Assembly: GCA_003427395.1 (NCBI GenBank)
Contig: BFEA01000039.1
Span: 230,895-294,894 of the forward strand
Length of the DNA stretch: 64,000 bases
Source: Chara braunii
Taxonomy: Eukaryota; Plantae; Charophyceae
Direction: 5' to 3'
Below are positions 1 to 64,000 of this stretch, in pieces (the first letter of the stretch is position 1; the number at the start of each line of letters is the position of its first letter). The translations under genes and the position numbers were made by a program. The notes beneath the pieces are model-generated. The model was not told where the DNA came from and made no database searches. It worked only from the letters and a program-made list of their open reading frames with translations.

Positions 1-10356: not shown

Positions 10357-12501
10357 GACCCGGCAGGAGAGTTGATACTACTCCTTGGAGGATTTCAACA
10401 TTTGTAGATACTGTCCTGCCGCCGGTATCAGTCAACACACTTTGTGATGTCTAGGTTAGCACTAGCTAGCATCTGCAAAGCAGGCAGCGGAGCGGGAGAC
10501 TGTGGGGAGCTCGTCACGGCGGGCTACTTCCATGGGACCTCTCTCTATCTCGATCTTTGGAGTTCCAGGAGGTTGCACTCTAATACCACCAAGATCGGTG
10601 TCGGGGGCCGTTTTACGTAAGCCTATGCTACAAACCTGAGCGCAGGAGCTCAACCCTCCTGGTGATGAAGTATCGGGAATCGCCCGAGTGCTGAGTGTGG
10701 GCCAGGCACATCAGCGCTACCTGCTGCCACAATAGAGTGGCTTGGTGGGCGAGTAGCGGTTTGATGCTCCATAGCAGATCTCAATCCTCGAAGACTACCG
10801 CTTGCCGTCCTTATTAGCTAGCGGCCTTGCAGTGCATGTGCTAGTATGTGGCCTAACGAGAAGGGAGAAGGAGCGAGGAAGTGACGAAAAATCAACAATG
10901 AGAAGAAAGTGAGTGAACCAGGACTTACATCAGGGCCGGCGAGCTGGGTGCATTCAGAGGTGGAGATGAAGATGGCGGAGACAGAAGGGAGCGTTGTGGA
11001 GTGGGAGTAGGACAGATAGCCCATTCCTTAGCGGAATCGAGAGCGGTAAGAAAAAAAATTGGGTTTTTTGAGTGAGGCGAAGCTGATGATGAGGTCAGAT
11101 TTAGAAGGAAGTTAGTGTATGGATAAGTAGGGGGAAAAAGTCGTGCATGAAGAGATGGCGGAAAGCAAGGAAAGTGAAGAGTGAAAATGTGGTAACTCGG
11201 TCGCCTCACAACCGTTTTTAGAGTTTTAAAATATTAGACTAGGTTTTCGGCAACGGCGACCTCATTGGTGAAGTTAGGTCTGATGATTGGTAAGTAGGGA
11301 AAAAGAGTTCGAAAAAATAGTGTGGGGGAAAAGGTGAAGCGTGCTCGACCGTTTTTCGACCATTTGCAAGAAGTAAATCTATTGTTTGGAGGCTTCGATG
11401 ATGGGCGAATCTGATGGTGTACTTGGAATTTGAGGTTAGGGGGTAAATCTCAAGATCCGACAGATAGGGGTTCCGCCCAAGCGCGGAATGATTTCGAGGC
11501 ACCATATATCTGGTCGTTATTTAGTGACAGTTTCATTCCAATTCTTACTCATACTAGCGTTAGGACTCACCTCTCTCTATCTCTCTCTGCGCCTGGCAGG
11601 GCATCAGTGTATATTTTCGAGCTCGAGTTAGAGATTCATCCGCGCACGACCTAAAAGGGGAAGGGCCGAGTGGCGTGGAAAGATACTTACCGGGTGGTCG
11701 TGTGCCAGGAAAGTGCCAAGATGACGATGTACTTTCTCCGATCCAGCGAAAGATTTATTACGGCTCTCCCCTTCTGCCGAAATGAGTAACACCTTTCTTT
11801 TTTTGGGCATGTGGACAACGACACTTGCATTTGAAATAGCTCTCTCGCACATACACTAGTCGAAACTTCATTCCGGGTGTATCTTTTTCCGGCTCCAACG
11901 GCCGAATCATTCCGATTTCCCTCACCCCACCGATCAAGGAGCGAGCCACGAAAGTCGAAGACCTATCTGTTGGAGTAACAAACCAGTGCGATAGTACAGA
12001 CTACCTGTTAGTCTGTATTTTACCCATTCCATCAGCAGCAGTGGAGAGAGAGACCAACCACGCCATATGAAGCCTTACCTGTAGGCTGGTGCGTGTTGAT
12101 ACCGCTAGACCAGAGTAGCAAGCCACGTAGGTTGAAAGCCTGCCCATTGCACTGTCAAACGAAGCAGCGGCGAGCAAGTGGAAAGGGAGGAACCCTACTT
12201 ATTTGACTTGTATGTTGCTCATCCAACGACTCGTTCACCAAGAAAACTAGCGGGACTGCAAACTTCTTGTGGGTAGTGTGCGTTTTACTTGCGAACTAGG
12301 GTAGAAAGGGGACAACAACAAGATTTAGAGGTTCTGTTAGTCGGAGGGCTGCTCATTCCTCTTGATGGAGAACTACCAAGAAAATGAGACAAAAGAGGAA
12401 TAGTTGAATTTTTTGAAGAAGGGTATCGTTGCGAATCAGAAGGTCATTAGGAGGTCATCATTTGGCAGTTCGACTTTAGTTTGGCCAAACCACTGCACAT
12501 T

Positions 12502-12894
12502 TTTGGTCGCCATTGTGGAACCCTCAGGCGCATGAAGGTATCAAGGTTCTCTCCTAAGAACCAAGTTTGACACCATCCTGCATCTCGAAATTCTGAAACT
12601 TCTCATTCTACCCTTTTTACTCTAAGTCTAATATGAGGATACGAGAGAAAGGCGACGACGGGATTGCATACCGCAGGACCGCGTCAAGACTCCGTAGGAA
12701 GTCTTGGTCGCCATTGTGGGACCCTCGGGCGCATTAAGGTATCAAGGTTCTCTCCTAAGAACCAAGTCTGTCCCCCTCCTGTATCTCAGAAACCTGAAAC
12801 TTTTCATTCTACCCTTTTTACTCTAAGTTTAATCTGAGGATACGAGAGAAAGGCGGCCGGCGGGATTGCATACCGCAGGACCGCGTCAAGACTC
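12502..12894. repeat. Diverged ~200-bp tandem duplication
   Basis: TTGGTCGCCATTGTGG...GGACCGCGTCAAGACTC occurs twice. Confidence 0.9.
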
Positions 12895-13448
12895 TGCTCA
12901 CCACTTGCGGAAGCTCTACCAAAACCTAAACGAGGTTCTAGAGGTAGAGAAGTGAGTGCTAACCACCACTTCCTTCTATAAACCCAGTTATAATTCATAA
13001 TTGTTCATCCTCCTATGATTTAACTGAATATACTGCATACATCCATATTAAACTGTACGTTTGATACTAAGGATCTAAGTCAGATCTAAAAAAAAATAAA
13101 TACAATCAATCTCAATTTATTTTTTGTTGTATGTTTGAAGGTAGATTGTAAAAGGATTTTGTATCAAGGGGAAGGCGTGAGGAAGATAGTTATGCTTGCG
13201 TTTGACCGAGTCAACCAAAGGCTGATCCTTTTAACTGTCTGGAGAACCACACAATTGTTTCATAAGTTTGGATTGTCTGCCTCCTCTCACTTGTGAGGGC
13301 CGTTTGTAATTTTTTTTTTTCTTCAGGGACCAAGCAATTGTTCCGTAAGTTTAAATGAGTTGGTTGCCTTGTTTTGTTTAAGGTTTTGATGTTTTTTTTT
13401 TTAAAGATGAAGTTTCAACAATTGTTCCATAAGTTTTGATGATTCAAA

Positions 13449-14363
13449 CTTCACTGTGTTTTATTCTGGGGGAGGATCGGACGAAGAACTGGTCAATTGT
13501 TCAATAAGTTTCGATAATCTCGTCTGGAGCCATGCACATGCTGAAACAAAAGGATAAATTATGTCCATATTTCTATACTAATCTACTTACGAACAGGCTA
13601 ATCAAACAATTGTTACATAAGATTGGATGGTTCGACTATCACAAACTGAATAGAGTATCAATTAAGAGTAAATTGGTGGTAAGAAGGGGCAGGCTGAACC
13701 TTTTTTCTAAGTAAACGGTTTAGTCATATGCTGCCTTAAAAAACTAAGTGAATATATATATATATACATATATATAAATTCACTTTTTAAATAGTTTATA
13801 GCGACTACGCATTGTACTAAGTTGAACGACCAGTCACATTCCCCAAAAAGAGAAAAGTTGTTGTGCCCTGTATCTGTGTATATTGTTCCATAAAATTGGA
13901 TGACTTCACTGTGTTTTATTCAAGGGGAAGATCGGGCAAAGGACTGGTCAATTGTTCAATAAGTTTCAATGATCTCGTCTGGAGCCACGCACATGCTGAA
14001 ACAAAAGGATAAATTATGTTCATATTTCTATACCATTCTACTTATGAACAGGCTAATCAAACAATTGTTCCATTAGATTGGATGGTCCGACTATCACAAA
14101 CTAAAGAGAGTATCAATGAAGAGTAAACAAGTGGTAAGAAGGGGCAGGCTGAACCTTTTTTCTAAGTAAACGGTTCAATCATATGCTGCCTTAAAAAACT
14201 AAGTGAAAATATATATATATATATACATATATATAAATTCACTTTTTAAATAGTTTATAGCGACTACTCATTGTACTAAGTTGGACGACTTAGTCACATG
14301 CCCCAAAAAGAGTAAAGTTGTGGTGCCCTGTATTTGTGTATATTGTTCCATAAAATTGGATGA
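13449..14363. repeat. ~455-bp tandem duplication
   Basis: 13449-13903 aligns with 13904-14363. Confidence 0.93.
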
Positions 14364-15587
14364 TCTAGCTTTACGCTCTTTGTAAGTTGGGTACAAGGGA
14401 TACATAATTGAAAAACCAGAACTATTGTTGACAAGGTTTAACCTTAAGAGGATAGACCATTGTGGTTTGGACTTGCATGTGCCTGAGTGAAAGTCTTATT
14501 TAGTCTGAGTTCAATTTGACAGGTAGTTCCTTTAGATGCTTGCCACGTGTTACATCTATAAAAGTTACTTCAATTACTGCATTCTCTGAGCAAACATTTT
14601 TTTACTTAGGTCGATTCTTGCATTATCTGGTATAGTTTTACTTAGGTTGCTTTAGTGTTGCCCAAATTTTTGCTCATAGACAAAATTTGACTTTGGAAAG
14701 TCACAATTCATTTCACGAGTCATTTCAAATTTCGTACTTGGCTTCGTGTAAATTTTGAAAAGTTACTTTCTCTACAGAAATCGCTGCCTTAATTTTTTCT
14801 ACTCTAAAGAGGTAGTCGAATTTTGTTTTAATGCTCAAATGTTATTTCGCATTTTTATCTAGCTTAGTATAAATTTGGGAAGTCTACTTCTATAAAGAAA
14901 ATATTGCCAAAATTTTAACTAATTCAAAATAAAATTTTACTTTCTAGAGTTAAAAGTTATTTTGGTTTTTAATTATGAAAAAACATTTTTCCTATATGAA
15001 GCACTGTCGAAATTTACCTAGTTCAGAGGAGTTGTACTATATATTTCCAGGTGACGATTTTGACAATCCACCCTGTATAAAAAAATATTGTCAAAGATTG
15101 TTCTTTGACACTTGCTTAAAGGTAAACTTAGTTAGCAAAAGAGTCTTGAGTGATAATTTATCATTGGGATTTATTCTTCATACACGTTTAAACTTAGTTT
15201 GAAAATTGACCTCTTGTGTTACAGGTCCTATTGATTGTTTCGAGTCGACATTTTAACTACATTCAACTTGATACCTCGAGGATTAGCTTTTACTATCACT
15301 CCTAATAGGTTGATTGTCGATTCGTCGTTTCACGATTAAACTCCATTTCGCTCTCGCCAACCGAACCATAAAGTTTTCGCCCTATGGTTTCGTTGGGTTT
15401 TCACCCGGACTTTGTTGAATGATCATTTCGTGCAGAGAGTGATTCAGTTTTAACCCCATGTAGTGAATTAACTTTGGTTGTCTTTGATCTGATTGCAGTA
15501 TGTTTGTGGTTCCGACTCTAGATGTGACTGCTTGCTATTAAATACATGTATGGTTGAAAGCAGTTCCATCGCGATTGTGAAAAATAA

Positions 15588-15780
15588 TCGTCACATATTT
15601 ATAACCCTTTATATATATACTGTCCGATAAACCGTAGGGAGAGAGAGAGAAGAGGACAACAAACATAGGGTTGTGACAAACTGTTTCGTCGGAGTTTCAC
15701 TTACTCATATATATACATACAGGATCACCAACCCATACGTACGAAGGTTCCCAAAACATAGGGTTGTGACAAACTGTTTG
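15588..15780 (-). mobile_element. Degenerate third copy of the hammerhead-bearing element in a TA-rich context
   Basis: Minus strand reads ATGAGTAAGTGAAACTCCGACGAAACAGTTTGTCACA...TGTGACGAT; partial re-duplication at 15755-15780. Confidence 0.7.
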
Positions 15781-16742
15781 GTCTAGTTCGGAGTCTAAAC
15801 CCGACGGCATTCCGCCCCCGCCAAAAATTCATTCGAAGCAGAAAACTAAGTTTTTTTTTCTGACTTTTTTTTTTTTTCTTTTCTATGATTTGAGGTACAT
15901 GCCTATAAATTTTGAAGTCCTTCCATGCCAACCAAAAATTAAATATGGCCAAAAAAGGTAGTTTCAACACTTGTTCGCCCACTCACTATTTTGTTCTTAT
16001 TCATTTTTTTACTTTTTATTTTCAATTTATTGCAGTGCCTAAACAATTTTATTATTTTTTTAAGCGTTTTTTAGTAGGTTTGATATTATGTGAAGTACAC
16101 ATCTTTAAATTTTTAGGCAATTCTCTTTGCCAAAAAAAAAAAAAAAAATCGCCAAAGATAACAGTGTCAAAAACATGCTCGCTCAATCACTGTTGTTTAT
16201 TGTTTTTTTTCATAATATATATATATATATATATAATTATTAATAATTTATTATTAGTGTCATTTATTTTTTTAATCCACTTTCGGCCCGAACAGCCGAA
16301 CGCATCTTCAAGGGGTCCCGCACGTTCGGACGTTCACGTTCAGGCATTTGACCCGTCCCGATCACCGACATTCCTATATATTTTTATTATAATACATTTG
16401 ATTTATTTACTTGTCAAACCACTTGTACCTTTGCCGAGTGGGAAACCAGCGGGCCTCGGACGGGCCTCCAACCTTTTCGGATGGCCGAAACGACACAACC
16501 GTCACTGATCAGATTTATCAATGGCAGCCATCGTCAAACCCCACCTCTGAATTTTTAAAATTTAAAAAAAAACATCCACTTTTCCCTAATTTTCCAACAC
16601 TGGCGAAGGTGCTAATGGTTAAAAACAAATAAAAAAGTTTCTTCTATTAAAAAATTAATTAATATTTTTTTTTTTAAATAAATTAAATCACCTACTTTTA
16701 AAATACAAATTATTTATTTATTTATTTATTCTTTTTAATATC

Positions 16743-16777
<35 letters not shown>

Positions 16778-17421
16778 ATTCAAATAATAACTCTATATAT
16801 AAATCCTCGCTTTTGAAGATTTCCATAACGTACCATTTGTACGAAAGTTCACTGCAGCACTCCTCCCTAACGCTGAAGGACTTCTCACGCCAAGCACAAC
16901 CAAGAGAAATGGTGCCATAGACTTCGAGGACAACTCCTTGCGCAGATGCCGCCAGATGAGACTTGGTACTCCTGCCTCTGGCTCACCTGCAATGCACTCA
17001 TCTGCTACACATACACCTTCCGCCTCTACCAATGCGCACGCACAGTCACCACTACTAGGCACTGCTACTGCGAATGCACATGTTCTCCAAACCACTCCAC
17101 CGGCCTCAGATCCTATAATCCACAATGCTGCTTCCATTTCAGCACCTNAGCCACTGAGACAACCTGGCCCGATCACGCAACCACCTCAAGCTGCAAACTC
17201 CCGCCCCTCTCACGACACGCCCGGTATGCACACTCACAANAGTGGTCACACACTACGCAACACCCAAAATGCACAGCAGAGCCACATAAACCCACCACAC
17301 ATCAGCCACCCTTCAATACGTAAACTCCCGCGACCTAATGCGCCCGTGCGCAAGGGTTAAACAAATTATGCCTTCTAAAAAAACAATCTCTTTTATCTTT
17401 TGTTTTTTTTTAATTTTTATA

Positions 17422-18330
17422 GTTCGACATCGGAGTCTGTGACGGGCGTCAAAGTCAAAACCCCTTGATTTCTCTCCAGGCCTTGGATGATGGAGATTGC
17501 CGCTAAGGCCATGGAATTTGACTGCCACCACAGACTTGAACCTATATACCACCCACCCTCCTTAGGATACACAAGAGGGTGTGGTGATTAACCGCCTCGA
17601 CGGTTGTCTAGCGTCGAGGGTTTAACCCCTGAAGAAGCGTGTCAAACATGATCCTCAAGACCACCAAGGACCTCGTGATTATGAATACTACATAGTACGT
17701 CATCATTGCGACTGCTTGCATAATCATGCATTGCTAATCGATATAAGAGTGCCTTATGTTCGTGCAATATTATATTCAATTTCTCGCGCGATGCTCAAGT
17801 ACTACAACGTTATGGGTTAGATACTGAAGGGACAGTGTTTTATTTCGTCCAAGTGTATTTTTAATTTTATGTTTGTAACGTGGTGTAGCACGTCGTGAGT
17901 AGGATGCGTCCTAACCGACCGGCAACGAGTCGCGCTTGGGACTTCAGCTCTCCAATGCGCCGGTTCGCGTGAGGATCGGATAGAGGCATGAAACCGTGCA
18001 TACCCCTTATGCTACAGCGTACGAGAAAACGTCCTCCGCTGATCCACCTCTACAATTGCAACCATTTGTACGGTGGACTGGTAGCTCGACGGGGATACGC
18101 CCACCAAAGGTAGGTGATAGCTCCCGCAGATGGAGGTGAGTTGTACCTAGAGTACACCCTATCCTGTCGTAGAAGCTCGCAAGAGGTATGGCTGGCGCAG
18201 TCGGCCAGAGCGGCTACGAAAGCTCCATTTCTATCGCAAATGACCAAATCCTGCATGGCGCGGCCAGGATTGTCTCACCAGACTGATGCGCTCGACAACC
18301 TCATGCCCGATTACAAGCCACAAATAAAAA
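17422..18330 (+). ncRNA. Structured non-coding repeat, copy 2 (longer at the 5' end)
   Basis: Homologous to 9213-9910, with additional strong hairpins at 17422-17619; ends in an A-rich tract. Confidence 0.5.
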
Positions 18331-18553
18331 AACATGCGCGTTAATACAAGAACGCTCAAATTTATCAAACTAGAATTTCTAGTTTAGTTCTTTCCACGAC
18401 CGATAGCTGAGCCAAGTCCTCCCCTACACAAATTGGCTTGGCAATGCACCATGTCCCCTTCACACCCCACCATGACAACAAAAAGGTACAATCCTCCCTC
18501 TTCTTTTGTAATAAAGCAAGAGACTTCCAATGAAAACTAGCAAGGTGAACACT

Positions 18554-18704
18554 ACATCAAGAGAACGAAGGTCCCATCGTTTATGCATTTCCCCCTTGCA
18601 GAATGCTTGTTTTACTTCCACTTCTGAACCTGCATCAAGAAAATGAAGGTCCCACCTTTTATGCATTTTTCCCTGGCAGACTGCTTGTTTTACTCCCACT
18701 TCTG
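18554..18704. repeat. 78-bp tandem duplication
   Basis: CATCAAGA...GAAGGTCCCA...TGCTTGTTTTACT...CACTTCTG x2. Confidence 0.85.
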
Positions 18705-19239
18705 TTGTTAAACCGCGAATACCTTGACACACTTCGGCCGCAGGACCTGCACACCAAGTTCTCGGGCCGCATCTGGACAACGTGCTGGCCCAAGCGAGTC
18801 CACTCTGTTAACCAGCACGTTTTAGCTTTTAGCTGAAAAAGGTACTGATGGTTTAAACCACCACAAACTTAGGCGGTCATAGGCCCCCTTTGCCGTAAAT
18901 GCATACAGATTTGCGCAGTGTACCGAGACATCCACCGAGCTAACGCCTAAAAGCATCATAGGTACTCGTGGCTTAAACCACCAGACACTCTTTCCCAATC
19001 ATCACCTCTGCGCTAAAACAACACCTAGTGCCCAACCTTATGTCTGGTGGGCCCAACCAACAATTTTGTGGCGTTTTGACCCGCCTCATTGGAACAAAAC
19101 AACTGAGAAAAGGGCTGATCACCATTAGTTCATGCAGGGCTCCATACACTTGGTGTGTTGTTGCTGAAATTCATCAAAGGCAGCGTCAACCCCCTAAGGT
19201 ACCAATCACGCGCATGCAAGCCAACCAAAAATACCTGGG

Positions 19240-19368
19240 AAACTCACCAGTGGTTTAGAAAGTCAAAACTCACCAGTGGTTTAGAAAGTTAAAACTTACC
19301 GGTGGTTTAGAAAGTTAAAACTTACCAGTGCCTTAGAAACTTAAAACTTACCAGTGGTCTAGGAAAGT
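19240..19368. repeat. 26-bp minisatellite x5
   Basis: AAACTYACCAGTGGTTTAGAAAGTYA units. Confidence 0.92.
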
Positions 19369-19607
19369 GCCTTAATTTCAGTGTAAGGACCGTTGCAGTT
19401 TTCTGCCTTTCAATGGCTATGCACTGCATGCCCATTCGAGGCCAAAGCCACAATTGCAGCCAGGTGCATTCAGGAAAGTGCCCCACTATTATCGTCTTCA
19501 GGAAAGCCATAAGTGCAGCCAGTTACGTTCAAATAAAGTGCCCCACTTCATCATTTATTAATATCAACATCCCATAGTCAGAGTCCCATAGTCAGAGGCC
19601 ATAGTCA

Positions 19608-19847
19608 GACCTCAATTAGGGCTGGACCTGGATGGATCTGAGCACAATAATGTCTAGAGCTATGTGGAAAGAGTCTCTAGTGCGAGTATGCCGTCTTCTT
19701 GTTGGTTCGTGGAAACGTATAGGCAACGGCATGCTCGCACTAGGGACTCTTTCCACATAGCTCTAAACATAATTGTGCTCAGATCCATCCAGGTCCAGCC
19801 CTAATTGAGGTCAGATACATTCAGGGAAGTGCTAGTACGAGCATGCC
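19608..19847. mobile_element. Two inverted copies of a ~120-bp MITE; complete copy at 19728-19847
   Basis: 16-bp TIRs GGCATGCTCGCACTAG/CTAGTACGAGCATGCC; arms 19608-19694 and 19726-19812 are near-perfectly complementary. Confidence 0.8.
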
Positions 19848-22179
19848 CTGAGACTCCAATCCACAACACTCAGCCATCACCAAAGAAAACTGAGTCCCTC
19901 CCACCCTAAAAACCCTTCCAAACAAAACTTGGGGGCATTGGGATTGCCCTAAAAACCCTTCGAAGCACAATGTGGGGGAGTTTGGACTGCCTTAAAAACC
20001 CTTCCAAGCAATGTTTTGGAGAGGAGTCCAGTGCATCAGAAGATATACTTGAAAGGCTGACAACGGATACATGCTGCAGCACAAATTCTTGTCGGACACA
20101 ATAACAAATCAATGAACTGAAAACTAAACCAATAAAAATTCACAGAAAGCCTATTTATTGCTACCGCGTTGCAAGAATTTCCTCCCCATATGTTTTATGG
20201 CCTCAGATTTACAAAATGCCAACCCGTACACCACATACATTTCCATGCTCGTCTCGCAATGAGACAAAAGACCCATCTAATAATCCTTCCAGCACATTTT
20301 TGCACACACAAAACTGCAACGGATAAACCTAAAACTGAGACACGCAGAGCAAACACTCAACAGAGATCTGTACTGCTGCAATTCCCATCCCCAAACAGCT
20401 CCGTGGCGGGCTAGGGCGCATTAGCAGCCACACCTTTCTTTTTTTTTTGTGCTTTCCTGTCAATCGAACATTGCTTTACAATTTTAACATGGTCTCTGAG
20501 CATCTCTGATCACTTCAAAACCAAGCGCTTCTTAACCAAGTACGTACGAGCACGTAGTTGTTCCCGCAAAGCAAACGCCAACATCGTTTTTGGAGATCAC
20601 TCTGTGAGGTGGCCATCCCTCCTTACCACGTCGACATGCACACCTCAAAACTTCAAAGTTAAAACTTAAACAGGTTGTTTTCCTACAGACTGCGGCAGTT
20701 CGTGCGACGCTCAAACTTCACACTTACAGACTTCGTACGCACTGCTGCTAAAGCTGCAGTCTGCAGCATTTTGTAAACAAACATTCAGGTTTCTTGCCCC
20801 TCTAAATGTTTTTTTTCGACTCGGCACCTCGCTACCATATTTTTCTGACCAGAACAGAAAACTCCATAAAACTCTGATTTGCCCCTCTAAATGCTGTTTT
20901 TTGTACCAACTCTCAGAGCATAGAATGGAGGCTTGTCCAAGTTTCAATGCCTTATGTTCAAAGGTTGATCAGTATAAGATGGTTGCCACGTTATAACACT
21001 TAAATGCCTTAAACGCCTTTATCGAGCTTTTCAGCCTTTTGTGAAAAACGAATTCAGGCTTGTAGAAAGCAAAGGAGGGGGGCATGCAAACACCAAACCA
21101 TATGCATCTCCACCCCAAAATCTTACACCACTGGAGAGCAGTCCCCTCCCTCAAGTGAGGCCAGCTCCAATTGACTTCACAGGCATGAAACTCAACTGCT
21201 GTCAGGCCGTGCGACTTTTTCAGATGGATGGTCAACAAACACGATCCGCATTCCATTTACTCTGCAAGAAACTTCCTGTCATGGTCTCGCTACAACATAA
21301 CCCATCGACAGACCAAGTTCGCATGGCCCACCTGCGATGTGCTCTGACGACCAATCGATGTTTCTTTACACACCAGATCGGCTGTGCTCAAGTTGTCGAC
21401 TGGGGTGAACTCACACAAGCTCGCTCTGCAATGTATCTGGCCCCTTTTACGGCCAGATATGACCACAACCACATCCACATACAGGCTAACAAACTCCTAC
21501 TGTGCGTATGCCCTCAAAGTCGGCATGTCACGGAGAATATAATTTTCTGATTTTTTTTGAATTTTGTTTTTCACATTTCCCAACGAAGTTGCAACAACAA
21601 ACGCCCGTATGACCATCACATATCCATTAAATAAAACCTATCACAGAGGATATATTTATCTTCACGTTTTCCAAATTGCAACGGCAAATGCCCGTATGCC
21701 CAAAAAAAAGAAAAAAAAAAGAAAAAAAAACGTTGTGGTTCATCCGTGACATTGCGAAAACAATGACGACAAACGGTTCATAGACTACGACTGTGCAACT
21801 TATGCACACATGCATAACGCATGAACAGAAACGCAAATTGTGCACACATGCATAACACATGAACAGAAACTAAGTCAGACAAAACTCCTACTCAGAAGGG
21901 TTCCCTCATCATTGAGAGATTCTTAGGCCAAAAAAACAGTAATAAGCTACAGAATGGGTCTGTATTCTGTTAACACTGCTCTCAGACGCTGCCTGCTTCC
22001 CACTACCACCACGATGGCTAGCCGGTGTCCGTACCACAGCCCTCCCTTGCATCTCCTATTTGGAATATCCATATGTATTCATATTGCCCCCAATTACTGC
22101 AATCCCAGGTCCAGCACCACCATCACAGCGGCTTCACTGGCCTCTCTCACATTGTTTAGCTCATCACTGCCACCACCAA

Positions 22180-22650
22180 CACCCACTACCGCCACCTCCT
22201 ATTAAATTAGCTCTTCACTGCAGTAGCACCCCGTCTTAGTCTTCGATCTCGGACTGAGACCGGGATTAAATTCTCACAGCCAGGCTGAGCCTGCCAAACG
22301 TTCAATATGTCGGGAAAAGTGCCATATGCCAAAAACGATAAAACCCAGCCCCAACAACAGCTGACCTGTGCACTTCACAGGCAGGAAGAAAATGACACTA
22401 CAGGAGAGAGAGGACCACCACTACCCACTACCGCCACCTCCTATTAAATTCGCTCTGCACTGCAGTAGCACTCCGTCTTTGTCTTCAATCTCGGACTGAG
22501 ACCGCAATTCAATTCTCACAGCCAGGCTGAGCCAGCCAATCGCTCAATGTCGGGAAAGTGCCATATGCCGAAAGCGGTGAAACCCAGCCCCAACAACAGC
22601 TGACCTGGGCACTTGACAGGCCGGAAGGAAATGACACTACAGGAGAGATG
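22180..22650. repeat. ~240-bp diverged tandem duplication
   Basis: ACCCACTACCGCCACCTCCTATTAAATT...AATGACACTACAGGAGAGA x2. Confidence 0.9.
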
Positions 22651-25139
22651 GCAGGCTCGGGCCGTGCACGAAAAAACCCACCTCGTGAGAAGTTCTTGCA
22701 GCCTTGCAAACCTGGTTGCAGGATGAAAACGAGGACTCGACGGGAGAAACGACGGTCCAACACTGGAGAGAGAAATTGAAATGACATTCAATGCAAAGTC
22801 CTCGAAGCTCTGTGGTCTCCCCACGCACTGTGGCAATTCTTTTCATCTTTTGCCTGGCTCACGCCAACGACGTCTGAAAGCTACACAATCCAACCGAAAG
22901 GGATCCGACCTGATTTCCCTTCAAAATCCGTAGACACCGGTTCTCTCCAACATTACTTTCCTTGTTCACGTAATGCTTGGGAGCAGTCGTCATTCAGTTC
23001 GTCACAACGAGGTTTGGCACCAGATCAGCAGAGTTTGCTCCTGATCGGCAGGAGCTGTACAAACCCCAAATACATCTCCTCTGATAAACACTGTCCAAAC
23101 CTGGAAGTTCAGGACTTTGCCATTAAATTACATATATATATCGTCACAATATACATATATATCATATATATATATATCGTCACAAACATATATGTCGTCA
23201 CAAACATATATGTATATATACGCAGCACCTATGGTAGCCGCCAGCTTCTCATCTGACGGCCGCATGCAAGAAAAGAACAGAGGCTTCATTATGTACAGCA
23301 ACAACATCACGACGATTACGACGATTACCATCTTGGCTCACTATGACCTGTGCCGAGTACTGATCGACGGTCGGCTGGATCGATCAAATGGGAAATGTGC
23401 ACGAGACTCCCTGACGTCCTAGGCGACAGTGGCCAACCAAGATGATTCTAATTGCTTACGCAACTGTTTCAATTTACTTTTCATCAGAGCGACGACACCT
23501 GAAAAAGCAGAGAGAGAAATCGGACAAAAGCAGATGGTACCTGGGAGTCAGATTCCAAAGGCTGTCGCCTGAGCGAGCAAAAATAGCCTCCTCTCCACAC
23601 CGACCCCCGGCATTCCACCCATTTCACACAAGGTGCATCACCCATTTCACACAAGGTACATCACACAATAGATATTGCCACCGGTTTCCAGAAAGAGGCT
23701 CAGACTTGCAGCATCTCAAGTGCATGTGGCCACTGTGCAGTACTTTGTGCCTATAGGCTCGCATCCTAGTGTGGAGATGTTCCCACAACCTGTCTGATAT
23801 GATGCTCTGAAAAAACATGCATGCAAAGTCTCAGAACCAGAAGCCAAGTCATCCAGCGTGGACGATGCATCTTGCAATGCAAAAGAACACACGGGAACAG
23901 CACTCACCAATCCAACTCCACTCCGCAATGCACCCCTCTTAATTGATGAGGCAATAATCTCTCATCACCCCTTTGGGGTTCGTCGTTTCCAAGTACGAGC
24001 CATACATATATCGCCAGCTCTCGTGACGTCAGCAAAGACTCTCAAACTCCAACCGCAAAAATGGACCAAAAATAGACATGCTAGTATGATGCTACATCGG
24101 AAAAACTCTCGAGTCGAGTCTCTTGGCATCTAGTGGAAGAAAACAAGTAGTCCTTTGTGAAGAGAAGGCAACAGCTGTACAATCCTAGCATCAGAAATGA
24201 ACCGAGAACCGATGTTTACTTCTGATTCTGATCAAACCGATGGGCGCTGAGCCAAAACAAGCAAGGCACATGCGTAGAGTTCCAGCAAAAGACAAATCTG
24301 AAGACAGAATAGAATTCTCGAACAGTAGACGCAACTGCATACGAGTCGTACCAACCCCCACAACATACTTCACATCCTCAGCGGACTCATAACCCTCCTG
24401 CCAGTTCGACCCTATGTTGCATGGAGCAGAACTGCTAGAACGCAAGTTACAAATAAAGTATTTAAGTATTTACTGCAATTCATATGGAACACACAGCCCA
24501 TGCAAGCCACTTGCTACTTCTGATGATATGCCTATTTCTGCTTTCATCTCCCAAGGTGCTACCTCCCTGACGACAAGGAAGACTGACGGTAACACGTGCG
24601 AAACCCTAACGCATGCAGTGTGCACACATTGACTGACGACAAGGAAGACTAACACTACCAATTCGCTGGTTCCCAATACGAACAAAATAAAAAGACGATA
24701 TTAGGGGGTCCTTCGGCGAGACGGAAGGAAGCGTGAGGGTGTCCTATGATGTAATTATTTTTCCTGGAAAAAAAAAAGAAAAAAAAAAAAAACAGACCAT
24801 ATTGGATGACATCCACGAGACCTGGATTGCGGAAGTTTCGTAGCTTTAATGAAGTTTAGTCCAACAAGTCTGTAAGAAGTTAAGATTCTTAAGAATCCTT
24901 TTATATACCTTTATCTGTTGCTGTATACAATTAACAAAAGTGGAACCCAGAGGCATGCCCAAACTCCATGCCTACTCCACGGCAACCATAGGATCGACAA
25001 CAGGGATGGCGTGAGTAATGACCAACCACATAGCTGGGCATAAAAAGAAAGCTGGTGCCTGCTACTACACCGTCCTCTAAAGGAAAAAACAAGGAGACAG
25101 TGACGCCCATCCCTAAAAACATAGTACGGAAGGGCACCG

Positions 25140-25171
<32 letters not shown>

Positions 25172-26020
25172 CTTCATCGCAAAATAATAATATATTGCGT
25201 GCTTTCTGGAAACATAACGAAGCTATCACTAACTGCGGTGCCAACCGGCCACAGACAGCCGGCCCGGAAAGAAAAGCCACCTGCTAAACGCCATCGCTAA
25301 ATGATGTACGAGGATATCACCTTCTCGGCTCGCTTATCGCAAAAAACATGGGAGTTTCCAGAAAGGACCAGAGTCCAAATCTTACAAAATAAAAGAGTTT
25401 ACTGATCGCGTACTGCCGGTACAACTAATAAGTTCAATTAACCCTCTGCACAGATGTGGACAGGCAAGGACACTCCCCCTCCCCTCCCCTCCCCCTCCAT
25501 GGACAGGCAAGGCAAGAGCGAACGGCAGACACAGACAGAAATGAGCCCCCTACATAATGCACCATTGCAATGATGTCAACAGTAGAGCCAGAAATACACC
25601 CGCCAACCTGCACAGATGAACCTTCAGCCAAAACATGCAGCTTTGACGGCGTACTACACTCATGTCACCGCGGCGGCACAACGTTCATAATTAGCAAACG
25701 GACACAGCCGTATGACTGGATTACCCTCAGCGCGATCAAACGAAATTAGTTCATTGAATCCATTCACTGATTCATTTTTAACATAGCCACACACTGAACA
25801 AAGTGTGCTGGGTTGAGCCCTACCCCCACCCACCCCTCACAAGAATTCGAGCCTCTCTCTTCTGAGGAGAAGATGCACACTATCCGTAGACCGCAGCTGG
25901 TTGTCAAACCAAAACTCTGTGGACAAGACACAAACACACAGGTTACATGTGTGTTACTCCGATGAGCGACCAGCGATATTTTTTGCACTATTAATAATAA
26001 TCAACATCCCACCCACATAG

Positions 26021-26058
26021 CTGTCTCTTATACACATCTAGATGTGTATAAGAGACAG
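26021..26058. other. Nextera mate-pair junction adapter (assembly artefact)
   Basis: Exact CTGTCTCTTATACACATCT+AGATGTGTATAAGAGACAG, with a ~30-bp flank duplicated on either side. Confidence 0.98.
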
Positions 26059-29000
26059 CTATTAATAATAATCAACATCCCACCCACACGACATGCTGTA
26101 TGTAGTTATCCAGCCAGCCAGACTGTTCTTACACACGTACGTGTAATAAAAAATATAAGCCATGCAAAGATAGGTCCATTGACTCCATTCCGTTATGCGT
26201 TGTGTGACCGAATGTGTCCACCCCACCCTCACGTACTACTGCTACCATCCTCCCACGTCTCCGAACGGGAGCACAAGTGGGATCATTAGATGCACTCACG
26301 GGTGACAGGCAGACAAACACTCAATGACGCTCGCACATAGACGCAGGGACTCGTGCATGCAAACACAGTACCAAACAAAACCAACATTGAAATCTGGACT
26401 GCACCAGGATCATAATCGCATAATCGCATTGTTATCCATCGGTTGAGCTTCCCCTTCCCGAGATCCCTACCTTCTTACTAAAACCGTAACGTCAAAGTTG
26501 ACAAGGACAAAGGCAGGCAACACGGACAACAACTCCACGGTTGTGGTTCGCCTACAGTGGGCGGCAGAATAGCCGTGAAGATTACCGCAGACTCTGTGCA
26601 GACTCATTACCCATGAGCAGAGATAGACACGGGCAAAGCAACGGCGCTCCACACGTAATCGATCTCCGGAATCCGTTAACAGTCACTACTCTGAAGAGGA
26701 ATGCGTGTCATCCGATGTCCTCGATAGCCCGACGATCTGGAACACTCGCGACTAGGGAGGTTGGCCTGGCAAGAACTTCAAAATGATGATATCTCTTTAA
26801 AAAAAGCAAGCAGATGTACGTCGCGGCTGCGCACGCGGCACACAGATGCTCCTACTCGCACGCCTGCTTCAGGTACAACTCCGCCCTTGGCACTGTCATG
26901 GCGCCATGTGGGCCAGGCAACTGGAGCACAGGACAGGGTGACACAGCAGGGGTTTCGACTTGGTTTCCAGTACGCACCTTTTCCTGCCATGCCCTGCCAT
27001 CCGAACATCTTACGGCAGCAGTGAGGCCACATTAAAACTTACTCGGCAGAAAGACTACACGTCCGCTACTAGCAAGACCTGGGCCGTGCAGGAAAGACCC
27101 CACTTCCCCCCAATCTCCCCCCCTCGAAAAGAAGAATAACAAAGCGAACCAACAGGCAGCCCAAGTTTGAATCCAGATTTTATCAAATTTATTAATAATT
27201 CTGAATCAGCTGGGGCAAGTCAGTCGTCTGATCAAATTTATTAATTCTGAATCAGCTGGGGCAAGTCAGTTGTATGATCAAATTTATTAATTCTGATTCA
27301 GCAGGGGCCAACTCCCACTAGTAGCAGCGTCGAGTTTCCTACGAGCCTGAATCTGGACCATGTTTGTGTAGATGTGCAGAAATCATGCTGGATGTCCACA
27401 ACCGCACATCTCCGCAAATACATAGAGATCCAGGCATTGAGGAAATTCAATGCTGCTAGTGAGACTTGGCCCCAGGTCACTGCCCTTTCCAAAAAAAAAA
27501 AGAATAAAAGAAAAGAAACATCCAAGAGCGCGAATCACGCTATTCCGCCTAGATCTGGACACATCGGCCCGAAATCATGTCCAGAGACAAGTCAAAAATG
27601 TCCCAGTGTGAGTATGCCCTGACGTCCCGGCATTCACGACATGCACAAAAGACAAGTTATGGCCGTGCATCATTCCAGGTTCTCTACCAGAAAATTCATC
27701 CTCACGTGCAACTGCTATGCACTTATGTTTGGCGCGTGGCCTCTCAGGTCATATACTTACACCAGTGCCTTGGATGTATACGGCGACAACCACCACCAAT
27801 AGCGATTTCCCTTTTCTGATCCGACATCGGCTTCTGCTTCGTCCCGTGCGTCCGCTATGTACTTGCATTCGAACATTGCCCAACACATATGGCGGCTGAC
27901 CTAGCCTGGCGCCACAGGGCGCTTTCAAACTCTGCAAAACCTGATCGGATTCGCAAGCTTACTACAACGTGCGCCCTTGGAGGCGCACGGGAAACGACCA
28001 GATGAATCCTGTGTAATAGCGAGTCCTCTATAGTCACTCTCCACCGGTTACTTCCTAGCCTGTGCATACGTCTACTCATCTGCGGCCCTCCAGACATCAA
28101 ACAGCCTACTGAACACTGAGGACTAGAGTGCCAAAATTGATTAACGCCTTACCCCTGACATCAGTGTGGCAACAGAAATGCTTTGCTCCCAAAAGACAAC
28201 AGATAGAAACTCGTTACGACTTACAAAGTTGATAGAATCCCATAAAAGACAGAAGACAGTTAATAGATCCCATAAAAGACAGAAGACAGTGAAGTGACCT
28301 GTCTAACAACAGTCGTTAGCCAGCAGTAGTTACGACCGCTCCATGCCCGACATGTTTTGCCGTAGCACTGAAGTGCCACATACGCATTGTGCACGGTACG
28401 GTAATTCCCACAGACGGTGAGTTGGTAGGTAACCAGATACGGCAGGAGGTTAAGGACAGATATGGCAGGAGGTTAAGGAAAGACAAAGATTATTACGACA
28501 AGCAGAGCAGCATCGGACAAAGGAGAAGGAGCAGCGATGATGCATGAACTAGACGAAGATGATCGAAGATGAGGAAGATGTTGAAATGAGGAATGCGGGT
28601 CAAAACAAGGCGCCCCATCATCCATGTTGAAGATGGATTTCAAAACAGCAGACAGCAATGTGTGCAGATACGCTGGGGTGGTGTGGCCAGACAGAAACTT
28701 GGCGCCATCCATGGATGGGATTGTTAGGTACCTTGCATGACTTGCATGGTTGAATTGAGCAGAGACACATCAGGGGACTCCTGCTCCTGCGTCCACGGTC
28801 CCACTCTCTATAGATTCCAAAGCCGGAGATCCCTCAGGGTGGGCTTGATCACGTATAGGATAGTGCCTCCTTATAGACTGTGCCTGCTTTAAGGGAATGA
28901 TTGCAGCGGGGAACACACTGCGTACCCGGGAAGAAAAGAAGCGAAGCACATGTGAAACACAGAGAACAAAGCACAGAAAGGTATACCCCGAGCATAGAAA

Positions 29001-29121
29001 GGCTCCATAGCAGACATGGTCATCATGATCGAGCAGCAGGTGCAAGCAACACAGCAGGAGAAAGCACAGACAGGGATACCCCGAGCATTGACAGGCTCCA
29101 CAGAATACATCGCGCCACACA

Positions 29122-29184
<63 letters not shown>

Positions 29185-29695
29185 AGAGCAGACACAAAAC
29201 AACAGGAGACACCAGGGGTATGGTCAGGTACTCCGTAAATGGTATCGAGTAATTAACAACTAAAAATAGCAAGGCATCTCTCAACCTTTGTACAAATAAG
29301 TTCAACTAAAAACTGCCAGCTGCTCTGTATGTGGAGGCCAACCTGCCGCACATGTGGCATTGATCATATGCAGAAATCATGCCAATATCATATCGACTAA
29401 GGCATAGAAGACGGGAGAACAGTGAAGGAGAGAAGGTGTGCAGAAGGGGAGCTACTACAACAACAGCGCAGGTGGACAACCAGCAAAAAGCAGACTACAT
29501 CTTCCAAAACATCCATACACAATCCACTGGAGTATCCGATGGAAACCGGACTAACACGACCAGGGTATCCGACGTTCGCTAACCCCTCCAGTACCGAGCA
29601 CGGACTACTCCAACTTCCAGCATGAGTACACATGGTCTTCATAGCATTGGGCATCACAACCACAGAATTGATAACCCACACGATAGATATATGAC

Positions 29696-31456
29696 CTACA
29701 CATCGACTACACCCAACGCATCTGACAGATCAAAGTCTGCAGCCAAAGTTCCAGAATGGCACTGCGGTCCAAGTAAACCACTGGAGAAGCGAACTGGCGA
29801 AGTACCTAGAAAGTCGCCACCGCGTTCCAAGTATTCACCCGAAACGACATATCCGAATGAATACCTCTTATACCTAAAATACCCAAGACATCAAAGATGC
29901 ACTTTCTATGGGATCTGAAAACCAGCATCGCCCCAACCTTGCTCATAGCCTCATAGTCAATTTCCATAAGCTTAAGGGAAAAAGAGCGTGACAACAACCA
30001 CAAATCTGACCACATTCAGATTTGCCATTACTTCATAAGTACTTCCCCTCTGCACTGGCAAAAAAATACCGGTGCACGGCAAGGAATGACTTGCTTAAGA
30101 CCTCTTCCTCACCTGAACTCCGTGGTATTGACAACTGATAACCAAACACTGCATCACACCTCCAGCAGCACTCAGCCGTTTTTCCTACTTTTCCTCTATC
30201 GACAAAAAGCACTCAATTTCCTCTCTATCAACAAAAAGCGCTCAATTTCCTCTCTATCGCCAAAAAGCACTCAATTTCCTATCTATTGACAAAAAGCACT
30301 CAATTTCCTATCTGTCGACAAAAAACACTCAATTTCCTATCTATCGACAAAAAAACACTCAATTTCCTATCTATCGACAAAAAAACACTCAGTTCCCTTA
30401 ATTTCCCTATCTATCGACAAAAAGCACTATTTCCTGTCTATCGACAAAAAAGCACTCTATTTCCTATCTATCGACAAAAAGCACTCGCTCAACATTTAGG
30501 CTGCTCAACTACACAGGAACCCAGAACACGGATTGCAAAATCCTCTATTCAATTCAAATTCTGTTTGGGGAGTCGACTCGAGACATTCACCTCAATAACT
30601 AATTTGGGGATTCGACTTGGGACATTCACCCCAGTACAACCCGAACAATCTGTGTTTCGCCACATCAGGGCATGAAAAAAAGCGTGCCAGACTCGTCATA
30701 AAGCAGCAGGCACAGACTAGTGTATTACAAACACAATTGGTCACTGCGACTGCTGATGAGCACCACGCAGACAACACGATCTTTGATACCGTCCATAATG
30801 TAGCCTTATCATAGACCACCCCCTGCACCAGAGAAGATTGGCCCACGGTCTCTAATACAGATGTCGGCGCACGAAAACGGTAGATACCATCCTGACGGGC
30901 AGAAGAGGTCGGCGGACTGGGGCACACAGAGTACCACTCGCAAATTCGTGGAGTGCAAGGACAGACCGAGCGGCTCGGTGGTTAAAAATTTACAAAAAAA
31001 AGGAGAAAGGACGTTTAAAATTTCCCCTCCAAAATAACCTTCCTTGCACACTTGGCAGTGCGCATGAGAAAATCTCGGGTCCATCTTCACCATGTAAGAA
31101 GTCCAGATTGCCTCTGAACCTGAGTTTGAAAATTAACTTCAACCTCGGTGTTTAACCTCCGTGTTTTAATCACAGGCTGACTACCTACCTATTTTCGACT
31201 CCGTAAGGGAGAAACCAACCACGAATTTACCATCAGGCACATCTACCTGTAGCGAGGGAGGCTGAAGCCACACAGTCGCACTACGCAAAACCAGCTCTAT
31301 CATTCCACAGGAAACAGCTGTGGGAACTCCACAAGGTATCACTCGCAGGAGAGATGGTTTGCCTGATGTTGACAATTCCTCAGCATTTGCTTCTGCTGCA
31401 CAGGAGATGACTACAGAGCTCTCACGCATTGTGCGTCCTATTCTGGAGATGACATT

Positions 31457-31504
<48 letters not shown>

Positions 31505-32508
31505 AAAGGAAAGAAAAGAAACCTCTAATTCAGATCTCTTTTTTTCCCAGTTCTCATTCATTCGACGAGTTCCATCGGGATTCGTCCTTCAGAATATCCG
31601 TTAAAATTGGAACGATACAGAAAAGATCAGCATGACCCCTGCAAAAGGACAACACATTAATCGAGAAATGGTCCAGATCATAGATAACATAGAGAAAATA
31701 AATAAAGCTCCACCAGTTCAGATCAGATGGCTATCGAGCGCTTTTATTCCTGTTTGCATTGGTTCCTGCGAGCGAGCCTCCAGAGGTTTGGCAAGAGGTC
31801 TTCTTCAGCTCGCATAGTGAAAAATTAGCGCAAATTGACACAAACCGCCAAAGCAAACAGCGAGGTTATCTCAAGTGCAGTCATTACCCCACACAAAAAC
31901 AGAGGGTGGGTAGGTGTGTCAGGCTGCCTGTTATTTCCATTCCACACAAGGCATCGGTGAAACTGACATCAGGAAATGATTCTGGAAAAGACACCCATTT
32001 ATCCAGCAAAGGGTAAACGGGTGCCGTGGAGGCACGTTGCCCTCCGACACAAAGCATTTCAAAGACTAGACTTGCAGCATGGTACCTTCTAAGGGAGATA
32101 TAGTCCATGCACCATCGACAGCAGTTGCCATCATCATCTTGAGTTGGAGCATCCGGCGACGAATGACTCTCGCTTGCTTGCTCTATGTCTGTCATCCACA
32201 CACAAGAACACAATGAAAACGAAGGAAAACCAAAACACCGGCACTTCCTGATGGAACCTTTTCGTGACATGCACAAAGGCTGTACATCTCCATTGTCCAT
32301 TTCATCTTGGAAAAAGCAGCCCAATTTCATGCTATTGACCGGACACACGAAAAGACTCCAAAGTCAGAAGAACTGAAGACAATAGCAACCTAACATCGAG
32401 TCTTCTTCGGGTTCGGACCAATGCAGGGAGTAAGCGGACACAGGTTCAATGAATGAAGAAGCCACAGTCGCATTCCACATTAACAAGCATTGTAACACGG
32501 CCTTGACA

Positions 32509-32573
<65 letters not shown>

Positions 32574-32835
32574 CATCACACACACCCTGATGATGCTTGG
32601 ACGAAAAGAGTCTGTGGTACGTAGACCTCCTCAGCTGGAAGCGCCCATCAGCCGTTTAATAATAGATATCAGGAGACTTAGGGAAGGTAGAGAGCACTTT
32701 CAAAGGTCAACAACAACCTGCGAAGAACCATTTCCCTCAAATCCCTACTGGCAAACATGACGCCTCTCTGAAGAGCTTTCTTCATTGTCCCCATCCTAAT
32801 AACCCATCGCAACAGAGGGATCTTTCCATCCACAC
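29696..32835 (-). CDS. Candidate second spliced gene, unknown protein. Best exons are 31189-31246 and 31039-31119; others are tentative at ~32718-32834, ~32380-32480, ~30750-30891 and ~29696-29874
   Basis: Exons 31189-31246 (VDVPDGKFVVGFSLTESKI-G) and 31039-31119 (SEAIWTSYMVKMDPRFSHAHCQVCKE) have AG/GT ends and join in phase across a 69-nt intron. The other segments read like protein but could not all be joined in phase. Confidence 0.3.
30187..30487. repeat. ~29-bp minisatellite, about 10 units
   Basis: CTATCGACAAAAAGCACTCAATTTCCTAT units. Confidence 0.93.
31584..31678 (+). pseudogene. U6: U6 snRNA pseudogene (plant type)
   Basis: ATCCGTTAAAATTGGAACGATACAGAAAAGATCAGCATGACCCCTGC...ATCGAGAAATGGTCCA. 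The ACAGAGA box is mutated to ACAGAAA, and no USE/TATA promoter or oligo-T terminator is evident. Confidence 0.9.
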
Positions 32836-32921
32836 TGCAAAGACCCTTTACAAAAAGACGCATTCAGTCCATCAACAGTCGTATGGACAGGCATCAACTC
32901 GTGACATTACCCATCCGCACA

Positions 32922-33163
32922 AGACGTTGGCCTACCCGGTCACAAATCCAATACAGGCACCCAGTCTTGTTGGTATCTAAACTCCTTAACCGTCTCTATC
33001 ACCTAATCAACCCACCTTCAACCCTGCAAACCGGATAGGGCAGACGTTGGCCTACCCGGTCACAAATCCAATACAGGCACCCAGTCTTGTTGGTATCTAA
33101 ACTCCTTAACCGTCTCTATCACCTAATCAACCCACCTTCAACCCTGCAAACCGGATAGGGCAG
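32922..33163. repeat. Perfect 120-bp tandem duplication
   Basis: Two identical units; very recent or an assembly artefact. Confidence 0.9.
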
Positions 33164-34838
33164 GCATGCCAATCAGTACGTTCAGTCTTTTTGGTTTCAA
33201 CCGCTCTCCACATGTTCCTGTACGAGGGGCACAAAATCGATTCGCTAACCCCCTTTGTCTGCCTCCCGCTTTTCCAACAATCCTACCCTCTCCCCTGGCT
33301 CTTGCAGCACCTGCCTAGCTTCCACCGTAGAACGATAGTCTGTCCACCACCACCGCCCATGCAGTTGAAGGATCGGGCCATACTGTATGGGCCCGTTCGT
33401 CACAGTTCACTGAAACTGCCCTTGTGTCTCAGTTGCGTCGTTGGCAATAGCTATTGTCAGAAGATACATCATAATATCCTGTCTCTCCCATGCCACTATG
33501 AACAATCATGGTTCCACTCAGCAGGAACAGTCGTCTATGTCACGACCGCTAAAGCCTTTGAACAGCAAGATGTAGAGATGTAGAGCATCCGAGTTTCCGC
33601 CAGATTGACAACCGTAAAAGAATGGAAATATCTTACAGAAGTTTAGCAGGAAAAAAAAGAAGAGGGAAGTCGGGGAACACACTGTATACACAAATGAAAG
33701 CTCACTCCCATGAGGATAACTCTGCAGTTTGGTGGTCCCCTCCACAGAGGGGAAGGTCCTCCAGCTCACCACTCTGGAGCTGCCAGATATGGGAACCCTC
33801 CTTTCGCTCTCCATCCCATCATCGTGGAACAAAGCGGCAGACAATGCAGAAATCCACTAAATAATGCTATATAGATCGTCACAGGAAAACAGTTTAGATC
33901 AAGGAAACAGAACAGCCACACGGTATCATGAGAAAAAAAATGACTAGACTCGGACCGAATCTCCGCCCCGTCGTTTTGTTCCACCATCTATCCAACCAGC
34001 CAAGAGAGAGAAAGTGAGACTTAGGAAATGGCCCCAAGGGTTTCGTCAAACGTCAAACCTAGCAAATGCAACCCCATGCCCAAGATTCAAGATGCCCTCT
34101 TGCACCTCCCATGCATAATATAACCAAAGAAAAAGGTCCCCATGGCTACTCGCATATTAGCACCAAGCAGGCGTAGTCAGCAGCAGTTCACTAGGAAAAG
34201 CAAACAGTTCCAGTACTAGAAATCATTCAACAGAACATCAGCTGCGGCCGAAGCTCTGACAATCATCAATGATATGATTCCCCAACTCGTTAGGTGCAGA
34301 TCGTTTCGATATGATCCAACCACTCTCATGCCACCCGTAAAGAGAATTATCAACAATGCCACACCTCCCAGTCAAGATGACACACATTCAGAGCAGGGAA
34401 AATTACGACGTCATTACAAGTGGGATGGGGACCAAACACAAGGGAGGCTCCCGGACCCTGTTCCCAGGAGTTCCGTACTGGCACTGGCGTTCACAGGAGA
34501 CCTGGCGCTCAGGCGTCATGAAAACGATCGCTGTGCTCGAGTCTCCCACAAGAGACTGGCAGGTTGTTCACACTTGACCCCAATACAAAGGACAAACTTC
34601 TTTGCAATGTATGTATACGCTCCGAATGAGCACCGCATCAGACCATATACGATGCAAGCTAAAGAGGGATATGGATGCCATCAGTCGCACAACATATCTA
34701 ATCGACTTCCCACTAACAATCCAACCACCATGCACAAGGCAAAAGAATACAGCCCCCTTGTCCGCCCCAAATGAACAAGGTCAATCCAGTTCCATGACCA
34801 CACCACTCCCACAATTCCCCTCCCCCCTTCCTAACCCC

Positions 34839-34881
<43 letters not shown>

Positions 34882-34955
34882 TCCCCAAATATATGTGGCA
34901 TTTACGTAAGAATAGGTATCTCACGCAGACTCGACCGCACAAGCGTAGTTCGGAT

Positions 34956-35099
34956 TTAACTTTTAGGGTCATGCAAGAAGCGCACAACAATGCAAGTGAT
35001 GTTGTCCGCACTCCCACGCTTATATGCCTCATCTGTCAGGCTCTTCGCCGCTTCCTCCGGCTTGTCTTTTGGAAACTTTTGCACCATCACCACAGCCTC
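34956..35099 (-). CDS. PP2C: PP2C last coding exon: [47 protein letters not shown]
   Basis: CAG acceptor; [12 protein letters not shown] motif; TAA stop. Confidence 0.93.
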
Positions 35100-35832
35100 C
35101 TGCAGACACAACAAACGCAACGGAAACGAACGAGTGAACAAATGCCATCACATCATTCACCTGAGACCAAAACATTCGTGGGATCTTCAAGCTGATACCC
35201 TCGCAATCATACGATTTTTCAACCTGATACCATCACAATAATACCCAGTGGCCTCTTTTTTCTATGCACTTCAGATCTTTAACGTAGCACTATAAACAAA
35301 CGGTGTAGGAACCGACCTGTTGCTTCAAAGTTCAAACGCAACAGTTATTTCCTTTTGTCTTTTTCTTTCTTTGTCATTTTCTTTTTCTGTTATTTTAGGT
35401 CTTTCGGAAAAACACGTCCTCACGGGCCTCGCTCAATATCCATCCTGGGGAACATCAGTCCACTTCTGCAAAAGCTTCCCGGCACTCCAGTTGGCACACA
35501 CAGGTTCTGCCTGCTCGATAAGTGCGAGAGAAATTCCAAACTTCGTTAAGCAACTCCTTGAATGAAGTCCTAGCATGGGGGATTTAGAACTGCGGCCCAA
35601 ACGTGCACAAACGAACAGTCCAGACCTGCCATGTTGTCTAAAACACCAACGATCCTCATCATCTATGTTGCACCCACGCGCTACGCGAAGTCCGTCTGGG
35701 ACCACACCAGAAGCATCCGGATCTCTTCCCTCCACAGCCCCCCCCCCCCCCCCCCCCAACGAGCACAAACGAACAGTCCAGACCTGCCATGTTGTCTAAA
35801 ACACCAACGATCCTCATCATCTATGTTGCACC

Positions 35833-35869
35833 CTGTCTCTTATACACATCTAGATGTGTATAAGAGACA
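35833..35869. other. Nextera mate-pair junction adapter at a gap edge (assembly artefact)
   Basis: Same palindromic adapter, directly before the N gap. Confidence 0.98.
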
Positions 35870-36697
35870 NNNNNNNNNNNNNNNNNNNNNNNNNNNNNNN
35901 NNNNNNNNNNNNNNNNNNNNNNNNNNNNNNNNNNNNNNNNNNNNNNNNNNNNNNNNNNNNNNNNNNNNNNNNNNNNNNNNNNNNNNNNNNNNNNNNNNNN
36001 NNNNNNNNNNNNNNNNNNNNNNNNNNNNNNNNNNNNNNNNNNNNNNNNNNNNNNNNNNNNNNNNNNNNNNNNNNNNNNNNNNNNNNNNNNNNNNNNNNNN
36101 NNNNNNNNNNNNNNNNNNNNNNNNNNNNNNNNNNNNNNNNNNNNNNNNNNNNNNNNNNNNNNNNNNNNNNNNNNNNNNNNNNNNNNNNNNNNNNNNNNNN
36201 NNNNNNNNNNNNNNNNNNNNNNNNNNNNNNNNNNNNNNNNNNNNNNNNNNNNNNNNNNNNNNNNNNNNNNNNNNNNNNNNNNNNNNNNNNNNNNNNNNNN
36301 NNNNNNNNNNNNNNNNNNNNNNNNNNNNNNNNNNNNNNNNNNNNNNNNNNNNNNNNNNNNNNNNNNNNNNNNNNNNNNNNNNNNNNNNNNNNNNNNNNNN
36401 NNNNNNNNNNNNNNNNNNNNNNNNNNNNNNNNNNNNNNNNNNNNNNNNNNNNNNNNNNNNNNNNNNNNNNNNNNNNNNNNNNNNNNNNNNNNNNNNNNNN
36501 NNNNNNNNNNNNNNNNNNNNNNNNNNNNNNNNNNNNNNNNNNNNNNNNNNNNNNNNNNNNNNNNNNNNNNNNNNNNNNNNNNNNNNNNNNNNNNNNNNNN
36601 NNNNNNNNNNNNNNNNNNNNNNNNNNNNNNNNNNNNNNNNNNNNNNNNNNNNNNNNNNNNNNNNNNNNNNNNNNNNNNNNNNNNNNNNNNNNNNNNN
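35870..36697. other. Scaffold gap (N run) inside the last PP2C intron; a smaller gap lies at 43613-43643
   Basis: Run of N. Confidence 1.
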
Positions 36698-38203
36698 TCT
36701 ATGTTTCTTATCCAGAGGAAGGCTCTTGTCTGTCTCAGGAATTTAACAGGGGGAAGGAGGAGTGAAAAGTGAGTGGAGACATGAAGCAGAGGACATGGCA
36801 GTAGGGGACCAGAAACCTCCATGTTTCTTATCCAGAGGAATGCTCTTGTCTGTCTCTGGAATCCGACGGATCCTCTTTACTGCCTGGAAGGGTTAGGAGG
36901 GAGAGGGGGAAGTGAAAAGTGAGGGTTTAACGGAAGGAGATGGCGAGAGGTAGATGTTGAGAGAGGTAGATAGGGGGAGATGGAGGTGGGGAAAGATACA
37001 GGTAGAAGGAAGATGGAGATGGGGTAAAGCGAAATGGGGAGGAAGAAGATTCCAATTGGAGAGGTAACATCTTGATGTGGGGAAGGAAATATGGAGCAGG
37101 ACGCCAACCGGTTGAGGTGGTGGCCATTGGGGGGAGGAGAAGGTAGCCAAGGGAGGAGGTAGATTCCGGCTCTCTCTATCTTGGTAGCAAGACAGCGAAG
37201 AAAAACATAAAATGGAGGACGACGTAACACGAGGAATAAGAGTGAGGAGAACAAGGATGAGGAGGAAGAGATGAAGAAGAAGAACGGCAATCTCCCTTGC
37301 TATTGGTGCAGAAGCGGAGACCACAATAGGCGAGAATGACTGAAGAATAACCATGACCAGGACGTGTCAATGGCGACGACGACAACCATCGCAGGGCAAA
37401 CAGGAACAGACTCGCCACGGGAGTTTTTCTGGGTACCGGGATTCGAATGTCCCAGAAAAACTGCCGAGGCTACTTCCCTGCCTGCTCCACTGACCGCGGA
37501 GATTTGTCAATCGCTGAAACACAAAACAGGGGCCTACCAGCCCCTGAAGAATTTCTCGAACACTGCCTGGCCATGTGCACGACCTCCACAAGGTTGCCAG
37601 GCACCTTTCCTGGTTCAACCCCACCCCCCTCTCCTCCAGAAGCTTGATTGGTGAACCTGCCCAGCCGAGCATCCACGCAGCCTACCAAGCAGTTCTCGAG
37701 CTGTGACCCTCAGCCAAGATCTGTCCGTATTGCAATGTTGCATAATTCCAGACGGCGGACTTTCTTTTTTTGAAACGTTAGCGTCCGAACCCAGGAAACC
37801 ACACCAAGACATCCAAACAGTCTGGATGGAATTCCATAAATCCAGATCATGACTGCGGTTCCAATCAGCGTTCTTAATTCCAGAGGCCGACAGCCAAAAG
37901 ACATTCCCAATGACCGACTTATCGTTTCCAGGCCATGCCAATCATTGTTTCCAGTCGGAACAACAGTTTACTTGTCCACCGTGATGACAACAGAATTGAC
38001 GGGCAATGAGGAGACTCGACAAAGTAAATCGTATATAGGCAAGAAGGTTGGAACAGCTTCAGTGCCAGGCCCACGCTAATGGTTATTTCCCCTCCCATGA
38101 GCAATATGCTCATCCACCATAAATTTATAATAATTCATCTGATGAAATCCAAGCCGATAAAGTGGACCGTCAGTAAAAAAAACTTATTGAACTAGCTACT
38201 TAC

Positions 38204-38278
38204 GTCGTTACTGACAACATCCCAGAGGCCATCGCTTGCAAGGACAAGAAACTCATCGGATGGATACACAATCTCGTC
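38204..38278 (-). CDS. PP2C: PP2C exon: DEIVYPSDEFLVLASDGLWDVVSND
   Basis: CAG acceptor and GTAAGT donor; catalytic ASDGLWD motif. Confidence 0.94.
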
Positions 38279-39009
38279 CTGCAAAATCCACCATAAGCAA
38301 GCACCCCACGGAGTCGTGCAAGTGTCAATGCACATACAGGACAAAAGCAACAAATGGCAACAACCTCAATCTGTAGGCAAGAAATTCACGACACACAACA
38401 TAAGTGACCTCAATCTGTATGGGCAACGTCGCAGCTTGGCTGGGAGCAGCGCCGCACATGCAGCAGCAGCAGTGCATTGCATGCAGCAGAAAAGTGAATG
38501 CCAACAGGACCACACACAAAGGGGAAGGTCGAAGTGAGGTTGAGAGGGGTCGCCAGGCAGCAGGCTACAGAACATTTTCCAACTCCCGCCTAACGCCCTA
38601 AGATACTTCAAAATCCGGCCATTCTTGGCCAGCGAACTCTTAAGATCCCAGAACGGCTGCCTGAGTTTTGTTCATATCGAGGCCCCGGTCCTGTTTTTTC
38701 TCTAAGCGCGGGCGACCTCCGCAAGGCTGCAGGAGGCCGCCCAGCCACTTCCTGACTGGGAGCCCCCACCAGCCAGAATGCTCTGGGGCCGATTAGGATC
38801 CTGCTGGACCGTCCGTCAGCCGAATCGACCGGGAGGGTTCAGCATGGAGGAGGGCTCCCTGGTCGAACAGGGGAGCAGCACTGAAATAAACAACTGTTCC
38901 TTAGAAATGGACAAAAAAGTGGAATAATCCGAATAAACATCTGTGAATTGAAACATGAAAAAAAAAAAATGAAAATAAAGCAAGCATGCATCCAACTCCA
39001 GATACATAC

Positions 39010-39101
39010 CACAATCTCCGGCTCTGCAGACACATACGGCTTAAGCATCTTGTCACCAAAAGCACGGGTTACAGCCAGCACTCCGCCAACTCTCCATGTA
39101 C
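39010..39101 (-). CDS. PP2C: PP2C exon: [31 protein letters not shown]
   Basis: CAG acceptor and GTATGT donor; the [17 protein letters not shown] motif is typical of plant clade F PP2Cs. Confidence 0.94.
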
Positions 39102-41683
39102 CTGCAATAAGCCCACTCAGCACGTTAAAAGTGGTGAAAAATAACAAAATCCCAAAAGTACGGACAACTTCAAACACCGTGTGAAAGCGAACAATCCCAA
39201 AATGCTTAGCCACAGAAAGCTGATTTGATATTCAGAGCAGACCCCACAAGTACAGAAACACAGGACTCTGACAGCATCCACCTGGTTGAAACCAAATTTG
39301 TCCTGCATTTAAGTAGGCATATAATTGAGCGGCTCTTTTCAGCCATATTAAGGCACACAGCGTCGCAACGTAAGGAATCCACAAGCCAATCTCGATACAC
39401 ATATCTTGATGGTCAGCAACCTGCAAAGGTTAGCCACAACAACTAAAGCAAAGGCTTTGCACCAGTTGCAGTGGCTCACCGCGTATTCCGCTTTCAAAGG
39501 GAGAAACAAGGCCATTGAAAGGGAGAAACAAAGTGATTCAGAGGGAGAAACAAGGTGATTGAGCAAGCATTCGCATGAGTGAGAATTGAACAGCACGTTC
39601 AGAGTGACACAGAAGTTCACATACAACACCATGTGCGATTTGAGGCACATCATTGACAACCTGCACCATTCAAAAGGTAACTGGCTGTTGACTTCTTTTC
39701 ATTAGACATTATTCATGCACTTGGCTATGTATATAGAATGCTAACACAGAACTATTATGTTCCCAAGCACTGAACTTTGTCATTAACCGCACACCACAAA
39801 TGGCTAATCAACAGAGCATCCCCGATGTGCTGCTGTCTCACATGACCTTGTACCTTGACGACCGACAGATCTGCACTCGCTACCGTCTTGACCCGAATCG
39901 AATGCCCGGTCATTATCACTCCATCTTGACTGGAAGTTGTCCCTTTCTTCAATAATGACCAGGCATTGTGTTCAAGTGAAGACGGTAGGGTATAGAACTT
40001 GTACCCTCAAATAGACCAAGACTTCCCATTGGGATCGCTCGCTTCCTCAAATACACAAAAGCTCTCCCAAACAACACATACACAGGTCAGCACATATGCA
40101 GTAATAAGGCATGTTTCTATGCCGTGAGGCTCACTGCCTCCACCCTCGTGGAAATGGCAAAGTCACCAAACTAAATGATCCCCTTGGAGACGTCGCAGTG
40201 CCATCCTCCATACCATCTGCTGAAGGATGTGCTTGGCAGTTGCAATGCTGTGTGAGGTTAACACCTCGAACCAATCGAAAGGACTTCAAGCCTTCAGCCA
40301 GGTCCAAGGTCCGGGGTCTCATTCTACCGAAGACCAAACGGAAGGCCCTGAGGCCAAAACACGACCGTAGGGTCCAGTTGGTCGGTAGGAAAGTCCAGTC
40401 ACTCCCAAACAAAAATAGCAGCAATGTCCAAGGACAATCCAGAAACATCCGGATCCGAGAAACAATTGCAGCCAACAGGGGAGGGACCAAAGGAGCTCAA
40501 GACTGTCAACTCGAACACGTACAAAAGCCACTTCAGTGCCAAAAGGGAATACTTGTTTGTTCAAACTGTTGCAACAGTGCCGCTGGTTGCTACAGCCACT
40601 TCGGGTTTGACTTGGTCGGGCACAGTAGGGTAGTCTATGGCGCTGGGCACCATAGATAGGACCTTAGGGTTGAAGGAGAAGAAGGCCGAGGGCTGAATGT
40701 GAGAGGTAGAAAGGTCCACGGCCTCCAGAGAGGGAAGTGATCTCGGGGAGAGAGAGAGAGAGAGGACCGTACCTGATGTGAAGTTCGTAGGCTGCCATAG
40801 CCTTCTGCTGTACAATAATTTTCGAGCTTCTATAATAAACGAGTTCCAAGTTCTCAGGCTGTTTCGATCTCATTGCCTTGTGTACCGAGTTTGGTGTAGG
40901 GACAAATCGTGGCCATGCACGTGTGCTGAACCACCGTTAATTGCGCTTCGACCACTGCAAATAATCCAAGCGCACCCCTTAAAAGCATTGCACGTCCACT
41001 CCCATAGACTACAACACCTGCTGGATGTGTTTGGCCTCCAGCCCATCACATACAAGAGAAGACTTCCCACCACTTTGCCAGAACAAGAAAAAAAACTTAA
41101 TCCAACGGCAACCCTCTTTCGCTGCCTTGGCAGAACTCAAAGGTCCCAGTGGAACGTCCATCCCACACTGATAGTGAACAAGAGCTGAGGAAGCTCAGGA
41201 GACACCTCAAAGAGAAACACATGATAAACACTTTTGATTCTTCGAAACGAACCTTTTGACTCACATCCATAGCAGGAACGCTTTCTCACACATTGTGGCC
41301 TCTTCAAAAATCAAATGGCCGCGAATTGACTGTGCAGTATGTACCGCGCACGGGCCAGGAGCGCAGCCCGTCCGGAGCGAGGACCAGTGCAGGGCAGGGC
41401 AGGCGTCCCGGACTGCAAAGCCATGACGAGCAGGCTTTTCTTTTTTTCCTTGCCTGGAGTTCAGGGGTGTGCCAAGGCCGTTTTTTTCCTCAGCTGGAAT
41501 TTTCGAAGCACCGGTAGAATGTTTTTTTTGTAGGCTAATGCCCACAGTTGAATTCAAACAAAGAACACTCAATACAGGTTTCAGCATCCTTGGATGCAAT
41601 AGGTTCATCTCATCCGATCAACAGCATTCAGAAGACACAGATAGTCTTGGGAGATTTCGTCAGAACCTCTGCCAGAGACTCAC

Positions 41684-41770
41684 CCGCCCACATGATGACA
41701 CCGCCAGCATCCTTAATACGCTTCTGTTCCTCCAGCTTGCTGGGCTTATGGTCCGTCGAGAGGGGATGCG
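41684..41770 (-). CDS. PP2C: PP2C exon: AHPLSTDHKPSKLEEQKRIKDAGGVIMWA-G
   Basis: CAG acceptor and GTGAGT donor; LSxDHKP and ExxRIxxAGG motifs. Confidence 0.93.
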
Positions 41771-42488
41771 CTGCACATTGTCAACCACATCAGTCAGATG
41801 AGTCATTCATCATTGCCGACGCCTACATAGCAGTATGAGGTCCACTCGCAGGGAGCTATGAGTTCGAGAACGTCAAGATCATACGTCTCTTACATTGTGA
41901 AGATGCATTTCAGTGTGTGCACTCACTGACACACTGACAAATAACAGCCAGGCAACAACCTCAAGTTTTGCTCAAGTTAAAGAGCCCTGTTATCAGAAAG
42001 TTGCTTTTTATTATGTCAAAAGCAAACTTAACAACAGAAGAACAAATCAGAAATCCCTACATATATAACTATCACTAATTTTCGGCCTGTGACATTCAGA
42101 CGATCGGGCCCCTGCGATTTTACAGTCCGCGACGGTCCCGATCGTCTGCTGATCGTTTGCTCTTAGAAGTTGAACCATCGCGTGCGGCTCCGCGCCAGGG
42201 CCTGTACTGGGCCCACGCACCAGCGGTGGTACCAAAGCGTGTTACCGGCCCTACTGCACGCGGTACCCCGGTACCGCGCGACGCGCTACCAGTTTAGCGC
42301 CGCTACCGGTCCAGCACCGCAACAACGTATAGAGACTACTTTCTGGGGCACACGCACAGCGGACTTGAGGGCAGGTATACAGGAAGGCGAGTTAGAGTCG
42401 ACGCCTGTTCGACAAAGCTACTCAACTGAGCTACGCTACACCTCTAGAGTCGACGCCTATTTTCGACACACCTGTTTTTCACACTCAA

Positions 42489-42615
42489 GCTACTCGACTG
42501 ACTTCTACGCTGCTATGCACCACTACGACTTCCACACGCGCACCGGCACACAGCTTCTCGACTGACTTCTACTCTGCTCTGCACGACTACGACTTCCACA
42601 CGCGCACCGGCACAC
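42489..42615. repeat. 63-bp tandem duplication just upstream of the hammerhead
   Basis: CTCGACTGACTTCTAC...CACGCGCACCGGCACAC x2. Confidence 0.9.
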
Positions 42616-42665
42616 GCACACGAGAAAGTGGCGAGTCCTTGGCCATCCGTACAGTTCATCTTGGG

Positions 42666-42722
42666 CGGACTGTTGGGGTTCAACCTCCTGATGAGTCGGT
42701 GGAAGTCCGACGAAACAGTCTG
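42666..42722 (+). ncRNA. Type III hammerhead ribozyme
   Basis: Stem III CGGACTGT/ACAGTCTG; GTT triplet at 42672-42674; stem I GGGGT-TCA-ACCTC; CTGATGA at 42688-42694; stem II GTCGG-TGGAAGT-CCGAC; GAAA at 42712-42715. Confidence 0.9.
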
Positions 42723-42990
42723 GCTGAGTCATGATGTGAGTTCTGTATAGCGAACATAACAACACTCACACATACGCATACTCGCACACACACAAACAAA
42801 CACACACACACTCACCCAGGACACACCATCTCTACATTCTGAATGTTGGACGCTGAGGCCTGAGCTGTGCAGCGGCAAGGCTTTCAAACGACCGCACCTT
42901 GATGACTGACGGTGAGTTTGTTATTCGCGTCTGTTGCTTTCATTTTGTGGTCTTGGAACTATGAGAGAGAGAGTGTGTGTACGTGTCCGC

Positions 42991-43047
<57 letters not shown>

Positions 43048-43786
43048 TCGAACTTGGTGCCTCCTCCCCCCCACGATCAAGTGCAGTATCTTCTTCGATC
43101 AGTTTCATATTCGATCCTCCCTCCCCGCACGATCGAGCGTATTATCTGCTCCGTCCGGTTTCGTATCTCATCCGCGGTCCATTGAGACCTTTCTATTGTA
43201 CAAAAGAAAAAAGAAGCACGCGAGGTCGTGCGCATACACGGGAGGGAGAGAGAGGGGGAGAGAGAGAGAGAGAACCCAACTATGCACCCCCTCCCTCTCT
43301 CCTCCCCCCCCACCCACACACACACACANGATCAAGTGCAGTATCTGCTTCCATCAGTTTCATATCCGATCTTCTCCAATGATCAAGCGTAGTAGCTGCT
43401 CCGTTCAGTTTCATATCTTATCCGTGGTTCATCGATATTTTATAAGAGGGAAAAAAAGTAGTAGCTGCTCCGTTCAGTTTCATATCTTATCCGTGGTTCA
43501 TCGATATTTTATAAGAGGGAAAAAAGCACCTGCGTGCTTGAGCGAATGAGAGCGAGCGAGAGAGAGTGAGAGGGTGGGGTGGGGGGTCCATCGAGATGGT
43601 TTAAACGCAATCNNNNNNNNNNNNNNNNNNNNNNNNNNNNNNNNGAGAGAGAGAGAGAGAGAGAGAGGGAAGCATGAGCGATTTCGGAAATAAAAGAAAC
43701 CGGAAACACAAGTGATTTCGGGGGGGGGGGAAAAAAGTAAAGGGAAGTGGGCGCGTGCACGCATGCAGCCGCAAGAGGTAAGACGC

Positions 43787-43818
<32 letters not shown>

Positions 43819-44176
43819 GCCATCAACTTCTTGGCAAACTTTTCATTTTTATTGCGGGGGTAGCCGCAACAGGTCCCCTAGTCTGCATATAAAAAAATTT
43901 AAACTTCGCAGTCGCCTCCTAGCAGATGTTTCGTACACAAACAAAAAAAAAAAAAAACTCAGAAAAAGAGAAGACAAAAATTAAGCTACCAGGGGATCCC
44001 GTGCCTCAGTATCCACTTTTCCAGACATCCAGAGAATTGCCCTCCCAGATGACTTATCAACTGTCCAATACACACCCTGGCTGCACAAGCCCCCCCCACT
44101 CGAAGAAGCCACCAATGGCTCGAATTTGACAACATCAGAAAAGAACACCACCTGCAGCCTCACTGCTGTGGGAGCT

Positions 44177-44226
<50 letters not shown>

Positions 44227-44643
44227 TCTCTTCTCTGGATCCAAAGAAGGGACTAGAGTGGAGGCCTTTGGGACAGGACGGCCTGCCTTGAAAACTGACC
44301 ACTACCAGCGCATCCTATTCCAGAACCTATGCCCATTGACAAGCATCTTACGATTGCCAGCCCCCGTTCCAGGTCCCCATAGGGACATACACTGTAACAT
44401 GCCACATAGGCCCCCAAAACGAGTTTGCAAATACCAACAGACAACAGGTCAACCCAGGAAACATCAGTGCATACAAAGAGCAGGCGACAGTAGGATCGGA
44501 TCCACTCATGCAATGCAATATCAGTACCTTTGTCAGACTGTGAGATGGCCAACAGAAGGAACGCAAACACTATAAAAACAGCCATACAATCATTTACAAT
44601 GTCTTACAATTATCCCGTCCCAGGCTCAGCATGTGCTCCTTAC

Positions 44644-44805
44644 CTTTTCCTTTCCTGCACAAGACCACTCTGGAATCACCAACATTGGCCACAACGAGCC
44701 TTTTCCCCACGAGTACAGCAGTGGATGCTGTTGAACCAGCGTCTCTGCTCTGGCCATTGTCTTCCATATTGATGTATGCTTCATCAGTCTGCAAATACAC
44801 CTCAC
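44644..44805 (-). CDS. PP2C: PP2C exon: [11 protein letters not shown]...[33 protein letters not shown]
   Basis: CAG acceptor and GTAAG donor; GSTA and ANVGDSR motifs; 162 nt, phase 1/1. Confidence 0.94.
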
Positions 44806-45705
44806 CTGAAAAGAAGTCGCGCGATAGTCCACAAAAAATACAAAGGAATCGAGAAACCAGAAGAATGAAAGATTTATGAAAAAAGTTACGAACGCTCCCT
44901 TCTTACCCCAAACATAACGCCCCAATATATTGTCACAACTAACGCCCCAATGTATACAAAAACAATCCCTATTCCGATCCAAATACAGTCCTGACGATGA
45001 GAAATTATGGTGCGGGGAAGAAGGTAGAGCGAACGTCTTCCACAGCATCTGCAACCAGCGAGTACAGCCCGACAGATGCCACACAGCACTTCCAAATCGG
45101 GCATCCCAAGCCAAGACCCAATAGCATCCCCAAAAAGCATCAGGCACTATAGGGGCTTTTAACTTGTACCCAAGGAGCCAGACGAATTTCAGCCTAGTCA
45201 CCTTGTGCGATGTGTCATGCGGGACCACAAAATATGACAGCCATTATAAGAAAGAGCTGACATCAAAAGTATAAACCACACCGAACTCTGACATCTGATC
45301 ACATAGGCTGTCACGCTGCTCAGCTGCAAAAAAGAGAAGAAATGAGAAGCAAGACAAGGGAGTGCAGTGCATAGAGGTGTGCTGCCAGTGCTGGTGTACC
45401 CTGTGCGCCATGCCTCTTTTTCTGTGTGTGTAAGTGTGAGAGAGGAGGAGGGAGGGAGGGAGGGAGGGAGGGAGAGAGATCCATTTGAAATCACACGCGC
45501 TGACGATCGAGGGTTTGCAGGCACATGCTGATGTAGAACGCATGCCAAACGCCCTGTGCTCCATGCCTTGTTTTGTGTGCGTGTGTGTAAACGTGAGAGA
45601 GAGGGAGGGAGGGGGGAGAGAGATGTGAATGCATGCCAAACACTTCATGTTTGGAGGCACATGCTGATGTTGAATGCATGCCAAACACTTCATGTTTGAA
45701 TTCAA

Positions 45706-46166
45706 GGCATACTCATATTTGCCCTTCCGTAAATGCATCTGACTGCAATTACCGCCAGACTTTGACGAATCTGACCGCAATCACGTTCAGGGCTTAGTAA
45801 AAAGAGTCCCGAGTGTGAGTATGCCCTCGCACTAGGGAGTTTTCCTACTAAGCTCCGGAAGCGACTACAGTCAGATTCATCCAGGTCTGGCCGTAATTGC
45901 AGTCAGATATATTTAGGAAAGGGCTAGTGTGACTACGCCCTCAAATAATCCCATAACCAATTCCTCCTTTTGTTTTTTTTTAAAAGAATCTCTGGAATTT
46001 CTCGATTTATGTGAAAGGCTAGCCCAGGTGCCGTGCTCATCTTCTGTGGGTGTACTCACACGAGGACTTCCCTGGATGTATCTGACTACAATTCCAACCC
46101 TTTGTGAATGTTTCTGATCAGAATCGCGTCCACAGAGGAGTCAAGAAAGTCCAAGTGTGAATACGC
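45706..46166. mobile_element. Three copies of the same ~120-bp MITE (45706-45825, 45826-45939 inverted, 46049-46166)
   Basis: GGCATACTCA...GTGTGAGTATGCC ends and shared internal sequence with 19728-19847. Confidence 0.75.
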
Positions 46167-47669
46167 AGTGTATCACTCTACTTTCAACAGATGTCCCAGG
46201 GACCTAAACGCAACATATGAATCCATCTATGAATGCATCTAACGGATCTTGCAGGTCTGATAAATCCATAACGAGGTCGCCAGAGCACAACGAAACCTCA
46301 TCATGGTTGTATCAGATACGAAAGATCCGTTAGATAAACTCAGATGCATTGCGGGATGTGCAAAGACCACAGAGAATTTTTCTTTTTCTGTTTTATTTTC
46401 TTTTCAAACGGCCATTCCACGCCGTGTGTTGCCCGAAACAAGGACTCTGACAGCCTCTCACTTCGCGCGACACAAGGCGTCGTCATAACTACACAGTAGC
46501 GAAAAGGATATGAACACAGAAAATAGTCCTGGGCAGTTGGCCCAGCCGAAAAAAAAAATCCACGGACCGTTCATTATTTTTGACGGCGTGAGCGTTCAGT
46601 TCAGACCCCCCCCAAAAAAAAACTCGTTTTTTTTTTCAGGGACCCCGATTTTTTCCCTTACAGACCAGGTGCGCGTGCCACGTGTGCAATGCGCATTGCG
46701 CCACCCATGCACGATTGACACCACGTGATGCGCCGCAAATACGTATTGGATAATAACCAGCATTTCTTATACAGTCAAACTGAGACATTAACATCGCACA
46801 TAAAAAAGACTACAATTGTTAACCATGCGTTGCACATACCAATCACCTACACCTACCAGCGGAAGGGAGGTCCGGCATAGGTCAGCTGCCACCACATGCT
46901 CACATGGGAATATGAAGCATGAGGCAGGCATTGAGGAGCTGGCCGTGGTTTCACGGCACCTCCACACTCGTACACTCCACATGAAAAAGCTATGTTCCAA
47001 AACTTCAAGGCTTGTTTCTGTCAATCGTCAGAAGATACGTTATGTTACACCACCAGAACCTCACCCACGCAAACTTGAGAATCGAAATTGCATCAATCCA
47101 GGTTCTTTGTAAGAACAGTGCTACAGCACCAAAATGGTTGGTGGCACAAGCCAAAACAGAAAATGAAGTGCACACTGGCACTTCGTTCTTCTTTGGCCCG
47201 CAGTGCAAATCCGTGTTGGGAAAAAGACGTTCAGAGGAACTGGCAGTTTAAGAAGAGAGTCGTGTCCTCCTTGTTGCCGCAATGTGCGCCTATTAACAAG
47301 TTTCACGTGGCAGAATGAGCATGCAGACCCTTCCACACCTAATTACTTAAAAAGGCCTTACACCACTAGTACCTTTGTCAGTTCGAAAAATGGCGGGCCT
47401 CTGACCTTTTAGGAGGCCGAAACGAAACGACAGCCGTCGGTCAGATTGATCAATGTCGGGCTCGGCCTCCTGAAAGTTCGGGAGCTGGCAAGAACGTGGT
47501 TTAATGCATTCCCAAAAACACCACAAAAGAACACAGCAGTTTGGTTAACAATGCATTCCCTGGCCCTAATGCATTCCCGAAAACACCACAAAGAACACAG
47601 CAGTTTGGTTGACAACGCATTCCCATGGCAGAGTGTCTGCCAGCGGCTTTGAGATGAAAATGGACTCAC

Positions 47670-47768
47670 GGATTGCCGACTTGGTGTCGGTCAGCAGCTT
47701 GGGATGGTCCTTCAGATTATTCACGAGGTGTTTCTGCACATAGTCTGCTGCTTTGCGGCCTCCATGCC
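47670..47768 (-). CDS. PP2C: PP2C exon: GHGGRKAADYVQKHLVNNLKDHPKLLTDTKSAI
   Basis: CAG acceptor and GTGAG donor; completes DGHGG across a phase-1 intron. Confidence 0.92.
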
Positions 47769-48011
47769 CTGGTACATTCAAAACCATGCGGACAAAAAGT
47801 AGTCAATAATCTTGCACGAGGTTACGGGCAATCCCAACTCGATTTCCGAGGGATGGAAGAAGTCTAGTTTTTCCTCTTCAGAATGTAACGAAAAAGTAGT
47901 CCATAATATTACAATTGCCATTTTAATCGCAGAGGCAAGAGTTGATTATTTTCTCACCTGATTGCAGAGTTTGCACCAGCAAAACTTGGTCAAGTGCTTA
48001 CAGGACTGCTG

Positions 48012-48055
<44 letters not shown>

Positions 48056-49480
48056 CACTCCTTGCCAAAGATGGTCAGGAGCGGGAGGCCATTCATGGTG
48101 GGCCGTTGCCAACTGAACATTCAACATTCAGGAGGTACTCTTTGTTTTCGGGGGTGGCAAGGACGGTGGGTTGTGCTGTGAAAAACGGGGATGCAAAAAA
48201 CAAAACAACAGAGCTTTGTGAGGCTAAGGCAGTCCACCCACATACTGTTTGGGACACCCACATACTGTTTGGGAAGGTCTGGGGAGACTGCCGGTCTGCG
48301 CCTAAGAGAGTGGCACCACCACAAGGGTGGGACTGATTGTACTATTTTGGAAGGCCAACCCATGTGGTCGAATGGCACACCCATCGACTCTTGATTGCAA
48401 GACCTAAGTCAAATCCTGAAGGTCATATGACTAAAATACAACAGCTCTGATTTACAAGGGCTCTGTCAGTTGGATGATGATGGCATGATACATTCTCGAG
48501 CTTACATATTCTGTTCACCAAATGTGAAAAAGGCAATCTGTGGCCGTCCCAGTGTAGCCGTTATGTTTCATGTACATCGTTTCCTTGTTTTCGGCCGTCC
48601 CGTTCCTCTAGTACACAAGGAGGTGGTCCCATAGCGAGATCTCCTCATATTGGAATACAAGAACACAAAAAGGGGGGGGGGGGGAGCACTCGGGCCTGGA
48701 AAATGCATAAGGTTCAGTCACAGATCACCTCCAGCGAGCCGACACCAGATTTAAAACGGGCTTTCCCAAAACTATTTGTACAGGTATACAGCCAGATTCA
48801 AACTTCCTTTTAAGAGAGTAAAAAAAGGGCGCCTTTTCCACACTCCGTCCGGCACGCAAGTGGCATTCAGGAGGTCTCGGGTGCAATCCCCCATGGGCCT
48901 CGTGTATCCGCCACCTCGAGATAGGCCGTTGGTCCCCCCAAGCAGCATCACACCTGCTGGTGGGTGCAGCTCCCACCTCTTCCCTCGTTGAACACAGATG
49001 TGGCTGCTATGGGGTTCCCCATAATACGATAATGATAGTAAAAAAAGAGGCCTGAAAAGCCATCCTGTCCAGATTTGGCAGGTAATTGAATTGGTTGGGC
49101 TTAAAAAGAATCAGCCTTTTTTCTATTAAAAAAAATAAAAACTCCCAAGCTTCTCACCTCAGCTTCCTAGTTAGCGGCGCTCCATTCAGTCAAGCATTTA
49201 CTATCCATGTAAATTGGCCAGTCTGCAGAAACCCAGACGGCATGTTGCCCTGGGAGATAACTTTTTCTCTAATACATGTTGCCCTGGGAGATAATTTTTT
49301 CTCTAATACAACTGCAACAAAGGTCACTCACAAAATCGCTTGCCTTCAACAACTGGTTTCATCACAATTAGGAAATTTCAAATTAGCAGCACAGCATTCT
49401 CCATTTCCTTATCTATTTCGCTGATTTTTGCAGCATGCGAAAGGGAAAAAATTACCCAGAACAAAACAATTGCCACATAC

Positions 49481-49617
49481 CATCAAAGACACCAAAGAAG
49501 ACCACCCGCTGATTATTCTGCTCAGGTATTACCCATGACTTCGCCTCGTGGCAGTCTTCCATAACTGCCCTCTTGCCTTGAAGCTTCGCATAGCCATAGC
49601 AGATGTTCGACTCCTTT
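49481..49617 (-). CDS. PP2C: PP2C phosphatase exon (first identified): KESNICYGYAKLQGKRAVMEDCHEAKSWVIPEQNNQRVVFFGVFD-G
   Basis: AG acceptor and GTATGT donor; PP2C motifs GKRxxMED and FGVFDG; phase-compatible with the next exon. The upstream N-terminal exon was not identified. Confidence 0.9.
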
Positions 49618-49825
49618 CTGATATCAGACAACGGTACATCGCCAGAATTAGCAAAATCAGCAGATGCATATCGCTAATACAACAACAAGCAACTTGAGTA
49701 ACAGAAAATTAGCAGCTTGTGAATTTATAACACACTAACATGATAACATCCACCTTGGGTAGCAGAAACTCAGCTGTGGACGAATTGATCAAAATGCCAT
49801 AGACATACAACTAGCACTGTAGGTC

Positions 49826-49883
<58 letters not shown>

Positions 49884-51137
49884 CTGTGTGTGTGTGCATA
49901 TGTGTGTGTGTGTGTGTGTACACGCGTGTAGGTCCAGTGGATTGGCTCCCCCGCACGCACCCTCTGCATCCTGCAGCCAAGTTCTTGCCAAAACACAAGT
50001 GGCGGAAAATGTGTTTCCAGTCAGATCCACACCAAAACGGGCATGGGCAAAATGTGCATGTTTCTGGTCAGATTCACGGGCCTCGCTCCACCACTCACCA
50101 AATGTGCATGATGAGAATGAATCTTCCACTAGGACACGGAAGTATACACTGCCAGAAGTTTCCATGTGGGAAAGGTACCCTAAACAAGCCTTTTTTATGT
50201 TGCCCCTTGTCGCACATGGGTAAGGAACGCTCCCATGTATGTGGTTAGGAATCGATGAAACCAAAAGCCACTAACATTGCAGCCAAGACACTGCATGAGA
50301 ACAGGGATTTTTGAAAGAGCACACCATCACTCTCCCGACGGATAGAACTTTCTCTATGGGAATTCAAAATGCCCGTGGCCTTCGGCATCTGATATCGACG
50401 AACTACGCGACTGCGTAAACACACAAACTCTTGAACTTTCAGCACATCCTGACTAAAGTCGTATAAAACAATAGACCTCAGAATGCCACCAGTTGGACCC
50501 TTCCAAATTGATTGGAGTGGGCTCTGAGCACAAAACTTGCGACCGATGTCCAAGGTATTTTGCCCTACACTCTCATTGTTCTACAGTCAGTTTTAGAAGA
50601 GTCCAGAGTCCACAATATGTGATATCTTCATCTTTGCTCTGCTTAGTTCTAGTGTGAGTGAAAAGCCAATCAAACTCGCTTATTCGTAGAGCGAATGCAA
50701 ACTCAAGGGCCACATGGTATGAAACATGAAGCAACCATCCAAATGCAATGTCATACCCAGTCATTTACAACAGACTTCCAGCGTGATCAAAGGAGGAGTT
50801 TACTATGGTCACTGTAGTGAACTTGCCGCTAGATTATTGTACCAATCATGCCCTTATGCCTATCCACAGGGGAACCTGCAGCCAGATCGACTCCTTCCCA
50901 ATTTACGCACCCAGATTTGATTGAATGCCAATCTAATCAGACTAGTCACCAAAGGCGCAAAGCACAAATCCAAGTGTCTGGGTACTATTGTAAGACATGA
51001 AAACACCGGGATCCCATTCTGACCTCAAACACGAGGGCTGAAGGCAAGTCTCGAAGGCCGCTTGCACGACAGCCCTTCCACACCAGGGTCACCGATCATT
51101 ATCCCCAGCTTTCATCTCTGTTCAACTTGTAGGTCCC

Positions 51138-51503
51138 ACAGTCAGGCTGCGGACTTTCGGAGAAAGCACTTAAGCCATAGGACGTCAAACGGTCGTTGCC
51201 CACAAAATGGCAAAAATCGAAACTGGATGCAAGCTGCAATGAAGCAGCACGCCTGCCTATGCCACGATGCTCGCTACACCACCTTTAAAAGAGACCTTTT
51301 GCAATGTGCTGAGGGTCCAACAGTCAGGCTGCGGACTTTTGGAGAAAGTACTTACAAGCCATAGGACGTCAAATGGTCGCTGCCCACAAAATGGCAAAAA
51401 TCAAAACCGGATGCAGGCTGCAATGAAGCAGCACGCCTGCCTATGCCACAATGCTCACTACACCACCTTTAAAAGAGACCTCCTTTTGCAATGTGCTGAG
51501 GGT
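51138..51503. repeat. ~182-bp tandem duplication
   Basis: ACAGTCAGGCTGCGGACTTT...GCAATGTGCTGAGGGTC x2. Confidence 0.9.
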
Positions 51504-54500
51504 CATCCAATATGAAATACATTCCATTAAAGAAGCATTGCACCCGGGTCTGGAGGCGCCTTGCTGCACACAAAGATTTTCCAAACCGCCGGCGGTGCAT
51601 TTTTCTTTTTTGTCTGGTCTGCCAGCCATTGTGGTCCATTGTGGTCCAGTAGGCTGATGGTGCTACGGTGCGGTGGGGACAATGGCCGTTTAAACCATCA
51701 CGTTCTTAGGCCGTCAACAAGGTGGCTGAATCGGTGCACCCTGCAGGTCCACATGCATTTGCCTATGGATGCCTCCACAGAGGGGGCCTAAGACCCCCTG
51801 GGGACCTGGGGTACTGGTGGTTTAAGTGGGATGTTTCTTGTGTAGGAGTGCAAGCCCATGCCACTTTGTGGGGATTTGAAGTCTAAGGGGGGATTGGAAG
51901 TCTAAGAGACTAGCACACTCTAATTGACTACTGGCATATGTGGGATTTGATCACATACAAGTCCACAAAGGCCTAACCACACCTACAACATTGATACACC
52001 TCCTACACTCCACCATCTACTCTTATCTCGTCTCAGCAGGAAGTGAGCTGGCACACCAAGTAAAATGGCAATTGTTTAGCGCACGCCACAGACCTTGTAC
52101 TGCTGTGTAACCAAGAGATCGCTGTGGCTGAGTATATGAGGCCTTCAGCAATTCACTAAGAGGTCCTGGCTCCCCTTTTTTACCACGCAAAGACCCAAGA
52201 ATATGATAAAACAAAGCCCTTACAGTTTCTAGAACACGAAAGTAAGACCAAAACTTTGCATAATCCAAAGCAATGCATATTGCAACACAAACACGACTAC
52301 TGCCCAAGGTCCTGCAACTCCCAAAAATGATCACTGAAGTAACCAAGATAACTCGTTCTTCTGTCCATTAACCTTTACTGTGCATAATCACGCCTATAAT
52401 TCATTCCTTACGATTTGGCACCCAATCCAAAGACCACACCGCCCTTCACGCTTCATGACCCTTAGATACCATCCCAAGTCACACAAACAATTACACACCA
52501 CGATCAAAGCTTGTAAAGTCCACGGCCATCGACCTCATTCCCCTTCAACAGCCACTCGACACCATCCAACCCCAACAAAGCCTTCCAGACGTCATATAGC
52601 CACAATTACTCACAACAATCCTCTGCTTACAACCCTAAAATGGCCCCTCCACATCAAGTCTTCTCTCCAATGAGTATTACCTGTCAATGCCACATTGTCC
52701 ATCAGACATCCCATCGGGCGAAGACGCAAAGCAGGGGCAAAAGCCAGCTCAACCCTTAAAAGTTTAACAAAACTCTGGAAAGACTCTTAGCTCATCTCAA
52801 AACCTAGTGGACGAACCATGCCATCCATGCACATCAAGCTCTGCTCACCAACCCTAAAAGTTGAACAGAACTGTGGAAGACTCTTATAGCTCATCTCAAA
52901 ACCTAGTGACCAAATCGAGGTCGTGTTACCTCGGCTTGAAAAAGAGACGTCTCTTCTCATGCCCTACTTTCCGTGGCTGTGCACCACTAAAACCCGGAGG
53001 AGCACAATTGACCCAGCTCAACGACCTAAGACTCGATAAAACCACACAAATCGTCTCAATGTATGCACTGAAAACTCCGCCTTTCTGACGAGTCAAATTG
53101 TCTCAATGTTCCCAACACTTGGATAATCACGAATGGACTCACTCGCAACAAGGCTGCAAATATCATGAAGGGACTCACAACAAGGCAGCAGCCAAGGATC
53201 CCCATTTTTCAGATGACGCCAGCCAGAACACGAAAGCCACCAAAATAGTAAATTCACCAATCTTATGTGTTTGTGCGACTATGCGCACAAATGTGACAGA
53301 GAGAGTGAGAGAGGAAAAAAAGCACAGCATCTACCATTTCAATCCTCGCTGAAAAACACTACCACCGCCAATCTCTCTATTAATAGAACTGGAATGGCAT
53401 GTGGATGCTCTAAATCTCAAAAGGGTGCTTGGTGACAACAGCCCATGCAAGCTGACGCACGCAGAGGGTACAAACTTCTTTGAGACTAATCGGCCGGCAC
53501 CAAGTCCAATACGTGAAATAAGTTCAAGTGCTCAAAACCACCAGTGCAAGCAATTCTCCTTCAAGGAATGCAAGTGTAAACACGCAGTCCACATTTCAAC
53601 GTACCGGCTGGTGGGAAAATTCCCTTTTCGTAAAAAGCCCCCACAACGCGTCCAATAAGAAATTTCTATGGGAAAGAAAATTCGTTTTTTTTAGTGAAAA
53701 GCCCCCACACAAGCTGGTGGTTTAAACACAAGTACCTCCAAGCCTTCTTTTCATAGGCACGACTTCTCCCACCCCTAAAATATACTCCGACTGTCGCTGG
53801 TAAGCGCCTGAAGGGGAGGAACGCCCAAGTGTTCCCATGGCACCATGTTTTTCAACCAGCATATCATATGTTTGAAGGTAGCTGGGCAGCTTACTGATGC
53901 TTTCTCATGCTTTAACTATGCGAATGTAGATCTTGTCACAACATCTACATGCTGTTGCTCTATCCGCTACACTCAAGTGATATAACAAAAGTGGATTGTC
54001 AATCACATACACTACACTTTACATGATGATCCTCATCTGTGCGCAAAATGCTAAGCGGTATAACAACTGCCCTCAATCAAACCTCTCAACAATGTAATCC
54101 TATTTGCAATTTTGCACCTCCTACACGTAGCTGCCTTCCTACCCCTTCTCCTCCGTCCAAAAATTCATACCCCTATAATATAACACAACAATAACAACTG
54201 AGAAAAGCACCAGTGCGCGGCCCCAACTCGTAAATTTAAATTTCCGTTATAGCGTACAACAAGGAGGCCACACTTCAGATGTAAGTGTGGTCATGGCGAC
54301 CGAAGGTAAAAAAGATAGTTTTGGCAGTTTAGGGTCTTAAGACCACTAAAAAAAAAAAAAAAAAAAAAAAGAAGATAGTTTTGGCAGTTTAGGGTCTTAA
54401 GACTACACACACACACACACACACAAAATAAAAAAATAAATAAAAAAAAGGGTCTGTCTTACAGGGGTGATTTACAAATTTCAAAGGTGAAGCGATCCAG

Positions 54501-54577
54501 TAAGTTGTCCCCATTTCAGCATCATCGTCCAGGCAAATGCAACTGCACGGACGAGCTCATAAAATCACAGCAATTCC

Positions 54578-55058
54578 CAACCTCGCATATACCTGCTGCT
54601 TAACCTTAAGACAATGCTTACCAAAAAACAATACAGGCATATCTGCAGGCAAGCATCTGAGCAGCAGGTATGCGAGGGTACACTAGTACATAATCACCAC
54701 TTAATTCACTTCCATAATTGTCTAACGCTGATCAACCTAAATGGCTTGACGGTGGGCCTCGCTCTACCATTCTCAATTTAGTGCTTCCGAGAGTAAGGCT
54801 CCGCTTCAGATACTCTCGCTTTGCCACTGCCAAACTCGCATACCTGCTGCTTAGCCTTGGACGATACTTACCAAAAGACCACACAGGCATATCTGCAGGT
54901 AAGCAGCTGTTTGCATGTATACTCGTACATAATCACTTCGATAATTCTCTAACACTGACCAACTTAAATGGCTTCACAATGGTGGGCCTCCTCGCCCTAC
55001 CATTCTCAATTCAGCGATTTAGAAAGTTAAGCTCCGCTTCACATACTCTCGCTTTGCC
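54578..55058. repeat. ~250-bp diverged tandem duplication
   Basis: CTCGCAT..ACCTGCTGCTTA...GCTCCGCTTCA.ATACTCTCGCTTTGCCAC x2. Confidence 0.85.
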
Positions 55059-57259
55059 ACCACTCGTGGTTAATGGGTGGTGCTATTTTCGGCGAATTTT
55101 TCACCGAAACTGCCATATTTCCCTGAATTTTTGCTTTTTTTTTTTTTTTTTTTTTTGTCTGATATGTAGGTGCTCGAGAGTATATCTGTATTCAGTTTCA
55201 GCGTATTTGGACGAGTAACAAAGAAGTTCGCAAAAACACCGAATTCGGGAAAAAAATTGGCGAACTCCGAAAGCTACTCCGAATAGGGTTTTTTAGTCCT
55301 GAGTTTTTTTTTTTAGTTTTTTTGCCTGTTTCGTTTTTTGATGTTTTTATTATGAGCCTGCGTAGTTTGTTCGCAAAATTTTCCACGACATTGCTTGTAG
55401 TGATGCGGTGAAAAACCCCGAATTTTGGGCCTTCCATTAACCGCGTGTCTTTGCCACCGCAAAAAGTTTACAAAGTCGTCAGAGAGATTGATTCCTTCAA
55501 CAGGACCTTGATGGATGACCCTCGAAATATCGACTCCTCATCATGTGCACTCTCAAAAATCGAGGTTCCTCTGCCATACCCCTCCCCTCGATCAGCCTCC
55601 AAATTTTGAGTCAATCGCACTTTTTTTTTTTCCTTTTTTTTTTTTGAGACCCAGCTGTCAATTTTTTTTCGTTGTCGTCCATGTGCTCAGAAGAAGAACA
55701 AAACCGTAGAGAGACCAGTGAAGTTCGAGAGCGGACATATAATGGCTTTCTTTTCCCCTTCTATGCGGCGCTGATACCCAAGACCTTGTGACAGATATTG
55801 GCCCGTCTGAATCTTAATAAACAGAAAGAAAAACATAACATGTCGAAAAACCTCAACGGAAGAAAATAATAAATTACGTAAAAAATCTCAATCCGTGCAC
55901 TTCCCATCCCTCCGTTCACGTCTGCCAACTTACGGACAACGCATTCAGTATTCAAACCTAGCATGGCAGTCGGTCACCCTCTTTTCCAAGAACACGAACA
56001 CCTATAATACTCAACTCGGCGAACACCCCGTCACGCAGTTGATTCAAACGAACCATCAAGCGAAATAATACATATGGAGAAAGATCCAGGAACCAGATCA
56101 TTGCTCAACCAACTAACACACGCAGGTAGACCAATCTGCCGGGCGAACCAAAACCTTAGTCGTCTCGTCGCTCTAAGACCGAACGAATGGAAGCGCAAAA
56201 CCCCCAATCGACAACAGTAAACAATCAATTAATCCAAAGAACGCAGTCAATCAACTAGATGCAGGCGAGCAAGCAGATGGCATTCAACTCAGCTCGGCGA
56301 ACCTGCCGGGCGAACCAAAACCTTAGTCGCCTCGTGGCGAACCAAAACCTTAGTCGCCTAGTGGCTCTACGACCGAACAGATGGCAGCGCAAAGAAAACA
56401 TAAGCAATCGACATCAGTAAACAATCAATCAATCAAAAAAACGAGAGCCAATCAACAATTAGATACAGACGCGCAAGGCGGCCGAACCAAAACCTTAGTT
56501 TCAATTGACGGAGAAGTACATTGGTCAACCCGTCGCCTACACAAAACGTCCCATTCTTCCGTCCCTAATCGACCAAACGCCAACCAATGTGACAAAATGA
56601 AGGGGAAAAAAAATAATTCAAATCAGGAGGAATCAATCGGAATAGGGAACGCGAACACTTAATCATGACGCTGACTAATGAATCCATTAGTCGATCATTA
56701 CCTCGTACAAATTAGTCAAATGAACTGATCAAAATGTCAACCAATATATCATCAGCGAGTCGATGAATACCTTGGCCGTCCATTAGTCACTCAACGCAAC
56801 GCCGCGGCGGCGGCGGTATAGCTAGCAAACTTCCAAAGCATTGAACAATCATCATCCAGACATCTACGAATCGCGTCAGACAATCGGGACCTTGGCCAAC
56901 AAGCCAACCCATCGGGACCTTGATCAAGGGCCGGTAAGTCAAGTGCCCTCCTCTCAAAAACAGACTACTCACGACGACGAGCACGATGACGACGGCGACC
57001 AATCACGCCAACCCATCGAGCAAATCAGTCACGCTATAATATCAGTCGACCAACAGATCAAAGCATTCATCAAAGTAAATCGATCGTCCCAATCGCATAG
57101 TGATCAAGTCGATCAAAGGGTCAACAAGCCGACAGATGCACCAAGAATGGAGGATCAAAAAGTCAAGAACCCGACAAGTGCACCAAAAATGGAAACCTCC
57201 ATCATCCTACTAATAATCTGCACTCACGCACCAATCAACCAATGGACCGAAGACCTAAC

Positions 57260-57430
57260 CGATCAACCATCGTATCAATCAGGGAAAGGCGTAACCAATA
57301 ATCAACCATATCAATCAAGGAAAGGTGTGATCAATAATCAACCATATCAATCAAGAAAAGGCGTAACCAATAATCAACCATATCAATCAAGAAAAGGTGC
57401 AACGAATCAACCATAGCAATCAAGCTAAGG
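57260..57430. repeat. 36-bp minisatellite x4-5
   Basis: AATAATCAACCATATCAATCAAGAAAAGGCGTAACC units. Confidence 0.9.
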
Positions 57431-58331
57431 TGTTTCGACGATCCGATCAACAACTAGCGCTCGCGTTCATCACGCAAATCGCATCAGCGAACGTTCTTCT
57501 ATACCTGAACAGCTCTATCAGACTGATCAGCCACATCAAAACGGTCCTGCACCATTCGATCGCACCCTCAAACACCTACTAATCAACTCAAACCCGATCA
57601 GATAGTTAACCTATCGACAGAATCAGTGCAATCAAACCCGATCACATAGACACAGTCAGTTCAACGCCACCCAAGTGATTACACGACACGAATTCTTCAA
57701 GGAACCTCCATTCGACAGAATCGGTTGCCGCACGCAGCTTATCCACACGCCCAAAACTCCATTCGACATAAACATTGACCGATCACGTCCAGTCAATCCT
57801 GCATCGTGCGAGGGACGATCCAATTTTCTATCATCCTATTGCTAATTAATCAATTTAGAAATTTCGCGATTACCCATTCAGCAAATTGACAACCGTCGAC
57901 ACTCTCTAATAAACGAGGAAAGGTGTTCTACCTACCTGCCGACGATTCGACCAATCAATCTCTTCGCATCCAATCCCACCGCCCAACAACGGCGGGTAAC
58001 TCGGGGGAAGAGAACAAAACCATCTCGACCACACCCTAAACGGGAAAGAACACATTTAATCCCAATTCGCCACAGTTTGGGGGAATGAATCACCCGCATT
58101 TTCTACCCAACGCCAATTTCGACTCTCCTCCTCCTTCCCGCACCTTTCTTCGCTCTAACTGATGAGCAACAAATCCACACGTTCTTTCCTCAGACTACGA
58201 CAAGCTTCAACTCCGACGATTTTTTGCATCCGCCAAGTGGGCGAATTAAAGATCACAAGAGTCCAATTACATACTCAAAGAGTCCAATTACGTACTCAAG
58301 AGTCCAATTACGTACTCAAAGAGCCCAATTA

Positions 58332-58425
58332 TTCTTCATTCATTAAAACTGCGTCTTCAAAGTTATATCCTTCCCAAGGCATAGCTACTAAAATATTGTT
58401 TCCTAATGAAATCTCTCGTCCCAGC
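58332..58425 (-). pseudogene. rpoB: NUPT fragment of plastid rpoB
   Basis: [27 protein letters not shown] versus the conserved [23 protein letters not shown]; the Tyr codon is deleted. Confidence 0.9.
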
Positions 58426-58606
58426 GTAGTAGCATATTCAATTACTGCCAGATGCAACAAACACCACTCGCGCGCCCATTTCGCAAAACGTCTTTTGTTT
58501 TTTGACCTGGTAAGCAAACAATGAAGTAGCGCTACTCTACAAACAACAGCGCAATGTCCCAAGAGTTCGGACTACATCCTCCACAAACAAGTCGAAATCG
58601 GCGCAC

Positions 58607-58649
58607 TCAACAGTCATTTGCTCTACCCACTGAGCTGAGCTACTAGAGA
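58607..58649 (-). tRNA. trnN: 5' half of an organellar-type tRNA-Asn(GTT), pseudogene
   Basis: TCTCTAGTAGCTCAG(CTCAG)TGGGTAGAGCAAATGACTGTT; truncated at the anticodon loop. Confidence 0.6.
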
Positions 58650-59389
58650 CCTACCGGGCTAACACCATGGCAATAACAACAAAGCGACTTCAAAAGGGAT
58701 TACCGCCATCACACCATCATGTCAAGCGCCTGACGATTGTGCTTCCCTGTTAGTTATGATGGACACCCATGCTGAAGGTGACCTGTAGGTTTCCTCAGCT
58801 GAATTCATTGAGCGGACAATAAAGGCGATCATTGAATTTCGTATAGGATTCCTTCCCCTGTTCGTTTGTACACGGGTAGACTTTTTTCTCTCTCAAAGTT
58901 AGCCAACTAAATAGACAACAACGATACAACCAAAGTCTTCCACTGTGCATGCGCCGTGAAATTTTCATGTACCCGTTTTGTACTTCCGAAAAAAAAGATG
59001 ATGACGACCCAGCCATCCGTTTGAGTGCAAGGGGACGGGGGTAGCTCTGTCCACCAACGAAAAGAGCACCAGGCAGTTCAACAACTCATCACGTTGGTGC
59101 TCTCCGTATCCGAGGATGGGCTTCCACCTCCTTTACACAATGATTAAACAAACGTATACAAAAGCCAACGAAAAACCTCATAAGGAGGAAAAGACGTCTA
59201 GGCAACAGCTTCCACTTATCCATTTCCACAAGAGCCACAAGAGCCATCCATTATAACGCGGCGGCAGAGAGGAAAAAGGTAGGCGACGGCTTCGTCGTCG
59301 AAAACCGACAGGGTGCGAATGCACGACCGATTTAGGAAAGAAAACGCCTCGGGAGGCCGATTTAGATGGCTGAGTAACTTCGTGGCACG

Positions 59390-59508
59390 GACACTCTCAC
59401 ACTGGAGCCTTTAGGACTTGTCTCTGGACATGATTGCAGTCACATACTTCTCTGGATCTCCGTAATTGCGATCAGATGCATCCAGGAAGTGCTAGTTAAG
59501 AGTATGCC
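59390..59508. mobile_element. Further copy of the ~120-bp MITE (partial copy also at ~27530-27618)
   Basis: CTCACACTGG...TAATTGCGATCAGATGCATCCAGGAAGTGCTAGTTAAGAGTATGCC. Confidence 0.7.
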
Positions 59509-59509
59509 C

Positions 59510-62500
59510 CTAACAAAGAAGAGGAAACGAGCACCCCACGCCGGGAAGGAGAAATGCGCAGTGGGAGGGCAAGACAGGCAAAAGTCGACAGAGAGGGAGG
59601 GGGAAATTCCATAAGGCTGAAAGAGACTGAGGCAATGGATCGTGCCCCAGGTGCAAGGAGGGTCGATGCAGAGATTGAGGACGGGGGGAGGCGAGAGTAA
59701 GAACGCATAGAGAAGGCTTCAAACACACAAGGCCTGGCTAGCAAACCACAGATTGAGCGCAGAAGAGACATACAGAAGGGGGCACGGCAGAGAGAAGCAC
59801 AGCACAGACGTAGGATGCACAGCAGAGGGATGAGCAACAAGAGAGCCAACTTGCACGGGCAAGGAACCCGAGGTAGAGGGACATGGGGAAACGCAAAGCA
59901 GTGCGGATACGAAGAACGTGCACAAGAGGGAGGCGACTACAGCGAAGCACAGGAGAGAGAAATCGTCAACGGCAAGGGAAGGAGAAAAGACCCCATAAAA
60001 ACGAAAGAGGACCCACAGAGGAAGGAGGGTAAAATCAGAAGAAGAGACCACAGGAAAGGAGGAAAGTCACGCCACAGAGAGCACCCACTCCAGACAGCAT
60101 ACCCGCCCGCAGAGCAAATCCCCCCCCAGAGGGAGAGGACCTGAGGCAGCGGCCTGGGGGATGAACCCGCAGCAGACGGAGGTGACCCGAGCGGGAGAAG
60201 GAGATGACCTGCGACTGACGGATGGACCAGCGCTCCAGGGAGAGGAGGAAAGCCAGCGCCGGAGGGGACCACAGAGAGCCCACGGCGAAGTGAAGGACAC
60301 AGCCCACGACAGAGAACGGGAGAGAACCCCTGACGATGGAAGAATTGCATTGATGAGAGAAACCAAGTAGGTAAGACAGCTGAACCGGAGAGTCAAACAA
60401 GACGGACGCGAAGAAGGTAGGCAAAGCAGAAGGGCTGAATCAGAGGGAACGAGAGGGCAGAGCAGTTGGGGGTGCCACCAGTTGGCGCAGAAACACGGCA
60501 GAGGTGAGGCACGGCAGAAGGAGAGGAGGCACGGTAAAGGGAGGGGTGGGGAGGCAGAGGGATGCGAGGCACGGCCGAGGGAGAGGAGGCATGGCAAAGA
60601 GAGCGGAGGCACGGCAGAGGAAGCGTAAGCGCGCAAGAGAAATGGGAGGCACGCCAGAGGAAGGGGAGGCACGGCAGGGCGAGGAAAGGAAAACCAGAGG
60701 AAGGGGAGGCACGGCAGGGGGCGGGGAGGCACGGCAAGAGGAGGGAAGGCACGGCAAGGGGAGGGGAAATAAACGAGAGAGACGGAACCCGCAGTAAGGA
60801 CAGGTACCCACGGCCGACGGAGAGACCCACATCAAAGGGGAAAACTATGGGCGAGGCAGGGCGTTTCCACAACAGAACGGAGAGAGCCATAGTCGTGGGA
60901 AGGAGAGATGGAGGGAGATGAGAGAGGGAGGAGACAAAAAGCCACGGGATCCCACGGTGGGCGGCGGAGAGACAAGACAACTGCAGATAAAGGAAAAGAG
61001 CCCACGATGGACGTTAAGAGCACACAGCCCGCGGGAAGAAGGCGCACGGGACAAAACCACGCAAACAGGTGCTGACTGCGCGTGGTGGAATTTCAAAATC
61101 CTATCACTGATTGATTGCCCAATCGCGGCATTTTGACGTCCTATCATTGATCGCCCAGCGCGGAATTTTGACGTCCTTCCATTGATTGCCCAACGCGGAA
61201 TTTTGACGTCCCATCATTGATTGCCTAGCGCGAAGCAGCAGCGGGGTGGCTTTGACGGGCACGAACCAAGGAACCTTGACGACGAGATAGAGAAACAAGA
61301 ACAGAACTTTTCCTTCCAAGACAAGATTATCGGTGGGCTGGAACCATCATACATACACCCAACCAGTTCTTTTCAGCCACCCCTACAAAAGCACACGCAC
61401 GCACAGATTGAAAATTGGACAGGCCCAACGACGAGGTGAAGAAGAGATATTGCAAGCTAAAACAAACTGTACGGGATAGGATAGATAAACGTTTTCCTGT
61501 ATCAGACACAATAAAAACTGAGTGCAAAATATAGGCGCGGGATAGCGATTGTGTTATACCGCAGTCACCGTGATGAAGGCACCCCTCCTAATAGCGAACA
61601 AAAGGGTGTAATTATCTTCTCCTCCCGTGCACAAGAACTTCTCCCGTGCACAAGAACGTGCACGGGATATGATAGATAAAAGATAGTTTCCTACGATAGA
61701 TAAACCGTTTTTTTTCCCAAAAACTGAGTGCACAACCAATATAGGCGCGGGAGAGCAGGATAACAAGTTCGTCGCATGCAACAGCAGTCCGCTCCCTTCC
61801 GATAATAAAAAGGAGCGCAGGGAGGAGAAGAGGAAAAATTGTGGTGCTTAGACGAGGCGCAGAGAGGAGAAGAGGATATTATAGAGGGGGGAGACAAGTG
61901 GGAAACAAACACTGAACACCGAGAGAATGTACTTCTGCCGTCTTCCGCCGAACACAACGCACCCTCATTTTGGTGCGTACCTGACCGAGAAAGTATAGCT
62001 TGTACACATTCACTAAGTCCGGCTGCGTTAGGTTCGGCGGAAGACGGTAGTGACGTAACAAAGCCTGACCGGAGCGGGCAAACGGCGAAGAGACGAGTCT
62101 GATTGAGAAACAGCAGCTGCACATGAAACCGTAGAGAGACCCAGGGAGATTTTTTTGTCAGAAACCGCAGCGATCCAGAGAGGAAGAGGAGAGACGACGC
62201 GAAGGGAGAGAGCGGCGGAGAGGGTTGAACGGGAGAGAGGGCCAAAGAGAAATTAAGGGAAAGGGAGCATCATAGGGCAGGGTTCGATACGAAAAAATCG
62301 CAGCGATCCAGAAGAAGAAGAGAGAGGACGCGAAGGGAGAGAGCGGCGGAGAGGGTTGAACGGGAGAGAGGGCCAAAGAGAAATTAAGGGAAAGGGAGCA
62401 TCATAGGGCAGGGTTCGATACGAAAAAATCGCAGCGATCCAGAAGAAGAAGAGAGAGGACGCGAAGGGAGAGAGCGGAGAGGGGGTTGAACGAAAGAGAG

Positions 62501-63570
62501 GACCAAAGAGAAATCAATCAAGGGAAAAGAAGCATCATAGCGCAGGATTCGATACGGAAAAATCAAAGTGCAAAACTACACGCGAAAAGACTGCAAACGA
62601 CCACATCTGAGTGAAGAACCATGAACAACAAACGAGCACGAACGAGTCCCAGAAGAAGGGGCAAAAGTGTAAATACTGGAAGTAAGCGAGGGACAGGTAG
62701 ACAAACAGGCACAACGAAAAGCCGAGAGAATTGAGATGAGGGGAAGTGGAAAATCCATAAAGAGACAACACGGGTGAAATTTGCGACCGCGAGAAGCACG
62801 AAACTGGGAATGGATTCCTTGAACAGAAGCGCAGAGGAACTGCCAAGCGGTGAGGAGAGAGAAAAGTAGGCGAAATATGAAACAGGGGCAAGTGTGTGAG
62901 AGGTGGTGCGCACGGTGGGGATAAACATCTAATCACGACGGCGAAAATCACGGAGATATCAGAAAAACGGCCACCATTGGGTACACACAACATCAAGAAG
63001 ATAGCCTGCGAGCCCCAAATAGGAAAGTAATGATTCAATGCATGTGCGGCTGTGTGTAGGCTAACGAGCCGGCGTGACGATAGCCAAAAAGAGAAGGACA
63101 GTAAGAAGGCGCTGAAACGATTCAGTTGAGAAAGATAGACAATCGCAGAATGCACATGAACAAGTCGGCGGTGAGCCTTCTTCGGAAGTAGACAATCGCA
63201 CAAAGATAGACCGTGACACAACGGCAGGAACAGGTGAGGCATACGGACTTCGCGCGCAAGTAACTGACGAGGGAAGCATGGTCAGCGTAGGAGTAGAGAT
63301 TGGAAGCTGCTCCTCGCTTAGGACGAATAAACAGGGGGGAAATAATGAACGGGGGAAATAATAAGCAAATAAACAAGCCGCGAAAGACGGTAAACAGAAA
63401 CGAAGCACCACAGAAGAGAGAGACGGGAAACAGGCAGCAGGAACAGACGGCGGAGAAAAGTCAAAAAAAGTGGCGACAGAAAGAAGACAAGGAGACATGG
63501 GGACAAGAAAGGAGGAAGCAAGGAGAGAAAACAGATAACGAGCGCAAAAGAGGAAATCAATACGCCGATT
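59510..63570. repeat. Purine-skewed repetitive tract with GAGGCACGGCA arrays (60500-60760), a 35-bp tandem (61075-61232) and a 120-bp tandem x3 (62160-62560); probably transposon-derived
   Basis: Tandem units are directly visible; the overlapping ORFs are low-complexity. Confidence 0.65.
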
Positions 63571-63907
63571 AACAGCCCATAGGCACGACAGACGTAATCA
63601 TGGCATGGATCTCCGAACTAAATGACACGGCGTGGCAACCCAAGTTAAACAAAGGGGCAACTTCTCAATTAGGGACCACAGCCCCGGATGTAATTTCATG
63701 CACAGACAGAAGAGGAAGCAGCAGGCAACAGAAAGCGCCCAAAAGTGGTGGTATATGGGAAACCATCGCCAAACTCACATATATGCCCCGCCGCTCTCTG
63801 TGTGGCTACTGGGCTCCTTGCTGGTGCAAGAGGAACTATGGGGGCTCTTCTTTCCCGCGTTCATTTTTCCACATTCCCTGTCAGATCTGCCGTTTTCTTC
63901 AACCCCC

Positions 63908-63908
<1 letters not shown>

Positions 63909-64000
<92 letters not shown>
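63909..64000. repeat. (CT)n(GT)n microsatellite
   Basis: Directly visible; similar compound microsatellites at 29117-29180 and 49828-49920. Confidence 0.98.

Follow-up and report, generated by a model that had tools for sequence, protein, structure and literature searches.

A PP2C intron in the alga Chara braunii carries a complete type III hammerhead ribozyme, which a reading of the sequence together with Rfam and descriptor scans places at 42666-42722 (plus strand) of a 64,000-nucleotide stretch of contig BFEA01000039.1 (hereafter, the window). This hammerhead is a slightly decayed member of a very abundant family and is ordinary for the C. braunii genome. On the evidence presented here, it is likely that the copy is an inert insertion of ~150 nt from an abundant, non-coding type III hammerhead retroelement family, which targets microsatellites and is of the Penelope-like (Chlamys) type.

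On the plus strand, 42666-42722 reads GGACUGU-U / GGGGU-UCA-ACCUC / CUGAUGA / GUCGG-UGGAAGU-CCGAC / GAAA / CAGUCU. Stem III (8 bp) joins 42666-42673 to 42715-42722, stem I (5 bp, loop UCA) joins 42675-42679 to 42683-42687, and stem II (5 bp, loop UGGAAGU) joins 42695-42699 to 42707-42711. The core box CUGAUGA occupies 42688-42694 and GAAA occupies 42712-42715, with A42715 paired to U42673. Helices I and II are closed by loops and helix III is open, as in type III, and the core positions C3-A9, G12-A14, A15.1-U16.1 and G10.1-C11.1 are canonical throughout. The cleavage triplet of this copy is GUU (42672-42674), with U17 at 42674 and the cut predicted between 42674 and 42675; under the NUH rule, GUU can be cleaved, more slowly than GUC.

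The Rfam model Hammerhead_3 (RF00008) matches 42667-42721 (plus strand) over its whole length (1-54/54) at 46.9 bits, with an E-value of 1.6e-9 for the local stretch and 3.8e-7 for the whole 64-kb window. With the curated gathering score at 48.5, a scan run at that threshold misses the hammerhead by 1.6 bits, and the match was recovered with permissive, E-value-based filters. The deficit probably stems from the non-consensus U17 and loop 2. Our own descriptor scan returned a single match in the window, which coincides exactly with 42666-42722 and has 5, 5 and 8 bp in stems I, II and III; the 30 shuffled windows gave no match. Neither the Rfam E-value search nor the descriptor scan found a second complete hammerhead in the 64 kb. 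The preliminary description of this DNA, made from its letters, had reported a full type III core with three stems and named a Hammerhead_3 covariance search as the check; the full-model match, albeit under the gathering score, the descriptor hit and the empty shuffles bear out that reading.

Stem III had also been said to extend further, from 42660 on one side and 42724 on the other, and five additional pairs do form in the fold, 42660-42664 with 42724-42728 (C-G, U-A, U-G, G-U and G-C), for a total of 13. A 1x1 internal loop separates them from stem III proper within 42660-42728. Most of the family depth carries T42661C, T42725A and G42726C, with no compensation for the extension, which is specific to the intron copy and not a family trait. 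Under a nearest-neighbour model, the hammerhead fold of 42660-42728 has a free energy of -26.9 kcal/mol versus a minimum of -28.3 kcal/mol, the alternative being a long hairpin that lies 1.4 kcal/mol lower. The active fold is thus plausible, but the hairpin competes with it.

The PP2C exons lie on the minus strand, with Pfam PF00481 matches at 44597-44800 (E 6.1e-12), 38842-39213 (E 7.7e-09) and 38195-38353 (E 3.9e-06), so that the plus-strand hammerhead is antisense to the gene and intronic. The exons were handled singly. The gene is of streptophyte type, in keeping with C. braunii as its source. Because profile positions 137-159 of PF00481 were absent between two of the PP2C pieces, we searched the minus-strand frames and located the conserved block HPLSTDHKPSKLEEQKRIKDAGGVIMWAG, which marks a small PP2C exon at 41684-41770 (minus strand). 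This exon has AG and GT borders, its frame continues that of exon 44644-44788, and stranded RNA reads cover it at 51-63x in one direction only; the reading frame across the intron joins VLCRKGK-A-HPLSTDHKP. It divides an apparent 5.4-kb intron into two, and the intron that hosts the hammerhead spans 41771-44643 on the minus strand (2,873 nt), with the hammerhead 896 nt from exon 41684-41770 and 1,922 nt from exon 44644-44788. The antisense, intronic placement that had been proposed therefore stands on the minus-strand PF00481 exons, but the intron is shorter than was thought. Since the hammerhead is antisense, the host pre-mRNA holds only its inactive complement, which agrees with the earlier suggestion that this orientation spares the pre-mRNA from cleavage; that selection produced the orientation is a plausible conjecture.

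The same intron contains two other dispersed repeats, at 42053-42200 and 42842-42933, each at ~240-250x the single-copy DNA word depth and with low RNA coverage on both strands. It also holds an exact 69-bp tandem duplication and related 51-56-bp units amid GT/GA microsatellites (43389-43525, 43060-43185 and 43327-43435), and weak miRNA-model matches at 43223-43325 (minus strand), in low-complexity GA-rich sequence, that look like chance.

Family abundance and consensus were read from sequencing data aligned to 41600-42960 (1,361 letters) at a threshold of 85% likeness. The runs were X1 (DNA, as Logan contigs), X5 (contigs, guessed to be RNA), and X21 and X22 (raw stranded oligo-dT RNA-seq); exon 41684-41770 calibrates the strand, minus-strand RNA corresponding to ‘first mate on +’. 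From the DNA run X1, 4,286 contigs align to the stretch. Word depth is 577,000 in 42658-42703 and 321,000 in 42704-42749, with a peak of 1.18 million at 42702, and 16.1 in the single-copy flank. The ~45-nt ribozyme core thus stands at ~36,000x single-copy depth, a ratio of summed contig depth and not a strict copy number; taken with the 4,286 contigs, it puts family size in the range of 10^4 copies. Similarity to other copies ends before 42657, 42676 or 42684 and behind 42719-42733, and the part common to the family is essentially little more than the ribozyme. Beyond it, the flanks of other copies are heterogeneous, and the loose-end consensuses place (TA)n or (CA)n directly upstream of truncated copies. 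Short ‘goes back’ joints in the DNA contigs, from 42718-42732 to 42668-42692, indicate that some genomic copies lie in short tandems.

At position 42674, where the intron copy has T, C accounts for 86,879 of the family's 107,036 DNA depth units, although this 81% describes the collinear subfamilies, as ~9% of the core depth aligns through that position. In RNA reads the share of C is 68-80%. The next base is G, and it follows that the family triplet is GUC and that the intron copy has undergone C-to-T decay at a CpG, the origin of GUU that the preliminary description had put forward.

The copy itself is short. DNA word depth is 1610 in 42612-42657 (~100-fold) versus 8.4 in 42566-42611, which is unique. 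Between 12 and 23 contigs reach 42623-42648 and end near 42610 (DNA contig variants), and 23 contigs carry 42734 and extend to ~42762. These ends and the depth step put the repeated unit of the copy's subfamily at about 42612-42760 on the plus strand, ~150 nt with no open reading frame. It spans ~55 nt before and ~85 nt after the cut site, so that the ribozyme sits mid-unit, its end 38 nt short of the 3' edge. The locus had been described as the end of a non-autonomous ribozyme-bearing retroelement; a non-coding, ribozyme-bearing family is what we find, but the ribozyme lies within a small unit and not at the end of a larger one.

On the left, the unit follows the CA-rich tract CACACGCACACGAG, and on the right it meets a degenerate CA-rich microsatellite that TRF places at 42762-42815 (plus strand), directly 3' of the element and beginning 39 nt after the ribozyme, in keeping with the CA-rich sequence noted there before. 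This (CA)n is presumably the insertion target. Further upstream is a tandem duplication in two copies (42488-42551 and 42552-42615, plus strand, 94% identical). It had been noticed earlier as well and is indeed present, but it is 64 bp long and not 63, and the unique depth of 42566-42611 shows that it is local to the 5' flank and outside the family unit.

Relatives elsewhere in the window clarify how such units are built. A decayed, 5'-truncated copy of the main family lies at 6351-6461 (minus strand) and begins with the core box (CTGATGC), which is 13 nt past the cut site; its core (6427-6461, minus strand) is identical to the intron copy at 31 of 35 bases. The tail, GTTTGTCACA.CCCCTCG..., is followed by (TA)n at 6318-6350 with no poly(A), and upstream of the copy is a different repeat that recurs at 2885-2944. 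Where RNA reads diverge from the intron copy behind 42719, their dominant loose-end consensus is this tail (agreement 0.91-0.93), so the copy at 6351-6461 represents the main expressed subfamily. A second 5'-truncated main-family copy, at 15619-15708 (minus strand), begins inside the CUGAUGAG box, is 88% identical to the first over 82 nt and has (TA)n on both sides, again without poly(A); a scrap of the main-family tail lies at 15750-15779. The two copies have a common 3' tail and different 5' starts within the ribozyme, and main-family tails extend ~80-95 nt beyond the ribozyme. A common 3' end, variable 5' truncation, absence of poly(A) and microsatellite flanks are, taken together, what target-primed reverse transcription into simple repeats leaves behind. 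Adjoining the copy at 6351-6461 is a fragment of eukaryotic 18S rRNA (6580-7075, plus strand, well aligned at 6850-7075) in AT-rich surroundings, in what appears as a patchwork of fragments.

Elements with these habits are already described in this alga. Craig, Yushenova, Rodriguez and Arkhipova (2021; PMC8557442) reported that, among Penelope-like elements (PLEs) with an N-terminal endonuclease, canonical hammerheads occur only in C. braunii and spike moss subclades. Their Chlamys-2_cBra has ‘a canonical 3'-HHR’ and a gag-like upstream ORF, and the PLE-X type of C. braunii likewise bears hammerheads. The insertion targets of Chlamys elements are (CA)n and (C)n, 5' truncation is frequent among them, and in C. 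braunii they have multiplied to very high copy numbers; in Chlamydomonas the non-autonomous Chlamys elements have 3' ends in common with autonomous ones (PMC8557442). Our family resembles the Chara Chlamys and PLE-X elements in having a hammerhead near the 3' end of the unit, insertion at (CA)n, 5' truncation and high copy number in the same genome; like Chlamys-type elements, its copies sit in microsatellites without poly(A) and have a common 3' end with variable 5' truncation. The intron copy differs from them in having neither an ORF (gag-like, reverse transcriptase or endonuclease) nor a pseudo-LTR and in being only ~150 nt long, and short non-coding hammerhead elements in Chara are absent from the description in PMC8557442. 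With no ORF for a reverse transcriptase carrying an N-terminal GIY-YIG endonuclease, the copy is at best non-autonomous or truncated: either a member of a dedicated non-autonomous family or what 5' truncation has left of the 3' end of an autonomous Chlamys element with a hammerhead. Chlamydomonas non-autonomous Chlamys elements such as MRC1 are similarly non-coding, and the MRC1 type shares its 3' end with autonomous Chlamys, but these elements have no canonical hammerheads and occur with pseudo-LTRs or in head-to-tail arrays (PMC8557442).

The intron copy fits the published PLE frame in every feature tested, a set to which identity with the 3' end of Chlamys-2_cBra does not belong. The family would spread into microsatellites by target-primed reverse transcription, with reverse transcriptase and endonuclease most likely supplied by Chlamys-type PLEs of the same genome. 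A PLE reverse transcriptase would copy the family RNA at (CA)n or (TA)n, with priming from nicks made there by the endonuclease. Before this reinsertion, the ribozyme probably cuts read-through or tandem transcripts down to single units. In the intron copy, ~55 nt are kept upstream of the cut site, so the template RNA must have been uncut at this ribozyme, or multimeric. The copy would now be inert, being antisense, having no transcription in the ribozyme sense and carrying a triplet decayed from GUC to GUU.

No Pfam domain was found in the ORFs surrounding the motif, and Pfam searches of 19 ORFs, around it and across the window (long ORFs included), gave no remnant of a reverse transcriptase, endonuclease or gag. 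That no PLE reverse transcriptase or GIY-YIG ORF appears in the window ORFs tested speaks against the PLE link and is compatible with a different view, in which a hammerhead retroposon or satellite-like repeat was mobilised without PLEs, either by a LINE partner with microsatellite-like 3' tails or by rolling-circle or tandem amplification, and the microsatellites are the repeat's own tails and not its targets. Two further observations suit such an origin: the ‘goes back’ joints, by which some copies are tandem, and the many subfamilies that end in T-runs (loose ends behind 42721-42733). However, the 15.6-kb copy has (TA)n on both sides and the intron copy CA-rich sequence on both sides, as fits insertion into a repeat, and the combination of a hammerhead, microsatellite targeting and 5' truncation is a published signature of PLEs, those of C. 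braunii included (PMC8557442). Mobilisation without PLEs is therefore unlikely in our assessment. The link to PLEs is most likely the correct one by analogy, through insertion style and literature and not through sequence identity to the Chlamys-2_cBra consensus.

Expression data bear on a second alternative, that the ribozyme has been domesticated at the PP2C locus, for example to process an antisense transcript, as one might ask by comparison with the conserved intronic hammerheads of amniotes. In its favor, nothing in the core is damaged, and the hammerhead fold comes within 1.4 kcal/mol of the minimum. Family RNA is found on both strands (~61% in the ribozyme sense), but 96-98% of the RNA reads on the core continue into sequence unlike the locus, which means that core RNA comes from other copies. 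In the unique flank 42566-42611, RNA depth is 2.0 in the gene sense (pre-mRNA) and 0.15 in the ribozyme sense, versus 63 in the exon; the intron copy has no detectable transcription in the ribozyme sense. Domestication is further opposed by the fact that this is one of roughly 10^4 copies, antisense to the gene and with a triplet decayed relative to the family, and we disfavour it as very improbable. A scan for promoters and terminators gave no match, with models that are bacterial and a host that is eukaryotic.

For the family as a whole, an RNA depth of ~2,300 over ~10^4 copies is, per copy, roughly a thousand times below the PP2C exon, and the family RNA fits mostly passive read-through transcription. 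Read starts in X21 and X22 do not accumulate at the cut site (42675), a weak test given oligo-dT libraries and a locus silent in the ribozyme sense, and the reads contain no back-joints or circular joints, although poly(A) selection under-represents circles. Both results count against the reading we prefer, an inert PLE-type insertion, to the extent that they leave in vivo activity of the ribozyme without support.

A third candidate is a remnant of a plant-type LTR retrozyme, either its solo LTR or a fragment. The resemblance is real, in that plant LTR retrozymes (Cervera, Urbina and de la Pena, 2016; PMC4918200) are also type III, non-autonomous and from the green lineage, and Chara is a streptophyte. 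They have, however, two direct LTRs of ~350 bp that each contain a hammerhead and lie 0.6-1 kb apart, a primer-binding site (PBS), a polypurine tract (PPT), 4-bp duplications and circular RNAs of 600-1000 nt, none of which is seen here. We found no long direct repeats or LTRs flanking the hammerhead and no second hammerhead, and the tRNA-Met primer-binding site TGGTATCAGAGC has no match in the whole window at up to one mismatch; these searches covered hammerheads, direct repeats and the PBS. In addition, the conserved unit is only ~45-150 nt, its relatives are 5'-truncated and lie within microsatellites, and RNA reads have no back-joints. An LTR retrozyme is likewise very improbable. The preliminary description had named Penelope pseudo-LTRs and plant retrozymes as known bearers of hammerheads; neither fits the locus as it stands, which has no LTRs, second hammerhead or tRNA-Met primer site and no canonical pseudo-LTR. 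A chance match to the hammerhead consensus, for which one might cite the score 1.6 bits under the Rfam gathering score, is refuted by the E-value of 3.8e-7, the lack of any match in shuffled sequence and the thousands of related copies in the DNA and RNA runs.

Animal non-LTR retrozymes (PMC7229834; bioRxiv 10.64898/2026.07.22.740005) offer another comparison, being likewise short, non-coding and hammerhead-bearing, with PLE machinery thought to be needed; in the 2026 preprint, the type I retrozymes of animals are argued to have arisen from PLEs as non-autonomous elements. They differ in being type I, in forming tandem monomers of ~170-400 nt and in yielding abundant circular RNAs, whereas the intron copy is type III and single, and no circular joints are seen. 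We rejected an assignment to the animal type on the type III topology and the single copy at the locus, while noting that some other genomic copies do lie in short tandems.

We also raise, tentatively and with less than even confidence, the possibility that the family is a dedicated non-autonomous type III family, at least ~10^4 copies strong, that depends on Chlamys PLEs for mobilisation in trans in a streptophyte alga and in which the ribozyme sets the 5' end of the template, i.e., a ‘type III non-LTR retrozyme’. If true, the family would bridge the plant LTR retrozymes (type III) and the animal PLE-derived retrozymes (type I). PLE-dependent type III ‘retrozymes’ in a streptophyte alga would bear on the kinship of plant and animal ribozyme-bearing retroelements, a question for the family level and the whole genome. 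The locus itself is of little weight, as it is silent and decayed and canonical hammerheads in Chara PLEs are already published. What it provides is a corrected PP2C gene model, a clean type III fold with nothing missing that could be used in vitro, a read-based GUC consensus with CpG decay eroding the cleavage site, and an order-of-magnitude estimate of family abundance.

When metagenome and viral contigs were scanned for the pattern of the family core, no further copies turned up, only unrelated type III hammerheads. Two of these, in contigs L002 (8190-8244, minus strand) and L004 (3440-3494, plus strand), which are the same contigs as L005 and L006 of IMG/VR, are complete and score 53.6 bits, above the gathering score. 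The contigs are phage-like and 19-21 kb long, and in them a ribosome-binding site and ATG follow the hammerhead by ~30 nt. Its 29-nt core and stem II are those of the algal family, but its stems I and III are unrelated. The presence of this 29-nt core and stem II in unrelated phage-like and other metagenome contigs, where stems I and III differ, speaks against descent argued from core likeness, since similarity of the core alone is then no proof of common descent. Two near-identical 2.47-kb metagenome contigs, L001 (1516-1570, plus strand) and L003 (1368-1422, minus strand), each carry a type III hammerhead of 45.9 bits.

At the gathering score, the Rfam scan of the window returned only the 18S fragment and a U6-like gene. 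The latter, at 31580-31682 (plus strand), resembles U6 snRNA over the full Rfam model at 71.3 bits, and there is a weak second U6-like match at 5724-5788 (minus strand). Finally, 26021-26058 and 35833-35870 are inverted pairs of the Nextera mosaic end CTGTCTCTTATACACATCT, the second of them beside an N gap. They are mate-pair adaptor residue in the assembly and appear as VSYTHLDVYKR in ORF translations.
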